From: a virus
Length of the DNA: 64,000 nt
Virus record (IMG/VR): IMGVR_UViG_3300031754_000002
Coordinates: 41,859 to 105,858 of that record
Reading direction: 5' to 3' (one strand)
Below, in pieces: positions 1-64,000 of the stretch (position 1 is the stretch's first letter; the number at the start of each line of letters is the position of its first letter). A program made the position numbers and the translations under genes. A model generated the notes under the pieces. It was not told where the DNA came from. It worked only from the letters and a program-made list of their open reading frames with translations, and did not search any database.

Positions 1-784
1 TGCAGAATTTGATCGTCGCATTATCCGCCCCGATACCAACGAGGATTAGTTCACCGGGTTCCCATTCTTTGGCATCTTTGCGTTCCAGAGTAGCGACCAG
101 CTCGGGGAATTCTTTTTCTTTTGGTTCATACAATTCGGTGCCACTTGACACCGCGAGACATGTGTAAACGGCGGCTTTGGCGACCCCGCAGTCATACGCC
201 CAGGTCCGCACATGGCCGCTCACTGATTCAAAGACCATGTAGACCCGCAGTTTTTTCGCTTTCACCGGCACGACAAACAGCTCGTAATACACCTGCCACT
301 GGGTGGGAGCGAACGCGCCTATGACCTTTGCGTTACCCGTGATCTCTGGATAACAATGGCGGGTCATCGCCTCGATGCTCGACGGGCCGACTTCTCCCGT
401 GGTCCCTTTCGGCCCTTCCGGGCCAGTAGCGCCCGTTTCGCCCTTCCCGACAACCGCGAGGAATTTGCCTGCTTCCTTGGCGATGATCGTAACGATATAT
501 TCCTTTTCGCTGCCCGTCGCAAACGTCGGTTCCGTGCCGATCCAGGACAACCCTTCAAACGTCAGCGCATAGCCAGCAGCCCCCGTGTTGACGACCACCT
601 GTGCGATATATGGATAGCCTGGCGCATTTTCCGGGGCTGTGAACGTCAGCGCGCCAGTAGCTTTCGCCGTAAAGAAGTTGCCTTCGGCCAGGTTCAACGC
701 GTGCGAACCCGAGACATTCCCCAATGCCTTGAGACTCCGTTTTTCCACCGACACCGGCAGTTCGATCGGATTGCGGACAGCCAC
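1..784 (-). CDS. Virion fibre or decoration-like protein with a short collagen-like (Gly-X-Y) stretch; runs off the window
   Basis: Hand translation from GTG at 784 (MAVRNPIELPVSV...) stays open to position 1. Contains GETGATGPEGPKGTTGEVGP. Absent from the ORF track because there is no stop in the window. Confidence 0.65.
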   Translation of the reverse strand, partial: MAVRNPIELPVSVEKRSLKALGNVSGSHALNLAEGNFFTAKATGALTFTAPENAPGYPYIAQVVVNTGAAGYALTFEGLSWIGTEPTFATGSEKEYIVTIIAKEAGKFLAVVGKGETGATGPEGPKGTTGEVGPSSIEAMTRHCYPEITGNAKVIGAFAPTQWQVYYELFVVPVKAKKLRVYMVFESVSGHVRTWAYDCGVAKAAVYTCLAVSSGTELYEPKEKEFPELVATLERKDAKEWEPGELILVGIGADNATIKFC

Positions 785-785
785 C

Positions 786-1028
786 CTAGCCTCCCGCACG
801 CGCTTCGGCGCACGCCTCATCAACGAGCTGCGCCACCCGGCCAAAGTTCGCTCGGTAAATCGCCACGTCCCCCATAGGCTCCTCGCTGACTATCTCACCC
901 TCCGGGTTACGGCGCACGCCGATGAGCTGGCCCACGATCTTGAACGGCTCAAGCGGCATCTCCGCGACCGGGCTCTTAGCCTTGCGGGGCGACCGGGCGT
1001 TCGGCCTGCCCGTATGCGGCTGGCTCAT
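786..1028 (-). CDS. Small hypothetical virion-module protein
   Basis: 80-aa ORF tightly packed between two structural ORFs. Confidence 0.55.
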   Translation of the reverse strand: MSQPHTGRPNARSPRKAKSPVAEMPLEPFKIVGQLIGVRRNPEGEIVSEEPMGDVAIYRANFGRVAQLVDEACAEARAGG

Positions 1029-2593
1029 TCTGTTATTCCGATCCCTCTACTGTCGTTTATCAACGAATTGATGAGCTTTTTCAGCTCGTTGACCGCTTTG
1101 TTCGTCTTGTTCAGTTCAGTGTCGAGTTCTGTCACGAGGGCGACTGTGATCGTCGTCGAAAGTTCCGGTTCGGCATGGGTGCGGGCGGCCGTGGCGTACG
1201 TCTGTGTGTATTTCGCCGCACGTTCGACAGGTGCCACGCCAAACAGGCCGATGGCTTTTTCGCTAATCCTGAAAATGCTCGTCTTAGTCTGCGCTCCGAT
1301 GTGGAAGGTCTGGCCGGGCGTGAAGTTGAAGCCCGTGTCGCCTTTGACGGTGCCTGTGAGGAAGCCGCCCGTGGAGTTCGAGACGAACCACTTGGCGTTA
1401 CCGGTCACGTTGTGGATCTGCGCACTGAAGGCGCTGCTTTCCGCTGACCCGACCAGGAGGATCGGGTCGAGGTTGCGGACGCCGCCGAACAGTTCGAGCA
1501 GCGGCGTGACGGAGACCGGTGTTGCAGCCCCGATCACGACCTGTTGTTCCGTAGCTGGCGCTAGCCCCACGGCCTTTTCTGAGAGCCGCACGAGGGAGGT
1601 CTTAGTTTGCGCGCCGAAGTGGAACGTCTTCCCGGGCGTGAAGTTGATGCCCGTATCGCCCTGGACGGTCCCAACCAGGTATTGGTTGGCCGCGTTGCAC
1701 ACAAACAGCTTGAACTGGCCGCTCGCGTTACGCCAACGCGAAGAGTGCGAGGTCGAGGTGCCCGAGCCAACATCAAGGATCGGATCGATCGTCGAGGTCC
1801 CCGAGTAGACGACGAATAGCGGGCCCGCTTCTGGCGCTTCGAGCGCGCCGATCACGACCTGTCCCGCCCCCTGCGCGACGGCGAGCGACGCCGTCGAGTG
1901 CGTCCCGTTGACCTGTATCGAGGTCAGCGCTTCGGAGTCGTCACGAAAGCTCTGGCCGGTCACCGCTTCCTTATTGACGCCGATCCCGACCGCCCAGTGC
2001 GCAGCGGCGGTAGTATGGCCGATCTGTAGCCCGCAGCCAGAATCAGCTGTCCCGACCGGGTGCAGCCAGATACCACGGGTGCTAGACGCACCTTCTTTGT
2101 TGTAGATGCCGGCTGTTTCCGTCTCGTTGTCGCAGACCGTCTCGTTACCCACCGCGACACCTTCCGCAGATTCACGACGGCCGCTTGCGAAGATGCCCTG
2201 CCCCGACCGCGTGGATACCGCCGAGGATCGGCCGATGAAATAGCCACCAATCCCGTCAGCGTGTGACGCCGCCCCAACATACGTGCCATCCGTGGACGCG
2301 CCTCCAAACACGCCGATCGCCTGTGCTTGCGAGCCAGCTACCGCATGAGTGACCCCCGCGAGGGCCGCCAAACCATCGGCACCGTCCCCCGTAAACGCAG
2401 ATTCTAGGATTTTGGTGGTACGCGACGCCTTTGCCGCCGTCCCGAAAGCTTCATCAGGAGCCGCCGCTTTACCCAAGCTGATCGACAGATTGCGCTTAGG
2501 CGAAGCCTGGAAGATATGCACTTCTTCGCCCGTTTCAAGCTGACCACTAGTTATCACCGATGATGGCAGTTCAGCCGGGTTGCGCACCGCCAC
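1025..2593 (-). CDS. Tail-fibre or spike-like structural protein
   Basis: 522 aa, Gly/Ala/Thr-rich beta-type sequence. Internal duplicated module (GDTGINFTPGKTFHFGAQTKTS / GDTGFNFTPGQTFHIGAQTKTS) and a C-terminal coiled coil. Confidence 0.6.
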   Translation of the reverse strand: MAVRNPAELPSSVITSGQLETGEEVHIFQASPKRNLSISLGKAAAPDEAFGTAAKASRTTKILESAFTGDGADGLAALAGVTHAVAGSQAQAIGVFGGASTDGTYVGAASHADGIGGYFIGRSSAVSTRSGQGIFASGRRESAEGVAVGNETVCDNETETAGIYNKEGASSTRGIWLHPVGTADSGCGLQIGHTTAAAHWAVGIGVNKEAVTGQSFRDDSEALTSIQVNGTHSTASLAVAQGAGQVVIGALEAPEAGPLFVVYSGTSTIDPILDVGSGTSTSHSSRWRNASGQFKLFVCNAANQYLVGTVQGDTGINFTPGKTFHFGAQTKTSLVRLSEKAVGLAPATEQQVVIGAATPVSVTPLLELFGGVRNLDPILLVGSAESSAFSAQIHNVTGNAKWFVSNSTGGFLTGTVKGDTGFNFTPGQTFHIGAQTKTSIFRISEKAIGLFGVAPVERAAKYTQTYATAARTHAEPELSTTITVALVTELDTELNKTNKAVNELKKLINSLINDSRGIGITE

Positions 2594-2594
2594 C

Positions 2595-2894
2595 CTAAAC
2601 CTCCCTGACCGTCAACACGCTATTCGCCGCCGTAGCAATCGCGTTTACTGAGCCCGTCCACACCATCGGCCCCACCATCCCATTCCACGAGCCACCACCC
2701 GACGCCAAGAAAATCCCCTGTTTCAACACAGCCGCCCCACCAAGTTCCAGGTAGATCGACGCTGTAGACGCGTTCACGAGTTCCAGACCCTCACGAGCCA
2801 GGTTTTCAGCCACGACCGCCGTCGATGCTCCTTCCACTTCGACTTTCGGCCCCGCACTCGTCAGAATGTTGGCTTTGTTACCCGTGTCAGGCAT
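2595..2894 (-). CDS. Small structural or decoration-like protein
   Basis: Probable start MPDTGNK at 2894, immediately after the capsid stop; 99 aa. Confidence 0.55.
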   Translation of the reverse strand: MPDTGNKANILTSAGPKVEVEGASTAVVAENLAREGLELVNASTASIYLELGGAAVLKQGIFLASGGGSWNGMVGPMVWTGSVNAIATAANSVLTVREV

Positions 2895-2896
2895 GA

Positions 2897-4201
2897 CTAG
2901 TATTCCGCACTCACTTCTAGTCCACTGCCTTCCATATAGGCAAGGCCCGTCGGATAACGATGCAACGCTGCCGCATAGCCATGAAGCTGGAACCGTGCCT
3001 GCAACGTCCCGGACAGAACCTCCTTGAACACGCTCGTATGCTTCGGCGACTCGAACAACACACTGTCGGTCGGACGTGCGCACACAATCACGTCGCGGTT
3101 TTTCCCTGCCCCAAGAGTCGCAGGAATCGCATCTGACAAAAATGTCGGCCAGCCAAGGATCGGGGGAGCGACAGCAGGCCGCGAGTCATCGAACGTGTAC
3201 GCCACGGGAGGGAGCGCTTGATGCCCAGGAACCGCGAGAGGGAGGTTCTGCAAATCCTCAGCACCCCCGAGATAGCACCAGCGAGCGGTCCGCATCAACC
3301 ACACCTCCGGCGGACAGTTCCGTGCATCCCCCAGCTTTGCCGCGACCTGCGACAGCGCAGCGAACATTTCATAGCCCTGTTTACCCGTGTACTGCACTAC
3401 CGACACGCCACCCGCACCGGTAGTGAGATTCAGCACACCCGCGATTCGCTGGTTCGCTTTCCCCGTGCCAGTAAACAGCGACTCCTCAAGCCTGCGGTCA
3501 TAGGACTCCAACAGGTCCTTCAACACCACTACATCCAAGGCGGCAGTAGCCGGTGATTGTTCAAGCTGCTGCATCGAACAATCCGCCTGCCCCGCGAACG
3601 TCTCACACCACGATTCAACCGCCGCATCCGTGAAGTCCCGTTCCGGCGCAGGCGTGACATCAGATACTCCCGGCGCGTGAGTGCCTTCCACGATACGCGG
3701 CAGGTTCACTTCAACCACGCCCGTCGGCAAATCGAAAGTAGGGATCATGCTCGCGTAAACCCGCTTGGCCCTCGCGGCAGTGGCAAAATACTCATTGGCC
3801 CACCACGGCACCCCAAAAAACTCGCCACCAGTGACACGGCTAGGGTTCACACGAAACTCCGCGCCCTCAAGCCTCCGCTGCTGCAACCTTTCACTCTCAA
3901 CAGCAATCTCTTTGGCGTGACGCTCCAACCGTGCTCTCGCCCGCTGATCATTGCTGATCTGCGCACGCGCCACGTCCGCGAAGTAGCTTGCCTGCTCCTC
4001 GCGTGGAAGATGACCCTGAAAGCGTTCATACACCATCGGCTCACGACGTATCTCAACGCGCGGTGAAAGCCGCTGTAGCTCAGCATGGTACGCACGAGCG
4101 CTAACAACCGCTTCCGCCTCGATACGTGCCCGGACTTCGGCCGGGATCGCAGCGCCACGGTCCTCCTCGACAGTCTCGTCAAGCTCTAGCGTGTCGCTCA
4201 T
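2897..4201 (-). CDS. Major capsid protein, HK97 fold
   Basis: 434 aa downstream of the prohead protease. Capsid-like motifs: LEESLFTGTG, WLMRTARW, ILGWPTFLSDAIP. Confidence 0.85.
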   Translation of the reverse strand: MSDTLELDETVEEDRGAAIPAEVRARIEAEAVVSARAYHAELQRLSPRVEIRREPMVYERFQGHLPREEQASYFADVARAQISNDQRARARLERHAKEIAVESERLQQRRLEGAEFRVNPSRVTGGEFFGVPWWANEYFATAARAKRVYASMIPTFDLPTGVVEVNLPRIVEGTHAPGVSDVTPAPERDFTDAAVESWCETFAGQADCSMQQLEQSPATAALDVVVLKDLLESYDRRLEESLFTGTGKANQRIAGVLNLTTGAGGVSVVQYTGKQGYEMFAALSQVAAKLGDARNCPPEVWLMRTARWCYLGGAEDLQNLPLAVPGHQALPPVAYTFDDSRPAVAPPILGWPTFLSDAIPATLGAGKNRDVIVCARPTDSVLFESPKHTSVFKEVLSGTLQARFQLHGYAAALHRYPTGLAYMEGSGLEVSAEY

Positions 4202-5979
4202 CGCGCCAACCTCAACATGTCCAGTTCCTGCTCAGCACGACGCGTCAGATCAACCACAACAGCCGAGCGACCGTTCGTCTCCTCACTGTCATCAGCACCC
4301 TGAGCCTCATCAGCCTTACCGAGCGCGGTAGCAGCCGCTTCCAAAGCCTTCGTGACCTTCTCGTCGGACGGACTGTCCATATCACCGGTCTGTTCGGCTA
4401 GCGCCTTAGCAACAGCCTCTTTCGCCTCGTCGATCGAGTCAGACACACCCTCGTCAGCATCGTCTCTGGCCTCAGCCTCATACTCGGCGCGTAGCTCACG
4501 CACGCGCTCCGTGTACTCCTCGCCCTTCGCCGCTGCCTTCGCTTCCAGGCCCTCCCAGAACGATGCAGGCTCAGACTCCGACGGCAGTAGACCCGAAAGC
4601 TCGTCTCCGGCCTCCGCGAGCTTATCCACCAAGCCCTGAATCAACTGTTCCTTCGCAGACGACAACGCTTTACCCGCACGGAACTCATACTCGCCATCCG
4701 TTGAGCGAATACTTGTCGTGCTACCCGTTGACGGTGATGCGCCGAATGTGACGGCACTCACATCTCCGCCGTGCAAGGTCACACCCTTCACTTTGCGGTC
4801 AGTTAGCTCATCATTCCAGTCATCATCGGTGCAGCGAAACGCGAAACTCATCTGATCCACGAGCCCGCGCTCCATCTTCAGCTTTAGCCTCTGTGCATCC
4901 ACGTCCCGCGGGTCAAAGGTCGCGTTCACGAGCAGCCCCTTGGATGTTTCCTCCAGCCTCAACGTGCCCGGAATGTCCGAGTCCTTACGTTCCGTTCGTG
5001 CAAGCGGCAAGCCTTCGTGTTCCACTCGAAACACGCAATCCGGTTCCTCTTTCAATGTGCGGCGAAAACTGCCACGGGAAATAGTCTCCGTGAAGCCACC
5101 AACCGAATATGGCACATCAAAAAGTGACGCATATCCTTCAAAATGGAACATGCCATCATCGTCTTCGCTGCCGTCCCGGAACTCACATTCACGCACCGAG
5201 AACTGCCGGTGCTCCAAGCCCTTCGCGTTACGCAGATTTTCGACCCGCCGCTTACGCAGCTCAAACTGTGCGGCGCTACGCGAATCCTTCTCGATTTCGC
5301 CCGTGCCATCACAATCCGGGCACTCCTTACCCTTCACCTTGCCACTACCATCACACGTCGGGCACGTTTCCATGTCCTCAGTGTCGTTTTCCACCGCACG
5401 CCGACCATTCGCCTCCGGCGCATATGTGGTGACACGCCGCACCTTCTTAGGCGTCCCCAACGTCACATTATCATCGGCGTCCACCATGTACGTCACCTGC
5501 CACAACACGTCTTCGCGTTCATACACCGCCCACTCGTCAGTCATGTCCGAGATGTAGACGTAGGAATATTCGCCCTTTTTAGGCTTCGGGAGCGATTCGA
5601 CTATCGCCTGCTGCACCATCTGGCGACGGTCATTGTAGGTTTCGCGCTCCTCAAGCGTTGACCACACCGACTTTTCTTCTTTCAGCGATCCATCACTAGA
5701 CCAATTGTCGGGTATGAGCGAACTGAGTTTCAGCGCCTTGGCACGCTTAATGATGTGCGCACGGATTGAGTCATGGCTCGCATCTCCACGTCCGACCGCT
5801 TTGATCGCTTTTTTTAGGTCGTCTTCGTCCCCGATCGGGTACGAGCCATCGGCCATTGCTTCGCCTTTTTTTGCCATTTCGTCACGGTCGGCCTTCTTGT
5901 ACTTCGCGCGCCACTCCCGCTCAAGTGACCGTTCGACCGTCACGATGTCAGTCTCGACCGGCTCAGTCTCAACACCCAT
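4198..5979 (-). CDS. HK97-family prohead protease with N-terminal extra domains and an acidic C-terminal tail
   Basis: FEGYASLFD, FTETISRGSF, VEHEGLPLART, QMSFAF, DVSAVTFGA. Probable start MGVETE at 5979 after GGAGG. Confidence 0.85.
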   Translation of the reverse strand: MGVETEPVETDIVTVERSLEREWRAKYKKADRDEMAKKGEAMADGSYPIGDEDDLKKAIKAVGRGDASHDSIRAHIIKRAKALKLSSLIPDNWSSDGSLKEEKSVWSTLEERETYNDRRQMVQQAIVESLPKPKKGEYSYVYISDMTDEWAVYEREDVLWQVTYMVDADDNVTLGTPKKVRRVTTYAPEANGRRAVENDTEDMETCPTCDGSGKVKGKECPDCDGTGEIEKDSRSAAQFELRKRRVENLRNAKGLEHRQFSVRECEFRDGSEDDDGMFHFEGYASLFDVPYSVGGFTETISRGSFRRTLKEEPDCVFRVEHEGLPLARTERKDSDIPGTLRLEETSKGLLVNATFDPRDVDAQRLKLKMERGLVDQMSFAFRCTDDDWNDELTDRKVKGVTLHGGDVSAVTFGASPSTGSTTSIRSTDGEYEFRAGKALSSAKEQLIQGLVDKLAEAGDELSGLLPSESEPASFWEGLEAKAAAKGEEYTERVRELRAEYEAEARDDADEGVSDSIDEAKEAVAKALAEQTGDMDSPSDEKVTKALEAAATALGKADEAQGADDSEETNGRSAVVVDLTRRAEQELDMLRLAR

Positions 5980-6066
5980 GCGGACCTCCTTCGGAAACGA
6001 AAAGCCCGCAATTTGCGGGAAGTGAGCACAACGCACCTGTTAGCGTGTGCTAACGTCTGCGCGAAT

Positions 6067-6228
6067 GTGAAACAAACTGGGCTTCGACTAGAAGATGATC
6101 TACTTGCGCGGGTAGAAGCTGCTCGTGGTGACGTGCCACGTGAAGTGTTCCTTCGTCGCGCAATCGAACTTATGCTCAACACTAAACGAGAGGACTCCGA
6201 TGGCAGCACGACCCGCACTGGTTCCTGA
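6067..6228 (+). CDS. Ribbon-helix-helix (CopG/Arc-like) DNA-binding protein
   Basis: MKQTGLRLEDDLLARVEAARGDVPREVFLRRAIE fits the RHH pattern; divergent from the protease gene. Confidence 0.65.
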   Translation: MKQTGLRLEDDLLARVEAARGDVPREVFLRRAIELMLNTKREDSDGSTTRTGS

Positions 6229-6730
6229 ATCCGGCCCGTATGAGATTCTGCAAGGACTCATAGCCGAGGTGCTAGCCAACGGTGACTTTGTACCTGCGGA
6301 GGAAGCCCTGCGTATCGACAGGCTCATGCGCGAGAAGCATCCAAGACAACATGCTGCGTTTTTGGAGGCCCAGTCCTATCGCCTTTACTACGAGATACTG
6401 CAAGGTGCCTACCAAAGCCAGCGGCAGCGTTCGCGTCACCACGCTCCCGCTAGTGAATTCGGCCGACGTGCTACCGGCAAGCACGATGATGTCTCAGTGT
6501 TTATAACGTGGCGCTGCAAGGTAGACGATGCCAACACTCAGCGAACGATCGGCGACATGACCGGAGCCGATCATCTCTATGTCGCCGACAGCTATCGCGG
6601 CGATAAGCAACGCGCAGCGATGCTAGAGGCATTTCACCGTGCAGTCGCAAAGAAGGCTGGTAGGCGCAAAACAAGCGAGGTCTTTTCAGAGGACCAGTTC
6701 CTCGCACTCTACGAAAGCATCGCTAAATAG
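6200..6730 (+). CDS. Hypothetical protein, candidate accessory of the RAMP cassette
   Basis: Start MAARP at 6200 after GAGGA; overlaps the RHH gene; 176 aa, predominantly helical-looking. Confidence 0.65.
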   Translation: MAARPALVPESGPYEILQGLIAEVLANGDFVPAEEALRIDRLMREKHPRQHAAFLEAQSYRLYYEILQGAYQSQRQRSRHHAPASEFGRRATGKHDDVSVFITWRCKVDDANTQRTIGDMTGADHLYVADSYRGDKQRAAMLEAFHRAVAKKAGRRKTSEVFSEDQFLALYESIAK

Positions 6731-6746
6731 CACGACGGCCCTTGTT

Positions 6747-6875
6747 GACTGGCCCAGCCGTTGCACCTCCCCGCTGCCTTTCCGACTCCGCTGCCCACAC
6801 TGCTCCTGCCCCGCCCCACGCTCCCGACTCGTCATCACAGCTCCCAGCCGAACAGGCCTGCCCAATCCTCCCGAC
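6747..6875 (+). repeat. 5-nt-phased array A: three units GAC-(NNNNC)n-NNCC; candidate guide RNA array
   Basis: GAC at 6747, 6784, 6826 and 6873 gives spacings of 37, 42 and 47 (5n+2). Example unit: tcgtC atcaC agctC ccagC cgaaC aggcC tgccC aatcC tccc GAC. Confidence 0.75.
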
Positions 6876-6913
6876 CTCCTGAACTATTACTAACCAAAAC
6901 ACGAAAGGCCAAC

Positions 6914-7627
6914 ATGACCAGCATATTCGAGCCATACCGGCGCAAGAATTATCCGTATGTATTCGTCGCCTCGATCCACCTGCACACGATCGCGGGCGGC
7001 GTGCCCCTAAACGAGACAATTCTTGAGGGACACCTCAAGCGCAAGACCGCCGCACCCGATGACCTAATTCGCTCCGAGGTCGCCTCAATCATGGTCGAGG
7101 AGGGACTAAGTGCCGATGAGGCCATTGAGCGTGCCGCGAAACGCAAGGGCCTTGTGGGCTTTGCGAAGGACAGCAACGGCCTTTATGTGCGCGGCTTTCA
7201 AGTCAAGGCGATGCTTGTAGAATCGGCGTGCATCGCTGCCGCCGAGGGACGCATCCCGAAGAAATGGGGCCAAATGTCCGAGCAAGGAAAGGCACTCAAG
7301 AGTTGGTTTCCCGAGCATGTGTTTGTTCTCGATGACCGGATTCACCTCGGCGTGGACGAGCCCACCGAAATTCCACAGTCGTTTATACACAAGGTAGGCC
7401 CGAAGGGGCCGATGAGCGCTATCCAGTACACGGAGCTCGTCCGCGATGCCGACGTATCCTTCGCGGTCGAGACAGACCACGACTTTCCCGAGGATGTTTG
7501 GGCCGCGATTTGGCTCACAGCCGAGCGTAACGGCCTTGGCGCATCACGCAAGCTCGGCTATGGCACTTTTGAGAGCCGCAAATGGCAGAAAATGTCATCC
7601 CGTACCCGTAAACTTAAGGCCGCATAA
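6914..7627 (+). CDS. Stand-alone Cas7/RAMP-superfamily-like protein
   Basis: 237 aa from ATG 6914 after GAAAGG. N-terminal strand followed by GGVP; LYVRGFQVKAMLVESA resembles the RAMP IPGSSxKGxLR helix; C-terminal Gly-rich loop GLGASRKLGYGTF resembles the Csm3/Cas7 G-loop. Confidence 0.7.
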   Translation: MTSIFEPYRRKNYPYVFVASIHLHTIAGGVPLNETILEGHLKRKTAAPDDLIRSEVASIMVEEGLSADEAIERAAKRKGLVGFAKDSNGLYVRGFQVKAMLVESACIAAAEGRIPKKWGQMSEQGKALKSWFPEHVFVLDDRIHLGVDEPTEIPQSFIHKVGPKGPMSAIQYTELVRDADVSFAVETDHDFPEDVWAAIWLTAERNGLGASRKLGYGTFESRKWQKMSSRTRKLKAA

Positions 7628-7633
7628 TCTCTC

Positions 7634-7865
7634 GACACCGCCCGCTCGAAACACCGCACGAACCTGTCAGCCCATCCGACCAGTCAAACCAATCCGTCGC
7701 GCCTCGATACTATGCGCCGCACCCGACATTCCTCCTCGTCGATACCCCTCGGCCCCGCCTATCTCCCCATCCCTTCCGACAGCCCCCCGTCGCCCTCGCC
7801 CTCACAGTACGCCCCCTCTCTCTCGACACCCCTGCCGCGACACTCCGCACCCCTCCGCTTCCGAC
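7634..7865 (+). repeat. 5-nt-phased array B: CGAC-delimited units of (NNNNC)n; candidate guide RNA array
   Basis: CGAC delimiters with GAC at 7634, 7678, 7725, 7778, 7825 and 7863. Example unit: cagtC aaacC aatcC gtcgC gcctC gataC tatgC gccgC accc GAC. Confidence 0.75.
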
Positions 7866-7883
7866 TAACCGAAAGGACCACCG

Positions 7884-8921
7884 ATGACCGATGAGCCGAG
7901 TCGAAGCGACGAGATCAAGCACGTAGAAGGAGAGCTAAAGTCCCTTGCGAACCAAGTGGGCGTTGCGATAGGGCGTCTCCGTGCATTGCTCGGGGACGAG
8001 TTCGTCAAGAAGGTCCATGCCGCCGTGACTGGACGAGTTGCCTTTGACGAGGCGCAGCCGCTCACAGATGCGGATGCACGGGCATGGAGCGAGGCGAACC
8101 CCGGCAAGCAGGTACGTTTTACGGTGGAGTCCGAGGTCAAGCCCACAGGCGCCCGAAAGTTGGATGACTGGCTGGACGTGAAGGCACCCAAGGGCACCGT
8201 CGAGATCCGCAGCAATGAGATCAAGGAACTGGAGAAACAGCTAAAGGCGATCCCCGGTAAACTCACCGTTGCGGAGCTAGGCTGGATTCACAATCGTCTT
8301 GGCGAACTCTATAGGATGCCGGTGAAGGGCAACGCGGCACAGCAATCCTTTGCGCAAGCCTTCGGTATGGCACCATCGGAAATACATACGATCGAGGACG
8401 CGATTGTTGAGCTAGCCGACAAGCTCGGCGAGATGCGCACGGACATTACATCGCTCCGTCAGACCGTGGGCGAGCTGCAAACCCCGTTTGAGCCATACGA
8501 GCCGCCAGTGCTCGCCAAGATACTTCGTCCGCATCTGCTCGCGCTAGACGATCACGGTGAGGACGAGTGGGCTGAGGGATCGTTCGGCTGGGGTGAGTGT
8601 TTGTGGGTGCCCGGCAAGGTGGGCATTGATGTGACGGAGATCAAGGTTGAGGCGCTGGCCGCCGGGACGGACAATATACACGGCGCGCAAGTGAAAACCT
8701 ACGCCACCTATCGTGAAGACCACCACGATACCACACAGCGCGAACTTGTTGAGTGCATCGCGCGGGAGGCAGCTAAGCGGAACGCAACTGTTGTGTATCT
8801 CAGTAAGCCGGCGCATCGCCATATCCACGGCGACTATCCTGGCGACACGCCGCGTTTCCTACAGCACTGGTGTTATGCGGCGTTTTTGAGTGCGGCCCGC
8901 GCCGCCGGAGACGAGCAGTGA
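7884..8921 (+). CDS. Hypothetical protein
   Basis: 345 aa with a GAAAGGA RBS directly after array B. Confidence 0.6.
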   Translation: MTDEPSRSDEIKHVEGELKSLANQVGVAIGRLRALLGDEFVKKVHAAVTGRVAFDEAQPLTDADARAWSEANPGKQVRFTVESEVKPTGARKLDDWLDVKAPKGTVEIRSNEIKELEKQLKAIPGKLTVAELGWIHNRLGELYRMPVKGNAAQQSFAQAFGMAPSEIHTIEDAIVELADKLGEMRTDITSLRQTVGELQTPFEPYEPPVLAKILRPHLLALDDHGEDEWAEGSFGWGECLWVPGKVGIDVTEIKVEALAAGTDNIHGAQVKTYATYREDHHDTTQRELVECIAREAAKRNATVVYLSKPAHRHIHGDYPGDTPRFLQHWCYAAFLSAARAAGDEQ

Positions 8922-9205
8922 GTGACGACTTCGGCAAACTGCACCAAGCCGACAACTCCGCCAGCCTCAACGGTGTGACACTCCGCGACCTTACCGAGGC
9001 TTTCGACGCCGAGTTTGAGAATCGCCTCATCGCAGGCATCTATCATCTACGCGAAGGAGACACCATGACCACAACCCCGAACCCCTTGAAGCTGAAAGGT
9101 ATGCGCCAAATCGGTCCGCGACGCGGACTATGCCTTATCCCTCGCCACAACGGCGTAGGCGCCCTGCTCGGCGCAGACATAGAAATCACTACTACCGAAC
9201 CATGA
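8918..9205 (+). CDS. Hypothetical protein
   Basis: GTGA overlap with the previous stop. Confidence 0.45.
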   Translation: MSDDFGKLHQADNSASLNGVTLRDLTEAFDAEFENRLIAGIYHLREGDTMTTTPNPLKLKGMRQIGPRRGLCLIPRHNGVGALLGADIEITTTEP

Positions 9206-9367
9206 ACCTGAGCATGTTAGCCGTGCCGTCTATGAACTCGTGTGCGATTCGCTACTCGACAGACGGATAGATAATCCACACGACCCCGCTCAGCGCAAGG
9301 TATGGGTGCGCTGCATGACCGAGGAGCACGAGCAGGAAAGCAATCGTCTCGCCGGGTTCTGAGGGGC

Positions 9368-11846
9368 CTACTTAGCTGGCGTCAACACCTTCCCGTCACC
9401 GTTCGATGACGGCACAGCCGGCTCCGGTGCATACTTCGCTTCGATGGCCTGTTCCGCTTCCGCCATCACTTTTTCAAGTAGCGTCGTGTTAATCGGCGAG
9501 TTCAGTTTATCGCCGTCCGGCAACGCCGGCAGGTCGAACAGTGCTCGTGCGTCGTTCGGCGTGAAGTAGCCTCCGAGCGTCCCGAGCGAGCCAGCGTTCG
9601 CGCGCTCAAGGGTATCCCCGCGCAGACGGTGGCTCATGTCGATCGCCACGAACTGCCCTGGCGGGTGGATCGCGGTCATCGCGGCTTCGTAACGGCCCGT
9701 ATAGTCCTGCAACGTGTTTTTCGTAAAGCCTAGCTCCTGCTGCTCGATCCCCCGATAATCGACCCCACGAGTTGTGAACAACCACGCCTTCGGCTAGGAA
9801 GGAGTGATTACCCGCAACCGCGAGGTCATAGACTGGCACCTCAACTTTCGAGCGGTCGATTTTGATTACACGCTGCAAGATAACGTCGTCGTACTCCCAA
9901 CCGTAGCTCGGGCTCTGCCGGCGACCATCCCAGCCGCCAACGTTGCCGCCCGTCCATCCCTCGTCATAGCGCCCTAGTCGTATTGCTGGTCGAGTGACGA
10001 GTCGCGCCCGCTTACGCGCGCTATTGGCACCGATACGACTATTGAAGAACACAGTCGAGAGAGCAAGTTGATACTTCTGGCCCGACCGCACACGACGGCC
10101 AGCAATCACCGCGTCACACGGCGGTCGTCCCAGGTGGACTCGTCCAGCCGGAACACCCACTTGGATGCACAAGTGGCGGATATCCTCTAGCAGGAGTCGG
10201 TTACACGATGCGAAGCTAATCGCCCCTGCCTTGTTGACACTCCCGTCTGCGTCGAGATATCCGCGCAGGAATGCTAGCTGTAGCTCCGGCTTGAGTTCGT
10301 ACACCCAACCCGGCACTCGCTTTGTATGCGCGTCGCCCGTGAACCCGCAGTCGTCAAGCAGTTCGCGTGCGTCGGCCGACGAGAAGCGCGTCCTCGTGCC
10401 TGTGCGTATCCCCCGATTGGGTGCGTTGTCTGTGTAGGGTTCTACGCCGAACTCATCGCGTACGACCTGGCAGTAGTGCTCCATGTGATCGGGCTTGCTC
10501 TCGTGGGCGAGCTCGAAACGGTTTTTGTCCTGTGAGCCATCGCCCGTGTAGAGTCCACAAAGCTCCATCGCGCCGACCGTAAGCTGGCGCCCATTGGGCG
10601 CATACTCATCACCCTGGTCCCCGAAGCCATGAGGCACGAGCAGGTAATCCTTGATCGTAACCTCATCGGCGCGAACCCAAACCGTTTCCCAGGCGCAGTC
10701 GCCACTCGCACGGCCCTCTGGCCGTCCAAAGTATCGGCGCACTGGCAAAACATGGTTTGCCGTCAACTTGACAGTGCGAGCCGATGTCTGGATGCTCAGG
10801 AGAGGCTTGTGGCCGGTTAGTTGCCGCGAGACGACCGTTGCAGGCTCGATCCCGCGCTCACCGAGCGACCAAACCTCCTCGCCAGCCTGAATCTCGCAGA
10901 TTGGCCGTGGTCCCTGCGTCGTGAACACCTGCGCTTCGGCGGGCAGACACGAAACTCGTTCAGTCAGTCCGATCATGTGCGGGGGGCACCGAAAGATCGT
11001 GGATGCGATCTCTGATGCCGACCATTGAAGCGATTCTAGGAATTGGGAGTCCTGCGGGGATATCGTGATCGGCTTGATTTCCGTGTCACCCGTCACGACG
11101 GCTGGAAGATGCGAGCTATTCAAGCCCTGGTGCGCCGCCATAAACGAGCGAACCATTTTCTTTGTCTGGTCCGGCGACAGGTCACCCTTGACCTGGATCA
11201 CGATCGACGGGTTCGCGCTATTGCGGAAGTACTGTAGCCCATAGGTGGACTGCGAAAGCGACTTGCTAAACGCCAAGCGCTGCGCCTCAATTGGGTTAAT
11301 GCCTTCCAACATTCCCGGAAGCCAGAGGAGCTTGACGTGAAATACATCTTGCCTTGGCACAACTTTATTGAAGAACCGATACTGGAGTTCTCCTTTACGC
11401 AGCCGTTCGACATGCGCACTGTCGGCCGGTATGGGCTTGATCTGCGTCGGGTAGAGCTGCTTGTCGCGGCTGATGATCTGGCCGAAGAAGTTGCCACGAA
11501 TGGCGAGGGACGCGACGAACTGGACGATCCAGTCGAAAAGCCCAATCTCGCAGTATGGTTCGGTGAGGAGGGGAGAGGGTTTTAGCTCTTTCGCCTTTCG
11601 TAGTACCCTGTTGTTGAGCAGCAGAACGGGGGAGTTCGCTACCGAGCTAGAAAGAAGGTTAGCGCATGAGTAGACGGTCGCTATCGAGAGCGCCGCCTCT
11701 TGGCTTACACCCATGCCTCCAGACCCACCGAATCCCCCGATTTCTGAGTTCGTAGGCTACGGGGGAACGCTGTTGCCCCATTCGGTGCCCGGCCGCGCCG
11801 CGCGTGCGTCCATTGTCTGTGACAGCGCGCGAAGGATCAACGACAT
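9368..11846 (-). pseudogene. HK97-type portal protein with an intein; in-frame TAG near the N-terminus and a frameshift just after the intein
   Basis: Portal motifs ALSIATVYSC, LAIRGNFF, DSQFLES, FRCPPHMIG. C-terminus GIEQQELGF...TPNDARALFDLP lies in another frame (9368-9781). N-terminus reads MSLILRALS...NSVPP*PTNSEIG. Confidence 0.8.
9771..10949 (-). mobile_element. Intein in portal (Cys1, about 393 aa) with LAGLIDADG homing endonuclease
   Basis: S|CLPAEAQV ... TANH ... LCGLYTGDG ... FLRGYLDADG ... VYDLAV ... VVHN|S. Confidence 0.9.
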
Positions 11847-11886
11847 TCCCCTAAACCACCTCCCCCACTAATGCTATAATGGGTTT

Positions 11887-12531
11887 ATGACCAAACCAAA
11901 GGATGACCAACGCTGTCCGCGATGCCTTATCCGCCCCAAGATACCTGGGGTCGGCCGCCGTGTTACGGCACTTGCCGCACATGTGGCAAGCCGGCGCCAA
12001 AAGAGGGTAAGTACTACCGAACCTACTGCCGTAGCTGCGAGCCTAAGCGCGAAAACTGCTCGCAATGTGGCAAGCCACGCGATGGCTCACATGCTTCATA
12101 TTGCGTCGCGTGCTTCAAAGAATATGAGCGAGACTGGGCGAAGGCGAATCCCGAGAAAGTCCGCCTCAAGGAAAGGGGATGGCGCAGCCGTAACGTAGAA
12201 GCACTTCAGCGCAAGGAACGCCGTCGGACTCTAGCCAAACATGATCTCACAACCGATGAGTTCGCCACGATGCTCGCCGCTCAAGACAGCCGATGTGCCA
12301 TCTGTCACCGAACGGCCGCAGAAGCTGGGCGGCCGTGGGACCCGTCTCCACGTCGATCATTGCCATGCGACGGGCGCGATTCGCGCATTGCTCTGCAATC
12401 ATTGCAATATCGGGCTCGGGTGTGCTGGCGATAGTCCCGAGCGTCTGCGTGCCATGGCTGACTACCTCGAACGGCACTCTAAGAAGCCTGTCGAGTCCGT
12501 CGCGCCTGACGTTCTACCCGTTTCAGCTTGA
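11887..12531 (+). pseudogene. Endonuclease VII-like HNH (probably homing) endonuclease, frameshifted
   Basis: LTTDEFATMLAAQDSRCAIC in one frame and LHVDHCHATGAIRALLCNHCNIGLG in another; the shift is near 12328. Confidence 0.75.
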
Positions 12532-12715
12532 TCTTCGCACGCAGGTCATGCTGCGCGGTCATAGCCAGCTTGATTGGATTCAGTCCCTCAACCGCTATGC
12601 CCACGATCACAAGCAGGAAGGCGGCGGCGATAAGCGCCCAGCCTCGGCCCGCAAGTTCGTAGATGCCGAGCGTAAAGGCGGCGATGGCTATGGCGTCGAT
12701 GAGATTTGAGAGCAT
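12479..12715 (-). CDS. Small two-TM membrane protein upstream of portal
   Basis: MLSNLIDAIAIAAFTLGIYELAGRGWALIAAAFLLVIVG. Confidence 0.6.
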   Translation of the reverse strand: MLSNLIDAIAIAAFTLGIYELAGRGWALIAAAFLLVIVGIAVEGLNPIKLAMTAQHDLRAKIKLKRVERQARRTRQAS

Positions 12716-12827
12716 CAGCACGCGCCTGTGTACTCGTGGCGTGTTCTTCCCGCGAAGCGGCACTCGATGCTGGGGCCGTCCTTCAAGTGCATACGGACCT
12801 TCTTGTGCTGCTTGTTTAGGCCCAACA

Positions 12828-13020
12828 TCATGCACTGACAACCTTGAACGGGCCATGCACATAAGGCGTTAGCTCCTCTACCGCACCGAGAGCAGTAAGG
12901 AGCTTTGCTTCCGGCGTCTGTTTGGTATCCCGCAACGCATAGAGCGCGTCCGTTGCTTCCTGCCGAGTCGCCGCCAACGTAGACCTTGCCATCGTGCTCG
13001 ATGCCCGCAATACAGGTCAT
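12828..13020 (-). pseudogene. Remnant of a phage HslV/proteasome-beta (Ntn) protease-like gene
   Basis: N-terminal MTCIAGIEHDGKVYVGGDS is fused out of frame to a C-terminal-like ALYAL...ALGAVEELTPYVHGPF; the middle is missing. Confidence 0.5.
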
Positions 13021-13206
13021 CGCTGCACCGTCTCTCGAGGCGCGAAGTCCCATACCGACTTGCCGATGACCGGCCCCATTACCTCATGGTGCCCTGTCTC
13101 CTGCGTCTCCGTCAAATACAACATGACGGTTTTCCAGCCCCGATCATCGTTCCATGTACGGTAGATGACGTTGCCTGCATCGTCGGTGACTTGTTGCCGA
13201 GGTCGC

Positions 13207-13662
13207 TCATCCGCGCACTTCTTTGGCTTTCGCCGGAGCGAATGGCTGATCGGGGGATTGCGCAAGCCGATGTTTGTCAGCCTTCGGCAGACGAGCGAAC
13301 CATGCTCGCATCACCTTCACTTCGTCGTTGCTCATAGTCCCACCAACCAACACGCCAGTCGGCGCCGCGTCAGGACCAAAGAAGCTCGTAGGGTACAACT
13401 CCGTGAGTACCTGGAGCTTGTCCACCGCAACGCCGAGGGCGACGGCTATGTCCTTGACTTCGCCGCTCTTGTATGGTCGCCCGGTCGATTCGTGGACGAC
13501 CGCTAGTTGCAGCGAGTGAACCACGGCCTCCTGTGCTGCGACTAGTTGCTCACGCCAGTCCTCGTCCCAGCCATAGTCCTTAGCCGCAGTCTTCCGCACG
13601 TGCGTTGTTTTACTGCCGCCTTCCAGTGTCACCTTTACAGCGCTTGTTTCGTGGCTTGCCAT
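13207..13662 (-). CDS. Hypothetical protein
   Basis: 151 aa with an AGGAAAGGA RBS. Confidence 0.55.
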   Translation of the reverse strand: MASHETSAVKVTLEGGSKTTHVRKTAAKDYGWDEDWREQLVAAQEAVVHSLQLAVVHESTGRPYKSGEVKDIAVALGVAVDKLQVLTELYPTSFFGPDAAPTGVLVGGTMSNDEVKVMRAWFARLPKADKHRLAQSPDQPFAPAKAKEVRG

Positions 13663-13823
13663 CTCGTCCTTTCCTGCCCAAACGGGCGATTGTGTAACAC
13701 CGTCTCGCTATCTAGCGCGTTCACAAGACTGCAACTGAAGTTTTACCCTATCGGTCATTGTCCGCTAGTCCTCCTCCACTCGCTGTTATTTCTCGGTCAG
13801 CGAGAACCGTACTAATGAGTAAA

Positions 13824-13915
13824 TGCGCCAGATGGGACTCGAACCCACATCCGCCTCCTTGAAAGAGAGGTGCTGGGGACCGGGTTACGGTCTCTACCAA
13901 TTCAGCTACTGACGC
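13824..13915 (-). tRNA. tRNA-Glu(TTC) with an enlarged D-loop containing a hairpin
   Basis: Acceptor GCGTCAG/CTGGCGC; D-stem GCTG/CAGC; anticodon arm CCTCT-CTTTCAA-GGAGG; T-arm GTGGG-TTCGAGT-CCCAT. Confidence 0.8.
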
Positions 13916-14276
13916 AAGATGAGTAGGGCGGCTAAGAGCGAGTGGCCCTCACCGCGCCCGAAGAGAAGCGTTACTGCGAAGGGATGGCCGGGACTCCCGA
14001 TTCGCATGCTTACCTATTGATCGTTCGTTGCACCACACCCCCAATGCTACACCAGTGGCGTATGCTTTACCTTATAGCAGCGACCAAGCCACATCCACCA
14101 CCTGGAGAACATCGGCGTCCACTCAGTCTCAGGCTCCTCGCGGGTCTCATAGCCCGTGGCGAACTTAATGGGAATGAGCTGGCGAATACGACGAATGCAT
14201 TGCATGGTTTCTCCTCCGGTCTAGAATAGTCCGGCTCGACCAGCCATTATCGAGGTACGCTCTAAGCTGGCCCATT

Positions 14277-14576
14277 TTACAAGCCTGATGCGATCAAGTC
14301 ACGCTCGATCGCCGCCCGGCGAGTGTTCGCCCGATTCTTCGGATAATAATACTTGTCCCAATGACACAGCATGCAACGTGCGTTGCCACAGCTATGAGGG
14401 GTGCGCTTGCGCATGAACCCCATACCGAGATAACAGTGACAGGAATCCTCATCCGCTGTTGGTGGTACTGGCGCGAGTGCGCAGTAAGAGTAGGCGCCGT
14501 CGAATGCCTCGTGCTTGGCGATCTCTTCCCGCCATCTACGGAGCATCAAGTCCCGCTCTGCGTGCCAGCGCTGCAT
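14277..14576 (-). CDS. Hypothetical Cys/His-rich protein
   Basis: CHC...CGNARCMLCH; RBS GAGGA. Confidence 0.5.
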   Translation of the reverse strand: MQRWHAERDLMLRRWREEIAKHEAFDGAYSYCALAPVPPTADEDSCHCYLGMGFMRKRTPHSCGNARCMLCHWDKYYYPKNRANTRRAAIERDLIASGL

Positions 14577-14727
14577 ACCATCCTCACCTTAGAAACGCGC
14601 CCCGCTGCTTGCCTACCGGCTGCGATCCGGCTTCAGCGACTACCGGCTCGTAGGCTGGTCCTCTTTTTGCTCACCGCCTCACGACGGATCAATGCTTGGC
14701 GTCTGAGGTAGGGCCGCAACCCCCATG

Positions 14728-15075
14728 CTACCAGACCTGTTCGTACAGCGCAATCTCGCTTGACCGAACCGTGAACGTCTTCTCATCCAGCCCCGTCAGC
14801 TCGACGGCTTCGTCCTTCTCGAAGGCCACAACGACTGGCCTGATGTCCCGGACTTCACGGGCGAGCCCGCAGTGGAGCATGATGCGACCCGAGACGGGCT
14901 CCAGGGGTTCCGGTGCTGGTTCGGGAGCCGGGCTTGGCGTCGGTTCGCCTACGGGTTCCGGCGTCGGAGTCGATTCTGGGATAGGAGCAGGGCTCGGTTC
15001 CAGGGCTGGTTCCGTGGCCTCAGCGACCGGCTCCGCGAGTGCGGTTGATGCCTCCATTGACAGCCTTCCTTTCAT
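14728..15075 (-). CDS. Hypothetical protein with a Pro/Glu-rich N-terminus
   Basis: EPSPAPIPESTPTPEP low-complexity region. Confidence 0.5.
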   Translation of the reverse strand: MKGRLSMEASTALAEPVAEATEPALEPSPAPIPESTPTPEPVGEPTPSPAPEPAPEPLEPVSGRIMLHCGLAREVRDIRPVVVAFEKDEAVELTGLDEKTFTVRSSEIALYEQVW

Positions 15076-15287
15076 CGAGTAACGTATGTAAGTACATGGT
15101 CGAGCCGACCGTAGGACAACTCATGGGTATTGGTAGACGTGACCGGGAAGCCCGAATGGTAGTGTCTCAGTTTGGGATTCGTCCCCACGGGACAGGTTGC
15201 GGGGTCTAGTGTCGCTGGCAACCAATCCAGCGGCCCCGGCGCGGACGGTAATCCAACGCCGGGGCCTTGACACCGGGAGGTCCCCCG

Positions 15288-15554
15288 ATGCCCGACGAGA
15301 ACCCTACCCCCGACGAGCCTGCGCGCGACTTCGGCAACCTCGAACGCGACGCGCTGTATCTGTTGACCGATCCCGGCCGTCTGCCGCCGCTCTGGGCGGT
15401 CCCGGACATGGGACGGGAGCTGAACTACTTCGACCCGGACTGCGTGATCGAACCCCTGCTCCGCGCCGGGTTGATCTACCGGACCTCGGATGGGTTCGTG
15501 TTCGCCACACCCGCCGCGTACCATCTGGTCGCGTTGACCGGCCACGTGATCTGA
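15288..15554 (+). CDS. IS passenger, small wHTH-like hypothetical protein
   Basis: GGAGG RBS; its start is homologous to the truncated copy at 63587. Confidence 0.55.
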   Translation: MPDENPTPDEPARDFGNLERDALYLLTDPGRLPPLWAVPDMGRELNYFDPDCVIEPLLRAGLIYRTSDGFVFATPAAYHLVALTGHVI

Positions 15555-15557
15555 CGG

Positions 15558-15788
15558 ATGCCTGCCAAGAAATCGGCGGCGATCCAGGCCGTCGGCGAGG
15601 CGATCCGGTCGGCTCGGCGAGAGCGCGGGTACGCACAAGAGGCGTTCGCGGCTCGCGTGGGGTTGGATCGCAGCTATCTCGGGGCGGTCGAGCGTGGCGA
15701 GTTCAACATCACCATCGACACGCTCTTGAAGATCACGGACGGCCTCGGCGTGTCCGCGAGCATGCTGCTTCGCCGAGCACGGCTCTGA
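15558..15788 (+). CDS. XRE-family HTH regulator (IS passenger)
   Basis: IRSARRERGYAQEAFAARVGLDRSYLGAVERGE. Confidence 0.85.
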   Translation: MPAKKSAAIQAVGEAIRSARRERGYAQEAFAARVGLDRSYLGAVERGEFNITIDTLLKITDGLGVSASMLLRRARL

Positions 15789-15915
15789 GCATCCCAGGGG
15801 CGCCATGCCGCAGGGCCGGGCGTGGCGCCGTACCGCTGGACATCACAGTACCTCGGAGTTCTAACAGATGGGCGTAGGCTGTGCCGCTTGCGATCAGCGA
15901 GCAAGGAGAAGCCAA

Positions 15916-16614
15916 ATGGCGCTGCTGTTTGACGAGTTTGGGACGAGGCGGATCGAGCTGGATGTCTTGATGTGGCCTGGATTCGACCATGGATTCAAGG
16001 AAGGCGAGCTGTCCGGTCTGTACGGAGCGCTCAACACCGATGATCTCTTCGAGTCCTGTGAGCTGCGCGCCAACATCGGAGCGGAGTTCGAGAGCGAGCA
16101 TTGGCGGTACGACATCTCCACGACTCGCATCCACGTGTCGAGTAAAGCCTTCCAGGACTTCAACCAGCTCGACAAGCGCGTTTTGGTCCTTCTTGAGGAA
16201 ACGAAGCGCTTTCTAACGCCAGCTCGGCTCCCATTCTTGACGGCGAATCGCGCTCTTGTGGCGGGTGTCATCCCCGAGGGAGACCCGGAGAAGGACGTGG
16301 CGGAGCGTGTCCGGGCGAAGCTCCTTTCACGACGTATCACGCAGGGAGCCGACGGGGAGCGCGCCATAGATGCCCTTCCTGGCGAGCTGGCCGGAGTTGG
16401 CCTAACGCTTGTCGGAGATACTGAGACCTATCACTGGCACGCCAACATCGGTCCAGTTCATTCTCCGACCTCAGACCTTACGATCAGCGCGGATCTGTAT
16501 TTTCCACCGCCAGATGAGCGTCCAGAGGAGGCCATGATCTCCGACAGGCTACGAACTGCCTACGACTTCCTCAGAACAAACCTATTGGAATTTGCCGAGA
16601 AGAGCCTAAGCTAG
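15916..16614 (+). CDS. Hypothetical IS passenger protein
   Basis: AGGAG RBS; 232 aa. Confidence 0.6.
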   Translation: MALLFDEFGTRRIELDVLMWPGFDHGFKEGELSGLYGALNTDDLFESCELRANIGAEFESEHWRYDISTTRIHVSSKAFQDFNQLDKRVLVLLEETKRFLTPARLPFLTANRALVAGVIPEGDPEKDVAERVRAKLLSRRITQGADGERAIDALPGELAGVGLTLVGDTETYHWHANIGPVHSPTSDLTISADLYFPPPDERPEEAMISDRLRTAYDFLRTNLLEFAEKSLS

Positions 16615-16838
16615 TCATCAGGAGCCGAACAATGCCCGAACATCTCCGCAACGACGACCATCCCAGTGGCGAAAGCTCCCGCGTTGCTCGTGCCCGCCGA
16701 CGTGACGCTCGCAGGCATCATTGCGACGTTGCAGAGCCCGACCGAGCGACCGAGTTCGAGCGCTTCAAGACGCTCGCCGGACGCCGCACCGAAGCCCTGG
16801 AATCAGAGGAAGACGAGCCAAGCACAGACAGCTAGGGA

Positions 16839-17084
16839 TCAGCGATGAGCTGCCTTGCTCCACCGCGCCTTCGCGGCGCGTTTGGCGGACTCGCTTCGCT
16901 CCTCGGCTGTCAAGGTTGCCGCGCGGGCCTTCCCGCCCTTCTGACCGCCCTTGCGCCCGCGTGCGATGGCTTTGGGGTCCTTCCCGGCATTCGGGTCGGG
17001 GTCCTCGACCTGCCCCGTGGCGATGTCCACGATGAGCTTTCCGAGCTGGTTCGGGTCGCGCGGCCGTCGTGGATGCGTGGTCAT
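16839..17084 (-). CDS. Small basic protein divergent from the IS1 transposase
   Basis: RPRDPNQLGKLIVDIATG...GRKGGQKGGKARAATLTAEERSESAKRAAKARW; a paralogue lies at 49555-49761. Confidence 0.75.
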   Translation of the reverse strand: MTTHPRRPRDPNQLGKLIVDIATGQVEDPDPNAGKDPKAIARGRKGGQKGGKARAATLTAEERSESAKRAAKARWSKAAHR

Positions 17085-17151
17085 ACCGAGCATCGTAGCG
17101 CTGCTGTTGGAGGGAGTTTTTCCGTCCGACGTATCACGCATAATGTTCAGT

Positions 17152-17991
17152 ATGAACAGGTTGTCCACCGAGAAGCGCGCCGCGATCCTCGGAATGATGG
17201 TTGAGGGCAACAGCCTTCGCGCGACGACCCGCATGGCAGGCTGCTCGATCAACACCGTCTCGAAGCTGCTGCTGGACATTGGTGAGGCATGCGCCTCCTA
17301 CCAGGACGAGCATCTACGGGACCTGCCATGCAAGACGATCGAGGCAGACGAGATTTGGTCGTTCGTCGCCTACAAGGAGCGAAACAAGCCAGCCGAGATG
17401 AAGGGCACGTTCGGCACCGGCGATGTCTGGACATGGACGGCGCTCGACGCCGACTCCAAGCTCATCGTGTGCTGGTACGTGGGCGACCGGAAATACGAGG
17501 ACGCCGCCGCGTTCATGCTGGACCTCAAGGACCGTCTACGCGACCGCATCCAGCTCACGACGGACGGGCACGCCGCCTACCCGAATGCGGTCGGCCTGGC
17601 GTTCCGCCACAACATCGACTTTGCGCAGCTCATCAAGCAGTACGCAGCGGACCCACGCACCGGACAGGCTCGCTACAGCCCGCCAGTCTGCACAGGAGCG
17701 CGCGTCCGTGTCGATCGCGGCAACCCGGACCCCGCGAAGATCAGCACGTCCTACGTCGAGCGCCAGAACCTCACGATGCGGATGGGTATGCGCCGCTTCA
17801 CACGGCTGACCAACGGCTTCTCGAAGAAGCTCGACAACCACATGGCCTCCATCGCCCTGCACTTCATGCACTACAACTTCGGCCGTCCGCACACCAGCCT
17901 CAAGAACCCCTACCCGCGCACGCCAGCGATGGCCGCAGGCGTCGCCGACCACATCTGGACCCTGCAAGAGATCGCGGGGCTACTCGATTGA
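17152..17991 (+). CDS. IS1-family DDE transposase
   Basis: N-terminal HTH; DEIWSFV, QLTTDG, STSYVERQNLTMR, RRFTRLTNGFSKK. Confidence 0.9.
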   Translation: MNRLSTEKRAAILGMMVEGNSLRATTRMAGCSINTVSKLLLDIGEACASYQDEHLRDLPCKTIEADEIWSFVAYKERNKPAEMKGTFGTGDVWTWTALDADSKLIVCWYVGDRKYEDAAAFMLDLKDRLRDRIQLTTDGHAAYPNAVGLAFRHNIDFAQLIKQYAADPRTGQARYSPPVCTGARVRVDRGNPDPAKISTSYVERQNLTMRMGMRRFTRLTNGFSKKLDNHMASIALHFMHYNFGRPHTSLKNPYPRTPAMAAGVADHIWTLQEIAGLLD

Positions 17992-18198
17992 AACTGAGGC
18001 ACTACCGCCCGAATACGCGGTGATCTTCTGCGCCGGCATGATGAGGAGGCCAAAGAGCTTCGGATCGTTGAAGGCTAAGGATCTAAACGAGCGCAAGCTA
18101 ATCTTCGGATGCGATTGTGGTTGTCGTGGCGACTGGTCACTCGATGATGCGGGGCTATATGAGCGTCCGGCCCTCGACTCGCTGCTGGGGAAAGCGAC

Positions 18199-18525
18199 GT
18201 GAGACGCAACCTAAGCATCAGCTTCGAGGAAGCCTTTATCGAACGCCTAGACTTGGAACGTGGCACTATCTCGCGGGGCCGCTGGATCGAAGGCGAGCGA
18301 GCAATCGCGCCAAATACTACCGCTGCCGAGATTGGCTCAATGGCCGCCAATGCCTTCGGTGCCATGGTTGCCGCCGAGAACGATAACCTCCGGGCAGCAC
18401 GCGCTCAACCATCACCGCTCGCCCATCCCGTCGAGACCCTTGGCGAGATCGATGAGCACGTCACCGTGGAAACCCGCAAGCCCTCCTCGGTATCCCCTAA
18501 GCTGAGCGCAGACATCAAACCCTAA
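18199..18525 (+). CDS. RHH-like hypothetical protein
   Basis: MRRNLSISFEEAFIERLDLERGTISRGRWIE. Confidence 0.45.
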   Translation: MRRNLSISFEEAFIERLDLERGTISRGRWIEGERAIAPNTTAAEIGSMAANAFGAMVAAENDNLRAARAQPSPLAHPVETLGEIDEHVTVETRKPSSVSPKLSADIKP

Positions 18526-18563
18526 CCGAAGCAAACCAAACCCAAAACACGGAGACAAACACC

Positions 18564-19025
18564 ATGAGGCAGCTACAACGACAGGGCGACGTACTTCTAA
18601 TCCCTATCGACAGCATCCCCGCGAACGCAACAGCCGTCGCCCGGGACGCCCGCGGGCGAATTGTGCTCGCTGAGGGTGAGCGCACTGGGCACGCGCACTG
18701 TGTTCTCGACGATGCCGCGACACTATTTCGCCAGGATGATCTCGACGAGATGGCCGACCGTTTCCTACATGTGCAGGCCGAGTGCGGACTTATCGACGCT
18801 TGGCGGTGCCGTGACCGGCGGCGAGACATCGTATGCTGGATGCCCGCATACCAAAACACGGACCGCATCGAAGCGGCCGACTATGCAATTCTCGCCCGCG
18901 AAGACATACCTGGCGTCATTGTCGAGCACGAGGAGCACCTACATTTCGTCGTGCTGCCCGGGGACCACATCATCCGGCCGAAGCGTGAATACCAGCCAGA
19001 GGCCCCACGTCAGGTGATGGACTGA
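18564..19025 (+). CDS. Conserved phage protein (RQGDV...LAEGExTGHxH family), usual neighbour of DUF6745-type genes
   Basis: RQGDVLLIP, LAEGERTGHAH, HEEH, REY motifs. Confidence 0.7.
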   Translation: MRQLQRQGDVLLIPIDSIPANATAVARDARGRIVLAEGERTGHAHCVLDDAATLFRQDDLDEMADRFLHVQAECGLIDAWRCRDRRRDIVCWMPAYQNTDRIEAADYAILAREDIPGVIVEHEEHLHFVVLPGDHIIRPKREYQPEAPRQVMD

Positions 19026-19059
19026 TGGCGGCTCTAATTGGTGACAGGATGCTTCGCTG

Positions 19060-20412
19060 ATGGGCAAGCTCACGAAACTAACCCCAAGCCAAACCAAGCA
19101 TCTCGCGGCGAGTTATGAGGAATGGCTATCCGTCGGCCGCTGCACCGAACCAGCCGATCGGCCAGCAATGGAGACAGCGGTCCGCGCGATGTACGCCGAG
19201 ATTGGCCAGCCTCCACCAGCAGTCGTCTGGCTGGACTCTCCGTTGGCTGGCGTGTGTGGCTCCTGGTTCCTATCAAACCTGTTGAAGACGTTGCGCAACG
19301 ACGCAAACCAGCTCGGGGACCAGCTCAGGGACCAGCTCAGGGACCAGCTCGGGGGCCAGCTCAGGGGCCAGCTTGGGGACCAGCTCAGGGGCCAGCTCGG
19401 GGACCAGCTCTGGGACCAGCTCTGGGGCCAGCTTGGGGGCCAGCTTGGGGACCAGCTCAGGGACCAGCTCAGGGGCCAGCTCAGGGACCAGCTCAGGGAC
19501 CAGCTCTGGGGCCAGCTCGGGGGCCAGCTCAGGGGCCAGCTTGGGGACCAGCTCAGGGACCAGCTCTGGGGCCAGCTTGGGGACCAGCTCAGGGGCCAGC
19601 TCGGGGGCCAGCTCAGGGGCCAGCTCGGGGGCCAGCTCAGGGGCCAGCTCGGGGGCCAGCTCAGGGACCAGCTCAGGGGCCAGCTCGGGGACCAGCTCTG
19701 GGACCAGCTCTGGGGCCAGCTTGGGGGCCAGCTTGGGGACCAGCTCAGGGACCAGCTCGCACAATGCTGGTGGGCACAGCATGAAGCCGCGTGGATCGCA
19801 TTTTACTTGTGGCCCGAGACGAACCTAGCCGTCAACTACAAGGAACAGGTAAGTCGGCGTCTCGCCCTTTGGGAGACAACCGCGCGGTCTAGCTCATGGT
19901 GGTGGCCGATGATCGGCTTGGTTGTCCTTACGGAGCGACCATCCAACGTGTCCGTAGATGGTGAGGGCCGGCTACATGACGAGCGAGGTCCAGCGCTCGG
20001 CTACCGGGATGGGTGGGGCGTATGGTCGATCCACGGTGTACGAGTGACACCAAAGATTGTCGAGCACCCAGAGAGCCTAACGGTGCAAGAGATCCGGGAC
20101 GAGCCGAACGTGGAGGTTCGACGGGTGATGCTCGAACGGTTCGGTGCGGACCGCTTCATGGCGGAAAGCAACGCTGAGCTTATCGGCGAGGATGATTGGG
20201 GGAAGCTGTGGCGGATACCCGACGCGCCAGATGAGCCAGACGGTAAGCCGCTGGTGCTCGTTGAGATGCTGAACTCAACCCCGGAGCCAGACGGCTCGGT
20301 ACGCACATACTATGAGCGTGCTCACCCTGACGTGCAGACACCTTTGGCGGCGTTGGCTTGGCAGGCGAACATGAGCGAGAGCGAGTACATGCAGATGGGG
20401 GCGCAAACGTGA
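19060..20412 (+). CDS. DUF6745-like protein with a central QL[RGW][DG] tetrapeptide repeat
   Basis: C-terminal RLHDERGPALGYRDGWGVWSIHGV, EPNVEVRRVMLERFG, NSTPEPDGS. Confidence 0.75.
   Translation: MGKLTKLTPSQTKHLAASYEEWLSVGRCTEPADRPAMETAVRAMYAEIGQPPPAVVWLDSPLAGVCGSWFLSNLLKTLRNDANQLGDQLRDQLRDQLGGQLRGQLGDQLRGQLGDQLWDQLWGQLGGQLGDQLRDQLRGQLRDQLRDQLWGQLGGQLRGQLGDQLRDQLWGQLGDQLRGQLGGQLRGQLGGQLRGQLGGQLRDQLRGQLGDQLWDQLWGQLGGQLGDQLRDQLAQCWWAQHEAAWIAFYLWPETNLAVNYKEQVSRRLALWETTARSSSWWWPMIGLVVLTERPSNVSVDGEGRLHDERGPALGYRDGWGVWSIHGVRVTPKIVEHPESLTVQEIRDEPNVEVRRVMLERFGADRFMAESNAELIGEDDWGKLWRIPDAPDEPDGKPLVLVEMLNSTPEPDGSVRTYYERAHPDVQTPLAALAWQANMSESEYMQMGAQT
19309..19752 (+). repeat. 37 x 12-bp tandem repeat CAGCTY-NGG-GRC (coding)
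   Basis: Read directly; variation is confined to three positions per unit. Confidence 0.95.
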
Positions 20413-20733
20413 ACCGCATCCTGAATGCGCCGGATGACTCGTTCGCTGGTGTAAGTGCGATGATACCCGCAGAGCTTGGCCGTGTCGGCTACTCTTTCAA
20501 CTCCGATATCCCCGTGCCGGCCGGCAGCACAGTCATCGGGGATTATCCCCTTGACACAGGGTCGGATATCAGCTAGAGTCCTTCTTAGTGGACTCTTTTG
20601 CCTTTGGTTTCCGGGCTTTTTGGGCCTCTGCGCGCACCGCTTCCCGTGCTTGCTTGGGGAACATTCGCTGCGCGACCTGCTCGTTTGTGAGGTCGTGGGC
20701 CTTGGGCTTCGCTCGTGGCATGGTGGCTCTCTG

Positions 20734-21705
20734 ATGGAGTCTACGACGCTTGTGGGCCTGATCGAGGAGTTCGGCAGCGAGGAGAAGTGCCGCGCCTATC
20801 TTGAGGATCTGCGTTGGCCCGCTGGCCCCGAGTGCCCGCGCTGCGACGAGCCGACCACCGTTTCGCGGATCGCCTCGCGCAACCAGTTCGAGTGCGACAA
20901 GTGCCGCTACCAGTTCTCGGTCACGGCTGGGACGCTGTTCCACGACTCGCACCTGCCGTTGTGGAAGTGGTTCCTCGCGGTCTACCTGATGTGCGAGAGC
21001 AAGAAGGGCATCAGCGCCAAGCAGCTACACCGGATGCTCGGCGGCTCGTATAAGACGAGTTGGTATCTCTGCCACCGCGTCAGAGCGGCAATGGGCGAGG
21101 ACGAACAGCCGCTACTGACCGGCACGGTGGAGGTTGACGAGACCTACGTCGGCGGCAAACGCAAAGGCTACGGCGCCGGATATCGCGGGAACAAGGTCAT
21201 CGTGGCCGGTGCGATCGAGCGCGGCGGCGACATACGCCTACGGCTCGTCCCGAACACCCGCCGCCACAACCTGGAGCAGTTCATCGACTCCACCGTCTCA
21301 GACGACACGGAGGCGGTCTACACGGACGAGTTGAAGTCCTATGACGGCATCGCGGGCGAGAACCACCAGACCGTCGAGCACAAAGCCGAAGAATGGGTGC
21401 GGGGCGAGGTTCACACGAACAGCGTCGAGTCTGCCTGGAGCCTGCTCAAGCGCTCGATCGTGGGGACCTACCACCATATGAGCGTCAAGCACCTGCCCGC
21501 GTATCTGGCGGAGATGGAATGGCGCTTCAACCGCCGCGAGAACCCCTACCTATTCAGAGACACGCTGCTGGTGCTCCTCCACGGAGACGCGCTGCCCTAC
21601 AGCGTTCTGATCGAACGCGACGACCCCGGCGAGCGCCAGCGCGAGAACGACGCACTCATGCGGCGAGAGGCGAAGCGTCAGGCACGCCAGCAGCGCCCGT
21701 GCTAG
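20734..21705 (+). CDS. IS1595/ISXO2-like transposase
   Basis: Zn ribbon CPRC...CDKC; VEVDETYVGG, VYTDE, HTNSVESAW, YLAEMEWRFN. Confidence 0.9.
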   Translation: MESTTLVGLIEEFGSEEKCRAYLEDLRWPAGPECPRCDEPTTVSRIASRNQFECDKCRYQFSVTAGTLFHDSHLPLWKWFLAVYLMCESKKGISAKQLHRMLGGSYKTSWYLCHRVRAAMGEDEQPLLTGTVEVDETYVGGKRKGYGAGYRGNKVIVAGAIERGGDIRLRLVPNTRRHNLEQFIDSTVSDDTEAVYTDELKSYDGIAGENHQTVEHKAEEWVRGEVHTNSVESAWSLLKRSIVGTYHHMSVKHLPAYLAEMEWRFNRRENPYLFRDTLLVLLHGDALPYSVLIERDDPGERQRENDALMRREAKRQARQQRPC

Positions 21706-21938
21706 CGGCCTTCGCCGCGCTCGATCTCGGCCGCAAGGTCTGCGAGGGTCGCTCCGTAGCACCGTAGAAGGGCCATCATGGTCGGGTAGGCGATGCCTGC
21801 GCCATGCTCAACCGTGGATATGTGCCGTCCGCTGACGCTCACGGCTTCGGCCGCCTGCTCCTGCGTCTTGCCAGCCTTGCGTCTGATCGCCGCGAGCGCC
21901 CCGCCGAGAGCGAGGTAATCATCAGCGGCGCCCGTCAT
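21702..21938 (-). CDS. XRE HTH regulator (IS passenger, tandem copy 2)
   Basis: LAAIRRKAGKTQEQAAEAVSVSGRHISTVEHG. Confidence 0.8.
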   Translation of the reverse strand: MTGAADDYLALGGALAAIRRKAGKTQEQAAEAVSVSGRHISTVEHGAGIAYPTMMALLRCYGATLADLAAEIERGEGR

Positions 21939-21954
21939 GCGCAGCGCAGCGTAT

Positions 21955-22185
21955 CTAGCCGCGTTCGACCTCGGCGGCCAGCTCCGCGAGACTCGCCCGG
22001 TAGAACCTCAGCAGCGCCATCATCGTCGGGAAGGCGATCCCGGTCCGGCCCTTCTCGACCGTCGAGATATGACGGGCGCCAACATTGACGGCCGCGCCCG
22101 CTTCGGCCTGGGTGCGGCCTGCTCGGCGACGTAGCGCCGCGAGCGCTCTACCGAGCCGCACATAGTCGTCTGCGGGATCGATCAT
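21955..22185 (-). CDS. XRE HTH regulator (IS passenger, tandem copy 1)
   Basis: LAALRRRAGRTQAEAGAAVNVGARHISTVEKG; paralogue of 21702-21938. Confidence 0.8.
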   Translation of the reverse strand: MIDPADDYVRLGRALAALRRRAGRTQAEAGAAVNVGARHISTVEKGRTGIAFPTMMALLRFYRASLAELAAEVERG

Positions 22186-22306
22186 CTATCTGGACTCAAT
22201 GTGAGACATCAAATCTGCTACCGTTTGGCCGCTTGTACAAACGGCGGGACCGTTGGGAGGTTACCCCGACGGCCCCGCCTACATCGACAGAGAGCTTGCT
22301 CTGCCA

Positions 22307-22558
22307 ATGCCGAAGCAGGATACCGATGGGCTTGATTTTGACGCCGAGCGCGCGATAGTCGCGCGGCTCTTGGAGGACACGTCAAAGCTCGTTGCACGCG
22401 ACCGGCTCTACGCGACCGCTCCGAGCATCACACCCGAGCGACTGGACGCCGCCGTTGCGTCGCTGGCACGAGCGCGTGTCCTGTTGATCCAGCGCGACGG
22501 GCTGCGCGCTACCGGAACGCTCAAACGCTTGGCTGCTCTGCGCATGGTCGTCTTCTGA
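22307..22558 (+). CDS. IS passenger hypothetical protein
   Basis: Divergent from the HTH pair and preceded by a hairpin; coupled to the next ORF, 22558-22776. Confidence 0.45.
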   Translation: MPKQDTDGLDFDAERAIVARLLEDTSKLVARDRLYATAPSITPERLDAAVASLARARVLLIQRDGLRATGTLKRLAALRMVVF

Positions 22559-22776
22559 TGCACCGTCTCGAACTCAACGTGACCGCTGACGAGTTCCGCG
22601 AGCGCCTGGCCGCCGCCAAGCGCCAGAACCTCAGCATCAGCGACCACCTCCGCATCGCACTCGGGATGCAACCGTTCGGCGACCAGCCGCTATACGAGGT
22701 GGACCGCGAACCTCGCGGACGCCTGCAGCTCGTGCATAGCGAGCGGCAGGCACAGCGGCAGGCACAGCGGCGATAA
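22558..22776 (+). CDS. IS passenger, RHH-like small protein
   Basis: MHRLELNVTADEFRERLAAAKRQNLSISDHLRIALG; start overlaps the previous stop. Confidence 0.45.
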   Translation: MHRLELNVTADEFRERLAAAKRQNLSISDHLRIALGMQPFGDQPLYEVDREPRGRLQLVHSERQAQRQAQRR

Positions 22777-22809
22777 CATCGGCGATCGATTCACGCCACG
22801 GAGACGATC

Positions 22810-23553
22810 TTACGATTCGCCGAGGATCGCCTTCAGCACCTCCACGCGCTGCTCGATGTAACCCGCGAGTCGGTCAAAGTCGCCCTGCGTGGGGTCGGGA
22901 TGTGCGGGCGGAGGCTTGCCGTCGAACGCGTCCGACTTCAATGGCAATTCAGCGATCAGTCGGTGTTGCACCTTCACGGACCATGCCGCCGCCCGTTCGG
23001 TGAGGCGCCTGAGCATCGCAGTCGGATCGGGGGTAAACATCGACAACGAGTCGAGGATAAACGAGGATTCGCCTGCGAGCCGCCGCTTCTGCTTATTGAT
23101 TGAGATCCCGAACTCCGTCCCCCGCTCGCGCTCATGGGAAAGCCACGCCCGAAGCTCGGGGCTAAGCTGCTCGGCGCGTAGCTCGCCCGTCGCCTCATGC
23201 TTGCTCTGCTCGCGCTGCGCACCGGGAATGACCCGCGCGGGTATTTCGCGCGCAGGTCGATGCGACGGTGCGGAGACGGGGCGCTTGGGCGCCGCAGAAG
23301 GCGCGGGCGGTTGGCCGCGAGCAATAGCAGACCAGTGTTTGACGCGCTCCGGCCCAAGCGCCACCAAGCCCACGATGATCGTGGCGGTAGCCGCCAACAC
23401 CACCCCAAGCGTATGGGACTGTGTGATCCCAGCGTCCCTCAGCCATTTGACCGCACCCGGAGCGCCCTGAGCCGTCTCGATCAACCCAAGAACGAAGGTC
23501 AACGCCAACAGTCCTCGGAACGAGAGCCAGGAGATACGCAGGGCACGTGCCAC
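22810..23553 (-). CDS. IS passenger membrane protein
   Basis: Two N-terminal hydrophobic segments. Confidence 0.5.
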   Translation of the reverse strand: MARALRISWLSFRGLLALTFVLGLIETAQGAPGAVKWLRDAGITQSHTLGVVLAATATIIVGLVALGPERVKHWSAIARGQPPAPSAAPKRPVSAPSHRPAREIPARVIPGAQREQSKHEATGELRAEQLSPELRAWLSHERERGTEFGISINKQKRRLAGESSFILDSLSMFTPDPTAMLRRLTERAAAWSVKVQHRLIAELPLKSDAFDGKPPPAHPDPTQGDFDRLAGYIEQRVEVLKAILGES

Positions 23554-23686
23554 GATCGGCCCGACTCTAGCATGTGACCCTGCATCAACGGGATAGTCCC
23601 CCAGTCATCTACATTGAATGTGCTAACTGCGTCCTTGGCAAGCACGGACTTGCAAGTCACGTTTCGCCTCAGTGCGACTGCAACTG

Positions 23687-26440
23687 TCACTCGTAAGGCG
23701 AGGATACGTCTTCACCATTATCCAGCATTTCCTGATAGATCGCGTTTAGGTCGTATACTTCCGGGCTACTCGGCCGATAGGCCGCTGCGCGCTCAAAGGC
23801 CATAACAGACGCGACGGCAAGGTCGATCCGGCGCGGACTGTATTTCGCATCCTTAGAAAGCTGCGAGCCGGCCGATGTAACCTTCAAGACCGCGTTCTCG
23901 ACATGCCTAGCTAGGTCAGGGTTAGCCGAGTGCGTCAGACCACCGTTCGTGATTGCCTCGCCGAATCGTGTGGTAGCAGGGATCATGCGCGCTGGCCGCT
24001 GGGGAAAGTCGAGGACCGGCAGACCCTCCTTCTCAAGGATTTCGAGGCTCCGCGCCCATCGGTAAGAATCCGCGACGATCTCACGCACCTGCCAGCGTTT
24101 ACATGCCTCCCTGATTTCGTCCTCTACATCCTCGATCGGCACCTGCCAATCCGGCGGACTCATCGGTGTAGGCTCCCATGATTTCACTACGTCGAGATGC
24201 GCGGTCTCACCGAGCGCGACAACTACTAGGGCGGTCGCATCAAAGTTAAACGACCCGTCGAAGCCGAGAACCACCTCCGCGTGATCCTCGATCAGCCGGT
24301 CACTCTCGGACGCTTTCCATCGTTCCGCAGATATCCACCGCTCTGCACCGGCGGCAACGACTTCGTTTAGATAGTAGCGACGAGATTCCCACTCAGGAGT
24401 CGTTGGATCGGCGATCTCGTCAAGCAGCCGCTCAACATCAAGCCACGTCGAATCGCCGCGCACAATCAGCAACGCCTCGCGGATCGCAGACCTGTCGGTG
24501 ATGTCCTTGACTGCCGTCGCCTCGCGGCTATCGTAGTAAATGTCCTTGAGTTTGCCGGTACGCCACGCCTCAAAGGTTTCCTCAGCCGCCGACCCCTCAC
24601 CGGGAAGGTGTGCGTTGGTAATTTCCATCGCCCGCGCTTCGCCATCACGCGCCTTCGCAAGGTTGCGTTTGATGACTTTCGACATCTCGATACCGTCATT
24701 GTTTGTCAGCCACAGATGCGAATTGTGGGTGACATGGCCGCCCTCGCCTACGAGAAACAGATGATCCGACGCGTCCACCGCTACACAGCGGACTGGTACG
24801 GATTCAACTGCTTCAATCGCGCTGACAGTCACCCAGTCAGGCCCTCGACGATGTTGGTTGACGCGAGCGACCTTCCGGGGAAGGCTAAACGGCACGAGCC
24901 CTCCGCGCGGAGTAAAGGAAACACGATGAGAGCCACCCGTACGGCTCCGCGAGTCGGGCGCAAAGCTATGGCTAGCCACCTGCCCGAGAGTGCGGAGCAG
25001 GTATAGCACATCGCTAGCCAACTGATTAGTGCCGACAAAGATGCAGCCGCCATCTTTCGTTACGCACCCATCACTGTCCATCAGTCCACGTAGAAGCTCG
25101 CTCCGCTGCTCGATCGAACCTTCGAAGTAGCAGGTTGGCACATGCTTGTCGTAGAAACACGGCAGCGCGCGGAGTGCTTCCCCGAACTCTGTTCCCTTAT
25201 GAAAACCCGCGCGTCCTGACAGTGCTATCCGACAGGCGCGCCGTCGTTGAGGCACGCTCCGCGCCGCGACATCACGAGCAGCAAGTTGGGCCACGATCTC
25301 AGGGGCGTCATCATCGCTCGCCGTGAGATACGGCTGCCCCCTGTTACCGTCGCCGAGCCACAGTCCTAGCGCATACGGATCAACGAGGAACGTGGAAGGC
25401 GGGCGGTCCCAAGCACTAGGAGCCGGGATACGAAACTTACGGCCGTCAGCGACCATCTCGGCTGCGGATCGGACCCGAGGCTTAGCGCCCGATCCCGCCA
25501 ACCTTGTCGCCCATAGATGACCGTCGCTGGCTACAACGCTCGTCCCATCCTCAAAGCAAACCCGGAAGCAGGCGCGATCATACTGGACCGGCGTTGCCTT
25601 CAAGACCACAGTCGCTCGACCATTCCTACCGAGCAACTGGTCGCCCGGCTGAACATCGCCCATCGTCGTCCAGCCGCCGGGAGTCGGTAGCGGTGTATCG
25701 AGTGCCAGCGCCTCATTGGCGATCACGAATGTGGCCCTGTTGCCCTCCAGGGCCGTCGGACTCGATGTTACAGCCTGTATCTGCCCGACGCCGCGAGCGT
25801 AAATCTTCTCCTTGCCGACATCGATCGAGAACTCTTTGATCGCGTCTTTGCTGAACATGCCCGGAAACAGCAGCATCGTGTTCCGAGTCTGCTCAAGCGT
25901 CACGGCCGCGACCTGAATCCACGGCGCAGGGTGCTGAATCGCAATCGGCGAACCGTCCGATGCCCATCCACCGAACCTGCAAGGTCCGCATAGCTCAACA
26001 GCAGCGAGGGAGGCGAGGAATGGATCCTTCCCCCATCCCTTCATCCGCCGGAGAACACCACGACGATGAATGAGACGGCCCCTAGCGTCGATCTCATACC
26101 AGCGCAGGACCACCCGCGCCTGTTCATCGGTGTAAGCCCACAGTTGGCCCGCATCGGGACCGTCCGGTTGCTGGAGATATTCAGCAGTCCATTGCAAGAC
26201 GGCCCAGCCGAGAGTGCGGTTATCGGCTGGTGTCTTGTCGGGTAGCGACTGGATCGCCACAAGGGAGTGTGCCGGATGCGCTCGCCGCCAGTTCGTGTCT
26301 CCACAGCGCTTGGGCTTGGCACAGTAGCGCGCCCGAGCGGGACGGCCCTCGATCGACTCATTACAATGCAAACAGCGACGATCAGGCAACCCTAGCGCCC
26401 TTCCCCGAGTTGCAGCCCCGATGCGCCGCCGCAAGCTCAT
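23687..26440 (-). CDS. terL: Terminase large subunit with an intein
   Basis: RRMKGWGKDP Walker A; FVIANE Walker B split by the intein; nuclease motifs LGFDGS...DATA and RIDLAVA. Confidence 0.9.
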   Translation of the reverse strand: MSLRRRIGAATRGRALGLPDRRCLHCNESIEGRPARARYCAKPKRCGDTNWRRAHPAHSLVAIQSLPDKTPADNRTLGWAVLQWTAEYLQQPDGPDAGQLWAYTDEQARVVLRWYEIDARGRLIHRRGVLRRMKGWGKDPFLASLAAVELCGPCRFGGWASDGSPIAIQHPAPWIQVAAVTLEQTRNTMLLFPGMFSKDAIKEFSIDVGKEKIYARGVGQIQAVTSSPTALEGNRATFVIANEALALDTPLPTPGGWTTMGDVQPGDQLLGRNGRATVVLKATPVQYDRACFRVCFEDGTSVVASDGHLWATRLAGSGAKPRVRSAAEMVADGRKFRIPAPSAWDRPPSTFLVDPYALGLWLGDGNRGQPYLTASDDDAPEIVAQLAARDVAARSVPQRRRACRIALSGRAGFHKGTEFGEALRALPCFYDKHVPTCYFEGSIEQRSELLRGLMDSDGCVTKDGGCIFVGTNQLASDVLYLLRTLGQVASHSFAPDSRSRTGGSHRVSFTPRGGLVPFSLPRKVARVNQHRRGPDWVTVSAIEAVESVPVRCVAVDASDHLFLVGEGGHVTHNSHLWLTNNDGIEMSKVIKRNLAKARDGEARAMEITNAHLPGEGSAAEETFEAWRTGKLKDIYYDSREATAVKDITDRSAIREALLIVRGDSTWLDVERLLDEIADPTTPEWESRRYYLNEVVAAGAERWISAERWKASESDRLIEDHAEVVLGFDGSFNFDATALVVVALGETAHLDVVKSWEPTPMSPPDWQVPIEDVEDEIREACKRWQVREIVADSYRWARSLEILEKEGLPVLDFPQRPARMIPATTRFGEAITNGGLTHSANPDLARHVENAVLKVTSAGSQLSKDAKYSPRRIDLAVASVMAFERAAAYRPSSPEVYDLNAIYQEMLDNGEDVSSPYE
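24722..25711 (-). mobile_element. Ala1 (class 3-type) intein with LAGLIDADG endonuclease in TerL, 330 aa
   Basis: NE|ALALDTPLPTP ... HLW ... LGLWLGDG ... LRGLMDSDG ... VRCV ... VTHN|S. Confidence 0.85.
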
Positions 26441-26693
26441 TCTTGTTCGCTTCGCGCATCTGGTGCTGACCGAAGCGCGGGATTAGGTGATCTGCGGTAT
26501 CGGCACCCGGTAGACCGCAGATATGGCAGATCCCGTGGTCGCGTTCGATCACTTCACGGCTGATCCGGCCCCAGTTCGGCCCAAACCGCTGCTTAGTGGT
26601 CCCCCGCTGGTTCTGTGGGTCACACCGCGAGCAGTAAGACCCCGAGCGAATCGGACCGCCGCAACCCAAACAAGGCCGGCGCAGACGGCTCAC
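26382..26693 (-). CDS. Packaging-associated HNH endonuclease
   Basis: RDHGICHICG...ADHLIP...AAHRGCNSGKG; lies between TerS and TerL. Confidence 0.8.
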   Translation of the reverse strand: MSRLRRPCLGCGGPIRSGSYCSRCDPQNQRGTTKQRFGPNWGRISREVIERDHGICHICGLPGADTADHLIPRFGQHQMREANKNELAAAHRGCNSGKGARVA

Positions 26694-27115
26694 CGCTTAG
26701 CGGCCTTCCTGTACTTCGCCATTAGCGCAACCGCTGGCGGCTCCTCCGCTGCGTCGCTGTGCTCCAAGATCAACCGGGCACGCCGACGATCACCCTCCGT
26801 CGCCAGCAGACAGCTCATCATGTTCATAACGACCGCAATAGCGTTCGCGTTGAGCTTATCGCCATTCAACTGACGCGACAGCAACTCGCACGCCACGCCA
26901 GCCATCTCACGGTCCGAAGGCTCGTAGAACACCGCCTGGCCCGACATCATTAGCGAGTCATACAGCGCTTTCGCGCGCGGATGCCAGCTATCGTCGGCCG
27001 GTGGAGCTAGCTCCGCGTCGGGCGCACGAGGGATCTCAACCACCTGCGGAATCGACTCTTTGTTGCGTCTACGTCGTTCAGACGGCCGCTTGGGAATTGG
27101 TCCATCGCCCGGCAT
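26690..27115 (-). CDS. terS: Terminase small subunit (actinophage type)
   Basis: GPIPKRPSERRRRNK, WHPRAKALYDSL, SGQAVFYEPSD, TEGDRRRARL. Confidence 0.75.
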   Translation of the reverse strand: MPGDGPIPKRPSERRRRNKESIPQVVEIPRAPDAELAPPADDSWHPRAKALYDSLMMSGQAVFYEPSDREMAGVACELLSRQLNGDKLNANAIAVVMNMMSCLLATEGDRRRARLILEHSDAAEEPPAVALMAKYRKAAKR

Positions 27116-28184
27116 TTTACCTCCAAAGCCGGGACCCGTACCGACCCCCGCGCGACTGCGGGCGGGTCAGGTAGGACACGCCACACCTTTCCGACCCGGC
27201 GTGTGAGGAATAGGCAGAGGACCACGACTCCGACTCTCAGCCTCCAGCGCGGCCGGGATCGCATAGCTTCGCCGCTCAATCAGGACCGGACGGTCTGCTT
27301 CCATCGCTGCTGCTCCCTTCGCCTCTCAGGCTGCTGCTCGTTTCGCTGGCCGAACCTGCCACGGCTGAGCCATCCTAGAAGCACGTTTAGGCTCAGCGGA
27401 GTTCGGACCACAACCACAGACGCAGCCGTTCTGATACCCGTGACAGACGATCGCTCGGCGTAGTTCGCCGTCGATAGCCACTAGGCGAGCAGGCTGGAAA
27501 CCTGCATGCGCTAGGCCGCGAGCGATCAACGCCTCATCCGCGGGTCCGTGGGGTTGGCCTTCGCTACATCGCTTGCATGAGCAGCCGAGACTCGGTGACA
27601 TTGGCCTCCTACCATAGGAGCAGTAGATTGACGACCGCGAGCGAGTAGCAGGCTAGCTATTCCTTGCCGCGACGGGGCCCGTCAAGGATGGCTATACCGA
27701 GCAAAGCAACCGTGAGGCAGCCGAGAAACGCGTACTTCAACGGCTCTTTGCGTCGCCCAAGACGCGGGCAGCCTCATTGACCGGCTTGAATGCCCCCAAA
27801 CCCGTCGAGAACACGTCCTCGCCCACGATCCACAATGGCCCGTCGTTGACCGGATACTCGATTGCGGCCTGCCTGAGCAGCTTCTCGTCTTCGAGCATCG
27901 CCGTCAATTCCTCGACCTTGCCGTGAAGCTGCTGTGCTCGTTTAGCCCACACTGCGGCTATAGCTATTGCGCTCATCGCCGCTCCAGCAAGTCCAGAATC
28001 CAGTCCACATCCTCAGACGCAAAGCCGCACAACCGGCGTACATCGCTCCTTGAGAGCTTGCCTTCGTTGAGGGCAGCGAGAACGCGATCCTGCCGAGAAA
28101 CGAAGGTCGCTAGCATCTCCTGGGCCTCGTCTTCGACCTCGCGCCCGTATTCGGGGTCGGTCGGGCGCCGTTTCTGAACCGGCA

Positions 28185-28703
28185 TCATAGCAAAGCCTCT
28201 CGGACAGATCGCCGGCGATACTGATTGCCGTCACCGCCACCCGCGAATCGGGAGTTGAAGCCAGCCGCCTCAATCCCCGCGTTCCAGGTGCCAAACTCCG
28301 CCACGACAGTGGTCGCGTAGGGCCATCGGTCATCGTTTTCCCAGCGGATAGCCCGCTCATCGTCATTGTTTGCCCGAGCGCGCGCTGGAGCCCAATCGGG
28401 GAAGGCTGGCGGCTCATCATGAAGCGCAGCCCATCGACGAATCGCATCAACCAGTGCTTCGCGAGTCCATACCTTGCGTTCCGCGCCATTGTGTCTCGCT
28501 GAACAAACCACGCAGCGAATCGGCGCGTTTGGACCACGGCCATCGGAGCCATTCAGCGAAGCGCCACAGTCAACGCAAGGGATCGAATAGAGAGTCCGCT
28601 TCCGACAGCGGTCTGAGCACCACTTCGGAGCCCTGCCACGCCTTTGTACTCGCTCGAAAGACGCGCCGCAGCCAGCGCAACGAAACAAACGCACGCCAGT
28701 CAT
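28185..28703 (-). CDS. Zn-finger protein with a homing-endonuclease-associated repeat
   Basis: CAGC...WCSDRC; WTREALVDAIRRW...FGTWNAGIEAAG. Confidence 0.55.
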   Translation of the reverse strand: MTGVRLFRCAGCGASFERVQRRGRAPKWCSDRCRKRTLYSIPCVDCGASLNGSDGRGPNAPIRCVVCSARHNGAERKVWTREALVDAIRRWAALHDEPPAFPDWAPARARANNDDERAIRWENDDRWPYATTVVAEFGTWNAGIEAAGFNSRFAGGGDGNQYRRRSVREALL

Positions 28704-29365
28704 CGCCCGCGCACCCCATAGGTGTTTCGGCCGAGAAGACGCCTAACAACACCCTGGCTCAAGCCCGTCGAGAAGCAGATTTGGCGCTCAGTCAAGTGTT
28801 TCCCGGCCAACTCCGAGACCCGTGCTCGCTGCTCGTCAGTGCCCTCGTCGTCCGATCCGTTTACACGCTCCTTGGCAGCAGCAACGATCGCGTTCGTCTC
28901 GACTTTCCGGCAGAACCGCGGTGTTGTCCGGAGCGCCTTAGCGACCTCATCAACCGTCCAGCCCTTCTTCAACTCGGCTACAACGCGTTTTTCAAGCTGC
29001 TCGGCGGTCTCTTCGGTGATCTCGACCATCGGGCGCTTGCGCCAATGTTCTAGATCCGCCTCAGCCGCGTCCTTCACGGCCTTCCTGCCACCGAGCCCCA
29101 CTTTGCGGTTCCCCCGAGCACACAAAACACACGACTCAGGCTCCCGTGGGATATGGAACGTGTGATTCCATCGTTCCTGCCAAAACTCGTGGGGAAGCTG
29201 CTCTGAAGCACCATCCAGGCGCACTCCTGGGGGCATCTTCGAGTCTGGTGGAGCAGCACCGCCGGACGAGTTGAACTGCGATGTGGTGCCCCACGGCAGG
29301 AGATACTTCATCTCGAAGAGGATGCGCTGCATCTCGCTCGCTAGCTTCTCGGGATCGTCGGTCAT
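28700..29365 (-). CDS. Hypothetical protein with C-terminal HTH-like segments (late regulator candidate)
   Basis: GWTVDEVAKALRTT and LTERQICFSTGLSQGVVRRLL. Confidence 0.45.
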   Translation of the reverse strand: MTDDPEKLASEMQRILFEMKYLLPWGTTSQFNSSGGAAPPDSKMPPGVRLDGASEQLPHEFWQERWNHTFHIPREPESCVLCARGNRKVGLGGRKAVKDAAEADLEHWRKRPMVEITEETAEQLEKRVVAELKKGWTVDEVAKALRTTPRFCRKVETNAIVAAAKERVNGSDDEGTDEQRARVSELAGKHLTERQICFSTGLSQGVVRRLLGRNTYGVRGR

Positions 29366-29489
29366 GCCCTCGGCTCACAGACATAGACCTTGACCGCGGC
29401 GGGATGCTCGCGCTCGCAGAACTTCCAGGCGGGGTCATCCTCATCGGCTTCCCAATCAGCGGGCGGCCGCTTTGGTGGCTCAAATTCAT

Positions 29490-32400
29490 CTAGCTTTGCT
29501 TTAGGATGCGCCTCGATCTGCTCACCGGTCCACGCATCTGCCCCCCAGTCTTCCCATTGCTCCTGCCGACGTACTTGCAGTCGCAGGTGGTAGACCAGTC
29601 GAACACCGAGTAGGAGCAGAGTTTGATGCCGATCCGCTGGACCGCCTGCATCATCTGTTCGCGCTCGCTCATGCGGTTGCCTGCGTAGGTTCAACGCCAA
29701 TCCGTATACGCTCCGCGCGCAAAGAGCCGTAGTGCTTGGACGCGCACTCAAAGCAGCGATCTGCATGGCGAAGCCGGTCATCATGCCCGCAACCTCCGCT
29801 GCTCGCAATGCTCAGCCGCTTCCTCCGATGTCTCCTCATGCTCAAAGGATACATCCGGCCTGCCATCGCCGTCAATCGTGATCTCCACACGGTAGTTCCC
29901 AACACGCATCCACCAGTGCCGCTCGCTCATCTGCTCGATATGCAGCCAGTGATCGACTACAAGCTCATCGAACTCAACCGGCGCAACATACTGCTCTGAC
30001 GATATGGCGATAGGGTGCGGCACATCCTGCCGGTGTGCGAGGAACCGCCACTGGTAGCCGGGCTTGAACCGTCCTTTGCGCCAACGCGCACTCATCGGAC
30101 GAGCCCGCGACCATAACATGCCTTGCACGTTTCAGTGCCGCCAGACGAGCTAAAGACTTTAACCTGCGTGCTGAGATAGAAGCCCTGCATAACAAGCCCA
30201 CGGCCGACACAGACGGGACAGGTCTGGAGTACGCCGTGGATCAACTCGACTTCGGGCTTGCCGCTTTCCTCCTTGAAGCTCATGCTGCAAACCTATCCAG
30301 TTCGGCGTTCAAGTCCTCGCAGATAACCCCTGCAACCAAGCCCAGCGATGACGCATGTTCGACAAGCTGCCGTGCGATATCAACGAAGGCCCATTTGTCC
30401 CCTCGCCAAGCGACCACACGCCCATACTCATAGCCTATCGGCTGGTCGGGTTCTCTAAACTCCTCCAGTATGTCGGCTCGCTTCTCGTAGAACTCCAGAC
30501 GGTCGCAGGTGATCTTACCGTCCTTGCGGGCTTTGGCGAGTGCGATACGGAGATCCACAGCTCGACTCACGGGCCGACCAGCCGCGCAATCCAGTACGAC
30601 TCGATGGTATGCGCCTTCGTCGGGTTGCCGTCAAGTGCTGCTTGTGAGGCTTCGTCCTGCCAGTCCTCGATCAAGCGCACATGATCTTCGAGCGCCATCG
30701 CCATATGCGCTGGGGGTTCGACCGTAAGATCGGGACGTAGACGGCTTGCCGCGCCACGTGTCCGGTGCAGCAGATGCCAGCTAGCGGTCGGCACGCGGCC
30801 GCTCCACGGGAGAGTTAGCGCCTGCTGCTTGCTCAAGCCTCCGCCCCCACCGCGCGAGTGACCTCAGCCTCAGCCTGCACACCCTCGCCTACATGCTCCC
30901 CGTCACACAACACCCTGAGTGTGGCTGACTGGCCTCCATCCGCATGCACCGTGATACCGGGCCAAAGCGTCTCGCCCTCATCGAAGCCCAAGCGTTGCAT
31001 GTCGAAGTGCGATAGGCCAATGCCGTACGCTTTGTGGGTCGGGTTCAGTTCGTCATGGCGGTAGACGGCCTCACGAAAGCGTCGCAGGTTCTTTCCGATG
31101 GCACTCATTAGAACACCGTCTAATCACGGCAGCGATGGGCAGAGTCAGGACAGTTGCCGAGCGGGTCCGAGCCTTTATCGCATATGCCGTCGCCGCCGCA
31201 GTGCGTGCAGTCGCGCTCGGGGTCCCATTCCTCCTCGTGCTCGGCAAAGTCCCCGAAGACAGCGTTGCTCACTTCGCCGCCGCCTTTTCAAGGCGCTTAC
31301 GCCGCTTACGCAACGCCAACAACGTACGTTCAATCTGCCGATGCTTCGGTGAGTGCGCGTCCACTTCGCCCAGCATATCTTCCGCTCGCGTCTCCTGTGA
31401 ACGCAAACGCTCAACCTCGCGGTTGCCCGAGCGGCGTTTCGCTGAGGCTACAACATCGCCCTTGCGACGACCTGCTGTGCCGGCAATTGGTTTGGGCGTC
31501 CAGCCAGTCACGACGGCCTGTCTCCACGGGACTCTTCAAGCAGATAGTCGTGGACTTCCACCTGCCAATCCGGCGGTGCACCCGGCAGATTGCGCATCTT
31601 CTGCTCTTGATCCGGCTGACGAGCCAACGTAACGCCGGCCACCGCCGTCTTTGGTTCATCTCGGATGATCACGCCATCGCCTCAGCCAACTCGACATACT
31701 CCTCAACGGACCGTGCCAACTCCACCAACGGAGCTATCCTCGCCTGCCTACGATCCTCCAACCGATCCATGATGTTGACCTGGTCCTTCCCCAACCGACA
31801 CAAACGCGACAAGCGTTCTGCTGGATTCATCTGCGGGATAGGACACGACAAGCAATCCTGACCCCCATCCTTCAACTCGCACACAAGGCCGCGGTCGAAC
31901 AGTTGACTCTCGACCCTCAAAGTCGCTTTCAACGCGGCTTCCAGCTCATGCTCATCGCCCGTCAAGTCAATCACCAAGCCAGAACTATAGACCACCGTGT
32001 CGAACGGGTCGTCTTGTGCATCCATGAAGTCCTGAAGATGCCACACGGCGCGGACGGTCATTGCGCCCCCGTTTGTATCGCGTCGGGAGAAGTGGCGAGC
32101 GCAACACGGGCGAGCTTCCATGCCTCCGTTTTCAAGCGTGCCAGCGTCTCGGGTGGCGGCCCAAGATGTGGTGCGACACGCCCGTCGCTCATCTCGTCCT
32201 TTAGCTTCTTAGCGTGCACCAACGCTTCCAGTGCGTCACGTAGAACCTGCTCGCGCTGATGGCGATGCGTGATCTCCTCCTGATACATGCGTCTTTCGCG
32301 GTCCGACTGCTCGCGCAGTCGCTCGACTTCCCCATCGCTTGGCGTGTCGGGACGGTAGAACACGCGGGCCGCAAACCAGCCGTCAAAATAGTCTGGGCGA

Positions 32401-33293
32401 GCGCCAGAGTGATTCTCGGGCAGCTCATCGAGTCCTCGCTGCATCGCCTCTCGCTCCTCTTCGCTCCAGCATCTTCCAGCAACGCTCGCAACAACCACCG
32501 CGTCGCCTTCTCCGGTAGATCGGTCACCGCAGCGCCTCATCCGGGATCTCTGCTCGACGCACTTCCTCCGCTCTGCGCTCAAGCTCGGCTCGGATGACTG
32601 CTCCGGCTCATACACGGCCGCGACTGCTACGCCTAGGCCCGGGAGCTGCTTGTCAAGCGCCGCCTGGACACACATTGCATGAGCATCGAGTGCCTGGCGT
32701 GATGGAGCGCCCGTCTCCACGGTGAGATAGCCAGCGCTCATGCCATTGCCCGATCTATAAGCTCAAGCGCCCCTACCGTCGAATGCCCCACATAGCCACA
32801 GCCGAGACAGCGATGCACGCCGACACTTTGGAAGTGACCTCGGCCATGCTCCCTACCGCAGTCGCAACGCCAGCGGCGCGGTGGATAGCCAGCGGCCAGG
32901 TCTGCTGCCTCGGACTCTTGTTCCTCGGCTCGGACCTCGCTATCGACGGTCCCGGTTGGTTGTGTATGCAACGACCTCATCGTCTCCTCCGGCCAGCATG
33001 GACACCTCATATCGCGCTTCGAGGACCAGAGATTCTAGGCGTTCCCGGTCCTTAACCCCGCACCAAAGGGTATCACGAACCCGGCCTCGAAGGCAAGCAT
33101 CCAGACGCAATCTTTGCGCTAGATCCGAGGATACGACGAGCGTCCAGCCCCCGGCTAGCTCGAAGCGGAAACGCCCCTCAAAGCAGTACATCGTCTCTGG
33201 GGTGTTAAGCAGCGAGCCGACGAACCGCAGCGTCTCCGCCAGCTCGCGGATGCTCATTGCCCGACCGGGCGCGGCGAGCGTTTGATTGCGCAT
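29490..33293 (-). other. Cluster of small, tightly packed hypothetical phage genes
   Basis: Many short ORFs with ATGA/GTGA overlaps, e.g. 30092-30283, 30280-30570, 30567-30836, 30833-31108, 32058-32741. Confidence 0.55.
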
Positions 33294-33361
33294 ACAACGT
33301 CATCTTACACATACGCATGACGGAAGTTACGCGCGCTCCGTCGCCTTGGCGTAATCGATGC

Positions 33362-33619
33362 TCAGTGACGACTCGGCATCGAGGGCTTTGACGAGTTTGT
33401 CGAAGCGCATGGGGACCGGAGCCACCAGCAGATCGCGAGCCATGCCGGGCGCACATCGAGGCCAGCGGCGATTCGCTCCACAATGGCGATGCTCAGATTC
33501 GTGTCGTCATGCTCCGCGCGCACCAAATATGCCTTGGTCACGCCACACCGCTTAGACAATGCAGCGAGGCTAAGTTCTTTGGCCTCGCGCGCCAATAGTA
33601 GGCGTGCCCTGAGGCTCAT
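33362..33619 (-). CDS. XRE HTH regulator
   Basis: LLLAREAKELSLAALSKRCGVTKAYLVRAE. Confidence 0.65.
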   Translation of the reverse strand: MSLRARLLLAREAKELSLAALSKRCGVTKAYLVRAEHDDTNLSIAIVERIAAGLDVRPAWLAICWWLRSPCASTNSSKPSMPSRH

Positions 33620-34222
33620 CGCGCGGCCTTTTCGACGCCCATGATTGCCACGACATCTGTGTTCCACACATCCCGCCCGTCATGGTCCTCGGCTTCGGCC
33701 TTGCGCTTAGCCTGCGCCTCCGAGCGAGCCTCGACTTCATATGTCGCCTGGGTGCTCTCCATCACATGCACCAAGTATCTCATTGACTCTCCCTCCTAAG
33801 CATGAGCCTTCTCGTCTCATAGAACACGAACACATTAGCCCCCTCAAAGAAGAACCACCGCCCACACTCGCAGCGCACCATCGCCAACGCCTCACACACC
33901 ACATCTCCACGACACTGGCAAGCTACTTCAGCGCACGGAAACCCATCCCCGATGACGCTCAAGCTCCAGAAGTTTGACGGCACCTCCTTATAGCCTACGC
34001 CCCATTCGCTCGCGCTCACCGCGTAACGCAATGCGCCCATCCGACGGAGTTCCGGTCTACCCAAACGATCTAGCGCCGGAAGCGTGTCCGCATATTCGGG
34101 TCTAAGGTCCGCTGTCCTTACTAGCCGTCTTGACTCGACGCGGTTGATATACGCCAGCACGGCTTGTGGATTGTCGTGGCCTTCCAGGCGTTCGCGCCAG
34201 CCCTCGCGGTCTGGGTCGTCGG

Positions 34223-34834
34223 TCATGCGGGCATCTCGGCGGTTCCAAGGCTCTCGTCGCCCCACGAATCCCATCCAAGCCGCGCGGTACGCGCGAACAA
34301 CTCGACACGCGGAGCTGGCGAGACGCGCTGAACAAGGTCCATGAACGCTCCGGGCTTCTCGGAATGTTTACCGCGGGGCGCCGTTATCACGTTGGACTGG
34401 CGCAGCGTGGCGGGGATGCCCAGCCCGCCACGCGTGCCAAACAACACGTGCTCGGTCATCCCCCGGAAGTAGAAGCCGAGCCCAGGTGCGCCCGTCTTGA
34501 CCCAGGTGAGCATCGTCTTGTATTCAAACCCCCAGCTGCGCATAATGTCAAAGGCGCTTACCGGCTCAGCTTTGTAGCCCTGGAACAGGCGTGGGTTCGT
34601 CACCCAGAGATAGAGATGCGCCTCCTCTGCTGCCATCTTGCCCACGGGAAGCTCCCGAATCGCAGCGCTCGTCATCGTGTCATAGCGGGCCTCTGCCGGT
34701 GCGCCACGCCGATCATCCTGCTCAGCCTCGGCATTGTGAGCGAGCCGGGAGCCGGTATACTTCCATGGCGGGTCGCAAACAATCGTACGGTATTTCTTTG
34801 GGCTACTCGACGGCGAAGGGGGACTCGTAGTCAT
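34223..34834 (-). CDS. MT-A70-family adenine methyltransferase
   Basis: YRTIVCDPPW, LYLWVTN, GLGFYFRGMTE, HSEKP, ELFAR. Confidence 0.9.
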   Translation of the reverse strand: MTTSPPSPSSSPKKYRTIVCDPPWKYTGSRLAHNAEAEQDDRRGAPAEARYDTMTSAAIRELPVGKMAAEEAHLYLWVTNPRLFQGYKAEPVSAFDIMRSWGFEYKTMLTWVKTGAPGLGFYFRGMTEHVLFGTRGGLGIPATLRQSNVITAPRGKHSEKPGAFMDLVQRVSPAPRVELFARTARLGWDSWGDESLGTAEMPA

Positions 34835-35307
34835 CGAGATGCCTCCCCGTGAGCGCTCGACGACTGCCCGTGTTCACGTAGGCTCGTCCACGGCTGTCGT
34901 GTGCCGACATCACACCGGGATAGAAGTCCGCTCACCCGGCTTCACCGCGCACCCAGACAGCATGGCCTTTACATGACCCCGCGCATCTATGGCAGCCAGC
35001 AATGCGAGCGATGATCCACCAGCCGCTCATGGCTTCTTCCTCGTCCGGTCACGAGCCGCGTTCCGGCGTCGTGCTTCCTGCTCACGCGCAAGAAAGCCCT
35101 TCGCTGTCGTGATACGTGCCCCGAGCTCCCGGTGTAGCTCCACCGCATGCTTCACGTCCATTCTCACGAAAACCTCGCCACCACCTCCCGACGGCCACGG
35201 ATACACGGACACACGCATGTCGATAAAGCCGTCCTCGTCGCCGACGCTCGTCCGTTTCGTTACTTCCTGCGTCCGCGATGTGGTGCTCGATTGCACAGCG
35301 CGGCCCT

Positions 35308-35649
35308 TCATGGGAGTACCCTAAACTCGACGCGCCACACGAGCTTGCCCAGCGGCAGGGAGCCATTGATCGCCTGGAACGCGATGGCGAACTGCTCCAC
35401 GCTCGGGAAGCCCTCCTTGCGGGCCTCGGCCTTGCTCATGTCGAGCATCTGTTCCTGCGTGCAGGACACCACGCGCGCGCGTCCGATCGACGGCTTGCCG
35501 CGTCCCGGCTGCACGGCGAACTCCTTACCCTTGATGTAAATGCAGCGCTCGCACCACCATGGCGAGCGCTCATTAGCGGAGCACAGACGACGCGTGACAG
35601 TCTTTTCACCCGCGACCACCTTCGCTGCTAGCTCCGGCCGGAAGATCAC
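35308..35649 (-). CDS. ASCH-domain protein
   Basis: GEKTVTRR...EARKEGF...VWRVEF. Confidence 0.75.
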   Translation of the reverse strand: MIFRPELAAKVVAGEKTVTRRLCSANERSPWWCERCIYIKGKEFAVQPGRGKPSIGRARVVSCTQEQMLDMSKAEARKEGFPSVEQFAIAFQAINGSLPLGKLVWRVEFRVLP

Positions 35650-36350
35650 GCCAGCCGCTCCAGCGCAAGCAGCCGGTCAAGGTCACGTTCGGCTTCCTCG
35701 CGCGTGATCTCGCGGCCTTCATACTTCCACGCGTACCATCCTGCTGCGTAGGGCTTCATCCACTCGCTGTGCTCAAAGATAAACGCGCGCTCCATCTGCA
35801 CCTTCCCCTGAATGGCGAGATGACATACCTGACAAAGCGCTGCCAAGTTCCACCATCGCATATCACGCTTAGCCTCGGTTGTGTTTCCCCAGCAGCCCGT
35901 TAGATGGTGAACTGTGAGCATGCGCCAGCGAGCTTCGACCTTGACACCGCGATCCAGCCGGTAGTCTTGCGGACCTACCTCACCTTCCTCGATCTCTGTC
36001 GAATCGCCCGCTACCTCGATTCGGATTGGCGTAAAGTGAACGCACCGCGCATCACATGGACTCCACTCGCCCCTCGCGCTGATCCGCTTGTCCCCAGCCC
36101 GATAGGGATGCAGACAGCGTACGCAACGATAGTCCGCCATTGCTCGCACCACATCCTTGACACCCCGCTCGCCCTTCCCGCCGCACGCTGGACATCGTAG
36201 CTCTCGAACCTCAGTGCTCCCCTTCTCGACGGCATCCGCTGCGCCGAGTCCGTGGCAAAGATCGCAGGGGAAGCGATGCCAGACGATCGGATAGCCGTCC
36301 TTGCCGCACTCGTCAGGCTCATATAGACGAAACAGCGTTAGGTCCGTCAC
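35646..36350 (-). CDS. HNH-like Zn-binding protein
   Basis: CDLC...CPAC, YRCVRC, LTVHH...NLAALCQVCH. Confidence 0.6.
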   Translation of the reverse strand: MTDLTLFRLYEPDECGKDGYPIVWHRFPCDLCHGLGAADAVEKGSTEVRELRCPACGGKGERGVKDVVRAMADYRCVRCLHPYRAGDKRISARGEWSPCDARCVHFTPIRIEVAGDSTEIEEGEVGPQDYRLDRGVKVEARWRMLTVHHLTGCWGNTTEAKRDMRWWNLAALCQVCHLAIQGKVQMERAFIFEHSEWMKPYAAGWYAWKYEGREITREEAERDLDRLLALERLA

Positions 36351-36637
36351 CGCAAACTCCCCACGAACAGCGCGGCGGCGACCAAGTCACCTGCAACCCG
36401 CGCCCACCGTGGCTGCCGAGAACGCAACAAACGTGCGGCCCACCGCTCATCGCACCCTTGCGGGAAGGGTAGCTCTCGGCCCTTGCACCAGACAGTGCCG
36501 GTGATCGATTTGCCGAGCTGACGGTACGCCTCAAAATCCGCGTTGAACGCTATCCACGCCAGATGCACGGATGTTAGACGACGCGGCGAACGCTCCAGAA
36601 CATAGTCGCAGAGCGCTTCGAGCTTTGGGGGGAGCAC
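36347..36637 (-). CDS. Degenerate Panacea/SocA (DUF4065)-like protein
   Basis: KLEALCDYV...ADFEAYRQLGKSITG resembles the Panacea ADFxxYxxxGxSITG segment. Confidence 0.4.
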   Translation of the reverse strand: MLPPKLEALCDYVLERSPRRLTSVHLAWIAFNADFEAYRQLGKSITGTVWCKGRELPFPQGCDERWAARLLRSRQPRWARVAGDLVAAALFVGSLR

Positions 36638-36752
36638 CCGCCCATTATACGCCCCTCAGCCCATCGAGGCAAGCCTGCTAGCCCGCTGTTTGCGAAGGTT
36701 TGCGCCCGACCCGAAGCACATCGAGAAGCATCCGCCGGGCGCCACTGGAGCC

Positions 36753-37046
36753 TTACACGTCGAGCGGACGGCTAGCGCCCAACGCTTCATAGTACGCTCG
36801 ATGAAGGAATGGCAGCGCGAAAGGGTCACGCCCAAGCTGCAGCATATGCCAAGCCCACAGGACTCGGCCCGAACGGCCATTGCCATCTCGGAATGGATGC
36901 AGTCGCTCATAGCGATAGTGGATATCCCACGGTGTGGCATTCAGGTTCCCGTCCACTGCTTCGTCCAGCGCAGTAAGAAGCTCCCGTAGCTCCGAGACGA
37001 TCGCTCGGCCACCAAGCACCTTGGCGTCTGTCAAGCACCTTCGCAA
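36753..37046 (-). CDS. Minimal Fic-domain protein
   Basis: Canonical motif HPFRDGNGRSGR. Confidence 0.75.
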   Translation of the reverse strand: MRRCLTDAKVLGGRAIVSELRELLTALDEAVDGNLNATPWDIHYRYERLHPFRDGNGRSGRVLWAWHMLQLGRDPFALPFLHRAYYEALGASRPLDV

Positions 37047-37375
37047 TTTTTATGTTGCTCTAGCTCGACCCGTCGCAGCAACCCAGCAACCAAACCCTCC
37101 AATCCAGACACGCGCTCAAGCAATCCATCCTTGGCGTAGAGCATGAACGAGCGGCCATGCTCCCGGCTCACATGCTCGCGTACGGTCACGTCAACCATTT
37201 GGCCGACGGGCAATGAGGAGAAACAGCGCAGCTTCTCGTTGACTCGCTCGCCGGTCTCCTTCTCCGCTTGTATATCGTAAATCGTATAGCGCCGGTCCTT
37301 GTCCTGGTATGCAGGGACGCAGGCGAGGATACGCAGGCGGGTATCCCAAGCGTCGGCCACCGAACGCGTGAACGC

Positions 37376-37918
37376 TTAGGACTCTGCGGGCGCGGGACCA
37401 GGCGGCTTAACGAAGGTAGTCGGCTCAATGTCGAGTCCTAGCTTCAGGTCACTGGCGAGTACGGCGTCCGCACCAACATTCTCCGCTTCCATCTCCAAGC
37501 CGTTCGGCTGGACAGTACCGAACATGCGAGCACGCGCAAGATAGTGACGCCGACGCTCGGCTTGGACTGCCTCGACTTTCGCTACTGCGTCTGCCTGCCA
37601 GTCGCCAAAATAGATGGCCTCCGGGTCATGGCGATAATCCCAGCAGCCCGAGAATCGCACGGAGCCGGGTGGTGCAAGCTCGTTTGTTACCGCCTCCGCA
37701 AGGATCGTAAATACGGCGTCTGCGTCTGCGCCGATTCCGGCCGCGCCTGCCTTCGCAAGTGCCGCGTAAATCCGTTTACGAAGCGGCGTGTCACCACCCT
37801 CATCGACGCTTGTTAGCTCCAGCGCCAAGCCGTGAGGATGGAAGAACTGGCGATTACACTCCTGCAAATAGCCTAGCTCTTTGAACTCCTTCGCGTCCAT
37901 ATACTTTATATCTGCCAT
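37376..37918 (-). CDS. Hypothetical phage protein
   Basis: GYLQECNRQFFHPHGLAL motif; GGAGG RBS. Confidence 0.55.
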   Translation of the reverse strand: MADIKYMDAKEFKELGYLQECNRQFFHPHGLALELTSVDEGGDTPLRKRIYAALAKAGAAGIGADADAVFTILAEAVTNELAPPGSVRFSGCWDYRHDPEAIYFGDWQADAVAKVEAVQAERRRHYLARARMFGTVQPNGLEMEAENVGADAVLASDLKLGLDIEPTTFVKPPGPAPAES

Positions 37919-37935
37919 GTTCCCTCCATAGTGAG

Positions 37936-40763
<2,828 letters not shown>

Positions 40764-41135
40764 TCACCGCAACGTCGCTTCAACGCTCGACCAATCGCTC
40801 GGCCTCCAGACGAACACTTCGACGTGCTCATTGCCCAGTGCGACCCGTAGCAATGCTTCCTGCCATGCTTGCTGCGCCTCGGTGAGCTTTCTGCGCCCAG
40901 TCTTCAACTCCGCAAAGATGAGTCGGTCGCCTCTCGCCATTGTCAAATCCGGGAAGCCAGCCGAATCCTTGTCCCCAATAATGAGACGGTGGCCGCTTTT
41001 CCGCACCACTTCTCGGCGACTATCGTGGAAATGGGCAACCTTCCAACCCCTGTGATGAGCGTACTCAACCACCGCCATCTGGAATTGTTTCTCTGACTGC
41101 TCTAGCTTGTGTGGGAAGGCTGGCGCACCAGTCAT
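40764..41135 (-). CDS. VRR-NUC (PD-D/ExK) nuclease
   Basis: SEKQFQ, GFPDL, FAELK, QQAW, VWRPSD. Confidence 0.8.
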   Translation of the reverse strand: MTGAPAFPHKLEQSEKQFQMAVVEYAHHRGWKVAHFHDSRREVVRKSGHRLIIGDKDSAGFPDLTMARGDRLIFAELKTGRRKLTEAQQAWQEALLRVALGNEHVEVFVWRPSDWSSVEATLR

Positions 41136-41493
41136 GCCGGAAACTCCGTGTGATCCTCGCCACAACCTGAGCACATTACGCCCGGTCCGGATGTACGCGC
41201 GCCAACCGGCGACGTAGAGCTGGCGTGGTGCTTCAAGTGCCGTAAGCGCCTATTACATGAGTGGACGATCCTTCGGGATGGTGAACTGGGCTGGGACGTG
41301 TAGCGCACCTTGCCGCAGAACACCCGCTCAGGGCTCTCGCGTCTCGCACGCTTGCGCTCGCGTGCCTCAGCGATACGCACTGCTTTGCGCTCCTGCTTAC
41401 GCTGCTCCGAGGCAATGAGTTGGTCATGGGCTCTCGCAAGCCTTGGTGCTACCTCGGCGAACGTGGACGGACGATGCCTGGGGCACCAGCAAG

Positions 41494-42000
41494 TCACGAC
41501 GGCCACAGTTGCGGTTGTGTGTCAGCAGGAATATACAGCGGGTGGCGAGGGGCACCGTCTTTTGTCTCACCAAGGCAATAGAGCGTCTGCGGATGAACCA
41601 CCCCGGCAATTATTGACGGCCGCAACTCATATGGCTTGACCTTCGTCCCCCAGCTACCCCATGCGGCGATGATGATGACGGCATCGCTTGAACACCTCAG
41701 CAGCCAGTCATTGTTGGCTGGGCCGATTGGATCGGCCGCCGTCAGCAAGCCCTTTGGGTCTGTCGAGCGAAACGCGTACAGGTTCGTCATCAACAGGCCA
41801 CCGCAACCCCAATCCCGTGCGAAACGAATGCAGCGCCTAATGGTCGGGTCGTCCTGCGTCTCATCCGCTGTTGAGGGATTGAGCCCAATGAACATCGCCG
41901 GGGGTCGGTCGTCCCATATCCGGCGCAGGACATAGCGCCAAGTGCGGCACGGCGAGAACTCGGCCGAACGGTCCATGTCGAGCTGTAGTTGGCCCGTCAT
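41494..42000 (-). CDS. DUF1643-family protein
   Basis: FIGLNPSTAD...DDPTIRRC, NLYAFRSTDP, AAWG, PRHPLY. Confidence 0.85.
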   Translation of the reverse strand: MTGQLQLDMDRSAEFSPCRTWRYVLRRIWDDRPPAMFIGLNPSTADETQDDPTIRRCIRFARDWGCGGLLMTNLYAFRSTDPKGLLTAADPIGPANNDWLLRCSSDAVIIIAAWGSWGTKVKPYELRPSIIAGVVHPQTLYCLGETKDGAPRHPLYIPADTQPQLWPS

Positions 42001-42270
42001 CGACGCTCCCGCAACACAACTCGCAGAAGGCGTTCTAGCGGCGGTCCCACGGCCGCCCAGAATGCGGCGCGTAGGTCCGCTAGCGCATAAGGCATGCCCA
42101 CCGTGAACGCGATATATCGCCCAGTACGGTAGGAGCCGCGTTTCAGGACCACGCCACAAGCCCTTCGTCCTGACACCTTAGCGCTACTGGAAGCTCTCCA
42201 AGTCTAAAGCAGCGGTAACGGCTCCGTATCGAGCCCTGCGTCCCTCCGAGGGCCTTGGACATGCCTGGGC

Positions 42271-43050
42271 TCACGTTGAGCCCTCAATTCGTCTTAGCGC
42301 GTCTCCCTGGCCCTCCAGGAGCTCAACCTTGAACCGCGCCCTCAACTCCAGCACGCTCTGTTCTCCTGTGGACCGTAGGGTTGGGTGCTCGGGCTTCTCG
42401 CGCATGCGGTTGATGGCGTTCACGTGGTTCCAGACGGTTTCTCGGGTCAACGGGGTCATGTTGGCTACGAAGTCCTGCACCGACATTGAGCCCGACGGAG
42501 AGCCTTGGCGTGGCGCTTTCTCGGCCATTTTGTCAATTCGCTCATCGTCGCCTTCCTTACCGATACCCGACAATGCGTATCGGATATCCAAGTACTTTTT
42601 GCGACGATCGTTCTGGCCGTTGTGATGCGGCGATGACGCGAGTCCGTCAATAGCTTCGCAGCACTGCTGCTCTGAGCGAGCGGCCAGCGCTTTGCTGATG
42701 ATCCGCCTGCGCTTCGCTTCAAGCGTCCTGGCATGAGCACCAGGGATTACGCGCTGGTAGTGGTCCCAGACTCGTGATACCTCGGGCATAATCGCGCGCG
42801 TACGCGCATGTGCGCGCGGTGTTGTCCCTGATCGCTTTTCTAGTGGAGACTCTATGCCTTGCTCTGAGTTAAGCGCATCAGCTACAAGCGATTGCTGTCT
42901 CTCGCTCATACTCCCTTCCGCCCGCCCCCACGCTATCACGTGGAGAGCAAAAGTCAAGGACTTAATTCTGCCGACTACGTTTCCCCTGCTATCGAGCAGA
43001 TTTCCGTGGTCGTCTAGCGTGAGCGTCACTAGCTCGCTCGTATGGATCAT
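42271..43050 (-). CDS. Putative phage replication initiator
   Basis: Upstream of dnaB. CG-alternating tract encoding RAHARTRA, followed by VWDHY...AIDG...NG.N typical of phage O-like C-terminal domains. Confidence 0.45.
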   Translation of the reverse strand: MIHTSELVTLTLDDHGNLLDSRGNVVGRIKSLTFALHVIAWGRAEGSMSERQQSLVADALNSEQGIESPLEKRSGTTPRAHARTRAIMPEVSRVWDHYQRVIPGAHARTLEAKRRRIISKALAARSEQQCCEAIDGLASSPHHNGQNDRRKKYLDIRYALSGIGKEGDDERIDKMAEKAPRQGSPSGSMSVQDFVANMTPLTRETVWNHVNAINRMREKPEHPTLRSTGEQSVLELRARFKVELLEGQGDALRRIEGST

Positions 43051-43493
43051 GCCCCCATCCTACTCGCTCAGCCACCCTGAATCTACCCCCCGCAACCCGC
43101 AAACTCCGGGTGTTTTCAGCCCACCGTCCACTTCTCGCAGCACTCCACGACGGTCGATAACGAACATGGCATCTCCGAAGTCCACGACTGGGCCTCTCCG
43201 GTGCTCGTCCCAAGCTACGATTCGGGCGTCATGGTGCTCGTCGGCGAGCTTGTCGAGCTTTGAGTGCTGTCGCGCGGTAAGGGCATTGTGCGGGTCAGGA
43301 TGCCATGAGGACCGGATATCCCCAGTGCTCCACCCCGGAATCTGCGGTCTTTTCGTAGCCGGGCACTAGACGCCAGTACTGGGAGTTGGGTAGACTGAAG
43401 TGATGGCTCGACCCAAAGTCAAACACGCCGCGAGGACCCTACACGCTGATTCAAGCATCGGAGAGAGAACTCACGCCAACGACAGGAGACTAG

Positions 43494-43814
43494 ATGGCCG
43501 CTAAAAAAGCAGACGACTTCGACGACCGCTTCCAAGTGCGCTCGGGCTTCGACGGGACCGTGATGCTTCACCACTGGTTCCGGGCAAAGGACGGGCAGCA
43601 GTATGACGTTCTCGCCGGCAACATACGAGTCCTCGCAGCTAACGTGGTCGTCGGGTTTGATCTTCTTACCGACAAAAACGCGAACTGGGTCGCACTGATC
43701 GTGGGGGAGACTGATCAAATCACTATAGCGGGTTGTCAGGTGATGGGGGTCACAGCGTGCGACCTATCCAGCATCACATATGAAGCTAGCCGTACGATCT
43801 ATCGGGTGCCGTGA
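43494..43814 (+). CDS. Hypothetical protein
   Basis: AGGAG RBS; coupled to groES. Confidence 0.5.
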   Translation: MAAKKADDFDDRFQVRSGFDGTVMLHHWFRAKDGQQYDVLAGNIRVLAANVVVGFDLLTDKNANWVALIVGETDQITIAGCQVMGVTACDLSSITYEASRTIYRVP

Positions 43815-44101
43815 TGCAGCTCAAACCCTTGGGTGACCGGCTGATCGTGCAAGCCATTCACGAGTCCGCTGTGCGCGCGAGTGGGCTCATTGTGCCCGCT
43901 ACGGCACAGGAGAGACCGCAGAACGGACGCATGCTCGCTATCGGTGATGGAAGGATCAGCGACAAGGGCCTCCGTGTCCCACCGGATGTGAAAGAGGGTG
44001 ACGAAGTGCTGTACAGCAAGTACGGTGCGACAGAGATCAAACTCAACGGTGAGGACTTGCTGATACTGCGGGAGTCAGACGTGCTCGCTATCGTCACCTA
44101 A
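43811..44101 (+). CDS. groES: Co-chaperonin GroES
   Basis: LKPLGDRLIV, ASGLIVP, VKEGDEVLYSKYGATEIK, ILRESDVLA. Confidence 0.92.
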   Translation: MMQLKPLGDRLIVQAIHESAVRASGLIVPATAQERPQNGRMLAIGDGRISDKGLRVPPDVKEGDEVLYSKYGATEIKLNGEDLLILRESDVLAIVT

Positions 44102-44319
44102 GCTTCACGCACAAGCCGAGACCGTCGGCGCAGCCGGCAATCATCACACGGGCTTAAGCACTGCGGCTTGCCGCGTCCAGCGGTCACGTTTGCACACTTC
44201 AACCCTGGATCAACCCACCACTCGAAAGCGCCCTCAACGCCATCTAGCGTTCGGTGCTCGCTGTAGTAGCGGTTACAAAACGCCTGCCACACGTGCTCTT
44301 TAGCGGGCGTGTTCACGTG

Positions 44320-44685
44320 TCAACACCGAACATCGCGCAAGTCCACTGGTGGCGTCCAACCTATCGGCATAACCCACACGTGCCGTAGATTGCAGTTGTC
44401 CACAACTGCAACGAGGGGCGGGAACACCTCGATAGCCCAGCGCTGCGCACCATCCGGCGCGATCCGGTCCTTGATGCGCAGGAGATCATGCCACGGGATT
44501 TCTGTTCCCTCGTCGTGCCGGCGCACGCAAAGATGGTCAATGCCGGGATGCGTGGGGTGCTGAAATAGCTGCACGCTGTAGGTCTCGTTGAGCCATCCGC
44601 CGACTGCTGCCGGGTTCGGGTGCCTCGCTTGGACTAGCATGGAGCGATTCTCCCACGGGCCTTCCGCTCCCGTCCCGAGCTTCAC
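44320..44685 (-). CDS. Conserved phage protein
   Basis: WHDLLRIKD...AIEVFP...VVDNCNLRHVW. Confidence 0.6.
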   Translation of the reverse strand: MKLGTGAEGPWENRSMLVQARHPNPAAVGGWLNETYSVQLFQHPTHPGIDHLCVRRHDEGTEIPWHDLLRIKDRIAPDGAQRWAIEVFPPLVAVVDNCNLRHVWVMPIGWTPPVDLRDVRC

Positions 44686-45707
44686 TCGCGCTCCTTCACC
44701 ACAACCTTGACCCGTCGGCTCGGTGTCGCTGTCACCTTAGCGCGATCCAACGCCGCAGTAGTTCCGCTCACCTTGCGGAGCGCCACTATCCCCGCCTTCA
44801 CCGCGCTAGCCGTATAATTCACCTTCACCACCGGCAACACGTTCTCCCCCAACGATAGCACTATCCGCTTCAACCCCTCGGCCGTCTCTTTCAATGACAG
44901 GTTCAACGGAACATCCAACACGAGTGTTATCTGCCGCTTCAATGCTTTACCAGCAGCATCGGGGGTGATAGTGCCACGCTCGATTAGTGCGCGTAGCTCG
45001 GTTTCCAGTGCATCGGGTGGGTAGCTGTCGGTGCCTGCTGTTGGGGATGGCGCGGAAAGCTCGTACTGGAGTGTCTGCGGGTCGCCCACACGGACCGTCC
45101 AAACGGCGCCCCGGTCCAATCTCTCAAGCAGGGCGCTATTTACGATGGCTTCGGCGTCTGCGAGTTCGCCGCGCAACTGCTGCTGGTGAACCATGAACGC
45201 TGCGAGTGTTTCCGTGTCGGCGTCACGGACTGCCAGCCGCTCGCCGGTCACACGGTCGAGAACGCTCAGCGTAATTGGTTGAAGGTCTATATGCTCAGCC
45301 ATGTCTCGCTCCGAATGTTGTGGGTCGCTCCTGCGGCGGCAAGGCATCCAAGAACGCCGCCCGCTTACTCCAATCGAGCAGCACATCCAATCCACGCCGA
45401 TCCGCCGTGTGCCTCCAGATTGATTGTGCCGCGGCATCCCGCAACCCTTCGGCGACATCCCGCTCATACCGTAGAGTCGCCACATGCTTGTCGCCTCGCG
45501 CGAGATCCTGAGCGACACTGATCGCGACCCCCTCAGCCTTCAAGCGAGTGATTGCCTGCGCGAGCGCTTCCCTATAGGCTCTCTCCGCGTCAGCGTAATG
45601 ACGCCCCTTTTGTGCGTACCACCGCTCAGCGTTCTGTTGTGCTTCGGAGGCCGCGCGATTCGCAGCAACGGCGGCAGCAAAATCAAACGGCTCGCTCTGC
45701 GTTACCA

Positions 45708-46721
45708 TCAGAAAGGCACATCATCGACCGGACTCTCGGCATCCACAAGCGACGATCGGTCGGGCTCCTGCACCGTTGCTGCAGGGTCTCCATCGGCCGA
45801 CGGTTCGCTCGCCGCTGTTTTCGCCTGTGCCTCGGCTGCCTGCTCACGTTCCCGTGCCTGCTCATCACGCATTTCTTTGAGCGTCTTAGCGAACAAGCCG
45901 ATACACCGCGTCAACACGTAGGGATAGTAGTCGGGTTTCACTTGGCAGCAAACATCGACCGCCTTGCGTGCGCGCTCATCACCGGCCGGTAGGTTGAGCA
46001 TGAACGCCATCGCGCGGTAGGCTTGCCCCAACTGCTCGGCGGACGCGGCAACACCATACTCCAACGCGGGCTGGGCGGGCATCTCTTCGGCTGGTGTAGG
46101 GTTGTATCCTGCAATAGCGACTATCCAACCCAACGCCGCACGGAAGGCGCGAGAGGCAGCTCGCGTTTCGGCCTGACTTCTGAGCATCGGGTCGGGCTTT
46201 GGCATCCACTGGTGCTCCGCCCGAGAACACATCCCCGAGGCTCGTCCGATAACCACGCCGCCAGCAGTCTTGACCTCCACGGTTGCTTCCCAATCCTGGC
46301 CCTCAACGTCATACTCGATTTCCTTCTCAAGCACCCGGCTGCCCTTCGGCCCCGAGTACTTCTTCTCAAGCACATGGTAGGTGGTCTTCTCGCCTACGGG
46401 TTTGACGCTGCCGGGGATTGTCTCCGCATGCAACGCCTCGCCACCCAATGCTCCTGTCAAAGCGCCAAGAGCCTGCCATGCGCCGATTTCAAGGTGTGGC
46501 TTGCGGCCACCCATCGCCACCGCGAAGCCTTGGGCTTTCACGAGTCGGTCGAGCGAGTTCGCTATTTCCGTCGCGTGTGCGATCACCTCATCGGCAGTAG
46601 CGCCAGTCACAACACGACCACTCACTAGTGCGCCGTGTGAGTGGACCTCTAGCTCGGTGCTTGGCTCGTCGGGATCGGGCACGACCTCGGCGTCCTGAAT
46701 CGGCGGCTCGGTGTCGGTCAT
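45708..46721 (-). CDS. Putative ssDNA-annealing or recombination protein
   Basis: SQAETRAASRAF...YNPTPAEEM; acidic tail ending DDVPF. Confidence 0.5.
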   Translation of the reverse strand: MTDTEPPIQDAEVVPDPDEPSTELEVHSHGALVSGRVVTGATADEVIAHATEIANSLDRLVKAQGFAVAMGGRKPHLEIGAWQALGALTGALGGEALHAETIPGSVKPVGEKTTYHVLEKKYSGPKGSRVLEKEIEYDVEGQDWEATVEVKTAGGVVIGRASGMCSRAEHQWMPKPDPMLRSQAETRAASRAFRAALGWIVAIAGYNPTPAEEMPAQPALEYGVAASAEQLGQAYRAMAFMLNLPAGDERARKAVDVCCQVKPDYYPYVLTRCIGLFAKTLKEMRDEQAREREQAAEAQAKTAASEPSADGDPAATVQEPDRSSLVDAESPVDDVPF

Positions 46722-47824
46722 GCGAACAGCACTTGCTCGCCGCAGTCAGGACACTCGCGCACCTGCACGATAAGCGGAAGCCCCGTCTCCTGGTGCGCCC
46801 GGTACGCTGGAGCGCCTTCTGGCGGGTACATAACGTAGTGCGCCTCATGTGCGTCTATCGCCGCGATAACGTCGGCTGCTGTTTCTCGCACATCGTCAGC
46901 GAGTTTGACCTGCGTGTGGTGCAGTAGCTCGGGGTTAGCTGAGCATGGCTCCCGGTGCGTTGCGTAGATGCGCTTCTCCGGTACCCTCATGCGCTGGCGC
47001 CCTGCGCAGCCCTATGCAGTCGCCTTAGCGCTTCTACATAGCTCGCTTGCCGTGCTGGATTCCAATGCTCCGGTGGCCTGTTCCCGTACTCCTCGCCGAG
47101 TGCGTCAAGCAGCGCCAAGGCGTGCTCGGGGTCCAGGGGCACGTAATGGATGCCAGCTATACGTACGGGATCGCCGTACTCGACAATCTCGACGCTCACG
47201 CCGCCGCCCTGTCTACATGCGGCCCGGCGTTATGCCGCTCAATGATCGCAGCCTTGAGTGCTTCGCCCGGAGGGATAACGATGTGTGTCGGTGGCTCGTG
47301 CTCCCGTGATATACACCGGATGTTACCGGAACCACCCGTGTCTGTCAAGAGCCCCGGAACAAAAGAACGGGACGCCCCGAAGGACGCCCCGTGACCACAA
47401 GCGATTGCAAACCACAACGCCCCAGGATGGGACGCGCCGCGAAGCCTACCACAAAAAAGCTCGCCGTGAGATTGGTGGTAGTGGGTCAGTTTCAATCGAG
47501 TAGCCCCGCGATCTCGCACTTCACGATCTTTTATGCCCGACCGCTTCTAACGAAAACCCCCTGCAATTCTAAGGGTTAAAATCCGTCATCCGGCGGGTAG
47601 GCTAGCTTTCCACGTAGATAGGGCCTGGTCCGACGGAGGCAGGAATCCTGACTTCTGCGCCAAGCGTTCGGTCCACACCAAAGCTAGACCCTTCGGTGTG
47701 GTGGGACTTTCTTCCCGCTGGGACCTACCGCCACTTCTGCACGCCTACCGGGCTGAGCCTATAGGCTAGAGGCCCGACAGGCGGAAGTTTCGTCTTTAGC
47801 ACAATTTCCCCTGCAAAGCCCCGA

Positions 47825-48667
47825 CTAACCGTCCAGCAATGCGGCGATCTCGCGCAGGCTCCAAATGTGATCTGCGACGCCAGCAGCCATCGCGGGCGTC
47901 CGAGGATAGGGGTTGGCGAGCGTCGAGTGGACCCGCGCGAAGTTGTAGTGCATGTAGTGGAGGCTGACGGCGTGCGCGAAGTTCTCGGCCTTCTTTGAGA
48001 ACGCGTTGGTCAGGCGTGTGCAGCGCCTCATCCCCATTCGCATCGTCAAGTTCTGCCGCTCGACGTAGCTTGTGCTGATCTTCGCCGGGTCCGGGTCGCC
48101 GCGCTTCACGTCGATGTCGATGCCCGTGCAGACTGCAGGGCTATAGCGGCGTTCCCCGGACGGGTCACGGCCGTAGAGCTTCTGTAGGACGGCCCAGTCC
48201 ACTTCGGTTCCGAATGAGAACCCGATCGCCGCCGCGTACGCCTTCAACCCATCCGTCGTGAGCTGCACATGGCTATCCCGCAGCCGGTGCTTCAAGTCCA
48301 TCATGAACAGGAAGCCGTCTTCCGCGTTGCGCTGGCCCACGTACCAGCTCGGCACGAGCTTCGTGTCCGCGTCTATGGCGATCCACGTCCACACGTTGCC
48401 GTAGCCGTACTTGCCCTTGTGCTGCTCCGGCACGTTCTTCTGCTTGCTGTAGACGAAGTTCCATATCTCATCGCATTGGAGCGTCTTGCACGGCAGGTTG
48501 ACGAGCGTTCGGTCTTGGTAGCTCTCGCAAGCCTCTCCGAGGTCTACGACCAGTTTCGTGATCGTGTTCTTCGCGGCCCCCGTGATCCTCACGGTGCTTC
48601 GGATACTCATGCCCTCGACCAAGCAGCCGATGACCTGCGCGCGCTTCTCTGTGCTCAAGCGATTCAT
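47825..48667 (-). CDS. IS1-family DDE transposase
   Basis: Close paralogue of 17152-17991 (MNRLSTEKRA, DEIW, LTTDG, STSYVERQNLTMR). Confidence 0.9.
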   Translation of the reverse strand: MNRLSTEKRAQVIGCLVEGMSIRSTVRITGAAKNTITKLVVDLGEACESYQDRTLVNLPCKTLQCDEIWNFVYSKQKNVPEQHKGKYGYGNVWTWIAIDADTKLVPSWYVGQRNAEDGFLFMMDLKHRLRDSHVQLTTDGLKAYAAAIGFSFGTEVDWAVLQKLYGRDPSGERRYSPAVCTGIDIDVKRGDPDPAKISTSYVERQNLTMRMGMRRCTRLTNAFSKKAENFAHAVSLHYMHYNFARVHSTLANPYPRTPAMAAGVADHIWSLREIAALLDG

Positions 48668-48807
48668 CCTGACCTATTATGCTTGAGCTATCGGACGGAA
48701 CCGTCGGAGGGCGGAGGACGCACCTTCGCGGCACCACAAAGGCGAAATAGGAGCACCTTCGGCATCCTTCGGGGTCTTCCGTTTGGCGATGCGCTATCCT
48801 AACCCGC

Positions 48808-49416
48808 ATGGCCGATTTGCATATGACGGTGGACCTTGCGAACCCGCAGGATGTTCGGTCGAAGATGCCCGAGATCGAGAGCCTGCTCGCCACCGCGCGG
48901 CAGCAACTTGCCGACGTGGAGGCGCAAGTTGATCTGCTGGAGCGCCTTGTGGGGCAGCCCCCCGCATCGCAGGCTACGTCTACAACGGGTTCCGGCAAGC
49001 GCGCCCGAAGCAAGACGGCGCGGAAAGCGCGGCCCACTCGCAAAGCGGCGCCCGCCCAGGAACGGGCCGTCGAGGCGATCGAAGTGGCTGGCCGTGCTAT
49101 GGGTCCGGCTGAGCTGTTCCGCTTCATGAACGAACACGCACTACCCGGCGCGAACACCGTCGAGCGTCTAGGCTCGATCTTGTGGGCCGCAGCGGGGTCC
49201 GGCCGTCTTGTGAGGACGGACGGCAAGTACGCCCCCACGGGCGGATTCCGTGCCCATCGCGCGCCCGCCGCCGCCGCGTCAAACGGGCAGATGTCCGTGT
49301 CCGCGCAACTGCCTGGACCCAATGGTTCTGGGTCGCCTACGGCAGTTCTACAGACTTCCCCCCAATCCCTATCCCAAGGAGGCGGTGGAGGGCCGAGAGA
49401 GTCGGAGGAAGATTAG
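48808..49416 (+). CDS. IS passenger, coiled-coil plus wHTH-like protein
   Basis: 202-aa ORF divergent from the transposase. Confidence 0.5.
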   Translation: MADLHMTVDLANPQDVRSKMPEIESLLATARQQLADVEAQVDLLERLVGQPPASQATSTTGSGKRARSKTARKARPTRKAAPAQERAVEAIEVAGRAMGPAELFRFMNEHALPGANTVERLGSILWAAAGSGRLVRTDGKYAPTGGFRAHRAPAAAASNGQMSVSAQLPGPNGSGSPTAVLQTSPQSLSQGGGGGPRESEED

Positions 49417-49554
49417 GCCGCTGCCTGGGTGCCTTCCTCTGGGAATGGGTCGGGCCCGACCCATTCCCCTCTCGTGCAGCTATGTTCGACATCTAGTCTA
49501 TCGGTTCCTGCGGCGCTTGACTACGCCTGCGCGGACTGTGAGTCAGCAGGCGCG

Positions 49555-49761
49555 CTAGCCCTGTGTCTGCCAGCGCGCCTGCGCGGCCTTCCGGGCGATC
49601 TCCGAACGCCGCTCGGCCGTGAGCTTCGCTGCACGCGCCGGACCACCCTTCTTACCGCCGTTGCGGCCGTTGACCTGCGCGGGCGTCTCCTGCGGCACCG
49701 GCTGATCGCGCTCGATGGTCGCCTGGACGACCTTGTACGCGAGCTGGTTGAAGTCAGCCAC
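49555..49761 (-). CDS. Small basic IS1 passenger
   Basis: GRNGGKKGGPARAAKLTAERRSEIARKAAQARW. Confidence 0.75.
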   Translation of the reverse strand: MADFNQLAYKVVQATIERDQPVPQETPAQVNGRNGGKKGGPARAAKLTAERRSEIARKAAQARWQTQG

Positions 49762-49780
49762 GTCCTCAATGCTACTCCGG

Positions 49781-49993
49781 TCAGGGGATGCCGTCCCACA
49801 AGCGTCCAGCGGGCACCTTGAACGCCTTGGCGAGGATCACAACCGTCGGGAAGCGTGGTGCCCGTGCGCCGCGCTCCATCTTCGATATCGCCGTGTAATG
49901 CAGCCCGCTGACCCTGGATAGCTCCTCTTGGGACCAGCCACGCTCGGCGCGCAGCTCCTTCATGTTCGCGGCGAAACGCTCGATCGGGCTCAC
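49781..49993 (-). CDS. XRE HTH regulator (IS passenger)
   Basis: MKELRAERGWSQEELSRVSGLHYTAISKMERG. Confidence 0.8.
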   Translation of the reverse strand: MSPIERFAANMKELRAERGWSQEELSRVSGLHYTAISKMERGARAPRFPTVVILAKAFKVPAGRLWDGIP

Positions 49994-50103
49994 GATCCCG
50001 TGAGCTTCAACCGCCCGACCTAGAAAGCCAAGAGACAGACCGTCAAGATTCGTGTAGGCTGACCCTCGACAGCGCCCCCGCACGAGCACAAATCGCCGGG
50101 GGC

Positions 50104-50601
50104 ATGGCCGAACCTAACCGGAGGTCCGACATGCGGAATAATAGCCCGTGGGTTCTGTTCCTGCGTCTTCTTGCTAGCGGCGCCGTCCTGCTCACTATAG
50201 GCGGCTGTGCCAACAGCTCCGCGCAGGTGTCATCAACCCCCACAGCGTCTACAGAACCCACGTATGTCCAGGAGGAACATGCCGAGACAGCCTTCGAGAC
50301 ACGTTTCCGCTCCGAATTCATGGAGGGCAAGAACCAGGGCTATCTACGCTCTAACACGGTACGCTTCAGGACACCATGCCACAGTGACGGGAACGACAAA
50401 TGGACCTGCGAAGGCTGGGGCATGGAAGCCATCGCAGGCAGCGAAAACTGCGTTCTCGTGACCGCCTCCGTGACTGCGAGCGGCGTTGAAGGCGAACTCC
50501 ATGCCGAAACCGAGTCGCCACAGCAAGAAGGATTCAACGTCTGCCGAGAAGGAGCCAAAGAAGGCCAGCCACTCGGCAACCTAAACGCCGAAAGCGGCTA
50601 G
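50104..50601 (+). CDS. Putative lipoprotein (IS passenger)
   Basis: Hydrophobic signal with IGGC lipobox. Confidence 0.55.
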   Translation: MAEPNRRSDMRNNSPWVLFLRLLASGAVLLTIGGCANSSAQVSSTPTASTEPTYVQEEHAETAFETRFRSEFMEGKNQGYLRSNTVRFRTPCHSDGNDKWTCEGWGMEAIAGSENCVLVTASVTASGVEGELHAETESPQQEGFNVCREGAKEGQPLGNLNAESG

Positions 50602-50774
50602 CCCCGAATCAAACTGACCCACTACCAGATTGGTGGTCCCACGGCGAGCTAGCAGTGACAAACGAACGAAGGGCCAGCTACTTCACTTGGCGAGCGAAGC
50701 ATATCACGCCGGGCTCACCCCGGCGTGGCTACATGCCCTGGGTTCCATATTGCCGCTGTTTGCGGGCGATTTCC

Positions 50775-51207
50775 TCAAGGCTCATTGCGCATCACCCCCC
50801 CACACGCAGGCACCGACAACGGCCACGAAGTCCGGTGGCTCGGCTCATAGCTGTTGAAGATGATCGTCTGCTGTTCGGGGGTCGCCGAGGACGCCGAGCC
50901 GTAACGGCCACCACCGGCAGCTTCCCAAGTTGCGGGCATCCATTGGTATGCCCCTTCATAAGGTAAGTCCACGATGTGCCAGTTTACTGTGGACGCTGAC
51001 TCGGAGCCCGGTTCCCCGCTCTCTCGATTCGCTACACACAAGTCGAAGGCGCTCATCTTACCTTCAACTTGAGGCTTATGGTGATGCTTCCACCAGAGTC
51101 GTCCACAACGGACGGTCCGGCAAACATGATGATGATGATGTGTCCTATGCTCCGGCTGGCTGAATCCCAGCGTCACGATCAGTAGGGCAGAAAGAAGAAT
51201 GTCTCAT
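50775..51207 (-). CDS. Rpf-like (lysozyme-fold) transglycosylase; signal peptide apparently frameshifted near the start
   Basis: CVANRESG, GAYQW..ATW...GG, ATPEQQ, SWP...CG. ATG 51207 is one base out of frame with ILLSALLIVTLGF. Confidence 0.7.
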
Positions 51208-51467
51208 GGGCCTCCCGCTAGTTTGCATGGTGCCCACCAGTGCGGCACGGGCCTTCTCGGCATCATCCGCCGAGGCGAAGTCGCGAAGCCTAGCAATACC
51301 TTCAGATAGCAGTCGGGTCGAGCCGGTCCCCGAAGGGATAACCCTACCCGACCCTAACTCGACGGCGCGCTAGCGAGGCGCCCCCTAGGGCAGCCCACAC
51401 CGTCGAACCTAGATGTAGCCTACCGGCGTCCCGCGTGTGCCGAAGTCTCGCAGCCATGTGTGCGTGC

Positions 51468-52754
51468 CTAATCCCTGAACGGGTCCATGGTATCCGGCCC
51501 AGCCATCGCTACCCCCAGCGGTCTAAGAGTATGGACGACTCGTATGCTATCCGCGTGAGCCGCAAGCACCTGATCCAACCGCTTGTAGGCTCCGGGTGCC
51601 TCATCTGCCGCCGCGCCGCGTAGCTCGATATGGCGCGCGGCAAGATCGGCCTTCGCCGCAGCCCAGTCAATCTTGCCGCCGCCTTCCGACACTGGACGCT
51701 TCACCATCTTCACCTGACCGCATTTAGGGCAGCATTCGGGTTTTTGTGTGCCCTTCGGCGCTATCCAGTCACAGTCACGGTTGCAGCACTGTAGACGCCA
51801 GCGCATTTTGCCTGCCGCCTCGTTGCGGGACATCACCCTTCCCGCGCCGTGGACGGTCGAATGCAGGAGTTCTTTCGCTGCCGGCGTGTCCAAACCTTCA
51901 AGGATCACTGAATCCTCCCCCATCGTGCTACCAACGAACCCGCGCTGTCCGGGCCATGCCGGCGTGGCGCCCTTGCGGACCACCCACACCACATTGCCGT
52001 CGTGAACCTCGCGGTAGCAGTGATTGTGGTGGTTGTGGACCGTCGCCACGGTCCAAGTTTCGAGGATGTCGTGACACACCTTCTCGACCACTACATCACG
52101 GCCCGCATAGGCGTACTCGCCTGCGAGCGTTATTGCGGACAGATACGCTTGTCCAAGCTCGGAGTCCTCGCGCAGCAGAACGGGCTCACCATCCTGCTTT
52201 TCCGGTGGCGCCTTGTCTGTGAACTTGCCGCCTTTAGCCATCGCCAGAAACCCGCTCGCGGTCTTATGGCCGAAGCCACGCGAGCCGAAATGAACGCCAA
52301 CCCACAGCCAGCCGTCCTCGTCAGAGAACAAGTCAACGTAATGATTACCGCCCCCGATAGTGCCGAGTTGACTACGGGCAAGTGGCGCGAGTGCGCGTTG
52401 CGGCTCAAAGTCAGCGTTAGCGATCTTGTCGAGTACCGGATGATCTACGGGTTCGGCGTTGGGGCGCCCCATTCCAAAGCTGATCCGCGCGGCGATCTCA
52501 TCCATGATGCGCGGCACGTCGATATCGTCGGCCCTGAGGTTCGTGCGCGATGCTCGGTTTCCACAACTCAAGTCGAACCCGGCGCCGGATACTGACAGGT
52601 GTTCACGATAAGCGACAACGCCGCCCACGGGCTGACTATACCCAAGGTGCCCGTCCGCCATTAGTGCCGCGCCGTACACGTCTTCTCCTTCGGCGCAGCG
52701 TTGTAGCTGCTCGATCGCGTTGGGGTCCACATCACCCCGGACGGGGAAGCCCAC
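51468..52754 (-). CDS. rtcB: RtcB RNA ligase
   Basis: MADGHLGY, GFDLSCG, LGTIGGGNH, VHFGSRG, NHHN, RKGAT, HGAGRVMSR, DEAPGAYK. Confidence 0.93.
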   Translation of the reverse strand: MGFPVRGDVDPNAIEQLQRCAEGEDVYGAALMADGHLGYSQPVGGVVAYREHLSVSGAGFDLSCGNRASRTNLRADDIDVPRIMDEIAARISFGMGRPNAEPVDHPVLDKIANADFEPQRALAPLARSQLGTIGGGNHYVDLFSDEDGWLWVGVHFGSRGFGHKTASGFLAMAKGGKFTDKAPPEKQDGEPVLLREDSELGQAYLSAITLAGEYAYAGRDVVVEKVCHDILETWTVATVHNHHNHCYREVHDGNVVWVVRKGATPAWPGQRGFVGSTMGEDSVILEGLDTPAAKELLHSTVHGAGRVMSRNEAAGKMRWRLQCCNRDCDWIAPKGTQKPECCPKCGQVKMVKRPVSEGGGKIDWAAAKADLAARHIELRGAAADEAPGAYKRLDQVLAAHADSIRVVHTLRPLGVAMAGPDTMDPFRD

Positions 52755-52758
52755 GGCC

Positions 52759-54360
52759 TTACCAGCGTGCGGCCGAGAAGTCCGCGATCAGGTTCGGGGT
52801 AGCGCTGTCGAAGCCCACCACGTCCAACATTCCGGGATCGTCCGGACTGGCGATAGTGAACCCATTAGACACCATCCCCACTACGACAAGCCGTGCATTG
52901 ATGCCACTCTGACGACGATACTCCATTAGAGCCTGCGCGGGATGAACACGGCCCGCGAAAGTCTCGCTGTCGGTATATACAAGGAACGTGTCTACTTCTA
53001 GTCCCGCATGCAGTGCGTAGACCATCGGTAGCGCACAGTCCGTGCGGCCAAAGGGCATACCGTTCGTACGGCGAAGCACATCGTCTAGCCGCTCACGCGG
53101 AGAGAAGTCCAGCGGCGTGAACGTGTCTGAGAACGCCATGATCTGATGACGCGGCTCAACCGCTGCCGTAACAAGCGCCATCGCGGTAGCTCCCACTCGC
53201 GGGGTAATGCCGGGCATCGCCGCGATCGGTGGCCCAGCCATCGAGCCGGACACGTCCAACCCAAGAAGCGTCCGCTTGCCGGTAGACTCAACGTTTCCGA
53301 AGGCAGTGTAAAACGTGGCATCGAGTGCATCCACGATCTCGCGCAGTGGCTCCCACGAGTTCGTTCCCCGCGCAGAATGACCGGACGCATAGGTCACGAG
53401 CGCGCCGAGCACTGAGAGCGGGTGTACGCGAGCCTTGCGAATAGTCTCCACGTCTGCCAACTGGTCGGTCACGAGCTTCGTGTTGTCGCCCATTGGCTTG
53501 AGCACGCCGATACGTGTCATCGTCGCAAGGTTGCGGATCATGGCCGTCATCGGCATACCCGCGTTCAACAGTGCGGCCCAGACCTCCACGGAGTTCAAGT
53601 GCTCCGTGTGCAACGCCTCACGCGGGAGCGTCGAGCCATACTGTTCGATGAGCTTCGCGGTGTCGCGGGGCTTCTCCGCAGCCTGCGCAGCGTTGAACGC
53701 CTCGACGGCCTTCGGCGTCTCCTTGGTGCGAGCGCGAAGCCAGTCGAACGCGCCCGAGTCCGAGCGGGCGTGAGCGAACGTCAGCCCCGCTGGATGGCAG
53801 AGACGGAGAAGATCCAAGTGGGTCCAGTTGTCTCGCTGCCTGTACTTGACCATTTGGTATGCAAGCTGGTTCGGCTCCTTGTCCGTGTACCAGCGAGCGA
53901 CACCCTTCGCCAACGCTGGCCCCCAGCCGCGCTGTGTCTCCACGAACTCGGCGAAGTGGAACAGGTGCGTTCCGGTGCGCGCAACCTCGGGGATCGCTTC
54001 GCACGCGGCCCTACGGACCTGCTCGTCCTTGTGCGCACATGCGATAGCCAGCGCGTAAAGACAGGGGTCATTCTTCGGTGCCCGACCGTCCTTGGAGATA
54101 GCGACGATCTCCGCTACGGCATCGGTCTTGTGCTCATCCAGTGCCGCCCGAACACCCTCAATGTTTGCGCGGGTCAAGTCCCGCTCCGTGGCGTAGTAGC
54201 AGCCCCCCTCGCTGCTGAGCACAAGCCAGCGCCTCAAACGGTCCATCGAGCCGATCTTCCACGCAAACCCTCCCGCGTGGTTTTCGACTTGCGTGGAGCC
54301 AGGGATAGCCTCGGACTGCGGGGTCGCCAACGGCGACGCGGCACGAGTCAGATACGACAT
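52759..54360 (-). CDS. rsr: Ro60/Rsr TROVE-vWA RNA-binding protein
   Basis: NHAGGFAW, KYRQR..W.H.DLLRL.HP, MTAMIRNLA, DVSGSM, TDCALPM, YTDSET, DVVGFD. Confidence 0.93.
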   Translation of the reverse strand: MSYLTRAASPLATPQSEAIPGSTQVENHAGGFAWKIGSMDRLRRWLVLSSEGGCYYATERDLTRANIEGVRAALDEHKTDAVAEIVAISKDGRAPKNDPCLYALAIACAHKDEQVRRAACEAIPEVARTGTHLFHFAEFVETQRGWGPALAKGVARWYTDKEPNQLAYQMVKYRQRDNWTHLDLLRLCHPAGLTFAHARSDSGAFDWLRARTKETPKAVEAFNAAQAAEKPRDTAKLIEQYGSTLPREALHTEHLNSVEVWAALLNAGMPMTAMIRNLATMTRIGVLKPMGDNTKLVTDQLADVETIRKARVHPLSVLGALVTYASGHSARGTNSWEPLREIVDALDATFYTAFGNVESTGKRTLLGLDVSGSMAGPPIAAMPGITPRVGATAMALVTAAVEPRHQIMAFSDTFTPLDFSPRERLDDVLRRTNGMPFGRTDCALPMVYALHAGLEVDTFLVYTDSETFAGRVHPAQALMEYRRQSGINARLVVVGMVSNGFTIASPDDPGMLDVVGFDSATPNLIADFSAARW

Positions 54361-54396
54361 GGGGGTGCTCCTATCGGTTGCGTTCCGGGGTGAAAC

Positions 54397-54480
54397 GACG
54401 GGCATTGAGTGGGAGTCCGATCGGGGCGGCAACAGCCCCTGTGCCCTATCCAGATAACGGACCTAGCCCTCCGGCTCGTC
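54397..54480 (-). ncRNA. Y RNA-like unit 5
   Basis: GACGAGCCGG...GTTATC...AATGCCCGTC closing stem, shared with the other units. Confidence 0.65.
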
Positions 54481-54502
54481 GCCTCAAAAACCACATCAGA
54501 TA

Positions 54503-54622
54503 CGGAGGGCATGTGTTGCTGAGTCCGGTTTAGCGCTCTGCCGTTGAGCTACCCCGAAAGGCCGGGACTCGAACCCGGATCACTCTCTTATGAAGGAGAA
54601 CAGACTCTGCTCCGGCTCCCCG
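54503..54622 (-). ncRNA. YrlA-like Y RNA unit 4 with a tRNA-like domain
   Basis: GAGCCGG...T-arm CCGGGTTCGAGTCCCGG, then D-arm AGCTCAACGGCAGAGC...ATGCCC (T before D, as in YrlA). Confidence 0.75.
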
Positions 54623-54641
54623 CGCTGCGGAGCGTATCAGA

Positions 54642-54754
54642 TGCGAGGGCATTTTGTGCGGATCGGATGTCTTGCCAATGAGTCCCCCGCATCCCAAGGG
54701 AGCAAAGGACCAGGAATCGAACCTGGGTAACCGATACCAGCTCCGGCTCTCCCA
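54642..54754 (-). ncRNA. YrlA-like Y RNA unit 3
   Basis: GAGCCGG...GGTTAC CCAGGTTCGATTCCTGG...AATGCCCTC. Confidence 0.7.
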
Positions 54755-54790
54755 CCCGAGCAGTTCCATCGCGCCGTCAAGATTAGCAGA

Positions 54791-54854
54791 CTGCGGGCAT
54801 TTGATTAGCCACGGAGGTATCGTCTGAAGATGATCCGTGGCCTCCGGCTCGCGG
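54791..54854 (-). ncRNA. Minimal Y RNA-like unit 2
   Basis: CCGCGAGCCGG AGGCCACGGA...TCCGTGGCT...AATGCCCGCAG. Confidence 0.6.
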
Positions 54855-54891
54855 TCGAACGCGGAACGCAATCTGCGCCTGAAACTATAGC

Positions 54892-55003
54892 GAAGGGGCA
54901 ATGGGTGCAGTTCGGGGGTTTACGGCCAAGGCCGCCCACCCCCAAATCCACCAAGCCAGAGTCCGAACTGGAGCGAGATAACCGAGCCTGCGTCGGCTCC
55001 TTC
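54892..55003 (-). ncRNA. Y RNA-like unit 1
   Basis: GAAGGAGCCGAC...GGTTATC...TTGCCCCTTC; begins just downstream of the promoter. Confidence 0.6.
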
Positions 55004-55010
55004 AACGAGC

Positions 55011-55039
55011 ATCTTACATACATAGGCGCTGCTCGTCAA
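55011..55039 (-). promoter_or_regulatory. SigA-type promoter for the Y RNA-rsr-rtcB operon
   Basis: TTGACG-17 nt-TAAGAT, ending about 8 nt before unit 1. Confidence 0.65.
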
Positions 55040-55408
55040 GCCCCTAACGACGGAAAGCCCCAGCTACCGAGCTTTTCAGCGGTGGCAGCCAGGGCTTTCC
55101 GGGTTCCTACGAGGGTGGAGAGTGGACCGCCAGGATATGGGGACCATCCACGGGGCCAGCGTATACGACCGAGCGGCGGAACGTTTCACGGCAAACGCAG
55201 CTAATCGTCAACTGGAGGGTTAGCTGGCTCGACCAGCTGGATGTCTATATCGACTCGTTGGGATGACGGGCGTCGTCGCACGCTAGCCATGATCGAAACG
55301 GCACAACTCACCTTCCTCGATGCTGTCGATGCGTATCGCTGAGGCGTCTGGAACCTCGTGGAGGATGAGTGGGAGATAGCTCGCCGGGTCGTCCATGGGG
55401 GATAGAGG

Positions 55409-56311
55409 CTAGCGCAGTTCTCGGTTCACCCGCTGCCCCGCAGCAAGCCAAACCCGGCATACCCGCTGATACGGTCGCCGTCCATGCACTATCGGGGTAG
55501 AACGCAATGGCCGTGAGCGGCAGTTGTGGCGAGCCAAGTCTCGGCGTAGGGTGGTGCGCTCGGCGAGCAGCTTCTTACGGTCAGGTTTAGGTTTAGGTTT
55601 CGGGCGTGGCTTAGGTTTAGGCTGAGGTTTAGGTTCAGCTAGCGGCGGATGCGCGATCACCAGGAACGAGCGGAGCACAAGCGACTGGTCAAGGTTGCGC
55701 CCTAGCGCGCGGTCAGTCCACTGCGTCCCGTCAAACCCAACGTCGATGTGTGGTGTGCCCGTGTAGTCAGCGTCCCACTCGAAGACTTGGCTCTTGCTGA
55801 TACCAGCGCGTGCGAGCGCAGGCTGCACCTGTTCGTGAAACTCATACCAGTCCGAGTACAAACATGGCCGTGACCAGCCGAGCCGTTTCTCCGCCCACAC
55901 CCAGCTAGGAGCTTGGTTAGGGCTCGCGTCCCCAGGCTCTATGTCGAGACAGTCAGCATGGTCGCTTGCTCTTATGGCGATCGAGACGACATGCGCGCGC
56001 GGGTAGGAGCGATGCAACGGGTTGAACGTGGGCCAGAACCCCGCCGTGTACCCTGCAAGCGCGAATGGGTTAGACGGCACTGAGGAGAGCGTGATCGTGT
56101 CGTACATCGCTGCTGTCTTTTGCGGCGCCAAGGCGAATAGCTGCACTCCTCGCGGAGCGGGCCGACCCCAACCCGACGGGTGGACAGACCCTCCAGCCGT
56201 TTGAGAAGTCGTCGGACTGACGCTCTCGGCTGGAGGAGGGGATGAGCCGCAAGCCACCAGCCCGACGATCGTAAATGCCGCTAGGGCGGCCAAGATTAGA
56301 GTTCTGCGCAT
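55409..56311 (-). CDS. Putative endolysin (GH25-like TIM-barrel muramidase) with a lipoprotein signal
   Basis: MRRTLILAALAAFTIVGLVAC; LDIE.GD, PCLYS, W.ADY, TQWTD...LDQS; PK-repeat linker. Confidence 0.55.
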   Translation of the reverse strand: MRRTLILAALAAFTIVGLVACGSSPPPAESVSPTTSQTAGGSVHPSGWGRPAPRGVQLFALAPQKTAAMYDTITLSSVPSNPFALAGYTAGFWPTFNPLHRSYPRAHVVSIAIRASDHADCLDIEPGDASPNQAPSWVWAEKRLGWSRPCLYSDWYEFHEQVQPALARAGISKSQVFEWDADYTGTPHIDVGFDGTQWTDRALGRNLDQSLVLRSFLVIAHPPLAEPKPQPKPKPRPKPKPKPDRKKLLAERTTLRRDLARHNCRSRPLRSTPIVHGRRPYQRVCRVWLAAGQRVNRELR

Positions 56312-56580
56312 GTTCTCCTCCTGCTTTGGGGTATGATTCGCGGTTCGGCAGTGGTGAAGCGGGATCACATCAGAGGCACTAGCGAAACTAGCATCGCTAG
56401 TGTTCATGCGGGTTTGTAGGTCTGCTCGCATGGTCTGTACCTCACTTCTCACGGGAATCTACCCCACCGTGTCTGTCACGTCTTTGTGACCTGCTAGAAG
56501 TTGTGGCGTCGCAGACGCTTAGGCATCGTCCGTTTGGACAGGGCCGGTTGTCCGCGATGGCCCGCGCGAATCGGCATAAG

Positions 56581-56653
56581 TGGACCTGACCTGGGTCGAA
56601 CAGGCAACCTCCTGCGTGCAAAGCGGGTGCTCCCCCAGTTGAGCTACAGGCCC
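56581..56653 (-). tRNA. tRNA-Ala(TGC)
   Basis: Acceptor GGGCCTG/CAGGTCC with G3-U70; anticodon loop TTTGCAC; TTCGA T-loop; one mismatch in the anticodon stem. Confidence 0.85.
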
Positions 56654-56666
56654 ACCGGGAAGGATA

Positions 56667-57065
56667 TCAGGCCGGTGGCTCAACAGGCGTCTGAGGCGCG
56701 ACGTGTTCCCCCGCTGCGGGATGCCCGACCGCAACCGTGATGTTAGCCAGCAAACCCTGGACCTTCGCCTCAACTAGCTGCTCGATCTGCTTCAACAGTG
56801 CGGGGTCGGCCTGCGCCACAACATGAGCGACTTTCTGCACGTCTCTCGCTGCTTCATCCGCCCGTTTTTCCCACTGCTGATGGCCGTGAAGCCATGACAG
56901 CGCGCCACCCAAAGCAGCGGTAGCACCCGTAACCTCAAGTGCGATGATCTCGGGTTCAGAGACAGGCAGGCCAGGGAAGTGCTTCGCCAGCCATGCTGAG
57001 CCCACCGCGGCGACAGCGGCGAACATGGGTGCGAGTGCGGCGACGATCCTATTTGGTGCTGGCAT
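56667..57065 (-). CDS. Holin-like membrane protein
   Basis: Two N-terminal hydrophobic helices upstream of the lysin. Confidence 0.5.
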   Translation of the reverse strand: MPAPNRIVAALAPMFAAVAAVGSAWLAKHFPGLPVSEPEIIALEVTGATAALGGALSWLHGHQQWEKRADEAARDVQKVAHVVAQADPALLKQIEQLVEAKVQGLLANITVAVGHPAAGEHVAPQTPVEPPA

Positions 57066-57120
57066 TTTTAGCTCCTCCTGGTTTGCGTTTCGTTACCTTC
57101 GATGCGTCCGCCTTCTCGTG

Positions 57121-57507
57121 CTACTCGGCTACGGACTTGCCGAGCATGTCTATGCGCCCCACAACCACCTGCAAGCCGCCTGGTGTGTCTACGCTAAGTT
57201 CGTTCTTGATCTCGGCGATAGCCGCGTGAACGTCCGCGATACCGCCATCTCTCTCTGGGTCGAGTAGGTCGAGCGCCTTCTTCATGTGCTCAGCTAGCTC
57301 ATCGTGGCGTTTGGCTTGTGCATCGAGCTTCCGATGCAACTCTCCGACCGCGCCCTTGTGCCAGAGCCAGCCGAGCACGGCGACGACGGCGAGGGGGAGC
57401 ACGGCGACGACGTTGCCCCAGACCGCCGATTCGTAAAAGTGCTTGCCTGGTTCCGCGAAAAAGAACTCCCAGAAGTGCGCCGAGAAGATGAAGAACGTGG
57501 CGAGCAT
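57121..57507 (-). CDS. Membrane protein
   Basis: TM segment WGNVVAVLPLAVVAVLGWLW followed by a coiled coil. Confidence 0.5.
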   Translation of the reverse strand: MLATFFIFSAHFWEFFFAEPGKHFYESAVWGNVVAVLPLAVVAVLGWLWHKGAVGELHRKLDAQAKRHDELAEHMKKALDLLDPERDGGIADVHAAIAEIKNELSVDTPGGLQVVVGRIDMLGKSVAE

Positions 57508-58418
57508 TGTGCCTCCGATCCCGCAATTTGCGCCGTGTTTCTCGCCGCGTGACTGTGACGAAGCGTGATAGGGTGTGACCAACGAAGCCCCCAAATCAAC
57601 GGGAGGATCAATGACCAAGGACGAAGTGCTGCTCGCGCTCAGGTACCATGGCCCCACGACAGCGAAAGCGCTAGGCTCCCACCCGCAGACACTGAAACGG
57701 CTAGTTGTCGAAGAACTGGTGCGTATCGTCACACAGAAGCCGACGGGTGGCAAGTCCGCCAGTGTGTACGCATTGACACGCCGCGGCGCGGCGCGTGCCC
57801 GGAAGCTAGCGAAATGACTGAGCCCACAACGCAAACCCCCGAGCCGACGGGCCAGAAGCGTCCGAAGAACCCAACGTACCATGTCTTCGAGGCGGAAGAC
57901 GACCAGAACTATCGTCACCTAACACACGAGCGAGCGGTACGCGCATCGAATCGTAAGGAGGCGATCAAGGAAGCCGTCAAGGCTGACGAACAGGCTAACC
58001 CCGAGATGGAAGACGCGAAGGGAGAGCGGACGTTCCTTGTGATCGCGGAGAAGGAGTTCCGTACCTTCACCCCTACTATCAGCAACAAGCCTGTCTGGAG
58101 CTTCTAAATGCGCGACTAGGACTCTGGGGTGGGCTGTTGACGCTGCACGGATTCAGTAGCTACCAGCGCGCGATCGAACACCGCCAGCTACGCCAACTCG
58201 GGGCGCGCCCACGTTACCGAGTTGCTTCGGATGCGGACAGTTTGCGAACGCGACCGTTCTGCCAACGGACACGCGCGACTCAGCCGGATAAACCGTCTCA
58301 TTGACCAAGCGCGGGGAGAGTCGGCTCGCCGAAAAGGCGCATCCGGACACAATGCTGGACTCGATCGAGGCACATCTTTCTGACGCGGCTAATTGCCGAG
58401 CACCAGCAAAGACAAGAG

Positions 58419-58811
58419 CTACGGCCGCGTTAGTTCCCTAACCCTCACGGCACAGTCATAGCTAGGAACCAACGCATTCACGAATGCGTTGATCTCTTCA
58501 CGCTGTCTCCTGACGGTCGCAAGCCCCTCAGCGCGGGGTGATGTCACCCTTCTCGCGAGTGCTTCGATACCGGTCTGTGCCGTCGCATGGCGTTCATTCG
58601 CTTCACGGCAAGTACGCTCCGTGGCTTCTATGCGGCTCTTCTTGACAGTCTGGATCGCGATATGGGCATCATGCGCGGCATGCAGGGCTACGGTAAACAA
58701 CACAATTATCGCCACCGTGAGACCAACCACTAGACCAACCAAGGCCGCCACGAGATGTTTCGAGCGAACGTCCACCGGGCCGCCCTCGACAAGGATTCGC
58801 GGACTCGACAT
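58419..58811 (-). CDS. Small membrane protein (lysis-module-like)
   Basis: N-terminal TM segment LVAALVGLVVGLTVAIIVLFTVAL. Confidence 0.45.
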   Translation of the reverse strand: MSSPRILVEGGPVDVRSKHLVAALVGLVVGLTVAIIVLFTVALHAAHDAHIAIQTVKKSRIEATERTCREANERHATAQTGIEALARRVTSPRAEGLATVRRQREEINAFVNALVPSYDCAVRVRELTRP

Positions 58812-59126
58812 TCAATGACCTCCCGCAAGAAGGGCGCCAATGACAGCTATGCCACCCCCCAGGACCGCCGAGCTACAGGCAATGATGAGACCGTTGCGTA
58901 GAGTGCGTGAGCGCGTCAATGGCTCGACGCGTGCATCCTCGAACTGCTTGGTAACGGCGTTCAAGCTTTTAGTGTTCGCCTCTAGTTCGCGTGAGAGGGT
59001 GCGTATCTCTACACGCAGCTCTCCAACACTGTTGACCACTGGCGTGTGCTGATTGACGACGGACTGGAGATCGTCCAACCTATCGTCGTTCCAGCGGCGC
59101 AGCGGTGATACCGAACCCGGCTCCAT
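58812..59126 (-). CDS. Small membrane protein (lysis-module-like)
   Basis: Coiled coil followed by a C-terminal TM segment; abuts 58419-58811. Confidence 0.45.
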   Translation of the reverse strand: MEPGSVSPLRRWNDDRLDDLQSVVNQHTPVVNSVGELRVEIRTLSRELEANTKSLNAVTKQFEDARVEPLTRSRTLRNGLIIACSSAVLGGGIAVIGALLAGGH

Positions 59127-60626
59127 AGAACCTCCACTGCTCGATGATTGTACACGCAACTAAAGTTAGGGCGTTTCGCTGCCGATACGCCTGAATCGAC
59201 CTACTGCGCTTGATCCTCGAAACCTCGCCACTCAACACCACATGCCCAATCTGCCATGCGGCACGCGATGAGCCATGCACTGGGGGCAATGGGTTCCACA
59301 CGGCGCGTGAACTGCTCCGCGTGGTCGAACTCGAAGCGGTTGACTTGCCTGCTGATCCGTGCTAAGCTTGAGCGTAAATCGGGCCGCGACGCCCTCTACC
59401 TAGCGCCCGGCCCGTTGACCGAACCCTGGAAGGGGGTCCGATATGGCACAAGATAGCAAGCAACAGGACAGGCCCTCGGAGGTCGAGCGCATCATGCAGC
59501 AGACAGGCAAGCGAGCCACGTACCCGATCACCCGCGCCGAGGCGAAGTCGGGTATGACGTTCATGTCCAGTCACGGCTACCGACTCACCATCACGGCAGT
59601 CAGGGACGACGCCCCCAATCGCATATCGAATCGCCATGTGGAAATTGTGGGGCATCTTCACGGCAATCCCGAGGCGCCAACGCGAAACGAGCGTTACCCC
59701 GCGAACTCAGTGATCTACGTTGAGTGCGGCTCTGCGGGACAGGAGGGCTGAGCCGTGATGGCTGTTGGCGACTGCGAAGTGGTGGGGATCAGCGAGATCG
59801 ACGAGGACCGCTGCCTTGAGTGCGCCGCCAAGCACTATGGTCCCCTGCGCGCGGAGCGGCTACGAAGCGGCCTTGAGGACCACTCGCGCAGTTGGTGGGA
59901 CGGTCCTCAGCGCTACTACCAGTGGCAGGCCGACGATGACGCCGGCGAGCGAGATTGCCAGTGCGAGCCTTTCGTGCGCGGCATAGGGGAATGCCCGCGC
60001 TGCTGCGAGACGCTGTGCGTGGACTGTGGCAAGCGCCTAGATCGCGTGCCGGCCGCACCGGAGGGTTGAGGGATGGACAGATGGAGGCCACTTGGAGTCG
60101 CCACGCCTACGCGCTCGAACGCACGCACCGGCCAGCGAATCGCCGTGACTATGACGTGGGCTGGCGGGCGGCCCGCGATTACTTCACCGAAAAGGACTAC
60201 ACACCCCATTCAGTACTGCGTCCCCAAACGGGAAGTGTAGTATCTGTGGTCCGCCTAGACCCAAATGGCAAACGTATAGCTGGGACGACGATGAAGATCG
60301 AGCCAATCTGGCTATCCCTCGATGACGTGAACCAAATCCTCGGGTGGGGGTCGATGGCGCAGATCCACAGCAGCCCACCGCAAGGCGACTTGGCCCCACG
60401 GCTCATAGCGTTGCAGCGAAGCCTAGCCGAGGACTATGATGACGACCCCGGTTTCACTGTCGATGGGTGAGCCGTACGGCTTTACGCTGTCGTCGCAGAA
60501 GGTCAGCGGCCTACTAGGACGGTCTCGCCATCTTGCCTCGCCGCCGATCGAGGCGCGGGGACATATGGCTGTGGCGAGAGTATCGAGTTACTGGCTTCGG
60601 TCGGCTTTGGCTGTCTAACCTCAGCG

Positions 60627-61109
60627 ATGACCGGCATGGTGCTATCCACTGCTCTAGGTGCGCGGGCTATGCCTGAGCCATCCAGTCATGTCAAGGCGAA
60701 CGTCACGCCCATCCCCAAGCCGGAGCGCAAGAAGAAAGCACCGGAGTTGAAACGCACTGCCATGACGTGTAAGCCAAGCAAACTAAAACGGACCCCGCTC
60801 GGCCACTGCACTGACGCCCAGCGCGAGCGAGTTGCCAATCAAGTCTGTGTTGTCTGCGGCAAACACTTCAACGAATGCGAGCCGATGCACTTCGTCGATC
60901 GAGCCCATCCCAAGATGAGCCAAGTGGCCGCCGACGACGAGCGCGCAGTCGTACCCGGTTGCCACTGGTGCCATATCGAAGTACACGAAGGCAAGATCGA
61001 TCTACTGCCCTGTCTTGAGCCAGCGTGGAGAGATAGCCAGGAATGGGCTGCCGGCGCGGTCGGCCTTGCGTCTGCGATACGCTCAATCACGGGAGAACGC
61101 TCGGGATGA
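60627..61109 (+). CDS. HNH-like Zn-binding protein
   Basis: CVVCG...EPMH...VVPGCHWCH..VH. Confidence 0.55.
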   Translation: MTGMVLSTALGARAMPEPSSHVKANVTPIPKPERKKKAPELKRTAMTCKPSKLKRTPLGHCTDAQRERVANQVCVVCGKHFNECEPMHFVDRAHPKMSQVAADDERAVVPGCHWCHIEVHEGKIDLLPCLEPAWRDSQEWAAGAVGLASAIRSITGERSG

Positions 61110-61347
61110 CTAAGCCCCTGACAGAGTCGCAGCTTCGCGCCCTCCGAGAGGTAGCTGAGGGTCGCGTGCGCTATTACCGTGGTGAGCTTCGCTATCGTTC
61201 CACGGAGTTCCCGCCAGCAATCCGTAACGATGTTGCTATGCGACTCCGCAATGAGGGCCTAATTCGTCTTGAAAGGGGCGAGCTTGGGAAATCCTGGCAG
61301 CCGGTTGTCCTTACCGAGTCCGGCCAGATGCGTTTGGTGGCTGGCGC

Positions 61348-61635
61348 ATGAGAATCATAGTTTGTGGTGGCCGTGACTATTCTGGCGCGGGCAATGCCGC
61401 CAAGATGCGTAGCTTTATGGCAACGCTTGATTCCGGCGTGGGCTTCGATCCGCCCACAATCGTTCACGGGGACGCACCCGGCGCCGACACGCTCGCTAAG
61501 CTCGCTGCGATTGAGGCTGGTTATCCGGTCGAGGATCAGCCGACCCTAGGAGGTTCATCCGATGAAATCAACAATGGGAAGCAACGCTCACGCGAGCGCA
61601 AAGCCGCCGCCGATGCCATAGGGATTAGAGCCTGA
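61348..61635 (+). CDS. SLOG/DUF2493-like protein, apparently truncated
   Basis: MRIIVCGGRDY...IVHGDAPGADTLA. Confidence 0.6.
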   Translation: MRIIVCGGRDYSGAGNAAKMRSFMATLDSGVGFDPPTIVHGDAPGADTLAKLAAIEAGYPVEDQPTLGGSSDEINNGKQRSRERKAAADAIGIRA

Positions 61636-63393
61636 TGCACCCGATCCTCAAGCCAGGAAAGCCCGGTATCTGTCCTGCACTGCTGTCGTATCGTGAGAAT
61701 ACGCGGCGCAACGCGGCAGAAGCGCGTCGGCCCCCGAGAAGGCCACGCAATGCCTGAGCCGTGGTCAGCAAACATCTCGTTGTGTACCGATCATCTGGCG
61801 TTCGTTGACACGCCCGCACCACGCGGAGGGATCAAGGTCATTGAGGCCGAGCCCGTGCTCGCCGTCGTCAAGCAGCTACGAAACGCGTTGGACTATGCAC
61901 GCGAGCAGGAGGTAGGCGGACGGCATGACTGGTGCGATGACCAGCATGTTCTCGACGCACTCGAAGCCGGACGGCATCTCCTGGTAGCTAATGGTGGCGT
62001 GGCCTATGCTAAGCAGCAGATGTCCAAATGAGTGAGCTATGCGCTAACCCTCGATGCCTAAGCGCGGCGCTGGAGATTGGCGAGCAAGCTATCGACGTAA
62101 CGGCGTTCCGTCCGGCAGTCGCAGGTTTGCGCGAGGCGTTGTCGCAGATTCGAGTAGTTCTCGGCATCGATGACATTCCCAAGGAGGAGAAATGAGCCAA
62201 CCGGACTTCAACAGCGAGACACACCGAAATCTCGTGAAACTCGCAATCGCCGCCGCCTTTGCTGATAACGAGCCAGTAGAGAATGCCGTGGCCGTGATCC
62301 TCCGACAGTGGATGCTGCCGCCGACTCTGGATGTGAGCAAGCTGACGGCCTCCGAAAAGCGACGCTATGGGCTATCGTGAGCCAGCCACTACGTAACCTT
62401 GCTTGTAAACTATGGTCAAGCCATGAGTGGGGTGAGTGGGACCCTAGGCCATGGCAAAACCTGCTTGGCTTGAGCTACCGGGTGCGCTGGTGCCGTAAGT
62501 GTGGTGCTCGGGATATAGCGAGTTGGTTCTGATGAGCGAGAAGCTATCATCCTGCTGCAAGGCGCAGGTCCGCATCATGGGCGACGTTACGCAGTATTAC
62601 GTCTGCTCGGCCTGCAAGAAAGCATGTGACACGCACCGAGAAGCCAAGGTGAGCAAATCCCCTCCCGTGACGAGCCGGTTCCTTGTCGAGCCGATCCGTG
62701 CCGACGAAGCCCATAAGGGCGACGACATCGTTATCGTAGAGTCCAGTGGCATACTCGACGGTATCCGGCCCGTGTCGATGGACAACCGCTGCCTCTCGCT
62801 TGAGGGCGTCGGGGTAGCGGAGCTATCGAATGACAGTGTGGTCCTACGGGTGGTTAGAGACACCGGACAGGAACAGGTTGACCCAGCGGTGATTGAGCGC
62901 TACCGTGAACAACCATGACAGTGGTCCGGCTCAAGGGTGGCCCGTTCGCTGGCGAGATCGTTCGCCTACCAGCAACCCGCGTGCATTACCACAACGGTGA
63001 GCGGGTACCGGAGGGCCATGTTGCCGTATATAAAGCCCGACACCAGCGGCCGAAGACCCTGCGCTTCGACGGCTTCCGCAAAGTGCTCACTGACGATCTA
63101 GCGCGCGCCGCGGTTATGCTTGATCCATGATGAGGACCCATGCCCGCACACATGTCCGCTGGTCCCTTACTGACCGCTTCTATCATGGCCGGAGCCGAGT
63201 CGAGTGCAAACAACCGCACCCATGCACGAGGGGCAAGCGGCGATGATCGTCTGGCTGCCTGTGGGATGGCTCGCCCTCAACGCGCTCATCGTCCTGCTCG
63301 GCTATCGAGCACACAGTCACCGGAGAGCGTTTGTTGTGCGCCAACAGATACGGGAAGCGACTTGGCTTGCTGGCGATAGGAGGCTAAGACGAA

Positions 63394-63456
63394 TGCCGGA
63401 TGGTGCAAATGGTGAGTACGCCCAGCTTAAGACTGGGAGGTCGAGGTTCGAGTCCT
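63394..63456 (+). tRNA. tRNA with a TAA (Leu) anticodon; 3' end cut off by an IS1 end
   Basis: TGCCGGA-TG-GTGC...GTAC-G-CCCAG-CTTAAGA-CTGGG-AGGT-CGAGG-TTCGAGT-CCT, then the IS IR. Confidence 0.75.
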
Positions 63457-63640
63457 GGTAGTGGGTCAGTTTGGGATTCGTCCCCACGGGACAGGTTGCG
63501 GGGTCTAGTGTCGCTGGCAATCAGCCAAGCGGCCCCGGCGCGGATGGTAGTCCGACACCGGGGCCTTGACACGGAGGTGAAGCTCCATGCCCGACGAGAA
63601 CCCTACCCCCGACGAGCCTGCGCGCGACTTCGGCAACGTC
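63457..63640 (+). mobile_element. Truncated left end of an IS1-family element related to 15158-18006
   Basis: IR GGTAGTGGGTCAGTTTG plus about 180 bp closely matching 15158-15340, including the start of the passenger ORF MPDENPTPDEPARDFGN. Confidence 0.85.
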
Positions 63641-64000
63641 GACCCCGACCGCGACCACGACCGCGACCACGACCCGAGGACAGCCGTGCCGGTCACGACG
63701 ACCACGACCACGACCACGACCGCGACCACGACCACGACCACGACCCCGACCCCGACCGCGACCACGACCGCGACCGCGACCACGACCCCGACCGCGACCA
63801 CGACCGCGACCGCGACCACGACCACGACCGCGATCCCGACCACGACCACGACCCGAGGACAGCCGTGCCGGTCACGACGACCACGACCACGACCACGACC
63901 GCGATCCCGACCACGACCACGACCCCGACCCCGACCGCGACCACGACCGCGACCGCGACCACGACCCCGACCGCGACCTCGACCGCGACCGCGACCACGA
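63641..64000 (-). repeat. Hexamer repeat (TCG-NGG)n forming tandem 179-bp units, each encoding MTGTAVLG-(S[WRG])n
   Basis: GTGACCGGCACGGCTGTCCTCGGG starts at 63875 and 63696; each GTG overlaps the TGA of the previous unit. Confidence 0.8.

What the first reader, a model, noticed from the sequence alone, without database searches (positions are those of the whole stretch)
6067..7870. Lone Cas7/RAMP-like gene sandwiched between 5-nt-phased non-coding arrays: candidate minimal RNA-guided phage system
Seen: a plus-strand cassette inserted antisense between portal and prohead protease, in the order RHH regulator, 176-aa ORF, array A (6747-6875), 237-aa ORF (6914-7627), array B (7634-7865). The 237-aa ORF has the Gly-rich loop GLGASRKLGYGTF and the helix LYVRGFQVKAMLVESA. 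I recognised no cas1/2/3/5/6/8/10 and no repeat-spacer CRISPR in the window. Established: RAMP/Cas7 proteins polymerise along a guide RNA with a fixed nucleotide step and hold one base per step outside the duplex. Inference: each CCGAC-delimited unit is a guide RNA coated by one RAMP per 5 nt. The invariant C would be a protein-bound anchor and the variable positions would spell a gapped target code, perhaps silencing competing phages or host defence genes. This recalls the VIPR-type phage RAMP systems with GGY/NN pentamers as I remember them, but the grammar here is different (C-phased, CCGAC delimiters). It may be an undescribed class.
Basis: partly seen in the sequence, partly recalled or inferred. 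Interest (0 to 1): 0.95.

Follow-up and report, generated by a model that had tools for sequence, protein, structure and literature searches.

The report
Divergent phage VIPR system, C-phased guides
This phage cassette is a divergent member of the recently described VIPR family (a lone Cas7-like protein plus arrays of 5-nt-phased guide RNAs); its arrays end each pentamer in C instead of using GGY, and guides in sister loci match conserved codons of rival phage genes by the published two-read, one-skipped code.

Summary
The 237-aa ORF (6914-7627) folds as a Cas7/Csm3-type RAMP, with AF2 pLDDT 87.7, Foldseek E 2e-7 and VIA Z 11.4. By profile-profile comparison it is a remote homologue of the SUSP1 Vipr family (94% probability, E 9e-8).

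Both flanking non-coding stretches are 51% C. They are cut by CCGAC anchors into units of 37-53 nt. Counted from each anchor, the fifth base is C in 43 of 59 pentamers, against about 30 in shuffles (p about 1e-4).

The same grammar, (N1 N2 n3 y4 C5)n punctuated by GAC, lies next to about 70 of 84 homologues, in arrays of up to 2 kb. It is nearly always C-rich on the gene's coding strand. In 38 loci a conserved 176-aa helical partner, the ORF176 family, lies upstream.

Reading N1N2 and skipping one target base finds in-frame targets for guides in sister loci:
- helicase motif VI, 22/22, in 11 contigs;
- the HExxH codons of an XRE/M78 regulator, hit by guides from four loci;
- rival vipr genes, 16/16, with the guide's own vipr spared.

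No target was found for this window's own guides, and no RNA data exist.

This is therefore not an undescribed class. It is a VIPR variant with a non-canonical C anchor. 2026 preprints already describe VIPR and flag non-canonical repeats. Which strand gives the guide RNA is unsettled; I put the C strand at about 70%.

The parts
6005..6019 (-). Terminator-like hairpin (CCCGCAA/TTGCGGG) with a T-run down to about 5995, just left of the cassette and directly before the protease RBS. Its role is unclear.
6019..6061 (.). Overlapping imperfect inverted repeats (GTTAGC...GCTAAC core) upstream of the RHH ORF. A candidate operator/promoter region of the cassette; this is inference.
   Evidence: sequence
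6067..6228 (+). Small ribbon-helix-helix-like ORF (53 aa), the putative regulator of the cassette.
   Evidence: RHH_1 E 0.007, 16.7 bits against a cut-off of 20.5. One homologue in the same position in L011.
6200..6730 (+). 176-aa helical protein, the candidate Vipr accessory protein (vap) of this clade.
   Evidence: Homologues lie upstream of vipr on the same strand in 38 of 84 loci, with the array in between. AF2 pLDDT 90.3. No Pfam, PADLOC or PDB match: Foldseek E above 1, VIA Z at most 4.2.
6745..6875 (+). Array A. Three units (37, 42, 47 nt) of NNnyC pentamers between TTGAC/CCGAC anchors. The last anchor is 38 nt before the vipr ATG, and that gap holds only an AT-rich leader with the RBS.
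6914..7627 (+). vipr-like gene: a 237-aa Cas7-fold RAMP with G-loop GLGASRKLGYGTF.
7632..7865 (+). Array B. Five nominal units (44, 47, 53, 47, 38 nt); two are well phased and three are degenerate, with variant internal anchors. It starts 5 nt after the vipr stop and ends 18 nt before the next ATG.
7884..8921 (+). 345-aa ORF of unknown function downstream in the same orientation. It is not found next to any of the 84 homologues, so it is probably not part of the conserved system.

Best explanation
The cassette is a VIPR-type RNA-guided DNA-silencing system of a divergent clade.

Proposed mechanism:
1. The + strand operon (RHH, vap-like ORF176, array A, vipr, array B) is transcribed as one RNA. 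This is inferred.
2. The arrays are cut at or near the GAC punctuation into guides of about 40 nt. This is inferred.
3. One RAMP protomer binds each pentamer N1 N2 n3 y4 C5. It sequesters n3-y4-C5, with C5 in the pocket that holds the pyrimidine Y3 in SUSP1 Vipr, and presents N1N2. This is inferred from homology and from residue conservation.
4. The N1N2 dinucleotides of successive pentamers pair with target DNA, skipping every third target base. One guide therefore reads codon positions 1-2 of 6-11 consecutive codons and ignores wobble changes. This is shown in silico for sister loci.
5. Binding silences the gene, as demonstrated for SUSP1 VIPR in the literature. This was not tested here.

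Targets seen for sister loci are conserved catalytic motifs of rival phage or host regulators and rival vipr genes. The likely role is therefore inter-phage competition. The targets of this phage's own 5-8 guides are unknown.
For: Fold: AF2 pLDDT 87.7. There are 150 Foldseek PDB hits at E of 1e-3 or better; every hit listed is a Cas7/Csm3/Cmr4/Cas7-11/Csf2-type CRISPR effector chain, top E 2.2e-7. VIA-align gives type VII Cas7 Z 11.4 and Csm3 Z 10.0-10.2.

Homology: hhalign of the 65-member family against the 38-member SUSP1 Vipr family gives probability 94.4%, E 9.4e-8, over 137 columns.

Conserved arrays:
- C-rich flanks (45-57% C, about 17% G) lie beside most of the 84 homologues.
- Lag-5 and lag-10 peaks appear in nearly all long arrays.
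- CCGAC occurs 1004 times against 239 expected, and GACTACCC 147 times against 2.9 expected.
- In the anchored profile of 499 units, C5 is 0.87-0.90, y4 is 0.5-0.74 and positions 1-3 vary.

Orientation: direct (C on the coding strand) in 52 arrays and inverted in 4. In the type II family there are 233 YNNGG runs on the gene strand and 0 on the other strand.

Leader: in 16 loci the last CCGAC lies 16-31 nt before the vipr ATG, with only an RBS in between. The C strand must therefore be transcribed as the vipr leader.

Code, case 1: the L034/L035 guide matches 22/22 to TAnGTnCAnATnGTnGGnCGnGTnCTnAGnCC. These are the codons YVQMVGRVLRP, SF2 helicase motif VI. The match is in frame and occurs in 11 contigs that differ at wobble bases. 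It is absent from the guide's own records.

Code, case 2: guides from L001, L013, L017 and L019 hit the antisense of the AHELGHLV(M/L)H codons of an HTH_3 + Peptidase_M78 gene, scoring 19/20, 18/18, 18/18 and 17/18.

Code, case 3: the L017 guide matches 16/16 to the KVAEGWLK codons of seven other vipr genes, while its own vipr has 2 mismatches.

Controls: 14 real guides against 3 order-shuffled guides reach at most 1 mismatch.

Selection: the homologous guides L001 and L013 differ at 7 of 16 n3/y4 sites but at only 1 of 16 N1N2 sites.

Residues: R212 aligns with SUSP1 R179, part of the Y3 pocket. The G1/G2 contacts D177, W178 and R138 align with A210, S211 and E (contacts from 10.64898/2026.04.26.720927).
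Against: - No RNA data exist for any member of this clade.
- No target was found for the window's own guides: own genome, IMG/VR exact scans of three guides, 401 Actinomycetota genomes and all held loci.
- Array B is partly degenerate.
- The rule test on DNA fetched before any rule-based search is only weakly positive: 41 real against 24 shuffled guides at 1 mismatch or fewer.
- Two of the three target sets were reached through loci fetched by that same rule.
- Only 1 of 12 L035 guides hits the helicase contigs.
- The canonical GGY motif is absent from the vipr strand.
- C-rich, G-poor untranslated RNA would be a good Rho substrate (my own knowledge). That speaks against long C-strand transcripts.
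- The host is unknown.
Confidence: 0.8

Rival explanations
1. Same system and same code, but the guide RNAs come from the G-rich strand, antisense to vipr. They would read (G r n N N)n with a 3' GUCGG end, which is the NNNGG / YNNNG / NNNNG variants listed in the first VIPR preprint.
For: - The preprint says all seven types use GGY/NN 'or a related consensus', and it lists NNNGG, YNNNG and NNNNG. The reverse complements of this clade's pentamers fit these: GGNNN in GC-rich loci and GTNNN in the AT-rich L079-L083.
- The conservation gradient on the G strand (first G strongest, then the second base, then the third) parallels G1 > G2 > Y3.
- The phase is locked at the G strand's 3' end, like a 3' tail.
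- GC hairpins followed by T-rich runs on the minus strand lie between the vipr stop and downstream arrays in L073, L079 and L083.
- A minus-strand terminator-like site lies at window 6005-6019.
- G-rich RNA escapes Rho (my own knowledge).
Against: - It would put the guides antisense to vipr in 52 of 56 arrays. In type II they are sense in 233 of 233 runs.
- Gaps of 16-31 nt between the last anchor and the ATG leave no room for an antisense promoter outside the coding sequence.
- The arrays lie tightly between co-oriented vap and vipr genes.
- The G1/G2-contacting residues are not conserved, while the Y3-pocket arginine is.
- The three upstream inverted arrays have larger gaps to vipr (90-154 nt). 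That fits divergent promoters for C-strand RNA.
- The October 2026 preprint, which orients clusters by neighbouring genes, reports cores such as GAC/NN and CAC/NN.
Confidence: 0.25
2. In this particular phage the cassette is a decaying or idle copy. The protein and arrays are of the VIPR kind, but the guides no longer have targets or are no longer processed.
For: - Three of five units of array B are poorly phased and interrupted by variant anchors.
- Unit lengths are 5n+2, against the family norm of 5n+3.
- No targets were found.
- The arrays are short (3 and 5 units), whereas relatives have up to about 45.
Against: - The vipr and ORF176 reading frames are intact and conserved. The closest relatives are 82% and 80% identical, and no frameshift is present.
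- Array A and two array B units are almost perfectly phased.
- Failing to find targets is expected when the host and its phages are unsampled. Of the four guides from other loci that were scanned in IMG/VR, three also found nothing.
Confidence: 0.12
3. The C-rich stretches are not guides. They are regulatory leaders, for example Rho-loading or attenuator sites with YC dinucleotides, or protein-binding DNA, that merely co-occur with the RAMP gene.
For: The arrays have a C/G ratio of about 3 and regularly spaced YC, the composition typical of rut sites (my own knowledge). They lie in the 5' leader of vipr.
Against: - A rut site needs neither a strict 5-nt phase reset by GAC anchors nor hypervariable N1N2.
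- It would not give 22/22, 18/18 and 16/16 in-frame matches to conserved codons elsewhere.
- Arrays reach 2 kb and also lie downstream of vipr.
- The partner protein is a homologue of an RNA-guided filament former.
Confidence: 0.04

Closest known systems
VIPR type II (Escherichia phage SUSP1 Vipr + vrRNAs; bioRxiv 10.64898/2026.04.26.720920 and 10.64898/2026.04.26.720927)
   Same: - It is phage-borne, with a single small RAMP that has a G-loop and a thumb, and profile-level homology.
- Pentamer-phased non-coding arrays lie on both sides of the gene.
- A small accessory gene is present, and there are no cas genes.
- Targets are read as two bases plus one skipped base that falls on the codon wobble position.
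- Some guides are aimed at rival phages and rival vipr genes.
   Different: - The fixed part of the pentamer on the vipr strand is n-y-C, not G-G-Y.
- The protein is longer, 237 aa against 195 aa.
- The G1/G2-contact residues D177, W178 and R138 are replaced.
- Guides have 4-11 pentamers against 9-16.
- There is no structured 3' tail. Instead an 8-10-nt CCGAC(TACCC) handle separates contiguous guides in arrays of up to 2 kb.
- The upstream array abuts the vipr RBS.
- The accessory protein is unrelated in sequence. SUSP1 vap1 was not compared by fold.
Non-canonical VIPR-like arrays reported from language-model entropy periodicity (bioRxiv 10.64898/2026.10.21.760802)
   Same: Period-5 arrays lie next to Vipr-like folds, and their fixed cores do not fit GGY (examples given there: GAC/NN, CAC/NN, WGT/NN, TGH/NN). 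They are oriented by the neighbouring genes. The NNNAC pentamers of the AT-rich relatives L079-L083 fit 'xAC/NN'.
   Different: - The preprint's figures and cluster lists are not held here, so I could not check whether this clade (core n-y-C with GAC punctuation) is among its 21 clusters.
- No targets, reading rule or strand evidence are given there for the non-canonical arrays.
- It describes arrays of about 10 repeats, not GAC-punctuated multi-guide arrays.
Cas7 backbone subunits of class 1 CRISPR effectors (type VII Cas7, Csm3, Cmr4, Csf2, Cas7-11 domains)
   Same: The RRM/RAMP fold with G-loop and thumb is shared: Z 9-11.4, Foldseek E 2e-7 to 1e-5. Both are thought to polymerise on the RNA with a fixed nucleotide step and a base flipped at each step (established for CRISPR, inferred here).
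   Different: - Sequence identity is 9-16%.
- The step is 5 nt, not 6 nt.
- There is no repeat-spacer array, and no Cas5, Cas6, Cas10, Cas11 or Cas1.
- The guide information is interleaved with the fixed bases instead of lying in a contiguous spacer.

Membership tests
VIPR | Vipr protein: a minimal RAMP (RRM core, glycine-rich loop, thumb) | tested here: met
   AF2 pLDDT 87.7. Foldseek top hits are Cas7/Csm3, E 2.2e-7. VIA Z 11.4 for type VII Cas7 and Z 10.0-10.2 for Csm3. The G-loop GLGAxRxxGYGxF is conserved.
VIPR | Sequence-level relatedness to a bona fide Vipr (the preprint's own criterion was PSI-BLAST from X1U2U4) | tested here: met
   hhalign of family A1 against the SUSP1 Vipr family A3: probability 94.4%, E 9.4e-8, 137 columns. 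The single-sequence comparison was not significant (E 0.044). X1U2U4 itself was not available to me.
VIPR | vipr flanked by long intergenic regions holding tandem pentanucleotide repeats with fixed and hypervariable positions | tested here: met
   Window: C5 in 43 of 59 pentamers, p 1e-4. Family: 499 units, C5 0.87-0.90, positions 1-2 variable.
VIPR | Repeat consensus GGY/NN (YNNGG) on the vipr strand | tested here: not met
   The vipr strand carries n-y-C, not GGY. SUSP1 and 80 type II loci carry YNNGG on the gene strand only, 233 runs to 0. On the opposite strand the arrays read GGNNN/GTNNN, which fits the 'related consensus' variants named in the preprint. This feature is therefore not met for the canonical type, and it stays open for the wider family.
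VIPR | Minimal locus: vipr plus an accessory gene, no CRISPR array, no other cas genes | tested here: met
   ORF176 family lies upstream in 38 loci. No Cas1 in the record. No CRISPR-like tandem array. PADLOC gives only a weak Csm4-like hit to the RAMP itself. Other cas families were not searched one by one.
VIPR | Encoded mainly by phages and proviruses | tested here: met
   The window is part of a 105,858-bp virus record, and the cassette lies between portal and prohead protease. There are 75 homologues in IMG/VR contigs and one in Microcystis phage Mae-JY09.
VIPR | Non-contiguous target code: variable dinucleotides pair and one target base is skipped, usually the wobble base | tested here: inconclusive
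   Met for guides of sister loci: 22/22 on helicase motif VI, 18/18 on M78 HExxH, 16/16 on rival vipr, all in frame. No target was found for the window's own guides.
VIPR | vrRNAs are expressed, about 100 nt or less, and co-purify with Vipr; binding represses transcription | not testable with these tools
   No transcriptome or biochemical data are available. This needs small-RNA sequencing, RIP and reporter assays.
VIPR | Repeat tract followed by an invariable, structured 3' tail (type II) | tested here: not met
   Units are contiguous and separated only by CCGAC(TACCC). No hairpin tail of the kind seen in type II loci is present. The preprint describes tail-less 'staggered' arrays in other types, which I could not compare.
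CRISPR-Cas (class 1) | Repeat-spacer array plus a multi-subunit effector (Cas5, Cas7, large subunit) and usually cas1-cas2 | tested here: not met
   No Cas1, no repeat-spacer array, and only one RAMP gene in the cassette.

The most novel reading that the evidence does not exclude
This is a VIPR branch whose RAMP has been re-tuned from a GGY anchor to an n-y-C anchor. It keeps only the pyrimidine pocket, so C-rich sense-strand RNAs serve as guides. Dozens of guides of about 40 nt are encoded head to tail, separated only by a 3-nt GAC punctuation, inside the 5' leader of the vipr mRNA, so that guide processing and vipr expression are coupled. The guide sets include anti-vipr guides that spare the self allele through a single Lys/Arg codon difference. 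This would show that the fixed scaffold of the VIPR code is evolvable while the two-read, one-skip rule is conserved.
Probability: 0.5. Interest if true: 0.75.

Novelty: new variant of a known kind. Interest (0 to 1): 0.62.

Why it matters
VIPR was described only in 2026, and experiments exist only for GGY-type systems (small-RNA sequencing for types II, III and V). This clade covers about 95 protein clusters, mostly in phages of Actinomycetota, but it also reaches Chloroflexota, Betaproteobacteria and a Microcystis phage.

What the clade shows:
- The same gapped reading rule appears to work with a different fixed anchor and a much more compact multi-guide array.
- The residue swaps that go with the change are D177/W178/R138 replaced and R179 kept.
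- Three classes of natural targets are predicted: a replication helicase motif, an XRE/M78 regulator motif and rival vipr genes.

If the C-strand reading is right, there is a second, orthogonal scaffold for programmable gapped DNA recognition. It would also be a natural example of guide arrays processed out of the effector's own mRNA leader.

For this particular phage, the finding marks an accessory anti-competitor module inserted in the head-gene cluster.

Tried and rejected
1. Whole-array Fourier period-5 test: not significant. It was superseded by anchor-phased counting.

2. Pfam and PHROGs on the RAMP, ORF176 and ORF345: nothing useful. A PDB sequence search with the RAMP gave only chance-level nucleoprotein hits.

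3. The search for related loci with the full 65-sequence alignment failed because the alignment was too diverse. A 25-sequence subset worked.

4. Rfam, to find ribozymes that could fix the strand: none in 17 loci or in the window.

5. Consensus promoter and terminator scans: no sigma-70-like promoter in 5800-9800, and terminator-like sites at background frequency. Not decisive for the strand.

6. A shared 'GGGTAGT' between this clade's handle (reverse complement) and the SUSP1 tail start. I rejected it as coincidence, because other type II tails differ.

7. Early target search with exact 16-base seeds under 13 reading rules against 1.5 Mb of held DNA: no signal.

8. Collection and genome scans:
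   - Window guides: no self-target. IMG/VR exact scans of three guides gave 0, 1 and 0 hits; the single hit, in an AT-rich contig with 4 of 8 n3 matches, I judged to be chance. 401 Actinomycetota genomes gave 0 hits.
   - Guides from L010 and L072: no IMG/VR hit.

9. Wobble-type analysis of guide-target mismatches to fix the strand. There was only one informative mismatch (L001, T against C, which would be rU.dG for a C-strand guide). It may simply reflect an unsampled target variant.

10. Per-position divergence among 'homologous' units chosen by 70% identity was uninformative, because C-richness alone produces such pairs.

11. Fold searches for ORF176: no credible match.

13. The supplements of the VIPR preprint are not held. 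I could not check whether this clade is one of its seven types.
Full report
WHAT IS THERE

The window is the right-hand 64 kb of a single 105,858-bp virus record. Between the prohead protease (4198-6036, minus strand; Peptidase_S78 E 5.9e-20) and the portal gene (9606-11714, minus strand; phrog_12 E 4.5e-52) lies a plus-strand cassette:
- a small RHH-like ORF, 6067-6228 (weak, E 0.007);
- a 176-aa ORF, 6200-6730;
- non-coding array A, 6745-6875;
- a 237-aa ORF, 6914-7627;
- non-coding array B, 7632-7865;
- a 345-aa ORF, 7884-8921.

Both arrays are 51% C. CCGAC/TCGAC anchors cut them into units of 37, 42 and 47 nt (A) and 44, 47, 53, 47 and 38 nt (B).

Counted from each anchor, the fifth base of each pentamer is C in 43 of 59 cases. 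Shuffling within units gives 30.0 +/- 3.5, p = 1e-4. Positions 1 and 2 carry C in only 24 and 20 of 59. A Fourier test over the whole arrays is flat, because the unit lengths (5n+2) reset the phase. Array A and two units of B are almost perfect; three units of B are degenerate.

THE PROTEIN

The 237-aa ORF has no Pfam or PHROG match. It has 95 relatives in the large protein collection, none annotated.
- An AlphaFold2 model built on 65 of them is confident (pLDDT 87.7, pTM 0.80).
- Foldseek against the PDB returns 150 hits at E of 1e-3 or better. Every hit listed is a Cas7-family chain (type VII Cas7, Csm3, Cmr4, Cas7-11, Csf2), best E 2.2e-7.
- The Foldseek-independent aligner gives type VII Cas7 Z 11.4 and Csm3 Z 10.0-10.2.
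- PADLOC gives a weak Csm4-like hit over residues 149-222.

WHAT IS KNOWN

bioRxiv 10.64898/2026.04.26.720920 describes phage-encoded Vipr RAMPs with vrRNAs made of 9-16 YNNGG pentamers. Only the NN bases pair with DNA and one target base is skipped, usually the codon wobble. Targets lie in rival phages, satellites and other VIPR loci. The paper defines seven types, accessory vap genes and variant repeat consensuses NNNGG, YNNNG and NNNNG.

The companion structure paper assigns G1 to H17/D177, G2 to R138/W178 and Y3 to a pocket that includes R179. A third preprint, 10.64898/2026.10.21.760802, reports 21 clusters of Vipr-associated period-5 arrays with non-GGY cores such as GAC/NN and CAC/NN. 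It orients them by neighbouring genes and gives no experiments.

IS THIS A VIPR?

I fetched phage SUSP1 (KT454805). Its vipr gene is 28474-29061 on the minus strand, and its GGYNN arrays lie on the same strand as the gene.

A profile of this window's family against a profile of 38 SUSP1-family proteins gives hhalign probability 94.4%, E 9.4e-8, over 137 columns. The single-sequence comparison was not significant. The protein is therefore a remote Vipr homologue.

In the aligned G-loop, GLGA(S/A)R corresponds to SUSP1 GVGDWR:
- the Y3-pocket arginine is kept (R212 = R179);
- the guanine contacts D177 and W178 are replaced by A210 and S211;
- the thumb R138 is replaced by Glu.

THE ARRAYS ARE A CLADE FEATURE

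I fetched 84 loci that encode relatives: 9 from genomes (Nocardiopsis, Streptomyces, Streptacidiphilus, Nanopelagicales, a Caldilineaceae MAG and a betaproteobacterial MAG) and 75 from IMG/VR. One cultured phage has a relative, Microcystis phage Mae-JY09.
- About 70 loci have C-rich (45-57% C, about 17% G) non-coding stretches abutting the gene, up to 2 kb long (L012, L044, L067).
- Nearly all of the long arrays show lag-5 and lag-10 autocorrelation peaks; L046 does not.
- CCGAC occurs 1004 times against 239 expected, and GACTACCC 147 times against 2.9 expected. Anchor spacings peak at 28/33/38/43/48 nt.
- In 499 anchored units, C occupies positions 10, 15 and 20 in 0.87-0.90 of units, falling to about 0.76 by position 40. 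Pentamer position 4 is C-biased (0.5-0.74). Positions 1-3 vary, and position 3 is mildly C-biased.
- The grammar is best written (N1 N2 n3 y4 C5)n with a 3-nt GAC punctuation. The CC of CCGAC is the end of the last pentamer.
- AT-rich relatives (L079-L083, L073) use NNNAC.
- Units hold 4-11 pentamers, most often 5-7.
- A homologue of the 176-aa ORF lies upstream on the same strand in 38 loci, with the array between it and vipr. Its model is confident (pLDDT 90.3) and helical, with no credible structural match. It is the candidate vap of this clade.
- The RHH ORF recurs only in L011, and the 345-aa ORF recurs nowhere.

DOES THE PUBLISHED CODE APPLY?

I read N1N2 of each pentamer, inserted one wildcard between dinucleotides, and searched.

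(a) A 58-nt guide shared by L034 and L035 gave one exact hit in IMG/VR for 20 specified bases.
- The two bases of the first pentamer, which I had left out, also match, giving 22/22.
- The site is in frame in a 504-aa ResIII/Helicase_C gene beside a primase and a Rha regulator. It spells YVQMVGRVLRP, SF2 helicase motif VI, with every skipped base on the wobble position.
- The 22-base pattern occurs in 10 metagenome contigs whose wobble bases and flanking residues differ.
- It does not occur in the guide's own records, even allowing 3 mismatches.
- The guide's n3 bases agree with the skipped bases in only 4 of 11 positions, so n3 is not read.

(b) A guide from Nocardiopsis tropica (L001) hit one site in 15 of 51 Nocardiopsis genomes, against one control hit.
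- The site is the antisense of the codons AHELGHLVMH, the HExxH motif of a 415-aa HTH_3 + Peptidase_M78 protein.
- Guides from three other loci hit the same site: L013 18/18, L017 18/18 on the Leu variant of Streptacidiphilus, and L019 17/18.
- L001 and L013 differ at 7 of 16 n3/y4 positions but at 1 of 16 N1N2 positions.
- In one genome the gene lies in an ordinary chromosomal neighbourhood.

(c) An L017 guide matches 16/16 the antisense of the KVAEGWLK codons in the vipr genes of seven other loci, always in frame. L017's own vipr (…WLR) has two mismatches.

Across 221 guides against 2.5 Mb of held DNA, 14 real guides and 3 order-shuffled guides reach at most 1 mismatch, and 5 against 0 are exact.

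Caveats:
- Part of that DNA had been fetched by this same rule.
- On DNA fetched before any rule-based search the enrichment is modest: 41 against 24 at 1 mismatch or fewer for N1N2+1, and no other rule stands out.
- Of the four guides from other loci that I scanned in IMG/VR (L035, L010, L072 and, through genomes, L001), two found credible targets.

THE WINDOW'S OWN GUIDES

No target was found:
- own genome;
- three exact IMG/VR scans. The one hit is in an AT-rich contig and looks like chance;
- all held loci;
- 401 Actinomycetota genomes.

The host is unknown. The portal's best cultured relative is a mycobacteriophage at 38% identity over a third of the protein.

WHICH STRAND IS THE GUIDE?

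This is the main open point.

For the C strand (sense to vipr):
- Arrays are C-rich on the coding strand in 52 of 56 cases. In type II the repeats are on the gene strand in 233 of 233 runs.
- In 16 loci the last CCGAC lies 16-31 nt before the vipr ATG with only an RBS between. The C strand is therefore necessarily transcribed as the vipr leader, and an antisense promoter would have to lie inside the coding sequence.
- The three upstream inverted arrays have gaps of 90-154 nt, enough room for divergent promoters.
- The conservation gradient n3 < y4 < C5 fits loss of the G1/G2 contacts with the Y3-pocket arginine retained.

For the G strand:
- Its reading (GGNNN, GTNNN) equals the variant consensuses printed in the first preprint.
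- The phase is locked at what would be the 3' end.
- Hairpins followed by T-rich runs on the minus strand separate vipr from downstream arrays in AT-rich relatives.
- A minus-strand terminator-like site lies at 6005-6019.
- Long C-rich, G-poor untranslated RNA should attract Rho (my own knowledge).

I put the C strand at about 70%.

VERDICT

The finding is a genuine, intact-looking VIPR-type cassette of a divergent clade, not a new class. Three things seem not to be in the accessible text of the preprints:
- the n-y-C anchor with GAC punctuation in compact multi-guide arrays lying in the vipr leader;
- the ORF176 accessory family;
- the predicted targets.

I rate it a new variant of a known kind, with interest 0.62.

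Noticed in passing
window 9368-11714 (-): The portal ORF contains an intein-like insert (CLPAE...VVHNS, with homing-endonuclease-like sequence). Its C-terminal portal part continues in another frame (9368-9781), which suggests an intein plus a frameshift or assembly indel.
   Followed up: no
window 63640-64000 (end of the 105,858-bp record): About 60 copies of a CGACCA/CGACCG hexamer run to the end of the record. All frames are open and low-complexity (Thr-, Pro-Arg- or Asp-His-rich). Whether this is coding or a terminal repeat is unclear.
   Followed up: partly
window 19307-19758: A 12-nt tandem repeat (ACCAGCTCAGGG), 37.7 copies at 87% match.
   Followed up: no
window 6005-6019 (-): A perfect 7-bp hairpin followed by CTTTTCGTTT on the minus strand, immediately upstream of the protease RBS. 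It could terminate antisense transcription coming out of the cassette or insulate the head operon.
   Followed up: partly
L017:3923-3970 against the vipr genes of L001, L005, L013, L019, L028, L051, L069: An anti-vipr guide. Its eight N1N2 dinucleotides match the KVAEGWLK codons of seven rival vipr genes exactly. Its own vipr (WLR in place of WLK) escapes with two mismatches.
   Followed up: yes
L169:990-2237 (-) and 14 other Nocardiopsis genomes; L168 (Streptacidiphilus): A 415-aa XRE-HTH + Peptidase_M78 (ImmA/IrrE-like) gene whose HExxH codons are targeted by guides from four different VIPR loci. In G004 it lies among ordinary chromosomal genes, with a GmrSD-like nuclease nearby.
   Followed up: partly
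L086 (Microcystis phage Mae-JY09, PP395641, 37713-38976): The only cultured phage in the collection with a homologue (31% identity). The gene is followed by a CCGAC-delimited C-phased array that runs towards the end of the genome record and is closed by a strong hairpin.
   Followed up: partly
L079-L083, L073: AT-rich relatives use NNNAC pentamers with the same CCGAC anchors. They have a GC-rich hairpin between the vipr stop codon and the first anchor. L083 has more units than L079 between identical array ends.
   Followed up: partly
L016, L018, L024 (upstream), L050 (downstream): Arrays inverted relative to vipr (G-rich on the coding strand). These loci lack the ORF176 homologue, and L018 and L024 also carry a direct array downstream.
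   Followed up: partly

What the first reader, a model, noticed from the sequence alone, without database searches (positions are those of the whole stretch)
7634..7865. Array B repeats the same grammar downstream, with regular and degenerate units
Seen: regular units at 7681 (8 pentamers, all ending in C), 7744 (6 pentamers, opened by GAT instead of GAC) and 7781 (8 pentamers). Off-register units occur at 7637, 7728 and 7828. By hand count over the six regular units of both arrays, position 5 is C in 40 of 43 pentamers and T in the other 3. Positions 3-4 are C about half the time and positions 1-2 are free (NNccC). Both arrays end in a similar ACTAACC...CGAAAGG leading into the next RBS. Inference: the same grammar arising on both sides of the RAMP gene argues for function, and the irregular units may be decaying or still-diversifying guides.
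Basis: partly seen in the sequence, partly recalled or inferred. Interest (0 to 1): 0.8.

Follow-up and report, generated by a model that had tools for sequence, protein, structure and literature searches.

The report
Phage VIPR guide-RNA array, C-anchored
The C-rich spacer after the Cas7-like gene is a real five-base-step repeat array of a VIPR system, a CRISPR-related, phage-borne RNA-guided DNA silencer first described in 2026 preprints. Here the fixed letter is C on the gene's own strand, not the published G-G-pyrimidine.

Summary
Array B (7628-7883) contains three regular units at 7681, 7744 and 7781, with 8, 6 and 8 NNNNC pentamers. Each closes with a 7-nt NNNCGAC. Position 5 over the six regular units of both arrays is C 40, T 3. 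No dinucleotide shuffle (0 of 3000) reproduces the anchored grammar.

The feature is conserved. The 237-aa gene between the arrays folds as a Cas7/Csm3-type RAMP. It matches the Vipr family of Escherichia phage SUSP1 by profile-profile comparison (95%, E 2.4e-8). Of 146 related viral and metagenomic loci, 103 carry the same array next to this gene. 94% of array bases are C-rich on the gene's strand.

In relatives, positions 1-4 change about as fast as third codon positions. The phased C and the GAC change 3-7 times more slowly.

This is therefore a VIPR locus (bioRxiv 10.64898/2026.04.26.720920): Vipr, a partner gene and vrRNA arrays. It is a known kind in a divergent, C-anchored branch.

Which strand is the RNA remains unproven. 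Gene layout, terminators and missing guanine-contact residues favour the C-rich sense strand (about 70%).

No target was found for this phage's guides. The scan has met this C-anchored branch before on other genomes.

The parts
6039..6054 (.). Palindrome GTTAGC-N4-GCTAAC upstream of the RHH gene. Candidate operator of the cassette promoter.
   Evidence: Sequence read. Function inferred only.
6067..6228 (+). Small ribbon-helix-helix (CopG-like) gene heading the cassette. Its end overlaps the start of the next gene.
   Evidence: Translation. Pfam RHH_1 E 0.007, below the curated cut-off.
6200..6730 (+). g1: 176-aa helical, Arg-rich partner gene (Vap-like accessory). It is conserved next to the Vipr gene in relatives.
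   Evidence: tblastn and clustering put it in 38 of the first 81 loci. Alignment A2. AF2 pLDDT 89.6. No PDB fold match. No Pfam or PADLOC family.
6731..6913 (+). Array A. Regular units are 6750-6786 (6 pentamers + TTCCGAC), 6787-6828 (7 + TCCCGAC) and 6829-6875 (8 + TCCCGAC). The junction ACTAACC..GAAAGG holds the ribosome-binding site of g2.
   Evidence: 21 pentamers, 0 of 3000 shuffles. Called by the HMM.
6914..7627 (+). g2: 237-aa Vipr homolog, a minimal Cas7-like RAMP with the G-loop GLGASRKLGYG.
   Evidence: AF2 pLDDT 86.6. Foldseek E 7e-7 to type VII Cas7 and Csm3. VIA-align Z 10-11, with all top 50 hits being CRISPR RAMPs. hhalign to the SUSP1 Vipr family: 95.3%, E 2.4e-8. PADLOC Csm4 E 0.003.
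7628..7883 (+). Array B, the finding. Degenerate lead unit 7637-7680. Regular units 7681-7727, 7744-7780 and 7781-7827. Short or off-register units 7728-7743, 7828-7841 and 7842-7865. Junction 7866-7883 holds the ribosome-binding site of g3.
   Evidence: 22 pentamers, 0 of 3000 shuffles.
7884..8921 (+). g3: 345-aa gene directly after Array B. It has a coiled-coil stretch and is not detectably conserved in related loci. Whether it belongs to the system is unknown.
   Evidence: ORF. Weak DUF7310 only. No tblastn match in relatives. No PADLOC family.
6005..6019 (-). Minus-strand terminator-like hairpin with a T-run, just upstream of the prohead protease gene. It would stop any minus-strand transcript that crossed the cassette.
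   Evidence: Consensus scan. A pattern match only.

Best explanation
Array B, together with Array A, is a guide-RNA (vrRNA) array of a VIPR system. The cassette RHH-g1-ArrayA-g2-ArrayB-g3 is a self-contained plus-strand operon. It is inserted against the grain between the portal and prohead-protease genes of a 106-kb soil phage.

Shown:
- g2 is a Vipr-type minimal RAMP.
- The arrays are non-coding and stepped in fives. They have one fixed C per step and are cut into units of 6-8 steps by CGAC.
- This pairing and grammar are kept under selection across more than 100 divergent phages, while the free letters turn over.

Inferred by homology with the SUSP1 system (bioRxiv 10.64898/2026.04.26.720920 and .720927):
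- One Vipr protomer binds each pentamer and sequesters the fixed letters.
- The protomer presents the two free letters (positions 1-2) to pair with double-stranded target DNA, skipping every third base.
- Each unit therefore reads about 6-9 codons' worth of a rival element's gene and silences it.

Inferred here, at about 70%:
- The RNA is the C-rich sense strand, made as part of the operon transcript.
- CGAC marks the unit boundaries, in a tail-less, head-to-tail layout.
For: 1. RAMP fold and Vipr homology of g2.

2. Conserved pairing. 103 of 146 non-duplicate related loci have a same-strand array within 400 nt of the gene, and most of the rest are cut at the gene. The cultured Microcystis phage Mae-JY09 has an unannotated array right after its homolog.

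3. Grammar in relatives.
- C at +9, +14, +19... after CCGAC is 67-80% over 1268 sites.
- In the HMM parse, position 5 is C in 86% and position 4 is a pyrimidine in 83%.
- Unit sizes peak at 6-8 pentamers.
- CGAC spacing is flat mod 3, so the tract is not coding.

4. Selection. Mismatch fractions between relatives are 0.15-0.17 at positions 1-4, 0.055 at position 5 and 0.023 at GAC. Third codon positions of g2 give 0.152. Unit-sized indels separate 95-99.9%-identical phages.

5. Guide rule. The L010 unit TT AG CA CC TC GC AC TT matches 16 of 16 letters at the KVAEGWLK site of vipr in 21 other loci. The skipped bases fall on wobble positions. L010's own gene matches 14 of 16.

6. Sense strand.
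- Arrays run to within 10-30 nt of the g2 start and merge into its ribosome-binding site.
- Strong plus-strand intrinsic terminators sit directly after downstream arrays in L041, L064 and L049.
- The few opposite-strand arrays keep a gap of about 125 nt, as a divergent promoter would need.
- In the SUSP1 family, 244 phased GG runs lie on the vipr strand against 5 CC runs. Co-orientation is therefore the family norm, and SUSP1 vrRNAs are shown by sRNA-seq.
- The guanine-contacting residues of SUSP1 Vipr (D177, W178, R138) align to A, S and T in g2, while R179 is kept.
Against: - No RNA data exist for this phage. Transcription, processing and protein binding are all unshown.
- The published consensus is G-based. 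The preprint lists NNNGG and NNNNG variants, which are the reverse complement of what is seen here. The G-rich strand could therefore be the RNA.
- No target was found for any unit of this window.
- In a 2-Mb local set, the 1-nt-skip rule is not enriched over other rules or shuffles. Guide function in this clade therefore rests on homology plus one match with an estimated chance probability of about 0.03.
- The hhalign match covers only the C-terminal two thirds of the protein.
Confidence: 0.8

Rival explanations
1. The locus is the same VIPR system, but the functional RNA is the G-rich minus strand. That would make it the (NNNNG)n / (NNNGG)n type named in the preprint, punctuated by GUC. It would be transcribed antisense to the vipr operon, here perhaps by read-through of the late head operon.
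For: - The reverse complement reads G (86%), R (83%), weak, N, N. This is the same strong-strong-weak-N-N order as the published GGY/NN.
- The preprint lists NNNGG, YNNNG and NNNNG repeats.
- In this phage the flanking portal and protease genes are on the minus strand. A minus-strand terminator lies at 6005-6019.
Against: - There is no room for an antisense promoter between the array and the g2 start.
- Plus-strand terminators follow the arrays.
- Arrays are co-oriented with vipr in the experimentally tested family.
- The G-contact residues are not conserved.
- Many related loci have all genes on one strand, with no obvious antisense transcription.
Confidence: 0.24
2. The tracts are not guides. 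They would be protein-loading or regulatory leader RNA. Two candidates are a Rho-loading (rut-like) C-rich, G-poor untranslated stretch, or a scaffold or decoy on which g2 polymerises without reading any target.
For: - The composition is C-rich and G-poor, with a YC dinucleotide every 5 nt.
- The free positions drift at about the neutral rate.
- No targets were found for this window.
- No rule is enriched in the local set.
Against: - Rho loading does not explain the exact 5-nt quantisation, the CGAC punctuation or the strict pairing with a Vipr homolog.
- Hypervariable free letters are what the VIPR guide model predicts.
- The L010 unit matches vipr in codon phase.
Confidence: 0.07
3. The pattern is a chance or compositional artefact, or a hidden proline-rich coding region.
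For: - Global period-5 Fourier power is not significant in the window alone.
- Long open frames run through C-rich tracts.
Against: - 0 of 3000 shuffles reach the anchored grammar.
- The pattern recurs in more than 100 loci with phase-specific conservation.
- Relatives show no lag-3 signal, and unit spacing is flat mod 3.
Confidence: 0.01

Closest known systems
VIPR type II system of Escherichia phage SUSP1 (Vipr + vap1 + four vrRNAs; bioRxiv 10.64898/2026.04.26.720920 and 10.64898/2026.04.26.720927)
   Same: - It is phage-borne, with a lone minimal RAMP homologous to g2.
- A small partner gene sits beside it.
- Pentamer-repeat arrays lie in the intergenic DNA directly up- and downstream on the gene's strand.
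- The repeats have two free letters per step.
- Neither locus has cas1/2 or CRISPR repeats.
   Different: - The fixed letters here are (c)YC, or only C, instead of GGY.
- Units are 6-9 steps long, ended by CGAC and placed head to tail. SUSP1 has about 100-nt vrRNAs, each with a roughly 40-nt structured 3' tail.
- Arrays in relatives reach 2 kb (about 45 units).
- The protein is 237 aa against 195 aa, with about 18% identity over the aligned part and the G-contact residues replaced.
- The partner gene is unrelated in sequence.
Non-canonical VIPR types: NNNGG / YNNNG / NNNNG repeats and 'staggered' tail-less arrays (same preprint, Methods and fig. S18 legend), and non-GGY motifs such as GAC/NN and CAC/NN (bioRxiv 10.64898/2026.10.21.760802)
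   Same: - Divergent fixed letters.
- Arrays in which the end of one unit is the start of the next.
- A Vipr-like fold encoded beside the array.
   Different: The texts I could read give G-based or other motifs, and no C-anchored motif on the coding strand. The figures and tables were not available. I therefore cannot tell whether this clade is one of their types drawn on the other strand.
Class 1 CRISPR-Cas backbone (Cas7/Csm3/Cmr4 filament on crRNA)
   Same: The fold is the same (Z 10-11). The logic is also the same: one protomer per fixed step of the guide, with flipped bases between the paired segments.
   Different: - The step is 5 nt, not 6.
- There are no 25-40-nt direct repeats.
- There are no adaptation or nuclease genes.
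- The guide letters are non-contiguous.

Membership tests
VIPR system | Vipr protein: a minimal single-RRM RAMP with G-loop and thumb, homologous to published Vipr | tested here: met
   AF2 model pLDDT 86.6. Z 10-11 to Csm3 and type VII Cas7. hhalign A1 vs the SUSP1 Vipr family A3: 95.3%, E 2.4e-8, 135 columns including the G-loop.
VIPR system | Tandem pentanucleotide repeats (fixed letters alternating with a hypervariable NN) in the intergenic DNA flanking vipr | tested here: met
   Searches show period 5, position 5 fixed and positions 1-2 free. The free letters evolve at about the synonymous rate.
VIPR system | Fixed motif GGY on the strand of the vrRNA (canonical types) | tested here: not met
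   On the vipr strand the fixed letters are C (86%), preceded by Y (83%). In this window only the C is fixed, 40 of 43. The reverse complement gives G-R, i.e. NNNNG/NNNGG, which the preprint allows as a 'related consensus'.
VIPR system | Adjacent accessory gene (vap) | tested here: inconclusive
   g1 is a conserved neighbour. It has no family or fold match, and I could not compare it with vap1-6.
VIPR system | Viral or proviral location, with no cas genes and no CRISPR array | tested here: met
   The record is a complete 105.9-kb virus record. The cassette lies between portal and protease. Repeat finders show no CRISPR-type repeats.
VIPR system | vrRNAs are expressed, processed and bound by Vipr | not testable with these tools
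   No RNA run is listed for this DNA.
VIPR system | Targets are read by the 1-nt-skip rule (NNx), often with the skip on codon wobble positions | tested here: inconclusive
   One unit of relative L010 matches vipr 16 of 16 in codon phase. The rule is not enriched in a 2-Mb local set. Exact IMG/VR hits of units 7681 and 7781 look random.
VIPR system | Conserved structured 3' tail after each repeat tract (type II) | tested here: not met
   Units are separated only by CGAC, or by a 7-nt NNNCGAC here. This resembles the tail-less 'staggered' layout of fig. S18.
CRISPR-Cas (class 1) | Array of identical 23-50-nt direct repeats with unique spacers, plus cas genes besides a Cas7 | tested here: not met
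   No such repeats. Neighbours carry no cas family. The step is 5 nt, not 6.
Rho-utilisation (rut) site | C-rich, G-poor unstructured untranslated RNA with YC dimers | tested here: inconclusive
   The composition fits. The exact 5-nt quantisation, the CGAC punctuation and the obligate Vipr neighbour are not features of rut sites.

The most novel reading that the evidence does not exclude
In this large soil-phage clade the vrRNA is the C-rich sense strand. Vipr would then have switched its fixed-letter pocket from G-G-pyrimidine to (pyrimidine-)C. The guides would be made as tail-less units of 6-9 steps, cut or delimited at CGAC, out of the operon's own intercistronic RNA. This would be a second, 'mirror' dialect of the non-contiguous code, in arrays of up to about 45 guides.
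Probability: 0.6. Interest if true: 0.55.

Novelty: new variant of a known kind. Interest (0 to 1): 0.4.

Why it matters
VIPR is a months-old class that is claimed to predate CRISPR, and only the GGY type II system has been dissected. This locus belongs to a clade with over 200 homologs in soil metagenomes.

If the clade truly uses C-anchored, sense-strand, tail-less guides, several things follow:
- The protein-RNA lock of the non-contiguous code can be re-keyed.
- There would be a second scaffold for programmable DNA binding.
- Arrays of dozens of guides would be available for mapping phage-versus-phage conflict in soil.

If instead the G-rich strand is the RNA, the clade is an unusual case of guide arrays kept antisense inside their own operon.

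Either way, the present locus adds no new principle. It is a clean, complete example. It also has a cultured relative (Mae-JY09) in which the strand question could be settled.

Tried and rejected
The closest homologs (80-82% identity) could not be fetched.
- A single-protein scan of viral contigs found nothing. The alignment scan did find relatives.
- Tandem Repeats Finder and the repeat finder see no array, because the units are not copies of each other.
- Global Fourier period-5 is not significant in the window.
- No RNA holder is listed for this DNA.
- Rfam has no match on either strand at E up to 1. The sigma-70 consensus scan found 0 promoters in the cassette.
- My HMM also called window 63636-64000, genome 1-351, genome 11732-11830 and genome 20656-20860. 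The first two are a hexamer coding repeat. The last two are poorly phased stretches inside minus-strand ORFs.
- Coding reading rejected: no lag-3 signal, and spacing is flat mod 3.
- Target searches:
  - Exact 1-nt-skip patterns of units 7681 and 7781 in IMG/VR gave 16 hits and 1 hit. The 16 lie in unrelated ORFs of mostly low-GC phages with no mutual homology, which is about the number expected by chance.
  - Best local matches of the Array B units equal the shuffled controls. The Array A rows of that call were one base out of phase and are void.
  - A comparison of skip rules on 260 units in a 2-Mb local set showed no enrichment.
  - The first attempt at that search timed out.
- The g1 model has no Foldseek match in the PDB and no PDB sequence match.

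Full report
**What is there.** The window is the right-hand 64 kb of a complete 105.9-kb virus record from a soil metagenome. Between the minus-strand portal gene (9606-11714, carrying an intein) and the prohead protease and capsid genes (4198-6036, 2897-4201) lies a plus-strand cassette. In order it holds:
- a small RHH gene (6067-6228);
- g1 (6200-6730, 176 aa);
- Array A (6731-6913);
- g2 (6914-7627, 237 aa);
- Array B (7628-7883);
- g3 (7884-8921).

**The observation.** Array B is 50% C and 16% G, and Array A is 46% C and 17% G. They are the two most C-skewed 150-nt windows in the 64 kb. Units at 7681, 7744 and 7781 hold 8, 6 and 8 pentamers ending in C (one in T), and each closes with a 7-nt NNNCGAC. 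Array A has matching units at 6750, 6787 and 6829. Over the 43 pentamers, position 5 is C 40 and T 3. Repeat finders see nothing, because the units are not copies of one another. A global Fourier test fails, because each punctuation shifts the phase by two. The anchored grammar is never reached in 3000 dinucleotide-preserving shuffles of either array. That statistic was chosen after the fact.

**The neighbouring gene.** g2 has no Pfam or PHROG family. It has 95 metagenomic homologs in the word-index search and hundreds of loci in the contig collections. Its AlphaFold model (pLDDT 86.6) matches only CRISPR RAMPs of the Cas7 group. Foldseek gives E 7e-7. VIA-align gives Z 10-11, and all top 50 hits are Csm3, type VII Cas7, Cas7-11, Cmr4 or Csf2.

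**Comparative evidence.** I fetched 160 related loci.
- A strong C-over-G tract of 150-2000 nt sits directly beside the g2 homolog in most of them.
- Pooled over 90 kb, C autocorrelation peaks at lags 5, 10 and 15, with nothing at lag 3.
- CGACTA and CCGACT are 10-15-fold enriched.
- CGAC-to-CGAC spacings pile up at 28, 33, 38, 43 and 48 and are flat mod 3.
- C frequency after 1268 CCGAC sites oscillates between about 0.35 and 0.8 in exact steps of five.

A small HMM of this grammar finds only Arrays A and B in intergenic DNA of the whole phage genome. Among 146 non-duplicate loci it finds a same-strand array within 400 nt of the gene in 103. Most of the others are contigs cut at the gene. Array bases total 71.7 kb on the gene's strand against 4.3 kb on the other. 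Position 5 is C in 86% of 14,000 pentamers and position 4 is a pyrimidine in 83%. Units peak at 6-8 pentamers. The closest relative, L002, shares this window's 7-nt punctuation, whereas most clades use 3 nt. The cultured Microcystis phage Mae-JY09 has an unannotated array immediately after its homolog.

**Evolution.** Phages whose flanking genes are 91-99.9% identical differ by unit-sized indels, or have arrays that no longer align. Where arrays do align, positions 1-4 differ at 0.15-0.17 per site, like third codon positions of g2 (0.152). Position 5 differs at 0.055 and GAC at 0.023.

**What it is.** A literature search found that this kind of system was described in 2026 as VIPR. A VIPR system has a phage-encoded minimal RAMP (Vipr), an accessory gene (vap) and vrRNAs of 9-16 YNNGG repeats. 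The NN letters read double-stranded DNA while skipping every third base. The class has seven types. These include NNNGG, YNNNG and NNNNG repeats and tail-less 'staggered' arrays (bioRxiv 10.64898/2026.04.26.720920). Further non-GGY motifs are in 10.64898/2026.10.21.760802.

I located the SUSP1 locus and built its Vipr family. Profile-profile homology with the g2 family gave probability 95.3% and E 2.4e-8 over 135 columns, including helix 1 and the G-loop. So g2 is a Vipr, g1 is its conserved partner, and Arrays A and B are its vrRNA arrays.

**Guide rule.** Using positions 1-2 as NN, one unit of relative L010 spells AAn GTn GCn GAn GGn TGn CTn AA. This is the KVAEGWLK site of vipr, matched 16 of 16 in 21 other loci with every skip on a wobble base. 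L010's own gene matches 14 of 16. The preprint reports VIPRs that target other VIPRs.

This is one event, with an estimated chance probability of about 0.03. In my 2-Mb local set the 1-nt-skip rule is not otherwise enriched. For this window's own units I found no target. Exact IMG/VR hits of units 7681 and 7781 are in unrelated genes at about the chance number. Local best matches equal the shuffled controls.

**Which strand.** The published fixed letters are G; here they are C on the vipr strand. Either the arrays are antisense to the operon, or this clade uses C.

Evidence for the sense strand:
- The arrays run into the ribosome-binding site of g2, leaving 10-30 nt.
- Canonical plus-strand terminators follow downstream arrays in L041, L064 and L049.
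- The rare opposite-strand arrays keep a gap of about 125 nt, as a divergent promoter would need.
- In 80 SUSP1-type loci, the arrays are co-oriented with vipr 244 to 5.
- The residues that grip the two guanines in the SUSP1 structure (D177, W178, R138; 10.64898/2026.04.26.720927) align to A, S and T in g2.

Evidence for the antisense strand:
- The reverse complement has the same strong-strong-weak-N-N order as GGY/NN.
- The preprint's NNNNG class may be this clade.

I put the sense strand at about 70%. No RNA run holds this DNA.

**Verdict.** The system is a member of a kind published in 2026, in a divergent C-anchored, CGAC-punctuated branch. Earlier notes of this scan describe the same branch on other genomes. 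I reached the grammar, the homology and the strand arguments from my own calls before reading those notes.

Noticed in passing
window 63588-64000 (continues at genome 1-351): An ORF made of hexamer repeats (CACGAC/CGCGAC/CCCGAC), coding His-Asp, Arg-Asp and Pro-Asp dipeptide repeats. It runs off the end of the record and resumes at its start, so the record is probably circularly permuted or terminally repeated. It fooled my array HMM but has period 6, not 5.
   Followed up: partly
window 9606-11714 (-): The portal gene carries an intein with a LAGLIDADG homing-endonuclease domain.
   Followed up: no
window 4198-6036 (-): The 612-aa prohead protease has an N-terminal extension with a CXXCXGXG zinc-ribbon (weak DnaJ central domain and anti-TRAP-like hits). 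Its likely real start is the ATG at about 5981, after a GAAGGAGG ribosome-binding site.
   Followed up: no
L010:4412-4975 (unit TTCCC AGCCC CACCC CCCAC TCGCC GCTCC ACCTC TTACC): Under the 1-nt-skip rule, a guide unit of a related phage matches 16 of 16 letters at a conserved KVAEGWLK-coding site in the vipr genes of 21 other loci. Its own vipr differs at the last dinucleotide (14 of 16). This looks like VIPR-versus-VIPR targeting.
   Followed up: partly
L162:3676-4055 (PP395641.1 38469-38848): Microcystis phage Mae-JY09 (this stretch is 72% G+C) has an unannotated array of about 13 units right after its Vipr homolog, followed by a strong hairpin. It is a cultured system in which the RNA strand could be tested.
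   Followed up: partly
L005:3090-4960 and L044:6158-8212: Related phages carry arrays of 1.9-2.1 kb (about 45 units), far larger than the arrays described for SUSP1.
   Followed up: partly
window 6005-6019 (-): A minus-strand hairpin with a T-run lies between the cassette and the protease gene. Late head-operon transcription crossing the cassette in antisense may be stopped here, which would leave the protease and capsid genes needing their own promoter.
   Followed up: no
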